Assembly (NCBI GenBank): GCA_026936335.1
Contig: JAPMXV010000051.1
Coordinates: 310,001-374,000 of the forward strand
Reading direction: 5' to 3'
Length of the DNA: 64,000 nt
DNA from: Mantamonas sphyraenae STR306
Lineage: Eukaryota > Protista > CRuMs
Shown here: piece by piece, positions 1 to 64,000 of the stretch
Numbering within the stretch: position 1 is the stretch's first letter
Layout of the letters: each line of letters opens with the position of its first letter
Program-made: the position numbers and the translations under genes
Notes under the pieces: generated by a model
Told to the model about the DNA's origin: nothing
Databases searched by the model: none
Seen by the model: the letters and a program-made list of their open reading frames with translations, nothing else

Positions 1-1650
1 TACAATGCTCAAGCCTCCGTTGCCTGTGTCCAGTGTGGCCTCACTGTTGCCACTGCTGTCGTTGCTGGTGCTGGTATTGCTGCTGTTCGACTCGTCATTC
101 GCCTCTGTGTCCACCACTGTATCTGTCACGTTGCCCTTTGACGCATTGGATGCTCCTGTCGTGGTGATGGACCCCTCCTTGGTGGAAGATATTGTGAAGG
201 AGTCATCGCCGTGCGTGTAGGTGGAATCTACGTCGGCCGGGGTGTCGTCCCCCTCTGATGCTTCAGCCATGTGCAGGAGCGCCTGTTTGGTCATGGCCAG
301 GTCGAGCATTTGGAATGCTGTCTCTTCGTTGCAGTACTTGCGCACGAGGGAAGGGTTCACAAAGAACCGCTCGTGCAGTTTCTGCACATCCAGAATGCCG
401 TTCATGACCAGATCCAGATCCACTGGCCCCAGCACCGTCAGACACACTTGATTCCAGTTGATATGGGAATACACTTGGGTGAACACGTACAACACGTGCA
501 GGGGCGAAACAAAGCGCTCGCCAAAAACATTGAATAGATACAAAACAAGTGTCTCGAGGGTATACGAGGACAACAGAGCGTGATGGGAGCCCAGCATGCG
601 GCTTTCGTAGTAACACCACAGTTTGATCATGAGGATGGCACGTTTGAACAGCTGCTCACGTCCCACAAACCGTGCCACCTCGTCCAAGAACGCGACGCTT
701 TTCAGCGCTCCAAACTGGTTGGCGGACAGGTCGACGGTGAATTGGCCCACCCGACACTTGATAAGATCGACCTGTGGAGCGTGAGGGGGTGAAGGAGACA
801 GAGGGGAACGAGCGTGAGTGGCAGAACATGGCGCCACCTTTCTGGGTCTCCACATCGCCCGGTGTACAGGGGAGCACCGCATACGCAGCCATAACAGCGC
901 AGAAGCAATGACTACACACGGAGAGGGTGGTCCTGTGGTGTTTGCAGCTGCAAGAGGCCAAGGCAGGCGGAAACGTACGCGAGCGCGAATGACTTGGATA
1001 TCCGTGACCGGGTAGGGAGCATCGGTGTCGCTCCTGGCCCTGTGGATGAAAATAGATATCACATATCGCAAGGGAGAAGACGACGTGTGGTGTCGTATGG
1101 GGGGTACACAGGCGAAGAGTGCGTGAGCAAAAGGGCAGCGAGGTGGAGGGCGATGATGGGTTGTGGATGAGAACCCACTTCTGCAGCACACGCAGGACGT
1201 CGCCGAACCAGCCCGCCGATGCATTCTTGTTGGGAAACACAGTGACGTCGATATCGGCGTCAGGGAGGTAGGTGAGTAACGGCAGGGATCCAATCGTCTG
1301 TGAGGGCCCGAGGAAGGACCGGGCGGGTGTCCGCATGGCACCAAGCGTCAGTGTCCGCGCCTCCCTTTGAGTACAGCGTTCCAGTCGGCAAACCACACAA
1401 CCACGCCAGGGGCAATCGATACACACATACACACACACACAACACACACACACATGCTCGGGGCACATACCTCCAATTGGCAATCGCTGTTGGCGGAGAC
1501 GAGGTCGCGCAGGTAGCTGACGACGGCGAAGCGGGCCTTATTGGACTCCTCCATGGGCAAACATAGCTGCAAGAGCTGGTCTGCCAGTTCGTCCAGCTGC
1601 TCGTAGCCGTCCCATTCCAGGTCGACTCGCTGCAGCTGTTCCGAGTCCAT
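1..1650 (-). CDS. Pol-beta-type terminal nucleotidyltransferase with PAP/OAS1 substrate-binding-like domain (plant NTP-like); 3' end runs off the window
   Basis: Spliced exons 1650-1471, 1297-1179, ~1039-979, 771-1 give GSLPLLTYLPDADID (hG[S]x9DxD) and VDLSANQFGA..LFKRAILMIKLWCYYESRMLGSHHALLSSYTLETLVLY; GT-AG introns. Confidence 0.85.
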
Positions 1651-1692
1651 GGAAAAGTGTGCAGGAGGTTGCGCCGGTCCTGCCACCACCAC

Positions 1693-3585
1693 ATGTACGC
1701 TGGCCCCATCCCCCATCCACACATCCACACTCATGTGCACCTCGGTGCATATCCGGATGATGACCACGCACATCCTCACGCGCTGACACGGCTCACCTCG
1801 CGCAGGAACCAGGACGACTTCCGGGCCCTTGTGCAGCAGAAGCGCAAGGAGCGTCCGACAGCCGCTGCAGACGAGGACATGGACCTTGGTGGCGCTGAAG
1901 AAGGGAGGAAAGAAAGGAAAGCGCCAGTGCACGAGAAGAAAAGGCGTCGCAAGAGGGAGCGCAGCCAGGAGGGAGAGGCAGGCAAGAAGAGCGCGTCGGA
2001 AGGCGAGTCGCCCGAAAAGGCTGGCAGCGGGAGCAGCACAAGCTACCGAGACAGGGCCAAGGAGCGCAGGATGGGCATTCAGGACGATGGGGACATGGCC
2101 AGTGCGTTGAGTGGGCTCAGCGCAGAGGAAACGCAATTCCTGGGCGGCACGGAGGAGACGACGCATCTGGTCAAAGGACTGGACTTTCAGCTGCTCCAAC
2201 AGCGACGCGCACAGATGAAGGCGGAGAAAGAGGCAGCAGCGCAGTCGAGCGACGGCATGGAGACAGAGAGTGGTCTGGCAGTCCTGGACGAGGCCAAACG
2301 AGGCGAAAAGAGCAAACTGGAAGCGCTGGAGCAGAGCACAAAGACGAGGATGGCCGCAGGAGTCCTGCGCGCTTTGTTTGGCCGTCCGTCGGCCGAGCAC
2401 ACCGCACGCCAGTTTGCAGGACGGCAGATGGCATTCTTGTACAACGTGAACCCGGTGAACAGAAGGTACGTGCCGACGGTGAAGCAACGCAGCGGGGACG
2501 CACGCGCTGCAGCTGCCACCCAGGCCGAAGAGGCGTCGTGGGCCAAAGTGAAGGCACGTGTGTACTCTCGTGTCGATCGCGTCATGCAAAAGGCCCGCGA
2601 GACAAACTCTGTGTACGGTGTGCAGCAGGGAGACGTCAAGGGCGAGGTGTCGAAGATCCTAAAGAATGCCGGGCGCAAGGGAAGGCCTCTGGATGCGCCC
2701 TATGTGCCCGTGCGGCTCAATGGCAATGTTTTGGCGCAAGCAGAGATTGAACGCAGGCGAAAAGAGGAGGAGCGGAAGCAGAGAGCGGCCGAGTTGCAGG
2801 CCCGTGCTGAAGCCATGCCAGCACCCTTTGCCGACAGAATGGCGGTGCAAGACGCTGCAGACACAGAGAACGTCAGCGACAGCGACAGCGATGACGACCT
2901 GTACCCAGGCATGGCCTCGTACGAGATCGATCTGGAGGAAGTGGAAAGGAAGCGAGCTGCTGAGGCACCTGCGGCTGCACCGCAGATGTCTGAAGCCGAT
3001 GCAAAGAAAGAAGCCATGCGTCGTAAGCTGCTGGGTTTGGGAGGTGGCGACGACGACAGCGAAAGCGACGAGGAGGGCGACGAAGAGGACGAGAGTGACG
3101 AGGACGACAATGATGATGAGGTGGAGGCATATCCAGACACCAGCGCAGCATTTGACGAAGCAGAGGATGAGATGTTGCCAGCTGGGGCACGCAGCATGAT
3201 GCGCATGGGCAAGCAGCTGTTGAAGGACAAGAAGGCGTTGGAGGAGTACGAGCGCGCGCAAGCGCATGCCAAGTGGAGGAGTGGAGGCTCAAAACGCAAG
3301 GTGGAGCTGGGAGAGGATGGAGAGGAGGTTGTGGAAGAAGAGGAGGACGCCTATGTGTTTGACGACAATATGTACGACGACACCCTCCGCGACAAGGACT
3401 CTGTGAAGCTGGTAGCCGGCCAAAAGGTGGACAAGGAGACAGCCAAGAAGCTGGAGCAGCAGGAACGAAGGAAACTGGGCCAACAGTTGGCGGCCATCAA
3501 TCACAAGCTGAAGAACAGCGACAAGATGGATTTCGACACCGTGAGCAAGCAGCTGAATGAGCGCAAAGAGATGAGCGGCAGGTAG
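1693..3585 (+). CDS. IK: RED/IK-like spliceosomal B-complex protein
   Basis: YRDRAKERR and FLGGTEETTHLVKGLDFQLL are RED N-terminal motifs; start reconstructed as AT|G across intron 1695-1805 (GTACGC...CTGAC...CGCAG), giving MNQDDFR. Confidence 0.85.
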   Translation: MYAGPIPHPHIHTHVHLGAYPDDDHAHPHALTRLTSRRNQDDFRALVQQKRKERPTAAADEDMDLGGAEEGRKERKAPVHEKKRRRKRERSQEGEAGKKSASEGESPEKAGSGSSTSYRDRAKERRMGIQDDGDMASALSGLSAEETQFLGGTEETTHLVKGLDFQLLQQRRAQMKAEKEAAAQSSDGMETESGLAVLDEAKRGEKSKLEALEQSTKTRMAAGVLRALFGRPSAEHTARQFAGRQMAFLYNVNPVNRRYVPTVKQRSGDARAAAATQAEEASWAKVKARVYSRVDRVMQKARETNSVYGVQQGDVKGEVSKILKNAGRKGRPLDAPYVPVRLNGNVLAQAEIERRRKEEERKQRAAELQARAEAMPAPFADRMAVQDAADTENVSDSDSDDDLYPGMASYEIDLEEVERKRAAEAPAAAPQMSEADAKKEAMRRKLLGLGGGDDDSESDEEGDEEDESDEDDNDDEVEAYPDTSAAFDEAEDEMLPAGARSMMRMGKQLLKDKKALEEYERAQAHAKWRSGGSKRKVELGEDGEEVVEEEEDAYVFDDNMYDDTLRDKDSVKLVAGQKVDKETAKKLEQQERRKLGQQLAAINHKLKNSDKMDFDTVSKQLNERKEMSGR

Positions 3586-3712
3586 TTCCACATCGAATTG
3601 ATTCAAGACAGGGGCCATGGACACTCCACACACACACACACACACACACATGTGTCTTTTGCTCTCCTCCGCCCGTGCGGCCACGCCATCTCTCTCTTTT
3701 TTGTCCGCAGCA

Positions 3713-5888
3713 ATGCTCCTCGCATTGTGGTTCCTGGGTTCCGGGTTTGCGTTGAGCGCAACGACACTGTTGGCACATGTGTTTCCAGCGCTGGACGTGT
3801 ACGAGTGCATCGCAGCAAGCACGCCAGTGGGGTTTACGGTGTTGACTCTGGTGACGCTGGTGGTGACCCTGCTACAGGGCTCCATCAGCACCACGGCCGT
3901 CAGTGTGGTCACTCTCTTGCTGTCATTGGCGGCAAACAACCGCTTGTTTGTGCTACTGCGTGATCAGGCGCGTATGTCGCAACTGAAGGCACAGCTGCGT
4001 GACACGGGCACCCTGGTCGTCTACGTCGGCGTCTGGCTCATCTCACTGCTGTTCTTCCTTCCCCCGCTGTTGTCACACATGGTGCCTGAGCAGGACATGA
4101 TGCTCATGTCGGCAGGCGCCTGCTGGGGCGACCTGCCCTTCCACCTGACGCTGATCACCAGCTGGCTCCACGGATGCAACCGCAGCCTCTCCTCCCTCTA
4201 CGCCATGACCTTCCCAGTGTTTGCCGACCCGGAGCACCATCTGGTGTATCCCATTGTGCCCGACTTTCTCACGGCCCTCCTTGTCAGGGCCGGCTTGTCC
4301 ATGCGAGCCGCCCTCGTCCTTCCCAGCGCCACCCTCGGCGCTGCCTGTCTGCTCCTCCTCGTCCTCTTTCAGCGCCGCTACACAGGCAGCACTGTCGCCG
4401 CCCTCCTTGCGCCCCTCCTGCTCATCTGCTCGGGTGGCGTCGGCGTCTTTGCCTGGCTCTCGCAGTGGCGGTCGGGACAACTCGGCGACTCCCTCATCAA
4501 CGCCATCTTTGCCAACCACCAGGAGTACATTGAGCGCAACGGTGACGGTGGCATTGCCCTGTTTTGGTTCTCTGCCCTTGGTAATGTGCTGCTGCCTCAG
4601 CGCAGTGCCCTGTTTTCCTTTCCTCTCTCCATCCTCTGCTTCCTCGCCCTCCACCTCGCCTGCACACATGCGCGCGACTACAACGACACCCAGGCACGCA
4701 TTGCTGCCATTGCTTCCAAGAAGGACGACGACCTTGTCCAGGGTCTCCACGACGCTTCGGAGCGCTTGCTCCATCGCCAGGCTGCTCTGCTGCGCCACTT
4801 TCGCGCCGCCGTTGCCCTCTGCGGCGTTTCTGCTGCCCTTTTGCCGCTCGTACAGCCGCATGCCTTTATGGCTGTCGTGCTCGTGTGTTTGCCCGTCATT
4901 CTGCTGGAACTCCTGCAGCTGTGGCCTCTGCTGCGACGTTCCTCTGTCTTTCTGCTCGCCCTGGTCGTCGTCCTGCTGCTCATCTCCCTTCCCCAGCTTG
5001 CCATGTTTGTCCAAAAGGGTACTGGCTTCATGCGCCTCGATCCTGTGTGGCTCAGCATGGACTTTGCAGATTCTGCCGATGGCGCGGGGAGCGTGCTGGC
5101 CCCGTTCATGCTCTGGTTCCGTGCCTTGGGCTTCACCTTTGTCCTGGCCATCGTTGGTGCGCCATTTGTGCTTCGTCGCTCTCAGCTGGCCATGTACGTG
5201 GGTGCGTTTGTGCTCCTGGCAGTGTCTACCGTGGTCATGTTCCAGCCTTGGAACAAGGACAACATCAAGCTTGTGTACATGTGGCTGTTTGTGGCCACGG
5301 GTGTGGCTGCACATGTGCTTGTGCGCATGGTTGAACTGGCCAACAAGTATGTGGGTCGTCCTGGCGCTGCGGTGGCCGTGTTGGTGGCGGTCCTCCTGCT
5401 GCTCCTCATGACCGGGGCAGGTGCCCTGTCTGTGTTTCGCTCCCTGCACCAATCCAACGAGTTGTATATTAAGGAGGATGCAGACGTGGCCAGCTGGGTG
5501 ACACGCAACACACCTGCCGACGCCCGCTTCCTCACAGACGACGACCACCGCAACGCAGTCGTCAGTCTTGCTGGTCGCGCCACCGTGGTTGGCTACAATG
5601 GATGGTTGTGGTCACACGGCATGCCTTACGCCGAAAAGCGAGCCCGCATCACACAATTCACCCAGAATGACAAGTATCAGCCCAGCCTGCTACGCGCACT
5701 CGTGCGCGACTACGGCGTGCAGTACCTCGCCATCAACGACCGCTTTGCACACTTCTGGTCTGATGCCGTCGTCGATGGCATGCACAATGATCATGAAAAC
5801 GTTGATGCGGTCTACCACGACGGGCACATTTGGACAGTATTTCACGTCACCGGCCGCGACGACAAGACGGCTACCAGTGCCACCCAGG

Positions 5889-5926
<38 letters not shown>

Positions 5927-5932
5927 CAATGA
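3713..5932 (+). CDS. Polytopic membrane protein, putative GT-C-fold glycosyltransferase; C-terminal polyQ
   Basis: More than 12 hydrophobic segments; WGDLPFH after an early TM helix, YPIVPDF, LLPQRS, WNKDNIK, and a soluble C-terminal domain with SLAGR..VGYNGWLWSHG. Intronless from ATG 3713. Confidence 0.6.
5891..5929 (+). repeat. (CAG)n polyQ tract
   Basis: 13 Gln codons directly before the stop. Confidence 0.9.
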
Positions 5933-5985
5933 AAACACATGATGATGATGAGCACACGCTGCATTCATTTCCTCGGCAACCCACA

Positions 5986-8900
5986 TCAGAACAGACCCAG
6001 TTCCTTCTTCTTGTTGTTGCGCTTCCAGCCAGCAAGTGCTTGAAACTCGGCCTTGGTCTGTCCAAAGGCAGCCTCAAAGTCGGCGTCGGACAGGTAGGTC
6101 TCCAGCTGGGTCGGGTCGAGCTGTTCGGGCACAGGGCGAGCCTGCAGCTCCTCCAGGGTGTAGTTCTTGCTGTAGTCGGCGAGCGAGTCCTTGACGGACA
6201 CCAGCGAAGCCAGGGCGCGCGAGTAGGCATCGGCCACCATGTCGGTGTCGAACGACCAGCCCAGGAACTGACTGGTGAACATGGGCGGCTCGCAGCCGGC
6301 CTCGATGCGGTAGATGGGCGTGTCCAGGTCGCGTCCGTCGTTGGCGTTCTCCACGTACGACACAGCCGTCTCCATGGCCATCTTCTTCTCCTGAGAGGTC
6401 GAACCCGAGCCGATCCACACATACACCGTGGTGTAGGTGTCCAGAATGAACACGTCGTCCTGGTCCAGATCGTCCTGGGCAAAGTTGTAGATCTCCTCCA
6501 CCTCAAACACACCCGACACGTCGGAGCACTGGAACAGACGCGGCGGGCGCGCTGCCTCCTCGGAATCCTTGTGCTTGGCGTACTCGGTCTTGCCGCCGAG
6601 GGCATCCCAGAACGCATCGGGCTCGTCACCCTCCGCGACTTCCGTCACGCTGCGGCTCTCCTGCAGGATCTTGGCGATCTCCAGGGCAGTCTCCTTCTCG
6701 TCGTCCGAAGCGCCCTCGCCGTACCACACGTACATGGTCTGCGGCGTAAGCAGCACGAAGCAGTCGCCCGAGTTGAGGCAGGCGGCGCGCTCCTCGACCT
6801 GAATGGCACGCGTGTCCCAGGCGTTGGTGCCCTTGACGTGGAAGAGCGAGATGCCGTCGACGTCGTACGAGTCCGAGTCGTTGGCGTTGGCAAAGGCCGA
6901 CGCCTTGCCACCCTGGTGCACAATCATCTTGCCACGGAACATCTCCAGGAAGTGGCGCGGCTCCTTGTTCTGCACCACACGCACCTGCACGGCACCACCG
7001 CCCAGGCTGTCGTCCAGATCCTTGGCGAGCAGAGCGCTGGCGCCCTTCTCGTCTGCGGTCGAGTCGCGTCCCTGCCAGAAGTAGATGATCCACGCCTCGC
7101 GGCCGTTCTGCTCGTAGGTGAACAGCAGGATGTAGCTGTCGCCACCGTAGAACTGGCCGTACTGCTCCTTGGGCCAGGCGGCCTTCTCAAAGTTCTCGAT
7201 GCGCCAGATGTCCAGCTTGCCGTCGACGGGGCCGGCGTGCTCCTCCACCTCCTGGCGGTTGGAGTGCATGGCGCCGATGTCGATGGCCTTCTGTTCACGG
7301 CGTTTAGCCACGTTGCCTCCGCTGTTGTTGGAGAAGTCCACAGGCACGTACGAGTCATGCCAGTCGGAGAAGAAGCCCTTGAAGATGGGCGTCTCAGCGT
7401 TCTCCACCACACGCGAGATGGGAGTCCAGTCGGGGCGGTTGTTGTCCGACAGGAACTGCTGTGCGTTGATCATCACAGCGTTCTTCTCCTGCTTGGTGGC
7501 ACCCTTGCCGACCCAGCAGTAGATTTCGGCTCCCGTGTCGAGCAGGAAGCAGTCGTTGGTGTCCAGCATTTCCTGCTTGAGCGGCTTGTGGCCGATCTCG
7601 GTGATCTCCAGCGAGCCAGAGGCATCCGAGACCAGGAACAGCTTGATCTCCTCGGCGGCCTTGAGCTCCTCCTCTTCGTCGCTGCCTCCCTCGTCGGCGG
7701 TCTTGATGTAGCCCTTGCCGCCAAGCTCGCTCCAGAACTCGTCGGGGGCTTCGCCCTCGCCCTCCTCAATGATGATCACATTGGCGCGGGCACCGCGCTC
7801 CTGGTCACGGATGCGCACGGCGACCTCGACACCCTTGGCGCGCTCCTTGCGGCTCGAGTCCTTGCCGTTCCACTGGTAGATGGTAAGACCCTTGTCGAGG
7901 ATGAAGACATCACCCGAGTTGAGCGAGTCGCAGCTGAGCTCGACCTGCTTGACGCGGATGTTGCGGCGGCCCTTGAGGTGCAGCAGACGCGTAGGCCACG
8001 AGTCACGCTCGACGTGCTTGAAGCCAGAGTCGACACCACCCTCGAGGTACTCGATGCCACCACGGAACACAGAGAGGAACTCCTTGGACTCGTGGCCCTG
8101 CACCTCACGGTGCTGCACGGGGCCACCACCCAGGTAGTCGTCCAGCTCGACAGTCTGTGGCGCAGGTGCAAGGTAGATGTGTGTGAGTGTGTGTGTGAGT
8201 GTGTGTGTGTGTGTGAGTTTGTGTGTGTGTGTGTGTGTGTCTGGTTGGAAAAACAAAGTGTTGTCAACGGTCGCAAAAACGCACCTTGTACGCGGCCACA
8301 CCCTTCTCGTCCTGGGAGCACTCGCTGCCCAGCCAGAAGAAGATGTCCCACTCGAACGAAGACGAGCCCGGGAGCTCCTTGGTCTGTGTGTGTCGATTCG
8401 TCGAGGTGCAGAGAGGTCGCGCCAGGCCAGGCGCAGCGGCAGGAAAAAGTGAGGTGTCAGCGACAACGAGGAGCAACTTGCTCAAAAACACCCGACACAA
8501 GAAATCTGTGCTGGGTTTTCCGTGGCCCCGCCCATGTCCACACAGAGCTCGACAGCGTTGTACATCGGTGCCCCAGCATGGGAAACGCATGTCCAGGCCC
8601 ACCAAACCATGCGACGGCGTCGCAGGATGACCACAGCACACGCCAGACGGGCGGAGCGGAAACAAAAGAGGGGAAAATTCTTGACGGAAGAGGGCTCGCC
8701 CACGTGTCCTTTTTCCCCTCCCTGACGCTCCAACCGGTCCTTATTCGCCTGTCGACGCCATCTCCCTCCCCGCACAAACGTACCTGAAGCACAATGTAGG
8801 CGTCACCGGTGTAGAACTTGCCGTACGACTCCTTGGGCTGTGTGTTTTGCGCGGTGCGAGTGTGTTCCGTTGTCAGAAGCCGGTCACTTTTTTTGGCACC

Positions 8901-9082
8901 CCCCCCCCCTCCTTTTGACGCCAACGCCACAGCACGCAGCATTTTGCCCTCCTGCCTGTGTGCATGACTTTCCACAGTCAACTCACCTGAGCCACCGGCT
9001 TGAGGTTCTCGATACGCCAGATCTCCAGGCCGGGGGCGGCGCCGGAGCCGGTGAAAGCAGGATCAGACATGGTTTGCGACAT
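5986..9082 (-). CDS. Villin/gelsolin-family actin-binding protein (six gelsolin repeats plus headpiece)
   Basis: GLEIWRIE, YGKFYTGDAYIVL, DIFFWLG, VQHREVQGHES, LNSGDVFILD; C-terminal headpiece WKRNNKKKELGLF. Exons ~9082-8987, 8839-8784, 8383-8285, 8154-5986. Confidence 0.93.
8179..8240. repeat. (TG)n intronic microsatellite, representative of many (also ~1421-1453, 3627-3650, 30550-30590, 61763-61791)
   Basis: Directly visible dinucleotide arrays, nearly all in introns or UTRs. Confidence 0.9.
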
Positions 9083-9340
9083 GGTGAAGCCTGTGTCGGT
9101 GATGGCAGCCACGGTCGGGTGTGAGTGAGTGTGTGCATGATGTGTGGGTCACGGACGATGGACACATGTCACGTACGATTTGTTGTTTGAAGTGGTGGTC
9201 AAGTTCGCGTGTGGCGTCCACACGCTGCCTTTTCTCGCCATCATCACCCTCTCCCTGCCCTTCGTCCACCTCGTCCACATCCTTGCGCTTGGATCCTACT
9301 TGCACGCCGCTCGTATCATTACTGCTGCTGCTGCTGCTGT

Positions 9341-9377
<37 letters not shown>

Positions 9378-10751
9378 TGCATCGAACGCGACTCCGCTCG
9401 GAACACGGAACGAGACACACAGCATGCGCTTCTTGGGTGCCACATCGCGCACATCATGCACCGAGTACTCCTCCAGAGATGCACCCAGCACGGCCTCCAC
9501 ACGCTCGCGCGCGTCCTCCATCGCGTCCAGCTTGTTGCTGAAGCAGTAACAGTGCACCATCGGCAGCTCCCGCGTCTCCCACTGCATCTGGTTGGCCACA
9601 AACCCGCCGCGGAACACGTCCACAAACTCAATCGCCGTTGCTGGCAAGTTCATCACAATGTGGTCCATGAGCACGGGCTCCACGTTGATCTCCTTGGCCG
9701 AGTCGTACTTGCTCGTATCGATCACGCGCTGTTTGCGAAAGTAAGGCTTGATGCTATCCTGTTCGTTGCCCACGGTTGCGGTGGTAGGCACCGTGTATGT
9801 GCCTCCGTTCAGCATCAGCCGCATAAAGTCCCGGGCGTCCAGGTTGAACGGCACCAGGCGCGACGATGCTCCGTTGTACACTGCATTCTGTTTCAGGTAG
9901 TGGTATGACATGGGATTCAGGTCGTTTGCATACACCGTGGCACCCCCCTTGGCTGCAGGCACTGCAAACGGTCCGATCCCGGCAAACATGTCGCACACCA
10001 CGCTGCCTGCCGTCAGCTTGATCACCCGCTCGTGTTCCCGATGCAGTCTACTGTTCCAATACAGCGTGCTAAAGTCCAGACGGAAGTCGCAATCGTTCTC
10101 CCTCACCTCAGCCACGAGGTCGGGCTCACCAGCAATCACCTCCATCTCAAAGAAGCGATAAACGTTGTGAATGTTCGACAACTTGTTCACCACAGTCGTG
10201 ATCTGTTTGCTCGTCTTGTCCAGCAGCACCTCGCCAATCACCTTTTTGTACGGCAGCTGTGCGTCGCGCAGGTTGAAGTGGGCAATGTGGCCCACCGTCT
10301 CAAACCCAGTCGGCACATCCACATCCTCCGGCAGCACCTTGCGCATCACTTGTTCGTAACTCAGGTCGTCGTAGCCCACTTCCAGCGTGTGGTCCACCAC
10401 TGCGTACTCTGCCACCTTCTCTCGCACGTCCGCTTCCAGGGAATCGAGCGACGTCACCTCTTCGCTCAACAGTAGCAGCTTTGTGGGCACATTGTCGCCA
10501 CCTGCACCGCCGCTACTGCTGCTCGCTGCCATAGCCTGCGGATCGTCCACAATTGTGCTGCGGCGTGGCTTGTTGTACCACAGCTTGGACAGTGTTTTGT
10601 CTCGGCGCAGCGAGTTCAACTTTGTCACCGGAACTCGCAGCGCCAGCATCGGCGACGTGCTGTTGAACGCCTCCTTGTCGATATGCTCAATCGCTTGCGG
10701 AACATCTCTGGGTCTCGCGTAGTGCGGGTTCGAAGACGAAGAGGACGACAT
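9063..10751 (-). CDS. TRM5: tRNA (guanine-37-N1)-methyltransferase Trm5
   Basis: FETVGHIAHFNLR, YWNSRLHREHER, DMFAGIGPFAVPAAK, ANDLNP, HIVMNLP, VHCYCFS, VRDVAP. True stop is probably TGA at 9201-9199 (one-base frame break); as written the ORF runs into villin exon 1. Confidence 0.92.
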
Positions 10752-10837
10752 GGTTGTTGCGGCACGCCGGAACATTCAGGGTGCTTGCCACCGCGCAAAC
10801 GCGCCCCAATTCCACCCAAACCAACACGAGGCCAAGC

Positions 10838-12646
10838 ATGGGACGAGGTGGCAAGGGCAAGAAGAAAGGCGGACATAACAAGCACAAGAAGGAGGAGAAG
10901 GAACGCAAGGACGAGGAGAAGCGAAAGGCCAAGGCCGAGGATCGCAAGGTCAAAGAGGAGCTTCACAAGGCCAAGGAGGCCAAGAAGAAGGTAATCACAA
11001 CGATGGATGTGTTTCAAGGCTCCTCAGCTGCATGTTGCCGCGCTGTGCAACGCCATGGCCCCCCTCATGCTGCGCGGGTGCTTCTCAGAAACACGCAATT
11101 CCTCACACAAACACGGTTGCCACTTTGCGGACCGGTCCTCGCCCAACGCCCTACCACACGACTCACACGCACACCTCACGCTTGCCTGCTGTTGTAGAGA
11201 GAGATGGATGAGTATTTCGATGGGTTTGGGAAGCAGCTGCGTCCGCTGGGTACGTTGACGTGTTCTTGGGTCCTCCAAGCACTCTATGGAGCCCACGCGT
11301 GGGACACGCCATCACACACCATCCACACTCGCACCCTCATTCATTCACTCACATTCGCTCACTCATTCATTTCCACAGGGCTTGGTGTCAAGGACATCGA
11401 GGGAGACGGAAACTGCCTCTTCCGAGCAGTCGCCGATCAGATGGGCAACGTGCAGAACCACCGAAGCGTGCGCAACACGGCCGTGGAGTTTATGCGGGAC
11501 CACGAAGAGGATTTCGGCGGCTTCATGATCGACACAACATTGGACGCCTACTGCAATCACATGGGCACCAGCGGAGTGTGGGGAGGCAACCTAGAGATTG
11601 TCGCCGTCTCCAAGGCCTACCGAGTCAATGTGGTCATCCATCAGTTTGAACAACCACGTTGGACTGTCAACTACGACGGAGAACCCGAACACCAGGATCT
11701 GCACCTGTCCTACCACGACGGCATGCACTACAGCTCCGTGCGCAACCTGACGGACATCAGCTCGCACGACCTGCCCACTCCCATTGACATCGAGCTGGCC
11801 GAGGCAAGGCTAAAGGAGGCACGTGCGCGAGCAGAGGCTTCGGGCGGTGCATCACGTAACAAGCAGGTTGTGCTTACCGAAGACGAAAAGACAATTGTCG
11901 AAGCCACGGGCTGCAAGAAGCTCAGCCACATCCGCATGGTCCTGTGGGAGTACTACTGGGGCAACGTGCAGGATACCATCGAATACCTCAAGGCAGAACA
12001 AGAGTTTGGCGGCGATGACGGATTCATGGCCACGGGCGAGGAGATCACAGCCGACGTGGTGACCATCGACTCAGGAGCAGGCAGCAGCAGCAGCAATGGC
12101 AACGGCGGAGATGAATCGTCGCGAGAAGATGGAGGCACATCCACGACCACGACCACAAGCACAAGCACAAGCACAAGCACAGGAGACGCAGGCGGCGAGG
12201 ACGAGATGGCGGCCATCCTCGAAGCCATTGCCAAGCAGGAGGCCGGAGAGGACGCAGGCGGCTACTTTGACGACTATGGAAATTGGCACGAGAAGAAAAA
12301 GACCAAGAAGCAGTTGCGGGAGGAGGAGCGCGAGGCACGGCATCTGGAGATGGAGAAGGAGAAGGAGAAAAACCTGGCACACCAACACAACAACCACAAG
12401 CAGGATGAAGTCGACACCGAAGACCAAAGCAGCAGCCGCGGCAAAGACGACGAACCGGACCTGAGCAAGATGACAAACAAGCAGCGCAGGAAGTATCTGC
12501 GGCGCAAGAAGGAGCAAGAGAAGGAACAGAAGAAGAACGACAAGGAGCGACACAAGCGCAAGAAGAAGAAAGACGAAGAAATGCTGCTGAGTGATGACGA
12601 AGAGGACGAGATTCTCAAGAAGAGCATGGGCAGCATTGCGGTGTGA
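10838..12646 (+). CDS. OTU-domain deubiquitinase (OTUD3-like)
   Basis: DGNCLFRA, WGGNLEI, HLSYH..HYSSVR catalytic motifs; introns 10991-11197 and ~11250-11378; Lys/Glu-rich termini. Confidence 0.88.
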
Positions 12647-12709
12647 GCAAAACAAAGCACGTCATTGGTTTTTCTTTTCCTCTGCCGAGGTTGGGGGGCC
12701 CGAGTGTGG

Positions 12710-15700
12710 TCACGTGGCCGATGGTGCCGATGGTTCCGCTTGTGTGACTGGCTGCACGCCCATGCCCGTGTTCTCGTGTACCCTTACGTCATCCTGCTGT
12801 TCTTCCTCCTCCTCCTCGTTTCCTTCTTTTTCATCGTCAAACTCGGTGGTCTCGCTTTCCAGCATGAGCATATCCCAGACGGCGCGTTGGTCCAGTGCCT
12901 GCTCGTTGGCTTCGCAAAAGAGCAGGATGGGCTGGCGCACAGTTGCCCGATGGCTGTGGCGTCCGCCGGAAAAGTGTCGTTTGAGCTCGGAGGCGGCATC
13001 GGTATCCAGCTGCCCGTGTGCATGCAGCTTGTCGATGTACAAGCGGTACACGGAATCAAACACGTCGTCCACAGGGTCCAGTCCGGCTCCCCATGCGTTG
13101 AGCGAGACCAGGTTGATGATGGTGACCGGAAACAGCATGAGCTGCACGGTGATGACACGGAAACGGAAGCCCCAGGTCTGCTGGAGGACATAGTCGATGC
13201 GAAAGACCTCGGGCACAATGAAGGTGTAGCTTGCCTGAACCACAAACAGGAGCAGGATATTGAACACCGAAATGAGCAAGCAATAGTACTTGAACAGAAA
13301 GACGTACTCGAGTCGTTCGTAGCGGACCTCCTGGATGCCCAGGATCACACGAATGTAGACGAGGAAGCGATCCCAGGAGGTGACGGTGGGACGGAAGGGC
13401 TTGAGGAACGGGATGCTGTAGCTGCGCAGCGCAATCACCGACAGGAGAATGGACGGGATGAGCACGTAGCAAAAGTAGATGACGACGCTGGTGGGGAAAT
13501 GCAGATATGTGGAGTCCCAGATGGCGTAGCCGTAGGCCCAGAAGAGAATGAGAAAGACGGCGACAGTGAGGCCCAAGTGGACTCCCATAGCCACCAGGGC
13601 GCTGGCAAAGCAGATCTTGTTGCGCTTTGAGGTTCGGTTGTGGTACTGGCCAGGCTCGTCTGAGGCCGGAGAACCCGCCTTTGTGATGGACACGAGGTCG
13701 CAAAAGGTGTAACGCTGCACAACAAAGAGCAGGGCAAAGACGATTAGGACATTGATGCCGATGGTGGCAAGGACGTTGCGCACGAGCTCGTTCTCAATGA
13801 CACCTGCACGGCGATATTCGTAGGCAGCCTCGAGCTTCTGGATGGTGTCGCGGTAGGCAGCGAGATCTGTGGAGGAGAGGTCGCGATTGATGAGTTCGGA
13901 TTCTGTGGCGTTGGCCTCGCTGAGGGTGGCCCGCAGATAGGCTTTGAGGAAGCCCTGCTTCTGGCGCATCATGTCGCGGTGATGAAGCAGCAGCTGGGAG
14001 GAGTTGAACAGGGCAAAAATGTCGTTTGCCACCACACCTTGGGATTGGCGGGGCACAGGCATGCCCATAAACGCCGAAACGGTGGGTGCGAGATCGACGT
14101 TCTGCAAGGCTTCGCGGAAGCGAGGACCCGTGTAGGCTTTGTCTCGCATGCCGCTGTTCTTGACATAGAACCAGGTGGGCACGGTGAGCACCTCTATGCT
14201 TGCACCTCCGTGGCCGCCTCGCTCGAGCATGCCGTGGTCAGCGGTGAGCACCAGCAGCGTGTCGTTGTCCAGCAGGTCGATAAATTGCTTGAGTTCGACG
14301 GTGCGGTTTGCAACTGCGCGCAAGTATGTGTCCTCCATGTTGTAGGGCGGTTTGGTGCCCGAGACGTGACCTTGAAGGTCGACGTCGCTCCAGTGGGTGA
14401 GGAACAACGAGTATTGGTTTGCAGGCACCGATTGCGAGAGAGCGACACGAGTAACTTCAGATCGCATGCGATCGGCGCTGTCTGCGCTTGGGGCAGTGTC
14501 GGTGAGGGCATACTCAAAGGGAACGGTGCCGTCGCCGTTGAGGAGTGGCAGACGAGAGGTGACGAGACCCGAGAACCAAGGCGAGCAGGTGATGCCACGG
14601 TTGAGCTTGTAGTGTTCTGCAAGGCGGTAGATGTTGTCAAAGTTTGTTTCTGGGATGCCGAGGTTGCCCCAGACGCCGGTGATCTCGGGCTTGACGCCTG
14701 TGACAGTGGTGAGCCAGTTGGGCACACTCATGGTGGGCAGTTGGACAGACATGTTATACTTGCGGCTGTCGCGTGCAAAGAGGTCGCTCTCTACAAGGGA
14801 TAGAAAGTCTTTCTGGGAGGCGCCGTACGCACTGAGGCCGTCGACGACGACAATGAGGGCTTTGCGCGCAGAGGTGCGGTTTGTGCCAAAGTACTTTTCG
14901 ACGTTGGTCCAGTTGTTCATGTCGTCGAGGATGGTGGCCTCAAAGAATTCGCCGTGTGTGCTGATGGTCTTGCGGAACTCGGAGATAAAGTTGCCGATGG
15001 AGAGGAGGAGGATGATGATGGCAAAGACGGAGAAGCGACGTGAGCCCGAGTAGAGGATTTTGTAGAGATTGCGCCTGCTGTTGTGGATTTCAAGGACCTG
15101 CTCGACGTCATCGAGGAGGCGAAGACGCTCCTTGGTTCCGAGCTTGGGCACGACTGACTTGTGAGGAGCGAGGGAGTGGGTGGGGAAGTGCTTGTCCCAT
15201 CTGTAGTTGAGGATGGTGCAAAGAATGATGGCAACGACGCGGAGGACCATGCTCGAATAGGTGACGGCCAAGCGCGTGCGTGTGGGATAGGCCAGATTGG
15301 TGAGATCGAGCATCTGGTGGAGCAAAGGATGCGTAGGTGTGAGTGGCAACCCAGAGGGCTGGAGATAGCTGTATGTGTGCGCATGGGGGAGAGGGAACCA
15401 GTGGGACAACGTACGAGGCCGAACAGATGCAGGAGGCTGAGGCCAGTCCAGCGTGTGGTGCCGGCGTTGGGGAAGGGTCGAAAGACGACCAAGGCAGCTG
15501 CGACAGAGGCTAGGAGGGCAATGATTGCAGAGCTGTCCTGAACAAAGACTATTGTGGCGGCTGTGATGGTCGAATCGTCGGAAGAAACAATGGACTCGGG
15601 TGAAGGGTCGGAGAAGGGAAGAGGGGCAGAGGCAATGTCACACAAGGTCGCGACGGGGCAGGCAGAGACCAAGGCGGGCAAAGGGAGAGGAGAAGGAGTC

Positions 15701-16287
15701 AAGGAGTGGACAACCGAGCGAAAAGGAAATTGTTGGGCGGGAAACGGTTACCGCGAGGGACAAACGGCCGCCACGCAGGGAACGAGAAGGGATCAAGGGA
15801 AGGGCAGCATGCGAGCAGACGTGTGTGCGACGTCCATAGAAAAGGATATTTGAATGCTCGCGTGGGATGGCGAGAAGAACGATGCTGAGAGCGACCTGAA
15901 GGGTGAGAACTGAGCGAGTGAGCCAGAAGAAAGGCTTGTTGGCAGCGCTATAAAGTCGGTGTGGCGCTTCATGGTGGCCGAGTTGCGGAGTTTGGCAACA
16001 AAATAGGACGGAAGGCCAGCCTTGAAGAGGTCTGCATGGGGTAGAGGACACAGGGAAAGCGGGTGGAAGGAGTGGGGAGGCGGATTGTTAGCGGACCGGA
16101 GGATTCTCGACGGGCGGGAGGTGCAAGGGCGCCTAAACGCACCGTTGCCTGATTTCAGGCCGTGTGCTTGTACACCCGACGACGTGCTGCTGCTAGCCTC
16201 CCCCGTGAGCTCAAAGCGATTGGAACCAGAGCCGGGGACGACGGAGGAACCTGTGGCCGGAGCAACTTTGCCTGGTCGTCGACTCAT
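12710..16287 (-). CDS. Alkaline-phosphatase-superfamily membrane enzyme (phosphoethanolamine-transferase / PIG-N/O/G-like fold)
   Basis: VVVDGL, PTMSVPNW (nucleophile region), DLQGH, LTADHG..GGHGG, NVDLAPT, with TM helices on both sides. Main exon 15313-12710; 5' exons from ATG 16287 need one frame repair (~15953) and a defective donor (15834). Confidence 0.75.
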
Positions 16288-16431
16288 GATTCGCTTGGGC
16301 GATCAGGGGCAAAGGGAATGGGTGAGAGAATGCCGGAGGAGCACAAAAAGGGAAACGGGGGGAGGAGACGTGGATTGGAAGAATCGTGGGATGAGGATGG
16401 AGCGCGGGTTGGGGCAGGGGAGTTTTGCGAG

Positions 16432-17946
16432 ATGGACTTTGGCAAATCGACGCATGCCAAATGGCTGTTTGGAAGGAGCTCGTTGGCAAACATGCGCGCG
16501 AATGCCAATCGGAGGGCTGGGCTGAAGGCGAGAGCAGGAGCGAACCTGCAGGCGGCGATAGAGCTGACGCCGGTGTCGAAATCAGCAAAGATGCTCGGGG
16601 ATCTGTCGCTGGACAGTGCAGACAAGACGGGCACGAGCCAGCAAGGGTCTACAAAGAGCAAAGGGGAGGACGAGTTTGCGACACCGCAGCCCAAGAGTGC
16701 CATGGTGACGCACACGCCCGCTCAGGCGCTGTCGATGTTGACGGTGGCGCAGGAACAAACGCTGGTGCAACACTACCTGGCCACGCTGTGGGAATTGATA
16801 AGCTCTCTGGGCCTGAGACAGAGCCAGCGCATCCAACTAGAGGCCACTGCGGCCTTGTATATGAAACGGTTCTATGTGCGCAACAGTGTGATGGAGTACG
16901 CGCCGAAACACATCATGTAAGTTGCGCGCGCGAAGAAACCCCTGTGTGCCAGCGCTCGAGAACACATGGGGGATGTTGCAGGGAGGGCAGGCGTGGGAGG
17001 TTGTGAGAGAGTGTTTCGCGGCGTCTAACGTTACCACACGGCGATGGTGCACAGGACGGGCTGTCTGTACCTGGCTGCAAAGATCGAAGAGATCCCGAAA
17101 GACCGAGCGCCGCTGGAGATGTACGAGGTGTGTCGGAAGACCGGCCTGACGCGACAAGAGGTTGAGGCAGCCGAGGTTGCCGTGTTGAAGGGAATCATGT
17201 TCCACACGCACGTGTACCATCCGTACCGCAGCCTGGAAGGGTTGTACGTGCGGATCTGCGCGACGAACGACTCGCTGAATCGAGACACCATGCGCACAGT
17301 GTGCGATAAGGCGGACGAGCTGCTGCGAAGGGTGCTGTTGGGCGACCTGACGCTGATGTACCCGCCTGCGCAGATGGCCATGGCGGCGGTGATGCTTGCT
17401 GACGACCAGCTTGGCGAGGAGGGTTTGGGCAACCTGGAACACTATTTGGCGGTGGCGTACGACAAGGACATGGACGAGCTGGTGGAACTGTACACACGTT
17501 TGTACCAGATCAAGGCGGACATGGAGGCTGTGCTAAGCACGTTTCACTCGTTGACGGAGTACAAACGCTCGCTCAAGGCGGCCGCAGCGACGGCCGAGAA
17601 GCAGCGCAAGAGCATCGAAGCAGCACTCAAGGTGGCACAACAGCATATGAAGAAGGATGAGGACGGCGACAATGGGTTTGACGACGATGACGACGACGAG
17701 ATTGTGGGGACGAGTGCGTTTGCACAAAGCAGTAGCAGCAGCAGTAGCAGTAGCAGCAGCAGCAGCAGCGTTGGAAGCGAGCGAGAAGAGAGAGCGACTC
17801 AAGAGACAGAAGCACGCGGAGGAGCACAGTTGGGCAAGCGAAAGATGCCGGGAGGCGACGAGAGCGGGGAAGACGGCGATGGGGAAGAAGATGTGCGCCT
17901 CAAGCTGGACTTTGAAGATGGAAAGCGGCAAAAGGTGGAAGAGTGA
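16432..17946 (+). CDS. CCNH: Cyclin H
   Basis: MDFGKSTHAKWLF start; ATAALYMKRFYVRNSVMEYAPKHIM|TGCLYLAAKIEE; VYHPYRSLEG; LMYPPAQMAMAA. Intron 16919-17054. Confidence 0.88.
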
Positions 17947-18011
17947 GCGATGCGGGGTGCAGGCGAATGGATTCGAATTTGCAAAACACAACAAGAGTCG
18001 TCGTTGCGGGC

Positions 18012-19857
18012 ATGGCAGCAACGCAAAAAACTGAAATGAGCCGGGTGGACGACGAGGACGCCGACCTGCAAGTGTTGGCGGCGGCGTACGATCCAGAATC
18101 GCCGGTTCCGGTGACGCCGTCACTGCACAGAAAAGCAGAGCTGGAGAGGGAGGCACGGTACCGGGCGGTGGTGGAGGAGGTGGAGGTGGTGGACCTGGAC
18201 ACGCTGCAGCGGCTTGCGTTCCAGGGGATTCCAGAGAAGCAGCGACCGGTGTACTACCAGCTGCTACTGAACCTCCTGCCACTGGAGAAAGAGCTGTGGG
18301 AGGAGTCGTTGACACAGAAGCGGGAGCTGTATGCGTCGTTCCTGGAGGAGACGCTTGTGGACCCGCACGAAATGACCTCGTTCGACGAGGTGGACGACAC
18401 GGGGGGCCTGAAGAAGCTGGAGGCAGTGGACGACGTAGGTTTGGTTTGTGAGGGCGAGTGTGGCGCCAGGGCAAAACGAGCAAGGGTCAAGTGGGACGAT
18501 TGAATCGAAAGGGGGACGGGAAGAACTGACGCGGCGGGTGAGGGCAGCCGTTGAGTACGTCGCACACGTCCAAGTGGAAGAAGCACTTTGACTCGACCGA
18601 TCTGATGCGGGACATCGACAAAGACGTGCGACGCACGCTTCCATCGTACGCGTTCTTCCAGTCTGAGTTTGAGTATGCGGAGGACGGCGTGCGGAAAATG
18701 GACAGCAAGGTGAGGCGGGGCAATGAGGGGGGCCGCGCGTCCCGTGTACACGCAGGCATAGGACCACACACTGCTCACACACACACACTGGTCGCACACA
18801 CGCGCACACTACGATTGATTGCACACACAGGACGATCACTTTATCGAAGTGGATGGGTTCACGGGAGGCGTTAACAAACACTGCAAAGCCTTGCGACGCA
18901 TCCTGTTCACATGGGCGTCGCTGAACCCGGGGATCGGATATGTGCAAGGGATGAACGAATTGGTGGCGCCTCTATACTACATCTTCTACTCCAGCCCACA
19001 CAAAGAGGAATGGCGAGGTAAACGGAGGGGTGGGTGAAGCAGCAGCAGCCAAGAAGACAGGGACTGACACAAGCGTTGACAACACAGATCACGCAGAAGC
19101 AGACGCGTTCTGGTGCTTCAGCACTATCATGAGCGAGGTGAGGGACAACTTTTGCAGGCCATTGGACCAGTCAGAGACGGGCATTGCTGGGTCGATCCAC
19201 AGGATGTGGGGAAGGCTGGGCCAGGTGGACGCAGAGCTTCAGGAGAACCTGAACAGCAAGTCGCTGCTGCCAGAATACTTTGGTTTGCGATGGATGTCAC
19301 TGCTGCTGAGCCAGGAGTTTGAATTGCCGGATGTGCTGAGGATTTGGGATTGTCTGTTTGCGGATCCCGAACGGTTCCGGCTGCTGGACTACCTCTGTGT
19401 GGCGATGGTTGTGTCACAGCGCGAGGCACTGTTGGCTGGCGAGTTTTCGGATAATCTGAAGCTGCTGCAGAGCTTCCCTCCCGTGGACGTGGTGGTGCTG
19501 ATCAAGCGTGCGCTGGCCCTGTTTTCGCTGGACGAGTACGGACGCCCTCTGCCCGAGGATGAGCAAGGGTCAGACACGTCGAGCAGCGATGTGATGGATG
19601 ACTTGGCGCGTGCCTCGTCGTCACCTGTGCGCAAGCTGGGGGCAACGTTTGGCAGGCTGAAGGATCTCGGGCGCAAGCTGTCATCCGACATCAGCAAGAG
19701 CATGGGAGGAGGAGATGGATGGGGAGGGACAGTGGGCGACGATTCAAGGAGTGTTGGAAGCAGTGGCGACGAGGGCGGGTCTGCCTCGCCAGGGACTAGG
19801 AGAACGGCAGGAGATGGCAGGACCAAGGCCATGTCAGGCCAGGTCATGGACGTGTGA
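18012..19857 (+). CDS. TBC-domain Rab-GAP (TBC1D13-like)
   Basis: GIPEKQRPVYYQLLL, IDKDVRRT, NPGIGYVQGMNELVAP, AEADAFWCF, RWMSLLLSQEFELPDVLRIWD; three GT-AG introns. Confidence 0.9.
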
Positions 19858-19982
19858 CGTGAAAATGGACAATGGAGACGAGAAACGGTGTGTTGGACAC
19901 GGTGAATTCGGCAAAGAGTCCAAGAAAGTGTGCGGGACGGTTGCAGCGTCGGCGCCAGCAACACTTTTCGCTTTCGCCCCAC

Positions 19983-21838
<1,856 letters not shown>

Positions 21839-21992
21839 GCGCACACACCTCTTATTGGCTGCTGCCATCAGCAAAGAAATCTCTGGATCGAATGAACCGA
21901 CCCTGATCACCAGTCTCGCCTCTCTCTCTCTCTTCTTGCATGGCACACATGTCTGCTTTCCATGCATGTGAATCTACGTTTTGCTCATTCAG

Positions 21993-22559
21993 GTCATACC
22001 CACCACTGCTGACGTGTTTCCGGCCACAAACGCAATCCAATCGAAGAACCGACAACTTCTCCGAATCTTTCAATCGGCCGAATTCCGCCTCCGGTCGTCA
22101 TCAAAAGCAAAGTGCCGACGGTGCGCCCGCATCACCAACTTCCCACTGAAACTTTTAGCAAGCCCACACGACGTCAATGTCTAGGAGTTTGAGTGCCATG
22201 GATACGCTGTTTGTCCAGGGAGGTCGTCGAATTAGCGGCCGGGAGGCTCCTTCCAAGGGAGAGCTTGTTCTCTTCTGTGGATGGGAATCTCTCCGTGCTG
22301 CCGATCTCGGCGCCTCGCCTGTGTCCTACTATCATGACAACGAGAAAACGCTGAAGATGCACGATGAATCCATCATCTCCCTTTCGTTTCTGGATTGCGA
22401 CGACGACAACATACGTACTGTGGCCTGATCAACCCCGGCGGGTGTATGCTGCTGCCGGATGCCCTGCGCAAGCGTGCTGGATGGCCCAGCGGAGTTCGCT
22501 GTGGAGTCGATTGGACGAATCCGCTGGAAGCTCTCGTGCTCGTTTCTCGGAATCCTTGA
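21993..22559 (+). pseudogene. Possible small hypothetical gene or degenerate coding remnant
   Basis: ORF 22177-22428 can be extended to a TGA at 22559 by one inserted base near 22416, and upstream by a possible intron; no recognisable motif. Confidence 0.2.
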
Positions 22560-22639
22560 AACGGCAGGGCTGCTGAGATGTGACGCCAGCGTCCTGTGTG
22601 TGTGCCTTGCCTTCTCGGTGTGTACTGTGTTTGCATGTG

Positions 22640-23460
22640 TTGTCTGCCCGAGTGCCAATGCAATGCCTCGGGCGGTCATGTGCGCGGGTGCCACCGCAAA
22701 CGGAGTCTCCTCGCATCACCCCAAACATGGACCGTCGCCCTGCCACATCCGCCTGTTTACAGCTACTGGGACAAACCAGAGCCAAACAGCGACCGTGGCA
22801 GCCTGGCAGCGGCATGGCGATGAGATCCGCGGCACCCAAATGCGCACATGTCCACTGGACACACACGTGCAAACACACGCCACACACACCTTGACCACAC
22901 CTTGGCCCGGGCCCCATGGAGGGGCTTGCCTACCGTGGTCGAGACGAGATCAAGCACGCCCAGGCATGGCCCGTCTCCACGAATCTCGTTCCATTGCGAC
23001 TCCACCGCGAGTTCACTCCGCTCCCCATCCAGACACCTCCTTGCCAGCCCCATTCCGCACCTTTGCCCGCCACGCTCTCACCAAACAACTTCCTCTTCAC
23101 TACGACCCGACTGCATGAGGCAGGCCCACTGACGGTACGAACAATGTTGCAATCCAAACCAACCCGCGGAGCCGAGTTCTCCTTGCTTGTCATCGCTCGC
23201 ACCAAAACGAAACAGCACAGTTTGCGACGATCCGACCGAGCAGGGATGCAACCCCCGCACACAACAACGACGACGACCCTACAACACGTCAACCCATGGG
23301 CGAACAGATCATTGAGCACTGTGAACGGCATCACCAGCCCGCAGTGCCCCTTTGCCCAACCACCACAAGAAAGACAAAAAACCAACACAGAAAAACACAA
23401 AAACAACAACCAACAACCGTCAGTGCGCCGCGTGGTTTTCACCGCGTGCCACATCACTCT
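22640..23460 (-). ncRNA. Candidate structured non-coding RNA / fold-back island
   Basis: Largest non-coding stretch in the window; several long hairpins whose imperfect pairs are G-U on the minus strand (22677-22850, ~22910-23030, ~23105-23180, ~23297-23360). Confidence 0.35.
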
Positions 23461-23545
23461 TTTCTGAGAGAGAAAACAACTTTTTCATGCCCTGCCCTTC
23501 CCCAGCCCTTCCCACCTTCTCCCCGGCCCCTTTCTGGGCATTGCT

Positions 23546-26500
23546 TCACTCTGCATACCACACCCAATCATCATCGTCTTCCTCGACCAGCTCGTCGTCG
23601 CTCAGATCCGAGTTGCTGTCGTCTTCATCACCCTCTGCACCGTCTCCAGATACACTTTCGCCTGCCCCTGCTCCTTCGCTACCGCTTGCACCACCACCTG
23701 CACTGGTCCCGCCGCTGCCACTGCTGCGCTTTGTGTCTCCTGCGCCCGAGCTGGCCTGTTCGTTGCCAACGCGGTTCTGCAGAAGACTCAGGCTACGCGT
23801 CAGGCGCTCCTGATCGTCCTCCATGTATCGTTCCTCCTTCTCCTTCTCCTCGCTCTCCACCTCCACACCAGCCACCTTTACGCCGCGCTTCTTGAAGAGC
23901 TGGCCCGATTGGTGCCTGCGCACAAGCACGCCCACCTGGCTGCCCCTCTTCTTGTGTCCCTCCTGAAGCTGGTCCAGAAGCTCGCTTGCATGCTCCTGCA
24001 ACGAGCCCCTCTTTGGATCAGACCCATCTCCGCGCACAACGGTCATGCGCCGCATCCGCAACGACTCCTGGTGTCTTGACATCGTCGTCCGTCGCCTGCT
24101 GCTTGTTCCGCTCCCTCCCAGCGTTCCTGCTGACCCAGTGTTCCCCGCACCGCCGCCTCCACCTCCACTTCCACCTCCCGCGCTGTTCCCTGCTGTCTGC
24201 ACATCCTCTCCGGCCTCAATCTGGTTCATGATCATCAGTGTTTCCATGTACTGCGTCAGAACGTTGCCAAACACACTTGCGTGCTGCGCTTGCGCCTTGT
24301 GGATGCGCTTTTCCACCTCGTCGCTGTTGGCCACCGAAATCGTCCCGGCTCTCTCTTTGTACGTTTTGCGCTGCTCCACAGACAACGATTTGGCCTTCAG
24401 CAGGTTGACCCATTCCCGTCGCGTTTCGTTGTCCTCAGCACACATCAGCAGGTCCTTGTTCGGTGTCACAAGCTCAAACGCAAACCGCGTCGGCATTCGC
24501 TCCATGACCACGCTCGTCTCGGACGGAATGCGCACGTGCGACTCACCCGGGATAATCACAAGCTGCCCGCGACGCTTCTTCATGCTTTCGTCCGTGTAGT
24601 AGTTGAGTTCGTTTCCCACCACCTCCACCCATCGCATCTTCCAATTGGTGCGCACGTGGCCACGCTTTTGCAGCATGCCGCTCTTGCTGGAACACGACAG
24701 CAGCGTCACGTTTTCCGCCACGCGCCTCATCTTGGCTGCCACCTTACTTTCAAACAGGTCGTCCACGTCCTCGCTGATCCGAGTGTGACAAAACGACGCA
24801 AACATCTGTGTTGACACAAAGAGGCTCATGAACTTTTGGCAGTCGTCTGCCACCTCCACAAGGAACCCTTCGGCATCAAACAAGCTGTCCTGGTCCCCGT
24901 CCTCCTCGGGATATTGCAGAAACTCGCGGTAGCGTGCAAACAGGTCCACAAAGATTGCCAGAAAGCACTTCCGCACACTCTCCGGCTTCAGTTCAGTCGC
25001 TTGGCCATCGGTACTTCCGTTGCGCTTTCCCTCTCCTCCGCCCTGTGCCCCGCTGTTCTTTAGGATGCCACCGCCACCGGATGACTGTTTCCCTGCGCTA
25101 GTACTCAACATCCCTCCTCCTCCTCCACCACCACCGCCGCTGCTGCCGCTGCTGCTACTGCTGCTATTGCTGCTTCCCAGCCCATTGCCACTGCGTCCAA
25201 CCATGCTGTTTGACTTGCGCGCCATAAAGTTGAAGCTGAGACGCTTTTCGCCCTTGCCCGCGAGATCGGAGCGGCTGGACAGCGGCGACGCGGTCAAACC
25301 GCTGCCCAGCGAGCTCTGCTTGGGCGATTTGCCCAGCGTAGGGATGGGAATGCGCACGGAGCCTTTGGATGATGTGCGTGTGAGTTCCTCCTCCTCGGCG
25401 CTGTCGATTTGGTCGTTGTCGTCGTCGTTGTAGATCTCGTCGCCGTCAGAGAACTGGGCAGTCATGTACTGTTGGCGCGATGTGGTTTGGTGCTCGTTGG
25501 CGTTGGAGCTGTGAGTGGTGCCATCGATCTGTTCCAACTCGCGCAGAATCGATGTTTGCGTGTCACGCTCGCCCATAATGCTTGCGTACTTGCGTAGGCC
25601 ACGCGAAATGCGGTTTCGATAGATCATGGGCATGGAGTACTGGGAGTCGAGCCGGTCGGAGATGTCGCTGTGATCCAGATCGACAATGACCACGTCGTCG
25701 GCAAGCTCGGCGTGGTTGAAAATCGTCGGCTGTGCGCCCACAATGAAAGGCATGGGCGCCTCCAGGAAGCCACACAGGGGCGAAGGAAGAATGGGAATGT
25801 ACACGTGCTGCCATTCAAACGGGTACAGAAGAGTGAGCAGCGCCTCGGTGCAGGCCGTCAGCTTTTGCACCTCTTCCGACACAAACATGAGTTTCTGCTC
25901 CAGGAGAACCATGCCAAACACGGTGATGAGTGTTTTTCGATCCAGCGAGCGAAACAGGGGCTCGTAGTCCACGTCGACCTGCGGCAGCTGGCTCGGCGGA
26001 TTCACTTTGCACAGGCCGATTGTTTTCTGTGTGCAGGCACTGGTCAGCAGCACCGGGTGCGTTTCTGTGGGACACGGATACACAGAAAGGGCTTCTGCAA
26101 GCTCGGCCACCATGGCCTCTGTGCATGATGTGCACGCAAACGGGTATGTGTGAGCCCTCCCGTCGCCTCACGCACGAAACACACCTCGTACGAGACACTC
26201 ACCTCCAAAGCGCGACTTGAGAGAGCAGTGCTTGGCAAAGTCGAGCAGGTATCGTTCGTACAGTTGATGGTACGGGTAATCGGAGAGCGTGACGAGGCAC
26301 ATCGGTGCCCACAACTCGCTTCCAATGACCTCTCTGCGCCAAAAACACATGCCACAAACGGCACGCGTGCGCACGCGGCCCATCACAAGCGGCAAATGGG
26401 AAGTAAGCAGCGACGCAGCAGCCATCGCCGGTGCGGGGGAAATGAACAACACACGAATGTCAGCCTGGAGACGCGGGAGAAAACACGGGCAACCGAGACG

Positions 26501-27157
26501 TCGGGCTGAAAACAAAACAACGCACTCGGCTATGTCGGCGTGGGCCAGGATGTCCTCCCAGATGAACGGTAACCGTTTGCGAGATATCTTAAAGTAGCGT
26601 GTGACTGCGTGCCCATACATCTTTTGGCCCGAGAGGCCCGTGAGCACGAAGCTGTGGTGCTTGAGTTCGTCGGGTGATCGCAACTTGTGCTTTGCCGGCA
26701 GGTTGCGGTTGCGTCTGCGGATGCGTGACAGCTGCCTCGGCGCAGGCGTGTCATCGTCGTCAGAGCCATCTTCCGATCCATCGCCCTGACCACGTGCCTC
26801 CTCCTCAGCCACCTCCTGCGCTGCGCGCTTGACAAAGCGCCGCAGACGCAGCCCCTCTGGCATGGCAAACAGCGTCACTGTGGCCGGCATGTTGTGCGCC
26901 TCCTCCTCGGGATATTGATACAGTGGATCGGCCTGCCAGGACAAGTCCTCGATGTCTTTTTGCACGCGTGTTAGTCACGACCATGTGGCGTGGCAAGCGG
27001 AAAAAGCACTGTCGGTGCAGCAGCACTTACCCAAGTCGTGTTCCAGCTCATCAGACACCATGATGGGCACCAGCGGATCCTTGCCCAGGCCAAATGAGCA
27101 TACAAGACGCACCAGTTTGCTGGACAGCCCCCCTCTGGAGCCTGTCAGCGAGCTCAT
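23546..27157 (-). CDS. DENN-domain Rab GEF with C-terminal PH domain (5' end uncertain, possibly up to ~27617)
   Basis: LFAMPEG, HSFVLTG..G.KMYG, CLVTLSDYPY, LLEQKLMFVS, LLYPFEWQHVYIPILP, LEAPMPFIVG, FVSTQMFASF; PH: KSGMLQKRGHVRTNWKMRW..LNYY..EWVNLL. Confidence 0.9.
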
Positions 27158-27804
27158 GCCTGGTTTGGTCGCGCCCGAGCTGCGCCAGCGCAAGATGGTA
27201 CGTGCAGGCCAACAGAGTGGAAGGGGAAGAGCGGGGCGGCGGGGGGGAGTGGGGTGCTCTGGTGAATGAATCTTGGCACTCACACCATGTGGCCATGTGG
27301 TACAACGCTGACACCACACATGCACCCCAGTCGACGCCGGAGGAGCGGAAAGAGCATCGACTGCCCGCCCAAGCGCCCAAGGTCAAGGGGGACTCTCACC
27401 GCTGCAACGCTCATTTGGAAGATGTGATTGACGCAGTGTTTGATTGGGACTTGCACTTTGGCAAGCGCTTGTCTGTGTTTGTGGACTGCGTGCGCAGCAA
27501 GCCCGGGTACGTCGCGCAATCATCCTTTCCTCCCCCCAACCCTCCCCCAACACACACGTGCTCACTCGTTTGCTGTGCTTCCCTGTGCTCCCTTTTATAC
27601 GGTTGGGACAATCGCATGGTACAGAGAAGAGCCCCCCCGAGCATGCGCAGAAGTGGTGCAGCAGACTGGACAACAACACACAGGGGACGACCCCGAGGCC
27701 AGGTGAGAGGGAACCCCAGAGGGAGAGCGAGAACGGGTGAAGGATCCAAGTGATGGAATGTGATGGATGTTTGTTTCCAATTCCCAGTCGGCCTCTGTGC
27801 TTCG

Positions 27805-30636
27805 TCACGAGCTCTGGAAGATCTTGACGTTTGAGTCGGCGCCACCGGTCGCCACGTAGGGCATGGTGGGATGGAAAGCAACACACATGACAGCCTCGTG
27901 GTGTTTGCGGCGATGGGCAGTGCACTCTTGCACACACTGCTTCTTGCCAATGTCCCAGAAGCGAATGGAGGTGTCGTGGGAGCCCGAGAGCAAATACAGA
28001 CCCGAGCTGTCCACGCTGAGGGAGGAGACAGAGTCCAGATGGGCCACCATGCTGTGGATGCACTCCCCGCTCTTCAGATCCCAGAACTTGATAAATTTGT
28101 CTTCGTGGGCCGAGATGGCAATTGGCGACGTCGGGTGGGTGATCACCTTGTTGACCTGCTTGGTCACGTCGACGACGCTGGAGGCGCCTCCCTCGCTGGC
28201 ATCGATGGTGCTCACCACTTTGCCTGTTTCCGAGTCGTACACCGCAAGCGTGGCGTTCTGGTACGAGGCAATCACTTGCTGGCTGTCCGTGCGAATAAAC
28301 TCCACACTTGTGGGGATTTGCGCCTGACCGTCGCTGCCCTCGAGCGTCAGCGTACGCACGAGCGGCGCTTGTTGTTCAATGTCCCACAGTCGCACGCTTG
28401 CGTCCGCACTGGCACTCAGCAGCAGGTTGCTGTATGGGTGCACGTCCAGGTCCCAGATCACGTCCTCGTGGCCATGGTACACCTCGATTTTCTGCGAGCA
28501 GGCACTGCCGTACGCGTCGTACAGCTCCGCCGTGCCTGGTGTCGGACTCCATAGCCGGATGGTCTTGTCTGCGCCAGCGCTGAACGCAATGTCCTTGTCC
28601 GTGGACAAGATGGCCGAGTAGATGGGCGCCGTGTGGCCGCGCATGGTCACAATGGGCTCCACGTCCGGCGCATTGGTTGTCTTTTTCCCTCCGCCGGCTC
28701 CCACGTACTGCAGATTCCAGATCTTCAGCGTGTAGTCCTCCGATGCAGACAGCAGCCACGGCTCCGTTTCGTGGAAGGACACCGCACGCACACAGTCAAA
28801 GTGCGAGCGCAGAGTAGTCTTTGTCTTCCACGAGCGCTCCGGTGTGATGATGGCCCCCTCGGTCTGCTTGGTGGCGGTTGGATCTTCCATGGAGATTTCT
28901 CCCAGCTCACCCAACGCGCCTGCCGACACGCCTGCATCCGAGCCCTCTCCTGCACCTGCTCCCTCCGCACTGTTGTTGCTGCTTCCTCCGCTGCTGCTGT
29001 TCTGCTCCGACGCAGCTGCTGCCTCGTTTTTGTCGCTGCTGCCGCTGCTGCCCTTCCCCTCGCTGCCGCTGCTTCCATTGCCGCTTCCGCTTGTGCGAGT
29101 GCGCAGGTCTTCGTTGGGGTCTGCAAAGTCCCATCCTTCGTCCAGGTTGCTTGTTTGTCCGCTGCTGCTGTTTCCTGCTGCGTTTGCCGCCGCCCCGCCT
29201 GCGTTTGCGTCTGCCCCACCTTCGCTTTCGCCCTTGCCCTTCTTTCCGCCTGCCCCGTTGCCGTTGTCCCCTGCGCCTGTGTTGTCTGCCGCTCCCTCCT
29301 CGTTCTCCTCCGGATGTTCCTTGGCCCATTGTGCCATCTGATCCTTCAGGTTCCTGCCCTTGCCGCCTCGGAACTTGCCCCCTCCTCCGTTGTACGCCCA
29401 GTTCTTGTTGCCCGAGCTCTTGCTGCCACCCTTGCCGCTGCTCTGCTTGCTGCCTGACTTGATGCCGCTTTCGTTGCTGCTGCTCTGTGTTGTTGTGTTG
29501 CCGCTCGCCTCGCTGCCCTTTGCTGCGTTTCCGGCTCCCTCGGCACCTGCCGAGCTACCTGTGCTGCTGCCGCTGCCACCTGCGCTGCTGCTGGCGGTCC
29601 TGCGCGTCGTCGGGGCGCACAAACGTGTTTGCATTGAGGGAGTGCGGTCCCTTGAAAATGTCGCTGGGGTTGTACCCGACTTCCTCGAGGTACTTGCGCA
29701 GAATCGCCCTGCTGGGCGACCCCTTGCGTGTTTTCAGCGACAGCTTGGACGGCACTGTGGAACGCACACACATGGATACAGGGTCAGCATGCGCTACAAC
29801 GCACAGGCGAGCGCGAGTGCAAGGGAACAATGTGCTGGGGCAATGGCAAAAAACGCACGTGTGCTGTACGAGTTGGTCGGCACGGCCAGCTTCTCCTTCG
29901 TCAACGCGCCAGTCGAGCTGGACAGGCTCTGCGAGTCGCCTGCGCCTGCCATGGAACCTGTGCTGGGTGCATCTCCGTTTGCCACACGCGTGCTGTGCAT
30001 ATGCGCGGTTGTCTGTGTGTCAGCAAGCCGTGCGTGCGGTGCAAAGGCGCCAGAGAGGGGAAATCACAAATGAGAGGGCCGCCGACAAGAGCGCGCCGCA
30101 GCGCCACAGCCGTGCACAGAAGCATGCAGACGCACGGAACAACGCAGAGGACGTAGCAGTGCCACCATGGAGCCCAGTGCCGGGCGCGTGGGTGCGTGTG
30201 GGACGACATGGAACGTGCAGCAGGGTCTGTGACGAGAGGCGACGTGGTTGTGCAATGGTTGTGCAGGCTCTGCTGCAAGCTGTGGGAGGTTGGCGGCTCC
30301 CATGCACGTGGCAGCCTCACGTTCACTCACCGTTCTTGGCGCAGGGCAAACTCGAGCATCTTGATGCGGCGCACGAGGTCCTTCTTGAGGTTCTCCTGGC
30401 CCCGGCGTTCGCCTTCCAGCACAGCGATTTTGGACTGCAGCTCCGCCTTTTCGGCCTGCCACTTGACACGGTCGAGCTCGAAGCGGCGGAACTCCTGCTG
30501 GATGAAGTTCAGCACACCCGGCAGGGAGTACTGCTGCTGCTGTTGCGACTGTGTGCGTGTGTGGTGTGTGTGTGTGTGTGTGTGTGTGAGTGAGTGCGAG
30601 AGGCGCCAGCTACGCGGCGGCAAAAGCCCCTACCAT
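27805..30636 (-). CDS. STRN: Striatin (STRIPAK scaffold) with WD40 repeats
   Basis: [67 protein letters not shown]; [10 protein letters not shown]; [11 protein letters not shown]40 start; ATGGAD. ATG is followed directly by an intron; frame break or 76-nt intron near 29600. Confidence 0.93.
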
Positions 30637-30724
30637 GCCCTGTGAAAAGTTGCGATGGGCGCGCCTGCGAAGGCAACCACTCAGAGACACAAGCCAGGAA
30701 GAGGCACAGAGACAGAGGAACAGC

Positions 30725-31491
30725 ATGTGCCCACCCCTGCCCACAGCCCGTACCGACATTGTGTGTCCCAACTGCTCAGTCGCCGTCGAATTCGGCACCC
30801 ACTGGACCTGCGACTTTTGTTCCACCCATGTGGACATGTTTGACAACAAGGGCGAATGCCCCTGCTGCCACAAGTGCTTGTACGTTGTCTTTCCACGTCC
30901 ACAACCCTAGCGCAGATGTCACACAGACAGACACGTGAGGTGCAAGCGCCCAGCACGTGTTTCCCTGTTCCCTGTTCGCCCGCCCTCCCACAGTTCGCCT
31001 CTGTCCCTCAACTAACTGACTCCATTCCGCTCCTCCCTCATGCTCATCTGCATCGTTGCACCCTTTGCGTTGGCCACCGTCGCCCCATGATGACCCGCAG
31101 CGCCGAAGTGATGTGCGTGAAGTGTGGTGTGCCCGAGGCGATCGGCAAGTTCTACGTCGACGGCAACGGGCCCACACGCGAGCAAGACACCGCGCCGCTG
31201 TACACAGACGTCGAAGAGGCGGTGAAGAAGGCAGCGCCGCAGGAAAAGGTGTCCTTTGGACAGCTTGGAGAGGTGGACGAGGTGGCCGACGATGAAGAAG
31301 GCGACGACACGGGACTTGAGTCTGCCGCCCTCTCCCTTCGGTCCACTGGGTCGACAAGCAACAACAACAGCAACAACAGCAACAGCAACAGCAACAGCAG
31401 CGGCGCCGCGGTCATCCGGCCGCTGGAGTCTGGCAGCGAGAGTGAGAGCGAGGACATGGGATTCAGCCTGTTTGGATCGGAGAGCGATTGA
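30725..31491 (+). CDS. Small zinc-ribbon protein (4 x CxxC) with acidic tail ending in a P-stalk-like motif
   Basis: CPNC..HWTCDFC..DMFDNKGECPCC.KCF|AEVMCVKC..KFY after removing intron ~30880-31100; C-terminus ESESESEDMGFSLFGSESD. Confidence 0.75.
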
Positions 31492-31504
31492 GCGCCCAAA
31501 GGAA

Positions 31505-32839
31505 ATGTACAAACGTGCGCAAGCTCAACAAGAGCACAAGGACTTCCAAAGTACCATTGGGCCGCTTGTGGAACTGATTGAACGACATGACAACGCTGCT
31601 GAACAGCTGCGGGCGCAAGGCAAGGGGCTGCGCGCTGTGGAGCTGATGGAAAACAGCCTCAAGCTGCGTGTGGATGTGTACGGCGAAGGCAGCGAGGTTG
31701 TGTCCGACGCCTGCGAAGCGCTGGTCACGTACTGCAACACCCTCTACCAGGACTACTTTAGCCGAGGCAAAATCGAACGTGCCTACGAGGTACTCAAGAA
31801 GGCCGAAAAGTACACAGACCCACACGGATACTTGGACGCAGAGGTCGAGGCCAAGCTCCGTGCCATCACGTACAACAACTTTGGCTGCTTCTACCGCTAG
31901 TGCGTTCCTGCGCTTGCCGTTTGTCGCCGACACTTCCTTTCTCTTTTGGCCACGTTTGGTGGTCCACACGCCACACGCTGACACGAACGTTCGCGACACC
32001 ATTCATCTTGTTCGAATGGGGGGAATGGGTGGGGGTGGGTTGCACGTGTTTGTATCCCCGTGTCCTGATCGACGTCTGCGTTTCGGTCGTGTTGCAAACG
32101 GTCTTTGCCCAGCCGCGGCAAGCTCCGCGCAGCCCTGGAGTACCTGGAGAAGGCACTCAAGGTGGAGGTGTTGTCTGAAGCGCCTCATAGTCCTGCTTCG
32201 ACACATCTCAACTTGTGTGCAGTGCTGTCCAGCCTGGGAGAGCATGGCAACGCAACAAAGCACGCCCAGTGCGCCCTCAAGATCCTGCAGGAGGAGCGCA
32301 CGTTGAAAAAATGGAAAAAGAGAGACCGTGAGATCCGTGAAGAGCGGGGTGAAAAGGTGGAACCCGAGGACGAGGCTGAAGACGAGCTGCTGGGAGACGC
32401 GAGCATCCTTTGCGCTGCCTACCACAACCTGGCCGTGGAGTACGAGTATCTCGGACGCGTCAGCGACGCATTCACAAGTTACGCCAACGCATTGGAAATA
32501 GCATCCAGCGATCTGGGAGACGACCACCCCATGTCCCTGAGCATCCACGAGAGCTTCGAAGCGCTGAAACAGACGCACAACCTGGACGACGAAGGCCACA
32601 AGAGGAAACACGGCGCAGGCAGCAGCAGCAACAGTAGCAGCAGCAGCAGTGCAAGTGGATCCAAGGCCAAGGGTAAGGGCAAAAAGGGCAAAAAGGCCAA
32701 GGGCAAAAAGGGCAAAAAGGCCAAGGCCAAGGCACAAAAGGTGGACGAGGAGGAAGGAGAAGAGGAGGGCGAGGACGGTGAGGAGGCAGAGGATGAAGAT
32801 GGGGCGCAGGAGAGCGAGGATGAGGAAGAGGAAAAGTGA
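31505..32839 (+). CDS. TPR-repeat protein with K-rich and E-rich tail
   Basis: AITYNNFGCFYRY|RGKLRAALEYLEKAL, ASTHLNLCAVLSSLGEH, AYHNLAVEYEYLG; intron 31900-32112 removes the apparent TAG. Confidence 0.85.
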
Positions 32840-32895
32840 GCGCAGAGAAACAAAGCTCTGGTGTTTGTTGGATGCGCTGCGCACCCGAAACGCAA

Positions 32896-35787
32896 TCAAT
32901 CGCTGGATCCTGCCGCACGTTGGGCAATGCCTTCGAGGCGAGTGACAATGTCTGCGAACGAGGGCCGGTTTGCCGGCTCCTTGTCCCAGCACTCGACCAT
33001 AAGGTCTGCATACTCCTGGTCCTGGGGCTTTTCAGGCACAGCGAGACGGTAGTTGTTGTAGATGACGGCACCCATGATCTGAAGGGCGTTCATGCCCTCA
33101 AAGGGCTCGTCGCGCGTGAGGATCTCCCACATGATGATGGCAAAGGAGTAGACGTCGGACTTTTCGTCAAAGGGCTCGTTGTTCATGACCTCGGGGGCCA
33201 TCCAGACAGGCGATCCTGCGTTTGTGGTTGTTGTGACGCAGCCGCCGCGCTTGATGCGGCTCAGGCCAAAGTCGGATACCACCACGCGCCAGTTGCGCCC
33301 CACGAGCAGGTTGGGGCTTTTGAGATCACGGTGCACAATCACCTCCTTGCCCTTTCCCTTGCTGTGAAGGTAGGCCATGCCGCGTGCGACGTCCAGAGCC
33401 ATGCCCACAAGGCGTTTCCAGGCGAGTTTTGCAGACGAGCGATGCAGCAGGCGGTAGAGGTTACCCCGCGGCATAAACTCGGTGACAATGCTCATGTGTG
33501 GCTTGAGAGTACAGCTGCCCATGTACAGCAGGATGTTGGGGTGGCGTAGCTTGCGCATCATGCTGATTTCCTGCTCAAACTCGCTGACCTCGACGTCCTG
33601 GTCGTGGAGCACCTTGATGGCCACGGGTGTACCCTGCCACGTGCCCTTGTGCACTGTGCCAAATCCTCCTGTGCCCACCTGGTTGCCCACCTGCAGTTCC
33701 TTCCACTCGATTTCCCACTCGTCTTCTTCGCTCATCGAGGCGTGTTTCTCCAGCAGATCCGATTCGCTTTGCTGATAGTCGTACTCCATGTCGTCGTCCA
33801 AGTACAGGCTTGGCGAGCCAGGCGCGTCCACTTCAACCACGACATTGCTGGATGAGGACACGATGCGGCTGTTGTTGCGGCTGCTGTGCAGCTTGGCATC
33901 CTCAGAGTTGCACAAATCGTTCCAGTGCGACAGGTTGCACAGGCAGCTGTGGTACGACTTTGCCTTGTTGCTGTCCAGCTTGAACAGTTGGCCCGGCTTG
34001 TACATCAAATCCACGTAAAAGTCACCATGCACATTCTGGCCCACTTCAAGCCAATCGTGCTCCCCAATCAGATCGGCGCTGTTGTTGTTGTTGGCCTTGC
34101 TGGAGGCCCCCTCGCTGTTGCTTGCCCCTTCCTCGCTGCTCTCTGCGTTGGTTTCTGTGTCGCTTTCCTGCTCTGTGTCTGATGAATCGCTCCCATCGCC
34201 TCCAGCGGCTGCAGCCCCAGCTGCCGCTGTCGAGGTCGTCACCTTGACGTCGTGCTCTGGCTTGTATCCCTTGGGCCGGAGTCGCACCACGTTCCAGCAG
34301 CTCATGATGGGGTCGTCCGGGGTTGTGCGTTTGCGCACGAGCTTGGTGGGCAGACCGGCAAGGTCTGCGCAGAATTTGAAGAGCAGCGCACGATGGCGGT
34401 CTGTGCCATAGCGCATTTTGGCCAGAGGCAGCACGTTGCTACGTGTGCGTGCACGCAGCGCAATCACATTGTCCTGCATGTCCTCTACAATGCTTCCGCG
34501 GCTGGCACCTCCCAGATAGCTTGCTACGTCTTGAGCCAGCTGTTGGATCTTCTCCACCTCGTCCTGCTTGACCGACAGACCTTCCACGATACGCTACAAA
34601 GGCGAGTGTGGTGGTGCGTCCCATGTGTTGTGCAGGTGGTTTGTGGCCGGCGAACGTGTGCGTTTGGTGTCAGTAAAAGGTAAGGTGACAAAACCGGCCT
34701 GAGCGGAGCCGCGTGCAATTCCGCGTCTTCCTTCCTTGCAACCTCTGTGTGGCCAATTCCTGGGCCACACACACACGCATGCAGACAACCACCAGGCGTG
34801 TATGTTCCCCAGGCCCATCGTGTGTGTGGCGAGGGTCATGTGTGGGATGCTACAAGCGAAAGAGTTGCTTGTGCGTGTGAAACCTACGCTGCACTGGTCC
34901 AGCAGGGCGTAATCCGAGGTGCGATCGAGTACCACCACCTCCTTCATGCTGTCCCACCTCTCCGCAGGCGGCGGCGGGATATCCTTCAGGTCGTTGAGAG
35001 AGGGACAGAACGAGCAGTTCTTCAGGTTCAACGACGGCTCTACGTCGTAGAAGCCGTCCTGCAGTTTTTCGCGGAAGTCGACCTCGTTGTTCAGCCAAAA
35101 CCCACGCACGGAAGACGGCACCGCACTCGACGCTGTCGTTCCCACACGTGTCAATGACTGTGACCTCTGTTCCGCACCCCTCTACACATCATCCACACCC
35201 GCTCTCTCTCTCTCTCTCTCTCTCGTCCCTTTCTTCCCTGTCCTCGCCCGCATCGGGAACGCCCGATGCGGGCTGGCGTCCGCTTCTTCGAAAAGCTTCC
35301 TCACAGTGGGCCCCCACACCCCACCCCATGTCCCTCTCGCCCACTTACGCCTCGACAGACCGTCCTCTTCAATAATAGTTTCCTGCGACGGACTAAACTC
35401 GTCCCGAAAGTCGTCGGCGGTGGGAGCCGACATGAAGCGACCCAGCGAGCGGCCCTTTTGAGCGCCGCTGCCTCCGCCTCCCTTTGCGCCAAAGCCACGG
35501 CGACCCAGCTTGGCACGACGTCCTCCGCCGTTGCCATTGCCATTGCCGCTGCCAAGGCGCGAGGTGCTGCTCAGCATACTGTGATCTTCCGTCTCGAAAC
35601 GGGCGTGCTTTGTCGTTTGCTCGGCTGTGAGCTTTTGCAGATTGGCGATCTCTTCGGGGACGCCGTTGTTGTCGTTCTTGATGCTCTGTTGCGATTGCGA
35701 GGGTTGTGTCTGTTGCTCCTGCTGTGTTTGCTTGTCGTCCTCGACCATGGAGCCCATGGCCATGGAGTCGGACACGTTGGTGAGCAT
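32896..35787 (-). CDS. Raf-like (TKL) kinase with EDR1/CTR1-type N-terminal domain
   Basis: FWLNNEVDFREKLQDGFYD, GTDRHRALLFKFCAD, FYVDLMYKPGQL; kinase GTGGFGTV, VAIK, HRDLKSPNLL, DFGLSR, GSPVWMAPE. Two introns (~35348-35134, ~34886-34594). Confidence 0.9.
35246..35273. repeat. Perfect 12-bp inverted repeat in kinase intron 1
   Basis: GCCCGCATCGGG-AACG-CCCGATGCGGGC. Confidence 0.85.
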
Positions 35788-35849
35788 TGAAAATGCAATT
35801 GGCAAAAGAGTTGGCTCTTCCTGCGGCAGCGGACCCAAACCCTGGCACC

Positions 35850-37424
35850 ATGTCGTCCGACGACCCTGGCACTACAAGTACCCCCGATGGCGATCTCACC
35901 ATTGACGTGCCCAGTCCCGATGAATACGTGTACACCCCGCGAGTGATCCTGATCACAGGTGGGGCTGGCTTCATGTGCGTTGTGCCGAGTTGCTGGGCCG
36001 TTTTCCGTGTCGCCACCTGCACTCCACTCACATCCTCACTCTCCGTCTGTGGCCTCCTGGCGTCCTCTTTTCACCCTTTTCTCTCTTTGCGGTGTGACAC
36101 AGTGCCTCCCACGTGGTCATACACCTGGTGACTCGCTACCCAGAGTACCGTGTGTTGAACCTGGACAAGCTGGACTATTGCGCGTCGCTGAAGAACCTGG
36201 ACGCCATTCAGGACGCCCCTAATTACAGATTCATCAAAGGCAACATTCTGGATGCGCCGCTGGTGCAAAAATTGCTCAAGGAGGAGCAAGTGGACACGGT
36301 GATGCACTTTGCCGCACAGACACATGTCGGTACGTTGCCCCACGGACGTGTTGGTGGCCATGCCTGGTTAGGGTGTCGATGAGCTTTCTCGTGTGTCCAC
36401 TGCCCCGATTCCCCTGGGATCGAAGCAGCGGTGGCAGTTCCGGGGAAGCGGGATCCCCGGCGCAGCCTTGATTTCGGCACACGCGCACACAGCCTCACAC
36501 ACATACACACACATGCGCGCGATGGTCGCGCTCGCAGACAATTCGTTTGGCAACAGTATGGATTTCTCGTACAACAACATCCTGGGCACACATGTGCTGC
36601 TGGAGGCAGCCAAAGCAGCCGGGGTGGCGCGCTTTGTGCACGTGTCCACGGACGAGGTGTACGGCGAGGTGACCAAAGAGACAGAAGATTGCCTGGAGGA
36701 GAGCCTGTTGGAGCCCACCAATCCGTATGCGGCCACAAAGGTGTCTGCAGAGTTCCTGGTCAAGGCGTACCATCGCAGCTTCAAACTGCCCATGATCATC
36801 ACCCGCGGCAACAATGTGTACGGACCGCACCAATACCCGGAAAAGGTGGTGCCCAAGTTTGTGTGCCTGCTCAACGAAGGCCAGAAAGTGTACATCCATG
36901 GCGACGGCAGCAGCCTGCGCAACTTTATCTATGTCTCGGACGTCGTCTCGGCGTTTGACTACATTCTGCACAAGGGCGACATCGGCTCCATTTACAACGT
37001 GGGCACAGACTGCGAAAAGAGCGTCCTCCAACTCACTTGGGATCTGTTTCGGCTGTATGATCTCGTGGACCAGGACGAAGAGGAGCCCCAGGACGAGGAG
37101 GCACTTCGTACACGTCTCCAGGCGACCGACATGCTGGAATTTGTCAACGACCGTCCTTTCAACGACTACCGCTACGCCATCGACAGCACCCGCCTTCACA
37201 AGCTCGGTTGGAAGCAGAGCGTGCCCTGGCTCGACGGCCTGCGGCGCACCATCGACTGGTACACTCAATATGCTTCCAATTGGGAGGAGTGGAAGAGTGC
37301 CCTTGTCGCCCATCCCACCTTTTGGGAATTTGGGGTCCCCGTGCAAAGCGATAGCCAGGGCGAGGGGCAAGCTGATGGCGGCGGCGACCTCAAACAGGCA
37401 AGCAACGATGAGGGTAACAAGTGA
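35850..37424 (+). CDS. UDP/dTDP-D-glucose 4,6-dehydratase (TGDS / RHM N-terminal type)
   Basis: ITGGAGFIASH, NLDKLDYCAS, MHFAAQTHVDNSFGNS, HVSTDEVYG, PTNPYAATK, ITRGNNVYGPHQYPEK, DRPFND.RY; two introns. Confidence 0.92.
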
Positions 37425-37448
37425 ACTGCAATGAAACATCCCTTTGTT

Positions 37449-39001
37449 TCAACTGCTGCTGCTGCTGCTGCTGCTGCCACTGCTGTTGTTGTTGTCTGCC
37501 CGTTGAAGCAAGGCTGTCTTGATGGGATCCAGAGCCCACCATTCCTCGGTCCCCCGCTTTGGATTGGCCACATGGTCCTGCACGGCAGCAAGCAAAACAT
37601 CCAACTGAGTCTGATCCTGCATCCACGGATTCTGTACAAGCTGGGGTGGATCAAATTCAGAGGAAGGGCTGCCATCGGGGGAGAGTCCCATGTCCTGGAG
37701 AAACAGTCGTGCCTCTTGAACGGGTGGGTCGTTCTTGTCGTGTGTGATGTGCAACACAGACAATGCTTGCCTGTACACATGCTCAAGCAGCCCGAGGCGC
37801 TCCTTGTTTGCAGAGTGGCTGTGTTCGGCCATCATGGCATGGAGCAAACGGCCCCACATGAGGGTTTGCAGGCCGATCAGAGGGTGATTTCGTAGTACAC
37901 GGCTTTGTACATGTCCAACGTGTCGCCTGCGAGACGAGCAGCTGCCTCCCATTGCTGTGCGTACACATGCATGTCCAGCAGGGACGACCGCCAGGACATC
38001 AGCTGACGATCCAGTGACCCAGCCAGCTTGGCCACCATGGCCTCGACAAGAAGAAGCACGTCGGTGGCGTATGGCCCCGACGGAGATGTGCCCATCAGTT
38101 CAGCCTGCAGCTCCTCGTCGAGGAGTGCAAAGGCATCCAGGCTTGCGTCCAGGTCTGCGTCGTAGTCAGAAGTGCAAACGGTACAGGTGCACTCAAAATG
38201 GTACATGCGTTCCAGTTCCCTGTGCCGATGTGCGCGTGACGCGTATGTGTCGACATAGGAGATAAGCACCTCCTCGCCAGCCTCGATGGGTCGCAGACTG
38301 CGCAGCCGTCCCACTCCCTGATGGAAAACCACGACGGCGTTGGGAGCACACGCATGATTGCACATGCTCAGCATCGGGTACATGCCATCGCCCATGTCTT
38401 GCAGCTCTGCGTTTGTGACGGTGAAGTTGTTGCATTCGAACATGGCGAGCAGGCCCACGACGTGTTCCAGATCCACACTGCTGGCAAACTTGGGTGCCAC
38501 AAACGTGAGGATGAGTGCTGCGTACTCGCTCAGCTCACGGATTCGTGCGGTGGACAGTTTGTCCACGTGGTGGCTCATGAGCTTTTCGGCAGCCTCGTTT
38601 CCGGCATGGGTGGATCCCTGCGGACGCTGAAGGACTCTGCCAGCCAAAAGCATGGTTTTCGTGGGTTTGTGCGGATGCACCCTACGAATGCCCTTGCACT
38701 CCACCTTGTGGTGCACCCAGTCGTGCTTTTGGCACGCGGCGGAACAGTAGCGCACAAACTGGCAACGAGAGCACTTCATCAGTTCCACGGATGCCATTCC
38801 CCATTCCTGCGCTTGTCGGAAGCAGCCACTGCAACGGTTTGGCTCTGTGTCCGGGTTGACGACGCAGGCGAGGGGCGCGTTGACGAGAAGCTCGGTGCCA
38901 GCCTCGACACCGGCCGCTGCCACTACGTGATAGCCACGTTCGGTGTTGTGAGCCACCTGCACGCAACTGTTCTCCACAAGCCATGCATTGAGGTCCTCCA
39001 T
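37449..39001 (-). CDS. SMYD-family SET/MYND lysine methyltransferase
   Basis: Split SET with MYND CSGC..CSRC..YCSAACQKHDW..H..EC, NHACAPN, ISYV, FECTCTVC; C-terminal helical domain (NHPLIGLQ) continues after a one-base frame break at ~37889. Confidence 0.88.
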
Positions 39002-39065
39002 GGTGGGGGGGCACAAGTGGGATGGGGTGCGCAGGCGCGGGCAACGCAGAAGAGACGAGACAACA

Positions 39066-42045
39066 ATGGCCGACTCGGTGTCCAGTGAGTGCAGCGGGAT
39101 GAGAGGGCGTGTGCGACGTGGCATGGGGCCTTGAGACGAGCGTGGGGTTACATCCCCAACCGGTGTGACCATGAGATGCCATACTGACATGGATGGTGGG
39201 TGGCGCCAAAGTTCCAACGGCTGTTTCGTCACAGCTGCTCTTGTTGGACCAGCAGCAGCGGCTGAATGACTCGCATGCAAACCACAGTCTTGACAGATTT
39301 CTGCTGAGTACCAAACCTCGGGGCGACTGTGAACAGTTCTTGGGCAAACCGTGTGTGTGTGTGGAGCACGAGGGCGAGGACGACAACGACGACCATGACG
39401 CGACCCATCCCCACTTTTCCAAGCAGTTCCTCAAAGGGATGCGGGAAAGCACACACGCAACCAACCTGAGCATTCAGTTTCCGGCCAATTCGTCCATTGG
39501 GAGCCGTCTGGCAGCACAGAATGCAGCACAGCAGCAGCAATCGGTGCGAGCGAGTGCGTCCAGCCGCGGAGCGAAAATCGACATGAGCTCGTTTTCCGTG
39601 GGCGTTCCGCTCCCGGGACGATCCCGGGTCACACAGGATGTGTATGGGGAGTTTGGTACAGGGTCTTCGTCGTCGTCGTCATCGTACCAGGCTTACCAAT
39701 CACGCTTGAGTGCGTACGACCGGGTGGTGTTGTCGGACCGCATTGGCAGCCCCGAAACGAGCGGGATGTACGACGACTACAACGGAGACATGGACGAAGG
39801 CGACGACGAGTTGGCAGGGCTGCCACCGCGTCAACCGCGCGTGCGTCCGAGCAGCAGTCCGAACCAGGGGGCGTTTGCCCGCAGAAGTCTTTTTGTCATT
39901 GACGAGGCTGAGTTGCGCGGCGATGAGGCGGACGGGGACGAAGTGCAACGGCAGAAGCGCATCAGTGAGCAAATTCGGGAGTTTCAGATGCGTGATCAGC
40001 GACTGTCCAGCAACCGATCCATGCGTGGTAGCACGTCGGGGGGCGACTACATGAGTGGGGGACACCAGCAACAGGGTGGCATGACGCGCACATTGTCTGC
40101 CAACCAGGTTCCGTCGTCGTCGCTTGGTGGCCATCAACACCACCACGGGGGACAAGACACAGCAAGCGTGTCATTCTACGGCGACGGGGAGTCGAGGGCC
40201 ACGACACCAACGCCATCGGGACGCACGACACCAAGCTCCAGCACAACGGCGGGTGGTGGAGGCGGCGGAGTCGGTGCAGTGGATGACATCCAGATGCACC
40301 TGCAGCGTGTGGCGGAGGGGACGGATCCGCGGCTGTTGTTGCAGAAGAGCAAGAGCTTCGCCAACGTGAATGCGGCCATGACGGACAACCACGACAGCCC
40401 TGGGGACAACATGCAGCCACGACGCGGGGGACGATTGCGACGCACTGGGTCGCAGAACAACGTGTTTGACGACCCGCGGTCGCCGGGGAGGCCGTCGTCC
40501 CGTGCGTCGCAGTACAGCCGGGACGGGTCGGGATCGCCGGGGGCAGGCTCTCTCGACGGCTTTGACAACCTGTACTACGCCAACAACGGGCCGGGGAGTG
40601 CTGTCTTGCAGGGGGAGCCTGTAAACGGGAACGGGGCCGGGGTGGCGTACAACCACCTCGGGGCAGAGGTGCCGGAGGACGAGGAGCACATTGCGGATCC
40701 TCGGGCGTGGCAGGAGCGAGAGAAGCAGAAGGGAAAGATGCGGATGAACGAACTGGCGCAGCCAAAGGGGAAGAAGGGAAAGGTGAGCAAGCGACAGGCA
40801 CGGGAGAACCAGGCCATGGAGGAGTACATCAACAGTGCCATTGCGGCGGCGGCAGAGGATCGCTTTCGACGTGGGGAGGAGTACAAGCGGCAGCTGCGCC
40901 GGGGCGTGTCGGAGGGAGCGAGTCAGAGTCGCGGGGAGAGTGGGTGGGCGGAGTTTGCCACGACGTCAACGACCACAAGCACCACGACGCGGCGAGAGAC
41001 GACGGGCAAGAAGGTGAAACGAACGCTGGCGGGTGGAAGCAGCAAGAAGGGGGCAAAGAAGAAGGGGAGCAAGAAGGGCAGCAGCAGCAGCAGCAGCAAG
41101 AAGAACACAGAGAAGCAGCAGCAAGCGGCGAGCGACAAAGCGTGGAAGCGCAATGCGTTGGGCAAGAAGAAGAAGAAGCGGCTGGATGCGATCCGGGAAA
41201 AGAGGGAGCAGATGGAAGGTCTGTGGACGGACGGGGATGAAGAGGACGCCAAGGCAGCGAACAAGGGCAAGGGAACAGGGAAAAAGGGAGGGTCAGGATC
41301 CAAGGCCGGGGTGGATGAAGGACAGGCGCATGTGGACGACGTGGTTGGCACAAAGGCGTTTGCAGGGGGCGAGGAGGGTGGGACGGCGGAGGCGGATGGA
41401 AGTGGAGCCGCGGGTAGGAGTGGCACAGGGAAACGGGGCAAGAAGAAGAAATCCGGGGTCAAGAAGGTGGGCAAGAAGAAGAAAGGCAGCGGGAAGAAGA
41501 AAGGGGGCGGCAGCAGCAGTGGAGTGGTGCCGCGGATGGTGTGGATGGAGGACAAGGAGAACCATGAGCACCACCACCATCACGGACGATCGGTAAAGGC
41601 ACTGCGGAAGAGCGCCCGGCACCAGCAGATGGAGTTTCAGGAAGTGGTGGAACACTTTTCGCCGCGCAAGGGAGGCAGCAGCACGGCGCGGTCGGCACGC
41701 AGCCACCGCAGTCTGGTGTACGACTCGGACGGGAGCGAGAAGGACGTGGCAGTGGTGTACAATGGGCCGTGTGTGTGTGGAGCACTGACGCCACGCAGGC
41801 GGTATGCGCCGCCAAAGATGAAGGTGCCGGACGCGGAGGAGCTGTCGCACTATCCCGTGCACGTGCTCATTCGCAAGTATTTGACGCCGCAGGACCATTT
41901 GTACGAGTGTGAACGGCACGGGAAGCGACGGGCAAAGAGGCAGAAGGAGGAGCTGCGGGACGCATACATTGATCCCGAGGCATGGCGGAAGAGTCTGCGT
42001 GCGAGTGATGAGGGACGCAAGAGTGGAAAGAGGAGGCAGAGGTGA
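39066..42045 (+). CDS. Large low-complexity hypothetical protein (S/G-rich, K-rich, Cys/His-containing termini)
   Basis: About 950 open codons with coding-like composition; short first exon MADSVS, intron ~39085-39211 with TACTGAC branch site. Confidence 0.7.
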
Positions 42046-42087
42046 ACGGTGGGTGCGTGAGTTGATGAAATTGTGTTTTCATGTCGT

Positions 42088-44023
42088 TCAGGCCGCCTGC
42101 AGCGAACGACGTTCCTCCATCTTGTGCCGCCTCTCACGGCATCGTTCAACAAACCCAAGGGTGTCCTGGCTCACCGAGTCGGCCTGCTCCTGCACAAGTG
42201 CGTCGGCGTCGTCAAACTTGCCGATGCGAGCAAACTTGCGGATGAGAAGCTCGCGGGTCTCTGGACGGGGAGCGACAGAGCCATCGGCGAGGGCCTGACG
42301 CCAGAAAAGGAGGCCTTCCTCAGCCTTGCCACAGACGACATGAGCCTCCACACCGAGGTGGACTGTCTCCCAGTTGGGGGAAATGCCGTGCTCGAGCATC
42401 TCCTGCTGGACCTTGAGGGCGGCGTCGATCTGCTTGGTACGAACGCACGCGAGAAGGAGGGCGTTGTACGTGGCCACGTCCTCGCGCACCTCAAACAGCT
42501 GTTGCATGTCGCCAAAGGTGCCAAAGGCGCGATCGAAATCGCCGAGTTGTGCGCAGGCGCGGATGACCGCGTTGACGGCGGCGGTGGTGACGAGGGAGGG
42601 TGCTTCGTCACGCAATTGGACGAGCGTAAAGTAAGAAGCGTCTGCGTTGTTCCTGCTCTGGCCACAGGCGACGGCGAGGCGCTTGAGGGTGCCGTCGTTT
42701 GCCGGGAGGGCGTTTTCGGCCATGTAGTGCAGGGCACGAAAGGCCTTTTCAACCTCACCGGCACAGGCGTAGGTGTGGACGAGGGCATTGGCTGCCACGT
42801 GACCCGGGGCAATCTGTGCGTTCATGTAGGCCTGCCAACCAGCCTCAGCCCAGGGCACACTGGCCACCTGTGCGGCGCTGGTGATCATGCGCAGAATGGT
42901 GCCCTCATCGAGCACAGTGCCAAACCCACTGAGGGCATTGCTTGCATGCAGACCCAGATCTGCGTCCAGGCGGTCCAAGGCAAGGCTCAGCGCACGCGAG
43001 TACATTTGTCCTGTGGGCAGCATGTCCTTGGATTCCATCAGCTGCAGCGCCTGTTGCACCTTTGCTGTGTCTCGAGAGGACAGTGTGGCGTTGAGGAGGG
43101 CGCCGTACACTTCGAGGCTGGGGCGGATGCCTGTGTGCGAGATGACGACGAGTGGGCGAGTGGGGGTGTGAGTGATGGGGTGTTTGGGGGGCTGCTGATG
43201 GGACATGCACACGCACACACATACCGACGGCTTCCATCTCCTCAAGCGTGGCAAAGGCTTCGCTGACGTAGCGAGGTTCGCTGCCAAAGGCAATGAGGAG
43301 TTCGGTGTAAACGTCGCGATCCTTGATGGGGCCGAGGGCACGCAGGGCGTCGCGAGCCTGCACAGCACGTCGTACGCGGCGACGGTTGCCAGCGGCACGA
43401 ATAAGATTGGTGTAGAGCATGGAGATGCCCTTGGGGTCGCCTGGGGAGGTCTGGAGGTGGAGGGGAGGGAGCCCGGACGCGGTTGCATCGTCGCCCTGCA
43501 TGCCTGCCAGGATGCGGTCGAGGTAGGCAAAGGCGTCGTCGAAGCGGCCGCTGTGGCCGAGGGCAGTGACGACTGCCTGCATTGTGGCGAGGCTGGGCAT
43601 TGTTTCCGAGTCACTTTCCTGCATTTGCTTCCACAGGTTGAGGACGTTTCGCCACTTGCGCTGCTTCAGCTGTTCGTACAGCCGCTGGTTCCACACGGGG
43701 AGCATGTCGCGTCCCACGTCCTCGTTTCCGCCCTGTTCCTGTTCGTCGCCTTTGTTGCCAGTGCTGCTGAACGCACGCGTGACAATGGCCCCACGAGCAG
43801 TCGGGGGCACGTGTGCAAGCGGCCCAAACGCGGACGACGACGACGATTGTGTCTGCAGGCTCGCCGTGGCAGCCAGCGCGGAGGCGGAGGAGGAGGAGGA
43901 AGAGGAGGCCACACGAGCATGGAGGGTGGTGATGGTACGACGCGGAGCATGTTGGGCAGCGGCATGGACCAGGCTACGGCCGGCACGCAATGTATTGGAA
44001 ACAACTCGGCGACGACCAAACAT
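42088..44023 (-). CDS. Pentatricopeptide-repeat protein, probably mitochondrial
   Basis: R/S/A-rich N-terminal presequence; 35-aa repeats such as YTNLIRAAG, AVNAVIRACAQLGDFDRAF, VATYNALLLAC; one intron ~43223-43132. Confidence 0.85.
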
Positions 44024-44042
44024 GGACGGGGTTGCTGGGGAT

Positions 44043-45401
44043 CTAAACTGTCTGCGATGGCGCAGTGGATGCCACACGCTCGTCGTCTGTGGATAGACTG
44101 GTCATGCGCATGCGCACACGATCGAGCTCATCTTCAAGAACCAGGCGATGTGAATCGAAGCGCACTTCGAGGGCAAGCTCCACGTTGTGCACACGCTCCA
44201 GGGCCTGGGCGAGGGCGTCGCGGACGCGTGCCTCGAGAGTGATGTTGGCCAGGGAGGAGGTTGTGCGCAGGGCGGTTTGCAACAGTTGTACGGCGTCGTC
44301 GTCTTGGCCCAGGTGTTCCTTGCAGGCGGCGAGGGAGTACAGGGCAATGGTGGTGGAGTGTGCGTCGTCGGTGTCCTGCAACAGCGCAAGCTGGGTTTCT
44401 GCGTGTTGGCTGGCCTCGTGCCATTGGTCCAAGAGCATGTGGTCGGTGCACATGAGGCCATGTGCCAGGGCCAGCCCAACGGGGTCGTGGTCGTCGCCGA
44501 CGGCATCGTCCTGACGACACAGTTCGGCGTAGTGGGAATGACACTCCAGGGACAATTGGGGTTGCTCCAGCATTTGGTAGGCAAAGCCCATGTTGAGATA
44601 GACGGACGGGTGGACGTCGCCTCCGAGGTCGTGGGCGAGACGCACTTCCTGTTGATGGAAGGCCACCACCTGCTCCCAGCGATCGCCCATGAGGAGGAGG
44701 GTGTTGGCCACACCGTTGCAGCTCATAGCCTGCAGGTTGAGGTCGCCCAGGGCGTCCACGAGGTCGTGCATGTCCTGGAACAGGTGTAGGGCGTCGTGGT
44801 AGTTGCCGTTGTCCAACAGGGCGTGTGCGTGGGTGTCCATGGCACGTGCCACTGCCTCTCGGTCGCCCAAAGATGTGTACAAGTGAGTGGCGGTGGCTGC
44901 TTCGTCGATGGCAGCTCCATAGTCTTTGCGTGCCAGGTGTGTGTCTGCCAGGCGTTGGGCCACGCGTGCCTGAGAGGTCACGTCGCCCAGCTCGTCGCTC
45001 AGCAGACGCAGTTGGTCCAGCGAGTCGAGGGCCGCTTGGATGTGTCCTGCGCACAGATACACCTCATGGATGTGCCACAGACACAGGCCAGCCTCTGCCT
45101 TGTCGCCCTGTTTGAGCCAGAGGGCAAACGCTTCCTTCCACGAGCGGCATGCGCCCTGGTAGTCGCCCATGGCGTCGCGGCAGTGAGCAATCTGGTGCAT
45201 GGCACGCCCGGCCAGGTGGGGCAGATCTGCTTTGCGTGCCATGGTCAGGGCGTCTGTGTACTCTTGCAGGGCGGCGTTGTACAACCCTTGTGCCTCCTGC
45301 ACGTTGCCGATGTCCACAATGGCATGGATGCGTGCTTCGTCGTCGTTGCCCGGTGCGTCGACCCATGTGCGCATGTGGGCGAGGAGGGAGGTTGCGCTCA
45401 T
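44043..45401 (-). CDS. TPR-repeat protein
   Basis: IGNVQEAQGLYNAALQEY, YLNMGFAYQML, ALYSLAACKEHLG; the upstream part of the ORF-track ORF is antisense to the next gene. Confidence 0.75.
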   Translation of the reverse strand: MSATSLLAHMRTWVDAPGNDDEARIHAIVDIGNVQEAQGLYNAALQEYTDALTMARKADLPHLAGRAMHQIAHCRDAMGDYQGACRSWKEAFALWLKQGDKAEAGLCLWHIHEVYLCAGHIQAALDSLDQLRLLSDELGDVTSQARVAQRLADTHLARKDYGAAIDEAATATHLYTSLGDREAVARAMDTHAHALLDNGNYHDALHLFQDMHDLVDALGDLNLQAMSCNGVANTLLLMGDRWEQVVAFHQQEVRLAHDLGGDVHPSVYLNMGFAYQMLEQPQLSLECHSHYAELCRQDDAVGDDHDPVGLALAHGLMCTDHMLLDQWHEASQHAETQLALLQDTDDAHSTTIALYSLAACKEHLGQDDDAVQLLQTALRTTSSLANITLEARVRDALAQALERVHNVELALEVRFDSHRLVLEDELDRVRMRMTSLSTDDERVASTAPSQTV

Positions 45402-45437
45402 GGCGAGGCAAGGAAACACGAACGAAACGACCGTCGG

Positions 45438-47021
45438 ATGGGTGTTTTCGTTGGGTCGCATGGCGGGGTGTGGGTCACGGCATGGCTGGTGTTGATGATG
45501 GGCATCGGCATTGGCGTGTGGACGCAGGGACAGCAGTCTCACGTGGACAGGAGGGTGCTGGATGGCCTCGGGTGCGTGCGCTCCGTGGACGACACGGCCT
45601 TGCGTGTGGTGGTGGTCGGAGCTGGGCCCGCAGGGTTGGCAACGGCGTTGAAAATGCGTTGTGCAGGAGCTCGTGTGGTGCTGGTGGAGAAGAGAAGGGC
45701 ATACACGCGCAACGTGTGGTTTGATCTGTACGAAAAGCCCTGGTCCAGCTCGTTGGCGACCGTGAGAGCCTTGGGTGGGTTTGGCAACGATGGACTGGAA
45801 GTGCACAGGCATGGAGGCAACACATCGATTGTGTCTGTACGGTGCCAGGAGCTGGAGCGGTTTCTGTGGCGGCGTCTGGAGGAGGACGGGCAGGTGGAGT
45901 TGCGCAGGGGCTGGGAAATGGTCGAGGTGGACACAGAGGGCGGCAAGGTTGTGCTTCGTAGGAGCGAGAAGCGTGCACGAGAGACGGAAGCGAGTCTGCA
46001 GGAAGATGAGACAGTCAGCTTCGATGTGCTGGTGGGTGCGGATGGACCGCGGAGTCGAGTGCGCACCAAATTGGGCGTGGGCTTTGAACAGGCCGATGGG
46101 TTTCTGGATGCGACTGGTGGGTGGAAGCAAGTGGGCAATGTGTCGCAAACGACGGTGATTGTGTCGTTCCGCGTGGATGAAGGAAGCGGTGAGTGCCCAG
46201 AGGTTCGCAAGGGGGTCGATCCGTGGAGTGTGCGTGTGCCGACGGTGTCTTCTGTGTTTCGGCGCTTCTACAAAGGCCATTGCCACATGCAGATACTGCT
46301 GACGCGAGCTGGAGAGCAGGTGGTGGGCAAGCGCAGGGTGCGTTTGTCCGGTTCGCTGTTTCACCGTCAGCAGGGACGGCGTGGAGAGAGTGGAGGCAAG
46401 GCAGGGGTGTGGATGGATCCGAGCGTGCCTTGGAGGATGATTGGCAGGGTGTACAATTCAGTGGTGGCCGGAAAGCGGTTTCGCAAGGAGGCTGTAGCAT
46501 TGCGGCGGATGAAAGAGACGGATTGGGCATTGTGGAGGGCACTTGAGGAGGACAAAGACAGCAAGGAGGATGATGTGACACACACCTACGATGTGTACGT
46601 TGCCGAGGTGAGGATACGCAGGGCAGAGGAGATGGTGGTGGGGCTGGCCTCGGGACGCATTGCCACGTTTGTCGGCGATGCGTCGGTGACGGCGCACTAC
46701 CGCCTCGGAGTGGGGATCAACAATGTGTTCAACCAAGTGGATGACATGGTGGAGGCGTTTGCGAGCAAAGGCATGCCACGGCCAGGGGACGGGTTCCGCT
46801 GGAAGCGGGCTGTGGAGAGACTGAGAGGACGTGCAACACATCGCGTGGATGGTTTGGTGCAGTACCAGGTGTCAACGATGTGGTACGAGACCCATTGCGA
46901 CGTGGTGGTGTTTGCAGACTTTGCCGCGGAAGAGATGACCTCCTCTCAGCTATTGTACAACCGAAAGTCATGGACAAAAGTGGAGGGTGAAGAGGTGATG
47001 CAACTGTGCGTAGAAGAGTAG
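45438..47021 (+). CDS. FAD-dependent monooxygenase, MICAL-like catalytic domain, with N-terminal signal/anchor
   Basis: VVVVGAGPAG (GxGxxG), GARVVLVEKRRAYTRN, FDVLVGADG (DG), FVGDA..H..LGVGIN (GD); hydrophobic VWVTAWLVLMMGIGIGVW. Confidence 0.8.
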   Translation: MGVFVGSHGGVWVTAWLVLMMGIGIGVWTQGQQSHVDRRVLDGLGCVRSVDDTALRVVVVGAGPAGLATALKMRCAGARVVLVEKRRAYTRNVWFDLYEKPWSSSLATVRALGGFGNDGLEVHRHGGNTSIVSVRCQELERFLWRRLEEDGQVELRRGWEMVEVDTEGGKVVLRRSEKRARETEASLQEDETVSFDVLVGADGPRSRVRTKLGVGFEQADGFLDATGGWKQVGNVSQTTVIVSFRVDEGSGECPEVRKGVDPWSVRVPTVSSVFRRFYKGHCHMQILLTRAGEQVVGKRRVRLSGSLFHRQQGRRGESGGKAGVWMDPSVPWRMIGRVYNSVVAGKRFRKEAVALRRMKETDWALWRALEEDKDSKEDDVTHTYDVYVAEVRIRRAEEMVVGLASGRIATFVGDASVTAHYRLGVGINNVFNQVDDMVEAFASKGMPRPGDGFRWKRAVERLRGRATHRVDGLVQYQVSTMWYETHCDVVVFADFAAEEMTSSQLLYNRKSWTKVEGEEVMQLCVEE

Positions 47022-47106
47022 GAGTGGGAGGGAACCTCGACCTGAATGGATGAGAACAACGAGGAAAAATCCGGGAAACGTCTTGTTGGTGGCAATTCAG
47101 CTCTGA

Positions 47107-48165
47107 TCACGCGGCCTCAGGCTGCTCAAAGTCGTGCACCAGCTCCCAGTTGGGCAGCAGGCTTTGACAGCGTTTGACCCAGCGGGAGAGATGATTGTAT
47201 GGGACGAGCATGTCTGTATCGACAAGTTGCAGTTGGGATATCTGCGCGACGACGCAAACGTCGGCAATGGTGATGGCGTCGCCAGCGAGGAAGAAGGATT
47301 TGCGGGAACTGAGCAAGCTCTCGAGGTCGGCGAGGGCCTTGGCAATGGCGGCGTGGCTCTTTTGTACGGTGGCTTCGGAGTATTCGATTTCCAGCTCTTC
47401 GTCCCACCCGAGGTGTCGAAAGACAACGGTGTTGAGGTTGTCACGGAGGGTGACGACGCTCCAGTCCATGAGCTCCTCCACACGCACGCGTTCAGCCCCG
47501 TCGAGCGGGTAGTACTGCCAGAGCCCGTTGCGTCCGCAGAGATACCTGAGGATGGCGTTGCTCTGGTTCAAATAGAACTTGCCATCGTGGCCTGAACCTG
47601 CGTTCTTCTTCCCTCTCCTTGAGCTGGTGGAAGAGTCTGTGTCGTTGTCCTGTGTTTCGTCCTGCGCTTCCTGTGCCTCGTCCTGGCCGTCTTCCACCTC
47701 GACGATGGGGATGTCTCGATCGCTAAGAAACTCGGGCAGGCCCTCGAGGTCAAGGAGGCTGGTAAACACAAACTGGTAGTCAATGCCGGCGAGTCCACAG
47801 AGGAGGAGAACAGCACGCGTGTCTGCGTTGTGCTTGTCTCCGTACAGGCGCACGGCGTCGGCGCCCAACGGTTTCTCGTGCACGATTTTCACCTTGTTGA
47901 AGCGGTAGGAGCGACTGGTGTCCATAGCTTCGGCGAGTGAGACAGAGCTGCCCGCACGCACGTTTCCACGGCCCTTTACATCCCCGAGGTTGCCAAACGC
48001 AAGTGCGGGCGACTTGGGAGGAAGGTCTGACGCGCTGGTGTCTTCAGCCTCGACGACAGCCTCAGCTTCGGCTTCCACGTGTGCCCGCTGCTGCTTGTCG
48101 TACCCAGATTGGCCATCTGCGCCGGACTTGGGCGACGACGACGACCCTGAGCACACTGCCCCCAT
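47107..48165 (-). CDS. Glutathione S-transferase (theta-like) with acylation-type N-terminal extension
   Basis: VRLYG, IPIVE, LNQSNAILRYL, YYPLD..ER.RVEE.MDW, FLAGDAITIAD; starts MGAVCS. Confidence 0.82.
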   Translation of the reverse strand: MGAVCSGSSSSPKSGADGQSGYDKQQRAHVEAEAEAVVEAEDTSASDLPPKSPALAFGNLGDVKGRGNVRAGSSVSLAEAMDTSRSYRFNKVKIVHEKPLGADAVRLYGDKHNADTRAVLLLCGLAGIDYQFVFTSLLDLEGLPEFLSDRDIPIVEVEDGQDEAQEAQDETQDNDTDSSTSSRRGKKNAGSGHDGKFYLNQSNAILRYLCGRNGLWQYYPLDGAERVRVEELMDWSVVTLRDNLNTVVFRHLGWDEELEIEYSEATVQKSHAAIAKALADLESLLSSRKSFFLAGDAITIADVCVVAQISQLQLVDTDMLVPYNHLSRWVKRCQSLLPNWELVHDFEQPEAA

Positions 48166-48215
48166 GCAGTCCCCTGTGGTTTTCTTTTGGCACGGTGCGT
48201 GCGGGGTTCGGAGGT

Positions 48216-49232
48216 TTATTGTGATTGTCGCTCGTCGTCATCGCTCACGCGGTCGTCACAGCGCTCCTTATCGTCGCTGTCATTGCCAGTGGTGACCTCT
48301 CCGCCCAAGGCCTCCAGGTCCAGGAGCACGGGGTGATGATCACTTGGCGGTTGCGAGTCGCCCACGAGCTGCCTGTAGCCGACCACTCGCTTGCATTGTT
48401 TGATGCGCCAGCTGTCCTCCCAGTCGCCACCAAGCCAGAAGTAGTCGATTCGTGGGCCATAGTGGTCGTTTGCGTGGCAGGAGGTCGCGACTCGCACTTC
48501 GTGTTCAGAGTCTGCTTCACCAGGGGGGGGCTTGCCCTCCAGCTCTCGCATGCGACGCCATGCATCAGTGTATCCAATTTCTGCAAACCAATCTGTGACC
48601 TGATGTTCGCAGGCCTCCCACCGATTCTGTGTGCGTCTGCTTTGGTAGCGTTCCCACCTAAAGTCCGTGTAGTCGTCCCGCGTCAACGAATTGTAGTCAC
48701 CTGCCAGCACGTGAGGCTGTGACGGGTCATCCATGAACGATTGTTGGCCAGCAAAGAGGGCTTTGGCCTGGCTGAGGCGCAGGGTTTCGCGGACGTGATC
48801 GAGATGGGTGACTGTGACACAGAAGCGACTGCCTTCCTCTCGTGTGACCTTGGAGGTGTCGAAGCAAGCCATGGTTGCGGCTCGCGTGCTGCCTTTGCCT
48901 CCCTGGTAGAGGACGTTGTCCTCGATGTCCTTGGCCAGGGGCAGTTTGTACAGAATGGCGTTTCCCAGCCATGAGCCCAGGGGACACTCGTGAAACTCCA
49001 TGTCCAGGTGTGCCGCAAGGCCTTCGATGGCGGTGACCTTGCTTTCACTGTCGTCCTTGCTCCACGGGAAAGCTGGGACGGTTTCGTTGAGGACGATGAC
49101 GTCTGCGTTGAGTTTCTCCAGCAAGGCAGCCACGCGCTGGACGTTGACCTCCACAAACTGGTCTCTCCACATGTGGACGTTGTAGGTGACGATGCGCACA
49201 AAGGAGCGCGGATCCTCGTCGGTTGTGGACAT
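48216..49232 (-). CDS. Endonuclease/exonuclease/phosphatase (DNase I-like) family protein
   Basis: RIVTYNVH, DVIVLNE, GNAIL, THLDH, LAGDYNS, RIDYFW, SDHHPV. Confidence 0.88.
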   Translation of the reverse strand: MSTTDEDPRSFVRIVTYNVHMWRDQFVEVNVQRVAALLEKLNADVIVLNETVPAFPWSKDDSESKVTAIEGLAAHLDMEFHECPLGSWLGNAILYKLPLAKDIEDNVLYQGGKGSTRAATMACFDTSKVTREEGSRFCVTVTHLDHVRETLRLSQAKALFAGQQSFMDDPSQPHVLAGDYNSLTRDDYTDFRWERYQSRRTQNRWEACEHQVTDWFAEIGYTDAWRRMRELEGKPPPGEADSEHEVRVATSCHANDHYGPRIDYFWLGGDWEDSWRIKQCKRVVGYRQLVGDSQPPSDHHPVLLDLEALGGEVTTGNDSDDKERCDDRVSDDDERQSQ

Positions 49233-49290
49233 TTGGGAGGTGGATGGAACTGCGCTGCGCCGGCCGGGGCAACAACCGAAACTCCCACAG

Positions 49291-50009
49291 ATGCTGCAGG
49301 AGTCATCCACACCGAGTGAGGACGATCTAGTAGTGAGCACAAGTGGCGGAGGAGGCGGAGGAGGTGACAGCAGCTCAGCGGACGACCGATACGTGGTCAA
49401 ACCGCTGGAAAGCAGCCAGCCGCCGCGCACCCGCGAAGCAAACTGGACGGGCGGGTCGAGTTCAGGAGGGAATGGAGGCGGTGGCGACTCTATGCCCATG
49501 ATCGACATGATCCCCACGCCAGTGAATGTGCCCGACGACATTGCGGAAAAGTGGAAGGACGAGCCGGACCCGATCAAGAAGAAGGTGAGTGTCGAGGGTT
49601 GTCGGGGAGCACAAAATGGCGGGCGACGACGTTCCCACGGCCTGGTGATCGTTGGAGACGTTTCCACAGGACGCGCTTGCTCACCCGCCCCACGGAGGGC
49701 CCAACCTCGCAGCTGATGATTGCCAAGGAGGTCCAGGAGCGCGAAGCGAACCATCCGTTGACTGCGTACGAGTTTGCAACCTGGCTGGGCTATTCTGCGT
49801 TGGACTGGGCGGACTATCTGGGCGGGCTGGTGGCCCACACAATTGGGCTGACGGAATCCAAGTATCAGGACGAGCTCAACGAGTACAACCGGCAACAGCG
49901 CGAGATCAGGCGGCGCGAACGGGAGAAGCGGGATGCAGAAGAGGCAAAGGCCACACAGGACGCACAGGTCATGGAGGGGGAATTGGAGGAGCACGAGGAA
50001 GAGCAGTGA
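49291..50009 (+). CDS. FAM177-like protein
   Basis: WADYLGGLVAHTIGLTESKYQDELNEY resembles the FAM177 core; intron 49585-49712. Confidence 0.6.
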
Positions 50010-50130
50010 AGGAGTGAAGGAAAAGAAAACAAAATGAAGCACGTGGTTTGTACAGCGGCAAGGGCATGGCACATCGGTCGACGATGTGCGCGCGGGAGGC
50101 CAAAACGCAACCGGGGCAGGGCACGGCGCG

Positions 50131-52784
50131 ATGGGACAGTCTCCGTCGGCGCAACTGATTGAAGCCAGCTTTGATGGGAAGCTAAAGAAGGTGAAGCAAA
50201 AGGTGGAGCGGAAACATGTGCATGTAGATAGCAGGAACGGGGAGAAGCAGACGCCGTTGATGGCGGCGGCGCTGGCCGGGCAGGAAGACGTGGTGCGCTA
50301 TCTGCTGGAAATGGGAGCAAACGTACGTGCAAAGGACGTGCGCAAGCAGACGGCGTTGCACAAGGCGGCACTGAACGGGTACAAGGCGTGTGCGGATGTT
50401 CTCCTAGCGGCAGGGGCCGACATTTCCGGGGACATTCAGGGGAACACACCGCTGCACTTGAGCGCGGTGTCGGGCCATCCGATGATTCTGTGGACGCTGT
50501 TGTCGAATCTGGTGGATGTGACATCTGTGAACAAGGAGGGAAACACGCCGCTGCATCTGGCTGCGGACAATTCGTCGTCCGAGTGCGTAGCGCTGTTGAT
50601 CATTCACGAGCCGGAGCTTCTGTCGATTGCAAACCGTGCAGGAATGACGGCTGAGGATGTGGCGCGGGATGGAGGCCATTCGGAGTGCACCAAGCTGCTG
50701 CAGCTCTCGCAGAATCTGAACGTGCAGCAGACGCAGCTTCGGGAGTCGGACATCCGGCAAGTGTTGTCGTTGTTGGGCTCCGCCAAGTTTTTTGTACAGT
50801 GGTGGGCGGCGCATGTGCTGGCACAGCTGGTGGGGAATGGTAGGTTGTGTGTTGTGCGGTGGCTTTTTCCGTGACGGCCGCGTCGTTACATTTTTTTTCG
50901 TGGTCGGTGGGAAACGGAACGGAAGAGCAGGCAGGGTGAGAGAGGCGGAGCAGCGCACGGAATGGGGGTGGTCTGACACACACGGGGCGTGGCTACACAG
51001 CGTCTGTGTGTGAAATCATCGGGGAGGAAGTGTTGATCGCTGTGGATGCGTTTCTGCGCTCTGGTCAGCCGCAGTTGATCGGGGAAAGCGTGCACCTGCT
51101 CACCGGGCTCGTGAACAGCCTAGGCGGGCCGAGCATGGTACGGGAACGCGTGGATCTGCATCTGCTTCTCATGGTGTATCTCCGGGAACAGCGACCAAAG
51201 ATCAAGGTAAGTTGTGGGATGGTGTCGGGAGCAGTGTGGGATGGTCGTCACACTGCGGCTGGGCAGGGGGCTAATACGGGCAAGCGCACACGGGCACGTC
51301 GACACAGGACAAAATCAAGGGCATCTTTCGTGGGCTGGGCACATCCGAGGGAGAAATCGCAGTGGAGATTGTGCGTGCGCCGCAAGCGGTGCTGAAAGTG
51401 GGGCGGAACGGGAAACCACACGATCGAGAGTTTCGGCTGAACGAAGGGCTGACGCACATTGTGTGGACCAGCGAAAAGCTGACCAAGTCGTCGTCGGACA
51501 CAATGGTGCAGCTGGATCAGGTGAAGGAGGTGCTGGTAGGCCAAAAGTCCCTGCTGTTTGGCAAGAAGCAAAAGAATCTGCCGGCAGGCTCGGAGCAGCA
51601 GTCGTTCTCGCTTGTATATGGGAAAAAGAGGACGCTGGACCTTGTGTGTCATAATGTGGACCAGTTTGACCTGTGGATGACTGCACTGAACTATGCCATC
51701 CCGCTTGCGAAGCGGCAGGCGTCGATGTGGCTGACGGCAGAGTCGCGCAAGTACATGGAAGACATCAAGGCGACGCAGGCGCAGCTGCAGGAGCGCATCG
51801 AACGACTGGAAGAGCAGCTGCAGGCGGAGTTGGAGACTGGCAGGCGGCTGGTGGAGCAGCAGCGTACGGGCAACGGCAAGTTGGGTGCAGAGCATCCGGT
51901 GCAGGTCAAGGTGGTGGCCAGCAGGATCCGCAAACTGCGTCTGGAAATCCAGCGTGCTGCGACGATGAAGTGGAATCTGGAGACGATCAGCATGCAGATT
52001 GAGAGCGCGTCTGTGAGTCGGACGGTGTTGGAGTCCCAACGCGTGGGAGCCGAGGCTCTGAAGAGTATTCTGGATGCGACGCCTGCCGAGGTGGAGGATA
52101 TGGTGGAAGAGATCCGGAAACAAGTGTTGGACTCTCAGGACATTGAGGAACTGATGAGCACGCCGTGGGGGGGAGGAGGAGAGGAGGAGGATGATGATTT
52201 GGATGCATTGGAAGAGGAGCTGGCGGCGTTGATGGGGGAGATCGCAGGAAAGAAGGAGGAGGAGGATGAGGATGAGGATGAAGAAGATGGGGCAGATGTT
52301 TTGGTCGAAGACGGTGAGAGTGACTCGATGGACGACGAGGGTGCTGGGGTCGGGAGCAGCAGCAGCACGGCGGCGGCGGCGGCGGCGGGCAGCAGGGTTG
52401 CAGGCAGAGCTGGTGAAAGATACAGTGGAGCAGGACGTGCAGCAGATTCTGGTGTTGAGCGAAGAGGAGGAAAGTGAGGAGCGGATGGGGCAGGATGGGC
52501 AGCAGGATGTGTTGAGGAGAGCGAGTGTTCGCGGAAGCGTGAGAGGAGCCGGGGTCGGGACCGCCGGGGTTGTGGTCGTGCTTGCAGAGGAGGAGGGAGA
52601 GGGAGCGGCGGCGGGGGCGGCGGGGGCGGCGATGGAGGAAGAGGAGGAGGAGGAGGACGTGGTGCAGGTGGAGCGAGTGGAATTGCGACGCTTGTCAATG
52701 CCGAGCAAAGCGGTGCCGCCGCGGCCTACGGGCAAGACGAGCAGCAAGAGGCGGAAGCACAGGAGGACTCTGGTGGCCGGGTGA
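50131..52784 (+). CDS. Ankyrin-repeat + PH + coiled-coil + Snf7 (ESCRT-III) domain fusion protein
   Basis: Exons 50131-50839, 51001-51206, 51308-end join in phase. TPLM/TALH/TPLH ankyrins; LKVGRNGKPH..FRL..IVW..SFSLVY..RTLDLVC..FDLW PH; NLETISMQIESA..VLE..GAEALK..VEDMVEEI..DIEELMSTP..LEEELAAL Snf7. Tail needs a frame repair at ~52388. Confidence 0.8.
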
Positions 52785-52861
52785 GGGAGCAAAGGATGGG
52801 GTTGGGAAAGGGAGTGTGTGTGGTTTGTGGGAGGGCGAACATCCAGCCAACTTTTTTGCGG

Positions 52862-54616
52862 ATGGCTGGAGGAGACGAAAAGACACCGCTGGTGGCGTCG
52901 GGGAAGAACCATCCGTACTACACGGATCCGCAGACGAAGCTATCTCTGTATGCAATGTATCTGATCAACTTTCTGAACTCGTTTGCCTTCTCGATTGTGA
53001 TCCCGTCGGTGTGGCCCTTTTTGAAGCAGGTGAGTGCGCGGACTGGCCCTCTTTGCGTTTCGGGGCGCCGGGAGGGCTCAAGGAGGCGGTTGTGGAGCTA
53101 ACAAGGACGCCCCCACGTGTGGCGGTGTACAGATGGGAGCGGCAAAGGACCTTTTGGGATGGGTGGTGGCATCGTTCAGCGTGGGGCAATTCATTTCTGC
53201 CCCGCTGATGGGGGGCTGGGCGGACAAGCGAACCACAAAGGAGGTGATGGTTGTGGCCATGGTTGTGAGCGTGATGGGCAACACGATGTACTCGCTGGCA
53301 GGCACACCAGCTGTGCTGATCATTGCGCGTTTCATTACGGGCTGTGGGAGCTCGACGATGGCGGTGATTCGGGCGTACGTGTCGTACGTAACGCCGACGG
53401 AGGAGCGCACGGTGGTGATGAACTACATCAGCATGGCCAACGCGGTGGGGTTCATCTGTGGGCCTGCGTTTGGAGCCATGCTTGCCTTGCTGCCGAACTT
53501 TGAGGTGCTGGGCGTCCACGTGGACGAGGTGACCTGGCCCGGATTCTTTTCAGCCGCGTTTGGCATCCTGAACCTGGGTGTGCTGCTGCCCTTCTTTGTG
53601 GAACCGACACGTGCGCGCCTGGACCTTGGCGGGGGATCAGTGAACGGGGGCGAGGATGTTGTAGTGGGCGTGAGCGTAGACGGGGAGGAAGAGGAGGAGG
53701 AAGAGGAGGAGGAGTGGGACGAAGAGGACGGAGTGCGTCCGCCCAAGTATGGGGCTGCGGCTGCGGGAGGCCCCGCACGTGGGCCGAGGGAGCGGGAAAT
53801 GTCGCATGCGGGCCAGGACGAGGTGGTGGAGGACGGGTTTGATTCGATGCTGCTGGGCAACGTGCGTCCGCCGTCGCGTGTGGGCATCGCCCTGATGGTC
53901 CTGGTGAACTTTTCGCGAACGGTGGTGTTTACGATTCTGGAGACGGTGATGACGCCGTACACGGAGGATGCGTACAACTGGACGGTGCCGGAGAACGGGT
54001 TTATGTTTGCCGGGCTGGGTGTGTTGTCTCTGATTTCGTTCTTTGTGCTGGCCATGGTGCACCGGCACTTTTCGGACCGGCTGCTTATGGTGGTGACGAT
54101 GGCCATGATCAGCGTGGGCACAGGAATTGCGTGCACGTATCCTGCAGAAACGCTGCCGCTGTGGCGGTACGGACTCGCGTGCGTGCTCATCACGCTTGGG
54201 TACTCGCCAAACACGAGCCTGGCGCTGTCGATGCTGAGCAAGATCCTGGGTCCGTTCAATCAGGGCCTGGTGATGGGCTACTACAGCAGCGGCGGATCGC
54301 TGGCGCGCATGTCTGGGCCGCTGGGAGCAGGGTATGCGTTGCAGTACGGCGACGCAAACGCGATCTTTGTGACGGCGACGTGTGTGCTGAGCGTGACGAC
54401 ACTGCTGCTGTTTGCGTCTACGGAAAGCTGCGTGCCCATCCGCTGGTGGAGGCCGAGGAACAACAGCGCAAGCTGTTGGCCAAGGGGGAGGAGGAAAAGA
54501 ATGTGCGAAGACTGTCGTTTGGCAGCACAGGCGCAGGTGCAGGTGGTGCTGGTAGGTCAAGGACAGAGAGTGTGGGAAGTGTGGGCAGTGTGGCGAGCGA
54601 GACAGGGTTGTGGTGA
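52862..54616 (+). CDS. MFS transporter, MFSD8/CLN7-like
   Basis: FSIVIPSVWPFL, GWVVASFSVGQF.SAP.MGGWAD, ARFITGCG, GFICGP, SKILGP.NQG.VMG, GSLARMSGP; EKTPLV dileucine-like sorting signal; intron 53030-53132; frame break ~54419. Confidence 0.88.
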
Positions 54617-54693
54617 CGGGAATGAATCGGCGAGCGGTTCGCAAACAACGGCAACATACATACATATGTACTCTGACGTGTACTCTACCCATC

Positions 54694-57600
54694 CTACTTT
54701 CGTGTGACACCGCCAAATCGGCTCCAGGCTGGGTGGAGAGCTCGCCCCTGCTCTTCTTGCCTGAGTCTGGCTTCGCGCACTGCCTTGCGCCCGGTCACTT
54801 CCTGCTTGCCTGCAGAGAGGCTGCGTTTGGATGGTTTCTTGTGTTTGGGACGCTTCTTGGAAGGGCGAACGGCTTTGTGTTGGGTCCAGGCAAAAGTGTG
54901 GTCCCGCGTCGGCGAGAGCAAGGATGCGGTGGTGGTTGCCTGCTGGTTGTTGCTGCTGAAAGACGACGAGGATGATGAAGACGACGATGTGCCACTGCTT
55001 GTGGTGTTGCGACCCTGCATCACCAGAGGCAGCCCCAGCTTCTCGTCGCGGTGCATCTCGAGGTACTCCAGAGCCATGTCCATCTTCTGCAGCGAGTGAA
55101 AGAGACGTCGCTTGTGCAGACGCTCCTCTGCGAGCTGCCGTGTAACCTGTTGAAGCTGCTGTTCCATCTCCTGTGCGGTCTCGAGGGCCGCTGCAAGCTC
55201 GTGGTTGCGATACACCGCGCTGGTGAGGCTTTCGATGTCCAGATCCGCCTCGACGGCGTCCATGACGACGCTGACTGTCTTTACGGTGTGCAGTTCGTCC
55301 TGAGCGTTGCCCAGTCCCGTGCGTACTGGAGGTGGAGGGTCTTTGCCGCTTGCAGCCCGTTTTGCCTCGCGCTTCTCCTTGCGTGCTGCCTCTGCAATCT
55401 CGCCCGTGCCAAACGCAGCCTCCATGTCCGCCTGTTTGTCTTCTTGCAGCATCTTGAGCATGGCTCCCACCTGCTTTTTCAGTTTGCGTGCGCGCGGTTC
55501 GACAAACTGGGATGTGTTCATCTTGCGCCGTTCGAGATCGATGCGCATCATCTGCTTCTGCTGCTCCAGCATACGGTACAATTCGCCGATGTGATCCAGT
55601 CGCTCAGGGTTACCCTGCCGCGTGACTCGCAGCTGGCGCACAAAGTAGTCCTCCTCAGCCTGCTTCGCCGCACGTTTCTTGCGTCGTGCCACCACCTGCT
55701 CCTTGCTCAGCTTCTTCTTGCCTGGCGCTTTTTTGCCCTTTGTGTGCTTGGAACGGCGGTGTTGGCGGCGGCGGCGGCGTCGAGCGGACCGACGACGAGG
55801 ATGATGACGATGACGACGACGAGATCGAGCCGGACGATGACTCGGAGGATGGCGAACTCACGGACGACTCCGACGTGTCCGACTCATCCAACTCGCTGGA
55901 TTCAGACAAAGACGACGCGTCGCTGGACTCGTCCGCCCAAGCCTTGCGTCGTTGTGGCCGCTTGCCCCGCGTAGGTTTGCGTTTGGACGAGGCCTTTCGT
56001 TTGCGAGAGCGTTTGGCCCTCTCGTCCTCGGATTCATCTTCGGATTCATCTTCGGATTCATCGTCGGATTCAGACTCTGATTCCGACTCTGTGTCGGATT
56101 CGTTGCCATCGTCGTCGTCGTCATCCTCTTGGCTGGCAGACTCTGCGTCAGAAGCGGCTGCGTCGTCACGGTTGTCGCTGCTTTCGGCGTCGCCGACGCG
56201 GACGGAGAACGGGGAGCCTTTGAGGTGAGTTTTGCCGAGGGTGATGGAGACTTGCAGGATGCCCGGTTGGTCGGGAGCGGTGTAGGAGTAGGTGAGCAGT
56301 CCCTTTTCCTCATTGTCCACATTGACCTGGTCGGACAGATCCTCGATGGGATCACCATTGAAGGTGGTTTCCACCAGAAGGGTGTCGTCTTGCAACTCCT
56401 GCATCTCCTGAGGCGTCAACAGGTCGCCAAAGTCACTGGCGTCCATGTCTGCACGTCCGTTGCCATACTTGTCCTGCAACTGGAGGGCAAAGCGTGTGGT
56501 TTCGCCCGGTTCGACGGCACGCAGGCCTGCGCCCCATGCCGGCACGTGGTTGGATCCTTGACCCCTCCAAAGACTTGCATGGAGGAACGACCCACCTCGA
56601 CGCCGTCCATGGTGACGACAATGTCGTAGTAGCCAGCGAGCTGCGGTGTAAACACAGCTCGGTATCTTCCCTTGGTTGCGTTTTCCACGCTGGTGTCCAC
56701 TTCCTTGTTGTCGCGTGAGTGGATCACACTCACCGCCACGTCGGCTGACTCGTTGCCCTGGCTGTGCACAATGTCAAATGTGCTCTTGCGCCCAGCCACG
56801 CAGTACTCAAATCCATCGCCAGAGATGTCCACATCGTCTGCAGAGATGGTCCCCTGTGCATCCGCCTTTGCCTTGGCCTCTTTCTCCTCCTCTTGTTTCT
56901 TCTTTGCCGCCTCTGCTTCTTCCTCCTCTTGTTTCTTCTTGGCCGCGGCGGCGGCGGCGGCGGCCTCCTCTTCCTCCTTCTTTTTCTTGGCGGCCTCTGC
57001 TTCTTCCTCCTCTTGCTTCTTCTTGGCAGCGGCGGCTTCCTCCTCCTCCTTCTTCTTGCGCTCCTCCTCCTCTTGCCTCTTCTTCTCTTCGGCCTTTTCG
57101 GCAAAGCGGGACTTTTTCGGTTCGGGCTTGGGAAGGACGCCAATGAGCTTTGCATTGCCCGTGGCATTGGCGTGATCGAGGGCAGTTTTGCCGGACGCAT
57201 CCTTGGTGGTGAGGGCATCTGCACCGGCCTGGACGAGAAGGTAGGCGACGTCGACCAGGCCACACTGGCAAGCAAGCATGAGTGGGGTCATGCCGTCATC
57301 GCGATGGACCAGGTTGACGTTTGCGTGACCCGTTTGTACAAGCACGTTGACACACTGCGCAAGCGAGGCGTGGTCATCCGCGCTGAGGTTGGCCGCGTTG
57401 GCGTCCATGCAGACATAGTGAAGGGCGGCATACCCGTTGTCATCGAGCAGGTCTGCCTGGGCGCCATTGGCCAGCAGCCAATTCATGTACTCTGCGTTGC
57501 GTTGGCCGGCGGCAAGGTGCAAGGCTGTCATGGAGGAGGCGCCGGCCAGGTTGACGTTGGCCTTGCTGCTGATGAGGTAGCCGACGCTTTCGTTTTGGCG

Positions 57601-58850
57601 TGCGTTGACGGCAAGATGCAGGGCGGCCCACCCTTGGGCCTCGAGACAGTCCAGATCGGCGCCTGCCTGAATCATGTGGGCCACACAGTTGGGAAAGCCA
57701 TTGAGGATGGCCCACATGAGCGGGGTGCGTCCGTCGTTGTCACGTTCGTTGAGATTGACGGATGAAGGATCCTGCAGGGCCGCCTGCAGATCTGCCTCCG
57801 CCCCCTGGGCACACATCATCATGACTGAAGTGCCTGCAATGGCGGCCACGGCCTGGTTGGCGGCCACGAGGGAGCCCACGGCAGACTTTAGGCGGGCAGT
57901 TGCTGTTTCTGCGGGCACCGCCGCCCCCTGGTTGTTGGCGTTGCTTTGGAAGGATTTGAGCCAGACGAGGAGGTCGGAGTGGCCCTGGGACTCGGCCCAT
58001 TGCAAGCAATTGAAGCCATCGGCGTCGGTAAGGTTTGGGTTTGCGCCTGCCTGGAGGAGGGTGTTGGCAGGCTTGATGAGACCAAACTTGCTGCACAACA
58101 AGAGGGATGTTTCGCCCGAGTGGGCATTGGCGAGGTTTGGATCGACGCCATTGGTGAGCAGGTGTGACACACACGTGGCCATGGTCTCTTGGCGTGCATC
58201 GTCCACAGGGGTCGATTCGGGGCTGCAGATATAATGAATGGGCGCATTGCCGCTGTCGTCGGAAATGATGGCCGATGCGCCACTGCTGGGCAACCATGCC
58301 ATATAGTTGGCTTTGAGGTTGCTGTGGGGAAGGAGTGTGAGCAAGGAGGGGGGGGGGGGAGGGGTGGGGGGAAATCCGGCTCCATGGGTCGGGTCAGTAC
58401 AACGTACCGGGCAGCAACGTGGATGGCTCGCATGTTGCCTGGACCAGGCTGGTCAAGATTGACATCTGGGGCTTGGATGAGGGCGGCGACGAGCTCGTTG
58501 TTGTCTGTGGTGACGGCGAGGCAGAGAGCGGTCCAACCGTTGGCGTCCTGGGTGTTTGGGTTGGCGCCGGATTGGACGAGGAGCTGGACGGCCTGTGTGT
58601 TGTCGGCCTCGACGGACATGTGGAGGGCGGTTTGGCCACCGACAGTGGCATTGGGGTCAGCGCCAAGGGCCAGGAGCACCTGTAGGGCCTCTGTGGCGTT
58701 GCACTTTGCGGCCCAGAGCACTCCGGTCCAGCCGTCGTGGTCCATGGCGAGGTGCTGGGCGCGGGTGGGGCCATCCAAGGGCTCGAGGGCATTGCGTAGG
58801 GCCTCCCAGTCGTTGGAGGCGATGGCGGAAAAGTAGGTCTGGGCGTCCAT
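54694..58850 (-). CDS. Multi-ankyrin + charged helix + two filamin Ig repeats + S/D/E-rich + coiled-coil protein
   Basis: More than 10 ankyrin repeats; filamin-type G.G..VAG..F, YRAVFTP..AGYYDIVV and WGAGL..GE..RF.LQ.QDKYGN..YSYT..HLKGSPFSV; intron ~58407-58322; two frame breaks (~56540, ~55750-55800). Confidence 0.75.
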
Positions 58851-58934
58851 CGCGGGAAGGCGGTTGGCGGCGACAGCTTGCGTGGGAGTGCGCAGGCGGA
58901 GTCAAGAGGAAGAGAAAGAGCGTGTGTGTGCGTG

Positions 58935-59853
58935 ATGAGCAAGAGACAGAGGGAGGATCAAGACGAAGAGGAGGTGGAGGAACCTGAGGCGAAGCGGGCA
59001 GCGGTGGAAACCGGGGAGGGCGGGTCAAGCGGACTGAGCAAGCTTGAGGCGCTGAAGGCAAAGCTGGCGGCGGCACGTGAGGCAAACAGAGAAGCGGTGC
59101 TGGAGGAACACAAGGCGGACAAACTGCCGCAGGAGTCGGAGAGCCAGAGGGAAAAGGCGGAGCGGGAGTGGAAGGCGCAGCAAGAAGAGGCGGCGAAAAA
59201 GGCGGGTCTGAGTGTGGAGCAGTACAAGCGATTGCACACGAGTGCAGCCAAAGTGGAAGCCAAGGAGCGGCGGGTGGCAAAGAAGAAGAGGCACGGGGTG
59301 GTGGCGTACGGATTTGAGGGAGAGGAGAGCGCGGCGTACCGGTCGTACGAGAAGCGGCTGAAGAACGTGCCATACGGCCTGGCCGAGTATGAAGAGGAAA
59401 AGGAAGCGCTGGAAGCAAGCGGACGGACCGCATTTCCAGACACGGGCACGTTGGAGGTCGGGAGCGACGGGAGAAAGAGCGGGAACGAGATTGCCGTGCA
59501 GATTATGTCGGACGAGGTGAAGCAGATGTGGGTTGCGTGCGCGAGAGGACGGGAGTGGAGTGGGAAAGCGTTTGGCAAACAGGAGAAGGAGGGGCGAGGG
59601 GTGCAGGGGGTGCAGTGGGGAGAAAGCGAGCAAATGGCGGATTGTGGAAAGTGCGCTCACACAGCAGGTGCGGTGTGCGGGTTACAGGGACGAAAAGGCA
59701 GCCAAGTATTCGAGACGTCGTGCAGTGAACGAGGACAAGACGGTGACGCACATCAACGAGTGGAACAGATCGTACAACGAGAAGTTGGACAAGATGATGA
59801 ACAAGTACACTGGGGAGATCCGGGCGAACCTGGAGCGCGGTACAGCGTTGTGA
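58935..59853 (+). CDS. SYF2: Pre-mRNA splicing factor SYF2
   Basis: AREANREAVLEE, AAYRSYEK, YSRRR, HINEWNRSYNEKL..YTGEIRANLERGTAL; intron 59529-59687. Confidence 0.92.
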
Positions 59854-60020
59854 TGGGAATGGTGGCCGAGGTGTGGGAGGTGTGGGAGGTGTGGGAGATG
59901 TGGAGCGAGGAGGAAAGGGCGGTACGGAAGGATGTGTTTCCACCGGGTGGTCTCAATAGAAGGAGGATTTGCACTGTGGTACGGTTTGTGAACCACAGGA
60001 CAGACCCATTACTTCGAGCA

Positions 60021-60092
60021 GGGCGCGTGGTACAGTGGTAGCACGAATCGTTTGCATCGATTAGGTCGGGGGTTCGATTCCCTCCGCGTCCA
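60021..60092 (+). tRNA. tRNA-Ala (anticodon UGC)
   Basis: Acceptor GGGCGCG/CGCGTCC with G3:U70, discriminator A; D-loop AGTGGTA; anticodon arm AATCG-TTTGCAT-CGATT; T-loop GGTTCGATTCC. Confidence 0.96.
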
Positions 60093-60097
60093 CTCTC

Positions 60098-60103
60098 TTT
60101 TTT
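60098..60103 (+). terminator. RNA polymerase III terminator (T6)
   Basis: T run 5 nt after the tRNA 3' end. Confidence 0.8.
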
Positions 60104-60235
60104 GTTCGCTTTCTTTTTGCAGGATCATTTCCCGCACAGGTCTCACATACGCTCGTGCAAAGTCAGTGCCAATGGTTGGGCAGAGCAGGGAGGAGGCTGG
60201 TGCTTCATTTTGGCCGTTTTGCTGTTTGCGGACGC

Positions 60236-61760
60236 TCAAAAGTTTTGCGGGAAGAGCTTCTCAATATCGGCGTTGTGCGGGTTGATGGGGCCCAGCCAGT
60301 GGGAGTAGTTGTCCTCGAGGTGCTGCCAGAGCAACTGGGCGAGGAGGGAGTTTGCAATCTGATCGGGATGGAAGCCGTCGACGGGCTCGATGAGCTGGCG
60401 CGGATCGTGGCCCATCTTGCGCCACTCCTCGATTGCGCTCTTGATAGGGTAGTCAAAGTAGGCCATGTCAAAGTTCTTAAAGGTGGTGCTGTTGATGATG
60501 TCGACGTACTGGTCGTTGAGGGCGTTTGCGCGATCGGTGGCGAGGTTGCGCACGGTCTCGTTGGGGTTGAGCCAGGCCCAGCAGGGGTTGAGGTACAGGC
60601 AGTTGAGGTATTCGTAGACCTCGGCGTAGGTGGCGCCGGTGGGGTGGGTGGAGTTGTGCAGCAGGTCCCAGAGGACGCGGCCGTCGACGACGCCAACAAA
60701 CATGACGTGGGAGCCATGCGGGAGGCGCGTGTCGAGGTACTCGAGGGTCTTGAGGACATTGGCCTTGAACTGCTCCGGGGTGGTCATGCGGTCCAGGGTA
60801 TGGTGCGGCGTGCAAATGTCGTTGCCGATGAGGGCGTGGAAGACGAGGGCCGGCTTGTCGTTCTGCTGGTCCCTGGCCATGGACTGCACGATGCCGTTGG
60901 CCATGGCGCCCGTGCGTGCTCCGTTCACGGCAATGTTCTGGTAGTCGTTGTAGTTGCAGCGGTTGCGCTTCCACATGTACTCGTAGATGGAGTTCATGGG
61001 GCCCGGGCAGTCCTCGGTATGACCAGTGTACATGGAGCACATGGGCACATCAAACTCGTCCTCGAGGGCAGGGAGCAGGTTGTGGTACGTGGAGCTGTTG
61101 ATGTCCTTGGCAGTCAGGTACTGGGGCGGGATGTGAAAGTGAGCCGAGGCGCTGTCGCCAAGGACAATCGTGCCCATGGCGCTGCTGTTGCCGCAAAACA
61201 TCTCCTCGTAGTCGTTGCCTGCGTCGTCTGCGCCGCTGATTCCGTTGCAGTTGTAGTCCTTGTGCTCGTCGCCGTGTTCGTTGATCTTGCGCCCAGGGTA
61301 CACGCGAGAGTTGAGGTCGTCGCAGTCCTTGCCGCGCCAGTCGTACCCACGCAGGGTGGCCATGCGCGAGAACATGTCTCCGTCCAGGTCGTCCACGGGC
61401 TCGTGCTTGTTGGCGAGCCTGTCGATGAGCTTCTTGATCCAGTCCCACGGGTTCTCGCCCTCCTTGCCTTGCACATCGGTCTCCACGCGCGCTTCCTTCT
61501 TGCCTCCACGCACGCCTCCCAGGAACAGTGCCTCGTGGCGAGCACGCGTCACGCGGTTCGGGAACAGCGCGCAGGTGTTGTCCACGCACAGGTCCGTCTT
61601 GTGGCAGGTCTTGTCCGGCCCCAGGCCGTTCTCCAGACCCTCGATGATTGTGTTTCCGTACGTGTTCACAAACCATGTGCACAGGCTTTCAAACTGTTTG
61701 GTGGCCCGTTTCGCCCATCAGCGTGGATTACACAAAAAAAGGGGGGTGTCCGCGAGCCAC

Positions 61761-61792
<32 letters not shown>

Positions 61793-62339
61793 CCAGTCCC
61801 ATCCGTGCATGCGCCATGTCCCTGTCTGTGTCAGTTCACCTGCCTGGGGTCCTTCTTTCTCTGGGCCTCGTTCGCTTCCGTGGGGTTCTTCTCTCGAGAG
61901 CCGTTTGCAGGCATGCGGAGCCACAATTTCGCCAAGCTGGCATCCTCTACCGATGCGCACCGCAATGGCTGGTTGGCCATAGCTTGTGGCGCCTCTGCAT
62001 GCCTGCCACGTGTGTCACCCGTGACCCTGTTCTTCTCTCTCTGTGTACACGTACCTCGGGCGGCAAGAGGTCGCACCATTCGTCGACGGTCTTTTCGATG
62101 CTCTGCTCATGCACCACGGCGTAGTTTTCCACAGTTGTGAGGATGATGGTGCAGGCAGCACAGTCGATGGCCTTGGGTGGTCCGTCCTTGGACACCTCCT
62201 GCGAAAAGCCAAACATGGTGCGCACCAGCTTTCCTGCGCTGGGCACGTCGTCCAGCGACGCTGCCACCACGCTTGCGCAGACCACGAGCAGGACAACCAC
62301 TGTCACGGCTTGAATCTCCTTGTTCCGCTTGATGTACAT
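60236..62339 (-). CDS. AOAH: Acyloxyacyl hydrolase (saposin B + SGNH lipase)
   Basis: Signal peptide; saposin CAAC..C..|..C..C..C; DLDGD.FS...TLRGYDWRGKDCDD; IVLGDSASAHF; NIAVNGAR; LIGNDIC; LIEPVDGFHP; LGPINPHN; one intron ~62054-61694. Confidence 0.93.
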
Positions 62340-62513
62340 GCCGGGTTGTTTTGGCGTCCATGGGGCCAGTGTGGGCTCGTCTCTGCTGTGTCTCCAGCAG
62401 AGACAAGCCCATTGCCATTCCTCTGCCTGACTCGTTCCCGTGTGGATCTGCTTGCGTGCCGTCTGATTTTTGATGCACCGACGTTGGATCCAACGCAACT
62501 CGAACGCACAGCG

Positions 62514-64000
62514 ATGTCCCAGTCCGACGAGTTCTTTTCACTCACATCCTCGAGCGATCCGGAGGACGTCATCATCCAGATGTGCAGACACCTGTACTCG
62601 CTGGGCCACGTGTCGGGCACAGGCGGTGGCATGTCTGTTCGCGACGGCGACCGCGTGTACATCGCCGGGTCGGGTCTGATGAAGGAGCGGCTGACCAAGG
62701 CGGACATTTTCCTCTTTGACCGCACGTCGCAGGAGATGGTGCGCGCAGCCACAAACCCGGGCGTGAAGCCGTCGCAGTGTACGCCGTTGTTCTTCAACGC
62801 GTACGAGCTGTCGGACGCCGGCGCGTGCATCCACACACACAGCCTGCACGCGGTGCTTGTCACGGCCCTGCTGGAGCCCTCGTCCGTGTTTCGTGCACGC
62901 AACTGGGAGATGGTCAAGGGTATCCGCGGGCTGTCGTACAACGATGACCTCGTGGTGCCCATCATCGACAACACAGGTGCGTTGCTCTCTCTGTGCCTGT
63001 GCGTCGCGTCGTCGTGACACAGGATTTTTTGGTTTACCCCCCCCCGGCTGTCCGGCTCACTCCCTCCCCACCCCACACGCGGTTGTCCACCACCCGACTG
63101 TGCGGTTGCTGCCCACAGCGCATGAAGCGGATCTCAAGCAGTCCATGTATGAGGCGATGAAGGCACACCCAAACACCTATTGCGTCCTCGTCCGCCGCCA
63201 CGGCGCCTATGTGTGGGGCAAAGACTGGGTTGAGGCGAAGCAGCATCTGGAGATTTACGAGTACCTCTTTGAGCTTGCCGTCAAGCTGCACACGCTGGGT
63301 CTGTCCATTGCACGCGGCGTTTCTGACGTCGTCAGTGTGGCCGACGACACGGACGCGCGCTCTGTGGTCCACGCGCGGCCTCGGTTGCCCAGCACAGGCA
63401 GCCAGGCGAGCAACGTCAGCGCCCCTCCGTCAACACAGACCCGCAAGCGCAAATTCTCCGATGCCATCGAGCAGCCCTTTTACAGCCCCAGCGTGCATCA
63501 CGCCTCTGCCAGTGGCTCCGTCAGTCCCAGCGTCACCAATGCTCCGCCTGCGCTGAAGCGGTCCTTTCTGGGGAACAGCGGTTCGTCGTCCAGCTCCAGC
63601 ACACCTACCCCCACTGCAGCCGCCTCCTCCTCCTCCTCGTCGTCGTCGTCGTCTGTGTCCTCCTCCGCCATTGTATCCTCCTCTGCCATCTCATCCCACA
63701 TTGCCAAGTACAACTTTGAGCCTTCGGAGCGCGCCGGAAGCGTGTCGTCCGGGTACAGCTCGGGCTCCGAGTTTCCCCACGAGCCCCTTTCCAGACGCAA
63801 GCGCACGCGTTCGCGCGACTCGGTGACGTCGAGTGAGTGACGATTTGGCCTTCCTTTGTGTGCGTGTGTGCGTGTGTGCGTGTGCGTCCGGCTGCTTGCT
63901 AACACACCAAGGCGCTCGCTTGCTCTGAGCAGAACTGCACACGTGGTTGAAAGACCATTGTCAATGTGTGATCATGGACATCGAGGGCACCACGACACCC
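62514..64000 (+). CDS. Methylthioribulose-1-phosphate dehydratase (MtnB/APIP) fused to enolase-phosphatase E1 (MtnC); runs off the window
   Basis: GHVSGTGGGMS, KPSQCTPLF, GACIHTHS, VPIIDNT|AHE, VLVRRHG.YVWG; Ser-rich linker; intron ~63832-63932 joins to VIMDIEGTTTP (HAD motif I of E1). Confidence 0.88.

Follow-up and report, generated by a model that had tools for sequence, protein, structure and literature searches.

An ankyrin-PH-Snf7 fusion gene of Mantamonas is an extra ESCRT-III paralogue with a predicted membrane-targeting module

Introduction

As a rule, ESCRT-III subunits are small, free-standing proteins that are recruited to membranes by separate adaptors, and the textbook exception is CHMP7, a pre-LECA fusion. 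The cell biology of the CRuMs, which lie near the base of Amorphea, is almost unexplored. In one of them, Mantamonas sphyraenae STR306, a window of 64,000 nucleotides (the whole stretch that we analysed; contig JAPMXV010000051.1, positions 310,001 to 374,000) contains a gene that a first-pass annotation described as a fusion of a myristoylation pattern, ankyrin repeats, a PH domain and a Snf7-like core. Does this gene encode a genuine ESCRT-III subunit that carries its own targeting module, and what could such a protein do? Our analysis indicates that it is a genuine and conserved additional paralogue of ESCRT-III, specific to Mantamonas, in which a core of the Snf7 (Vps20/32/60) group stands behind a predicted targeting module made of a myristoylation-pattern glycine, five ankyrin repeats, a helical linker and a PH domain of the PLC-delta type.

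Results

Gene structure and orthologue

The fusion gene occupies the + strand from 50131 to about 52784 and is spliced (Table 1). Homology searches used single exons, or the natural ORF of M. plastica, as queries. This second species has a single transcript ORF, P0151 (532 aa, 52-58% identical to the fusion protein), which runs in the order MGQSAS, ankyrin repeats, linker and PH domain into Snf7 helix alpha2 and ends inside that helix, covering the M. plastica core up to alpha2. Because this one ORF spans it, the fusion is real, transcribed as one unit and conserved, and we are highly confident that the architecture is genuine. In P0001 and P0152, two other isoforms from M. plastica, the ORF ends within the PH domain; a look-up of contigs that encode P0001 gave no record. 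The only RNA found for the locus is a metatranscriptome contig of 251 nt, 100% identical, that spans 51909-52159; the one RNA run assembled gave this single contig, with no splice junctions seen.

Exon 1 is 52% identical to residues 1-237 of P0151, exon 2 is colinear by eye with residues of about 238-308 (69 vs 71 residues, about 28% identity), and exon 3 is 58% identical to residues 295-532. If intron 1 is left unspliced, an in-frame stop follows at 50872-50874, 35 nt past the donor site; the intron has no coding signal in its codon usage, and its removal restores colinearity with the M. plastica ORF. Exon 2 has coding signal in the expected frame. The acceptor of intron 2 was picked to align KIK/DKIKGIFRGLG with NIK/ERAKFILRKLG of P0001 and P0151 (the slash marks the junction), and this orthologue alignment fixes the start of exon 3 at 51308. 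The translation of exon 3 is free of stops, and its first in-frame ATG lies inside the PH domain. Moreover, codon usage gives an equally strong coding signal in all of exons 1-3 and no signal in the introns. A reading as two genes was rejected on the stop of unspliced exon 1, the position of the ATG in exon 3 and the M. plastica ORF. The open exon 51308-52313 thus holds PH domain and Snf7 core without interruption, as first proposed, and together with the single-ORF M. plastica transcript it bears out the claim that the fusion is not an artefact of the splicing model.

The three in-phase exons of the first-pass annotation were recovered with corrected limits, but its end at 52784 can be reached only with a fourth exon or a shift of frame. 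In the three-exon model the frame ends at the stop 52475-52477 and gives a protein of 694 aa; to reach 52784, either a putative 82-nt intron (52314-52395) or a one-base frame change would be required, for a four-exon product of 769 aa. Between 52335 and 52400 the frame favoured by codon usage changes from 2 to 0, and putative exon 4 has a positive frame 0 coding score from 52380 to about 52700 and no Pfam match. The M. plastica ORF ends before the part that would correspond to this exon.

Table 1. Features of the fusion gene, in positions of the window
Feature	Start	End	Strand	Description
Exon 1	50131	50839	+	start codon, MGQSPSA, five ankyrin repeats, start of helical linker; ends in phase 1, donor GTAGGT
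Intron 1	50840	51000	+	161 nt, GTAGGT...ACACAG
Exon 2	51001	51206	+	helical, ARM-like linker, 69 residues including the codon split by intron 1
Intron 2	51207	51307	+	101 nt, GTAAGT...ACACAG
Exon 3	51308	52313	+	linker end, PH domain, entire Snf7 core, acidic stretch; one open frame
PH domain, PLC-delta-1 / PH_12 type	51386	51700	+	starts LKVGRNGKPHDREFRL...
Helix alpha1	51737	51868	+	AlphaFold helix 8-51, pLDDT above 90; 8 K/R, 10 D/E
Helices alpha2/alpha3	51890	52078	+	predicted single long helix
Helix alpha4	52088	52159	+	AlphaFold helix 125-148; acidic
Helix alpha5	52190	52252	+	AlphaFold helix 159-179; acidic
Poly-acidic stretch	52253	52313	+	14 D/E in 20 residues
Putative intron 3 or frame-change site	52314	52395	+	82 nt, GTGAGA...GCAGCAG
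Putative exon 4	52396	52784	+	low-complexity acidic/Gly-Ala tail, end ...VELRRLSMPSKAVPPRPTGKTSSKRRKHRRTLVAG, stop 52782-52784

N-terminal module

The N-terminal MGQSPSA (50131-50151) fits the pattern M-G-{EDRKHPFYW}-x-x-[STAGCN]-{P}, and so does MGQSASL of M. plastica. The myristoylation pattern noted at first pass is therefore present and conserved in both species, and as a pattern it marks Gly2 as a candidate for N-myristoylation. Exon 1 matches the Pfam families Ank_2 (E 3.3e-34) and Ank (E 2.1e-27, in four stretches), and the structure model of the orthologue has five helix pairs and an N-terminal cap in this part, in agreement with the earlier estimate of about five repeats. The helical segment that follows is less well defined: it looks ARM-like to the eye, but it matches no Pfam family and has a low-confidence fold in the orthologue model.

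The PH domain is recognised by PH_12 (PF16457; 32.8 bits against a Pfam cut-off of 27, nt 51431-51694), and the PH domain of PLC-delta-1 (1MAI) is the only significant PDB match of this part, at E 3.5e-4, which confirms the assignment. In the orthologue model it forms seven strands and a helix, at a pLDDT of just 50-69. The two proteins share a common framework, ...LKV...R.F.L...W.S.K...G..T..F...FS+V+...TLDL...., but differ in that the Mantamonas domain retains only about half of the residues that contact IP3. Of the Ins(1,4,5)P3 / PI(4,5)P2 contacts of PLC-delta-1 (K30, K32, W36, R40, R56 and K57), K30 and R40 are unchanged in the 1MAI alignment, R56 is replaced by K, K32 by G (with R next), W36 by K and K57 by L. 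The protein search of 1.84 billion representatives returned about 140 PH-only matches. The same type of PH domain also stands at the end of an ARM-repeat protein and of an IQ-motif protein in Mantamonas.

Snf7 core

The Pfam Snf7 family (PF03357) matches nt 51749-52258 with 63.4 bits (E 2.8e-17; cut-off 27.3) over positions 8-158 of its 171-position model, and with 65.3 bits in the genome scan. An HMM of seven CHMP4-like proteins scores the core at 85.2 bits, 2000 shuffles of it at 9.7 or less and the reversed sequence at -1.1, so the match depends on the order of the residues and not on their composition. In addition, the sole PDB sequence matches of the core are to yeast Snf7 (E 2e-5). The Snf7 part, as initially suggested, is a true ESCRT-III core; a generic coiled coil was rejected on the Pfam match and the shuffle control.

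AlphaFold places helices at core residues 8-51, 59-121, 125-148 and 159-179, in the five-helix layout of ESCRT-III, and the alpha1-alpha2 hairpin for which structure prediction had been recommended is present with a pLDDT above 90. Nearly all top rows of Foldseek belong to the ESCRT-III superfamily, and the Snf7 core 5fd9 aligns with the model at a target-normalised TM-score of 0.82 (rmsd 2.5 Å, 129 columns). The hairpin fold alone is not diagnostic, since in VIA-align the ESCRT-III chains tie with unrelated coiled-coil hairpins at a Z of about 11. Rows were misplaced in the MAFFT alignments that combined PH with Snf7 fragments, and these alignments were excluded from the folding. A look-alike search of the ESM Atlas with the exon 3 product gave no usable match; a word-based homologue search with the core alone gave one weak match, its near-empty result being due to a core too divergent for shared 5-mers.

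The long alpha2/alpha3 helix contains a 14-residue block, QRAATMKWNLETIS, that M. plastica has without any change; its alpha2 face is basic, with six K/R in VQVKVVASRIRKLRLEIQR, and the net charge of the helix is +3. The alpha4/alpha5 region aligns with alpha4/alpha5 of yeast Snf7. Overall, the charge pattern is that of a basic alpha2 followed by strongly acidic alpha4, alpha5 and tail, but alpha1 is net acidic (-2), unlike in canonical subunits. The SMWLTAE ahead of alpha1 may be a relic of the canonical ESCRT-III N-terminus.

Snf7 protofilaments are held by hydrophobic contacts (T83, M87, Q90, I94, A97, L99, L101, T103, M104, M107, M114, I117 and L121) and by electrostatic ones (R25, H29 and K36 with E95, E102 and E109) (PMC4720517). 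Aligned with Snf7, the fusion core has compatible residues at 10 of the 13 hydrophobic positions, the changes being L101 to R, M107 to Q and L121 to T, and keeps two of the six electrostatic contacts (K36 as R, E95 as E) in an alignment that is uncertain over alpha1. Of the seven lysine positions with which Snf7 alpha2 binds membrane, four stay K/R (alignment read against PMC4720517). Inspection by eye recognised no C-terminal MIM1 or MIM2 in either possible tail, and no Bro1-binding motif was recognised in either possible C-terminus.

Relation to other ESCRT-III subunits

Elsewhere in the same genome there are two CHMP1 genes, CHMP2-, 3-, 4-, 5- and 6-like genes, Vps4, Vps25 (ESCRT-II) and three Bro1-domain genes, which makes the fusion gene an extra paralogue. 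PDB-based naming was successful for CHMP1 alone, as the CHMP4-, 5- and 6-like genes all match Snf7/Shrub; the names of these three are presumptive, given by eye from likeness to human sequences. In the tree, CHMP1/2/3 stand apart from a group of the fusion gene and the CHMP4/5/6-like genes with 84/96 support, and the fusion gene has no firm place inside that group. The phylogeny called for at first pass thus settles the half of the family but no finer placement within it: judged by sequence, the core falls in the Vps20/32/60 half. Its pairwise scores against the CHMP5-, CHMP4- and CHMP6-like proteins of its own genome are all weak, with CHMP5-like the best, and its best matches among the 1.84e9 proteins are short CHMP4/Snf7-like ones.

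With Snf7/Vps32/CHMP4 the fusion core shares a full Snf7 Pfam domain, the succession of helices alpha1-alpha5, the basic face of alpha2 and the acidic character of alpha4 and alpha5, and Snf7/CHMP4-like proteins are its best PDB and library matches (about 25% identity). However, about 450 residues precede the core, and at 694 or 769 aa the product departs from the small single-domain format of ESCRT-III (about 200-250 aa). It also lacks a free amphipathic helix at its N-terminus, with no more than a possible MW relic ahead of alpha1, and has a 10-residue insert at the hairpin tip, a net acidic alpha1, largely altered electrostatic polymer contacts and no recognised Bro1-binding C-terminal helix. 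As a candidate for the CHMP4 orthologue of the genome the fusion gene was rejected, as there is a separate CHMP4-like gene, split by introns (G000:C3), and no firm grouping with CHMP4 in the tree.

In CHMP6, the myristoyl glycine stands immediately ahead of alpha1. The fusion protein resembles Vps20/CHMP6 in its N-terminal glycine that fits the myristoylation pattern and in its half of the family, but its Gly2 lies about 450 residues upstream of alpha1. An identity with Vps20/CHMP6 was rejected on this distance and on a CHMP6-like gene with LPDVPS (G000:C43, by eye).

CHMP7 has been described as a VPS25-SNF7 fusion and is often absent from genomes (PMC8394649). It has the same design as the Mantamonas protein, a large N-terminal targeting domain followed by a C-terminal Snf7-type core, but has tandem winged helices where the latter has ankyrin repeats and a PH domain, and the likely target membrane is not the same. 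A VPS25-like winged-helix domain is absent from the N-terminus of the fusion protein, and the PF05871 scan found just one locus, elsewhere in the genome.

Outside the genus, we found no other protein with both PH and Snf7 among the 1.84 billion (1.84e9) representatives, and a search of 5.8 billion (5.8e9) clusters returned the M. plastica cluster only. A search with P0151 was swamped by ankyrin-repeat proteins and gave its own as the only orthologous cluster. The literature searched likewise held no protein with both domains, so that the initial statement that no ankyrin-PH-Snf7 architecture is known stands for everything searched outside Mantamonas. On the available data, the fusion is a recent one that is confined to the genus.

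Discussion

How could such a protein work? We could speculate that myristate and the PH domain keep it at a membrane rich in phosphoinositides, the plasma membrane being the likeliest, while the site itself is marked by a protein to which the ankyrin and helical part binds. The Snf7 core would then open and polymerise, or co-polymerise with a canonical CHMP4-like subunit; ESCRT-III remodelling would thereby be seeded or tuned at the marked site, and Vps4 would finally recycle the fusion protein. The logic would resemble that of CHMP7 with a different targeting module. We give this membrane-seeding mechanism slightly less than an even chance; blended with the reality of the architecture into a single claim, the whole is moderately probable. 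The first-pass annotation went further, to a self-targeting nucleator that bypasses ESCRT-I/II, and from the domains this is plausible. However, the genome keeps Vps25, CHMP6/Vps20-like, CHMP4-like, Bro1 and Vps4, so nothing needs bypassing and the fusion protein is an addition. A bolder version seems to us doubtful. In it the protein would be the second, independent fusion of a targeting domain with an ESCRT-III core after CHMP7, a lipid-anchored single chain that is guided by its PH domain to a phosphoinositide-rich membrane and seeds filaments there without ESCRT-I/II or Bro1 adaptors, and thus a natural minimal self-targeting scission starter.

The strongest rival makes the protein a regulator rather than a seed, with a non-polymerising core that caps, sequesters or tethers CHMP4 filaments or Vps4 at a site set by ankyrin repeats and PH domain, comparable to the accessory subunits CHMP5/Vps60 or IST1. 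The Snf7 polymer interface kept in part only, the acidic alpha1, the weak scores to the CHMP4/5/6-like genes of the same genome, with CHMP5-like the best, and the full canonical ESCRT-III set already present would all fit such a role. Against it, the hydrophobic alpha2/3 face is mostly retained (10/13), the alpha2 block is 100% conserved between both species and the model shows the extended alpha2/3 helix of an open, polymer-competent Snf7. We regard a regulator as rather unlikely.

Much less probable is that this is the CHMP7 of the lineage with a swapped N-terminus, a nuclear-envelope/ER adaptor whose VPS25-like domain was replaced by ankyrin-PH. All Snf7 Pfam matches of the genome were assigned to other paralogues and no CHMP7 was detected among them (both weak proxies), only one VPS25-like locus is present, and CHMP7, which many genomes lack (PMC8394649), is the one known ESCRT-III protein that has a large targeting domain at its N-terminus. 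However, the best matches of the core are short and CHMP4/Snf7-like, none with the length or the match positions of CHMP7, and myristate with a PLC-delta-type PH domain would point to the plasma membrane or endosomes, not to the ER.

A gene-model artefact, with adjacent ankyrin and PH-Snf7 genes read as one or the Snf7 part a decaying remnant, is highly improbable: no RNA junction was obtained from M. sphyraenae, and P0001 and P0152 end in the PH domain and P0151 in alpha2, but the M. plastica ORFs are unbroken from ankyrin into PH (P0151 on into Snf7), the ATG of exon 3, the stop behind exon 1 and the shared codon-usage signal speak for one gene, and the Snf7 region has an open frame, is conserved and is represented in an RNA library.

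A second natural fusion of this kind, with a lipid anchor, a PH domain and a protein-binding repeat domain, would mean that a filament subunit can itself carry the step that selects the site. The protein would also be a compact natural construct with which to ask for the minimal requirements of ESCRT-III assembly at a membrane of choice. Many Mantamonas-specific inventions have been noted by the genome paper (PMC10492846), and the fusion gene adds to them, in one genus so far and with a function inferred from its domains only. Another natural joining of Snf7 to an unrelated domain is the HMG-CoA lyase-Snf7 fusion of oomycetes, diatoms and brown algae (PMC3155505); it belongs to a different lineage, and its partner is a metabolic enzyme and not a membrane- or protein-binding module.

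An ankyrin-PH-Snf7 gene in two Mantamonas species

The gene that starts at window position 50131 encodes an ESCRT-III paralogue whose architecture has no description in the material searched and is kept in at least two species of Mantamonas. The gene has its closest relative in the M. plastica transcript TRINITY_DN5756_c0_g1 (EukProt EP00003), whose three Trinity isoforms of one gene (P0001, P0152 and P0151) constitute the only orthologous cluster. The longest, P0151 (532 aa), runs from MGQSAS through ankyrin repeats, linker and PH domain into Snf7 alpha1 and alpha2, ending in ...QRAATMKWNLETISIVS; it shares 52% identity with exon 1 and 58% with exon 3 of the M. sphyraenae gene, and the alpha2 block QRAATMKWNLETIS is identical between the species. 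P0001 and P0152 stop within the PH domain ('SLVYDSRE*') and P0151 within Snf7 alpha2 ('NLETISIVS'), early ends that are probably retained introns; if real, these isoforms would give shortened forms without the ESCRT-III core.

That an ankyrin gene and a PH-Snf7 gene were misread as one is very unlikely, because P0151 is unbroken from ankyrin through PH into Snf7, none of the three isoforms splits ankyrin repeats and PH domain apart, PH and Snf7 lie in the single open exon 3 of M. sphyraenae, as the first-pass annotation had stated, exon 3 has its first in-frame ATG inside the PH domain, and a 251-nt RNA contig from an aquatic metatranscriptome (run X1) spans window 51909-52159 with 100% identity. 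The proposed fusion is real and present in both species. The same contig places M. sphyraenae, or a near-identical strain, in an environmental sample.

In a HMMER search with the PH+Snf7 exon as query, in which all 1.84e9 representatives were read, no protein besides that of M. plastica matched both PH and Snf7 among the matches listed. Matches running beyond the PH domain turned out to be PH plus unrelated sequence. With this exon as query, a word-indexed search of 5.8e9 clusters gave only the M. plastica cluster; with P0151 it gave only ankyrin proteins. Full-text literature searches pairing Snf7 with ankyrin or PH, or Mantamonas with ESCRT, turned up no account of the fusion, so the earlier remark that no such architecture was known holds outside Mantamonas for both collections and the literature searched. 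The Mantamonas genome paper surveyed ESCRTs as presence/absence only (PMC10492846). CHMP7, a VPS25+SNF7 fusion (PMC8394649), and the HMG-CoA lyase-Snf7 fusion of stramenopiles (PMC3155505) are likewise Snf7 fusions, with other partner domains. The taxonomic range of the present fusion is narrow (Mantamonas); we consider it of moderate to high interest to those who study ESCRT or the cell biology of protists, and its parts are readable.

Gene model and 3' end

Features of the fusion gene and its neighbours (window positions)
Feature	Position	Strand	Remarks
Exon 1	50131-50839	+	opens with ATG 50131 (MGQSPS...); donor GTAGGT
Intron 1	between exon 1 and 51001	+	161 nt; 3' end ACACAG
Exon 2	51001-51206	+	donor GTAAGT
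Intron 2	between 51206 and 51308	+	101 nt; 3' end ACACAG, as in intron 1
Exon 3	starts at 51308	+	acceptor set by M. plastica protein alignment
Further intron (putative)	52314-52395	+	82 nt; GTGAGA...CAG
Downstream neighbour	52862-54707	+	MFS-transporter-like by eye; ATG 52862
Upstream neighbour	48216-50072	-	endonuclease/exonuclease/phosphatase-family-like by eye; N-terminal region long, low-complexity

Unspliced, the frame of exon 1 reaches a stop at 50872-50874. The exon 3 acceptor was placed by aligning M. plastica ...NIK followed by ERAKFILRKLGKHEGS with M. sphyraenae ...KIK followed by DKIKGIFRGLGTSEGE. Exon 2 and its orthologue are of 69 vs 71 residues with ~28% identity; MAFFT misplaced this short, divergent row, and colinearity was judged by eye. 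Codon usage, scored after training on the window's long ORFs, comes out strongly positive for the frame chosen in all three exons and about zero or negative in introns 1 and 2. Sequence searches used a single exon or the natural M. plastica ORF as query. The GC content of the window is ~59-60%; that of the M. sphyraenae FALCON assembly (25.06 Mb, 78 contigs) is 59.19% (PMC10492846).

The first-pass annotation ran three in-phase exons to 52784, but these fall short because the exon 3 frame stops at 52475-52477, giving a 694-aa protein. By codon-usage score, the coding signal shifts from frame 2 to frame 0 at ~52335-52400 and then holds to ~52700. The putative further intron would yield this switch and a 769-aa protein with its stop at 52782-52784, a model that keeps the proposed end point and needs four exons; an error of one base among the GCG/CAG repeats at this site would have the same effect. 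The ATG of the downstream neighbour lies 78 nt past that stop, which means either very tight spacing or an ESCRT gene ending earlier, at 52477. On the other side, the listed ORF start of the upstream neighbour, 59 nt from the fusion-gene ATG, is probably not its true start.

Ankyrin repeats, linker and PH domain

The N-terminal domains bear out the first-pass description. A myristoylation-type pattern opens the predicted protein in both species (MGQSPS and MGQSAS), exon 1 matches Pfam Ank_2 at E 3.3e-34 and Ank at E 2.1e-27, and exon 3 reaches 32.8 bits with PH_12 (cut-off 27). No Pfam family matches the linker, which spans the end of exon 1, exon 2 and the start of exon 3; the linker is ARM-like in appearance (FFVQWWAAHVLAQLVGN...) and predicted, with low confidence, to be helical. 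The only significant solved relative of the PH domain is that of PLC-delta-1 (1MAI), and PH domains of the same type make up ~140 of the best 150 matches in the exon 3 search of the 1.84-billion-protein representatives, in many contexts, for example PI-PLC and RhoGEF-RCC1-FYVE proteins.

Two other loci of this genome carry such domains. A 555-aa open frame (L014:1435-3099:-, G000:C42:172236-175502) combines ARM-like repeats with a long acidic/Ser-rich linker; the PH_12 domain at its C-terminus (E 1e-9) is 35% identical to that of the fusion gene, and the frame may be a relative of that gene's linker+PH module. A second open frame (L013:1495-2946:-, G000:C58:315039-318398) has five IQ calmodulin-binding motifs (E 1.6e-26), then a C-terminal PH_12-type domain. 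The PH_12-type domain is reused across several Mantamonas architectures.

The Snf7 core and the ESCRT set of the genome

Exon 3 matches the Pfam Snf7 family at 63.4 bits against a cut-off of 27.3 (E 2.8e-17, model positions 8-158 of 171), and a PDB sequence search of the Snf7 part returns yeast Snf7 only (E 2.3e-5). An HMM built from seven CHMP4-like hits gives it 85.2 bits, against maxima of 7.5 in 1000 global and 9.7 in 1000 local shuffles, and -1.1 for the reversed sequence. A generic coiled coil was ruled out by this order-specific score and the yeast Snf7 matches; judged by sequence, the Snf7-like core of the first-pass annotation is an ESCRT-III core.

AlphaFold, given a 12-row alignment, models helices at 8-51, 59-121, 125-148 and 159-179, and the alpha1-alpha2 hairpin, earlier named for structure prediction, has pLDDT >90. 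Of the first 24 rows returned by Foldseek, nearly all belong to the ESCRT-III superfamily (Vipp1, CHMP2A/3, Asgard ESCRT-IIIB, CHMP1B, Shrub, Snf7), the Snf7 core (5fd9) reaching a target-normalised TM-score of 0.82 at 2.5 A rmsd. Because the Foldseek E-values are weak and unrelated hairpins tie with ESCRT-III chains in VIA-align (Z ~11), the identification rests on sequence, with which the fold is consistent.

A six-frame PF03357 scan of the genome (25,061,354 bases, 78 contigs) found eight genes, including the fusion gene. By eye against human sequences, we take the others to be CHMP1-like (two, on contigs C4 and C3), CHMP2-like (C7), CHMP3-like (C45), CHMP4-like (C3), CHMP5-like (C36) and CHMP6-like (C43, with LPDVPS); among these names, PDB search backs CHMP1 only. 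The CHMP4-like gene (L007:922-1689:-, G000:C3:256058-259246) has introns open in frame, one of which reads THTHTHT from a CA repeat. In a small tree the CHMP1/2/3-like rows separate (support 84/96) from a second group made up of the CHMP4-like library hits, the CHMP4/5/6-like genes and the fusion gene; this second group is internally without resolution, with the fusion gene on a long branch. The genome also encodes Vps4 (88 bits), a single Vps25 and three proteins with Bro1 domains; no CHMP7 was detected in the genome with the weak proxies used. Because these paralogues and partners are present, the fusion protein is an addition to an intact ESCRT pathway, not a replacement.

Possible function

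Myristate and the PH domain could put the fusion protein on phosphoinositide-rich membrane, where the ankyrin/linker part would bind a site-specific partner and the core would open, then polymerise or co-polymerise with CHMP4. Lys/Arg is kept at four of seven Snf7 membrane-binding lysine positions (K64, K71, K79, K115), and alpha2 has six K/R. Alpha4, alpha5 and the tail are strongly acidic, like those of autoinhibited ESCRT-III. For the ESCRT-I/II bypass suggested earlier, support extends no further than domain logic.

A regulatory or capping role, instead of a simple Snf7-like homopolymer, is a serious rival, because contacts are partly lost, alpha1 is net acidic, the free N-terminal insertion helix of canonical Snf7 is missing and no MIM was recognised in the protein. 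Read from the PDB and CHMP4-like alignments against the mutational map of PMC4720517, the electrostatic contact residues are kept in two of six cases (K36 as R, E95 as E), and three hydrophobic positions are changed (L101 to R, M107 to Q, L121 to T). The other hydrophobic contact positions stay compatible (10/13), which counts against that rival. Canonical Snf7 proteins start MWxxLFG, and it is tempting to speculate that the similar 'SMWLTAE' directly before alpha1 of the fusion protein is left over from the start of the gene that was fused.
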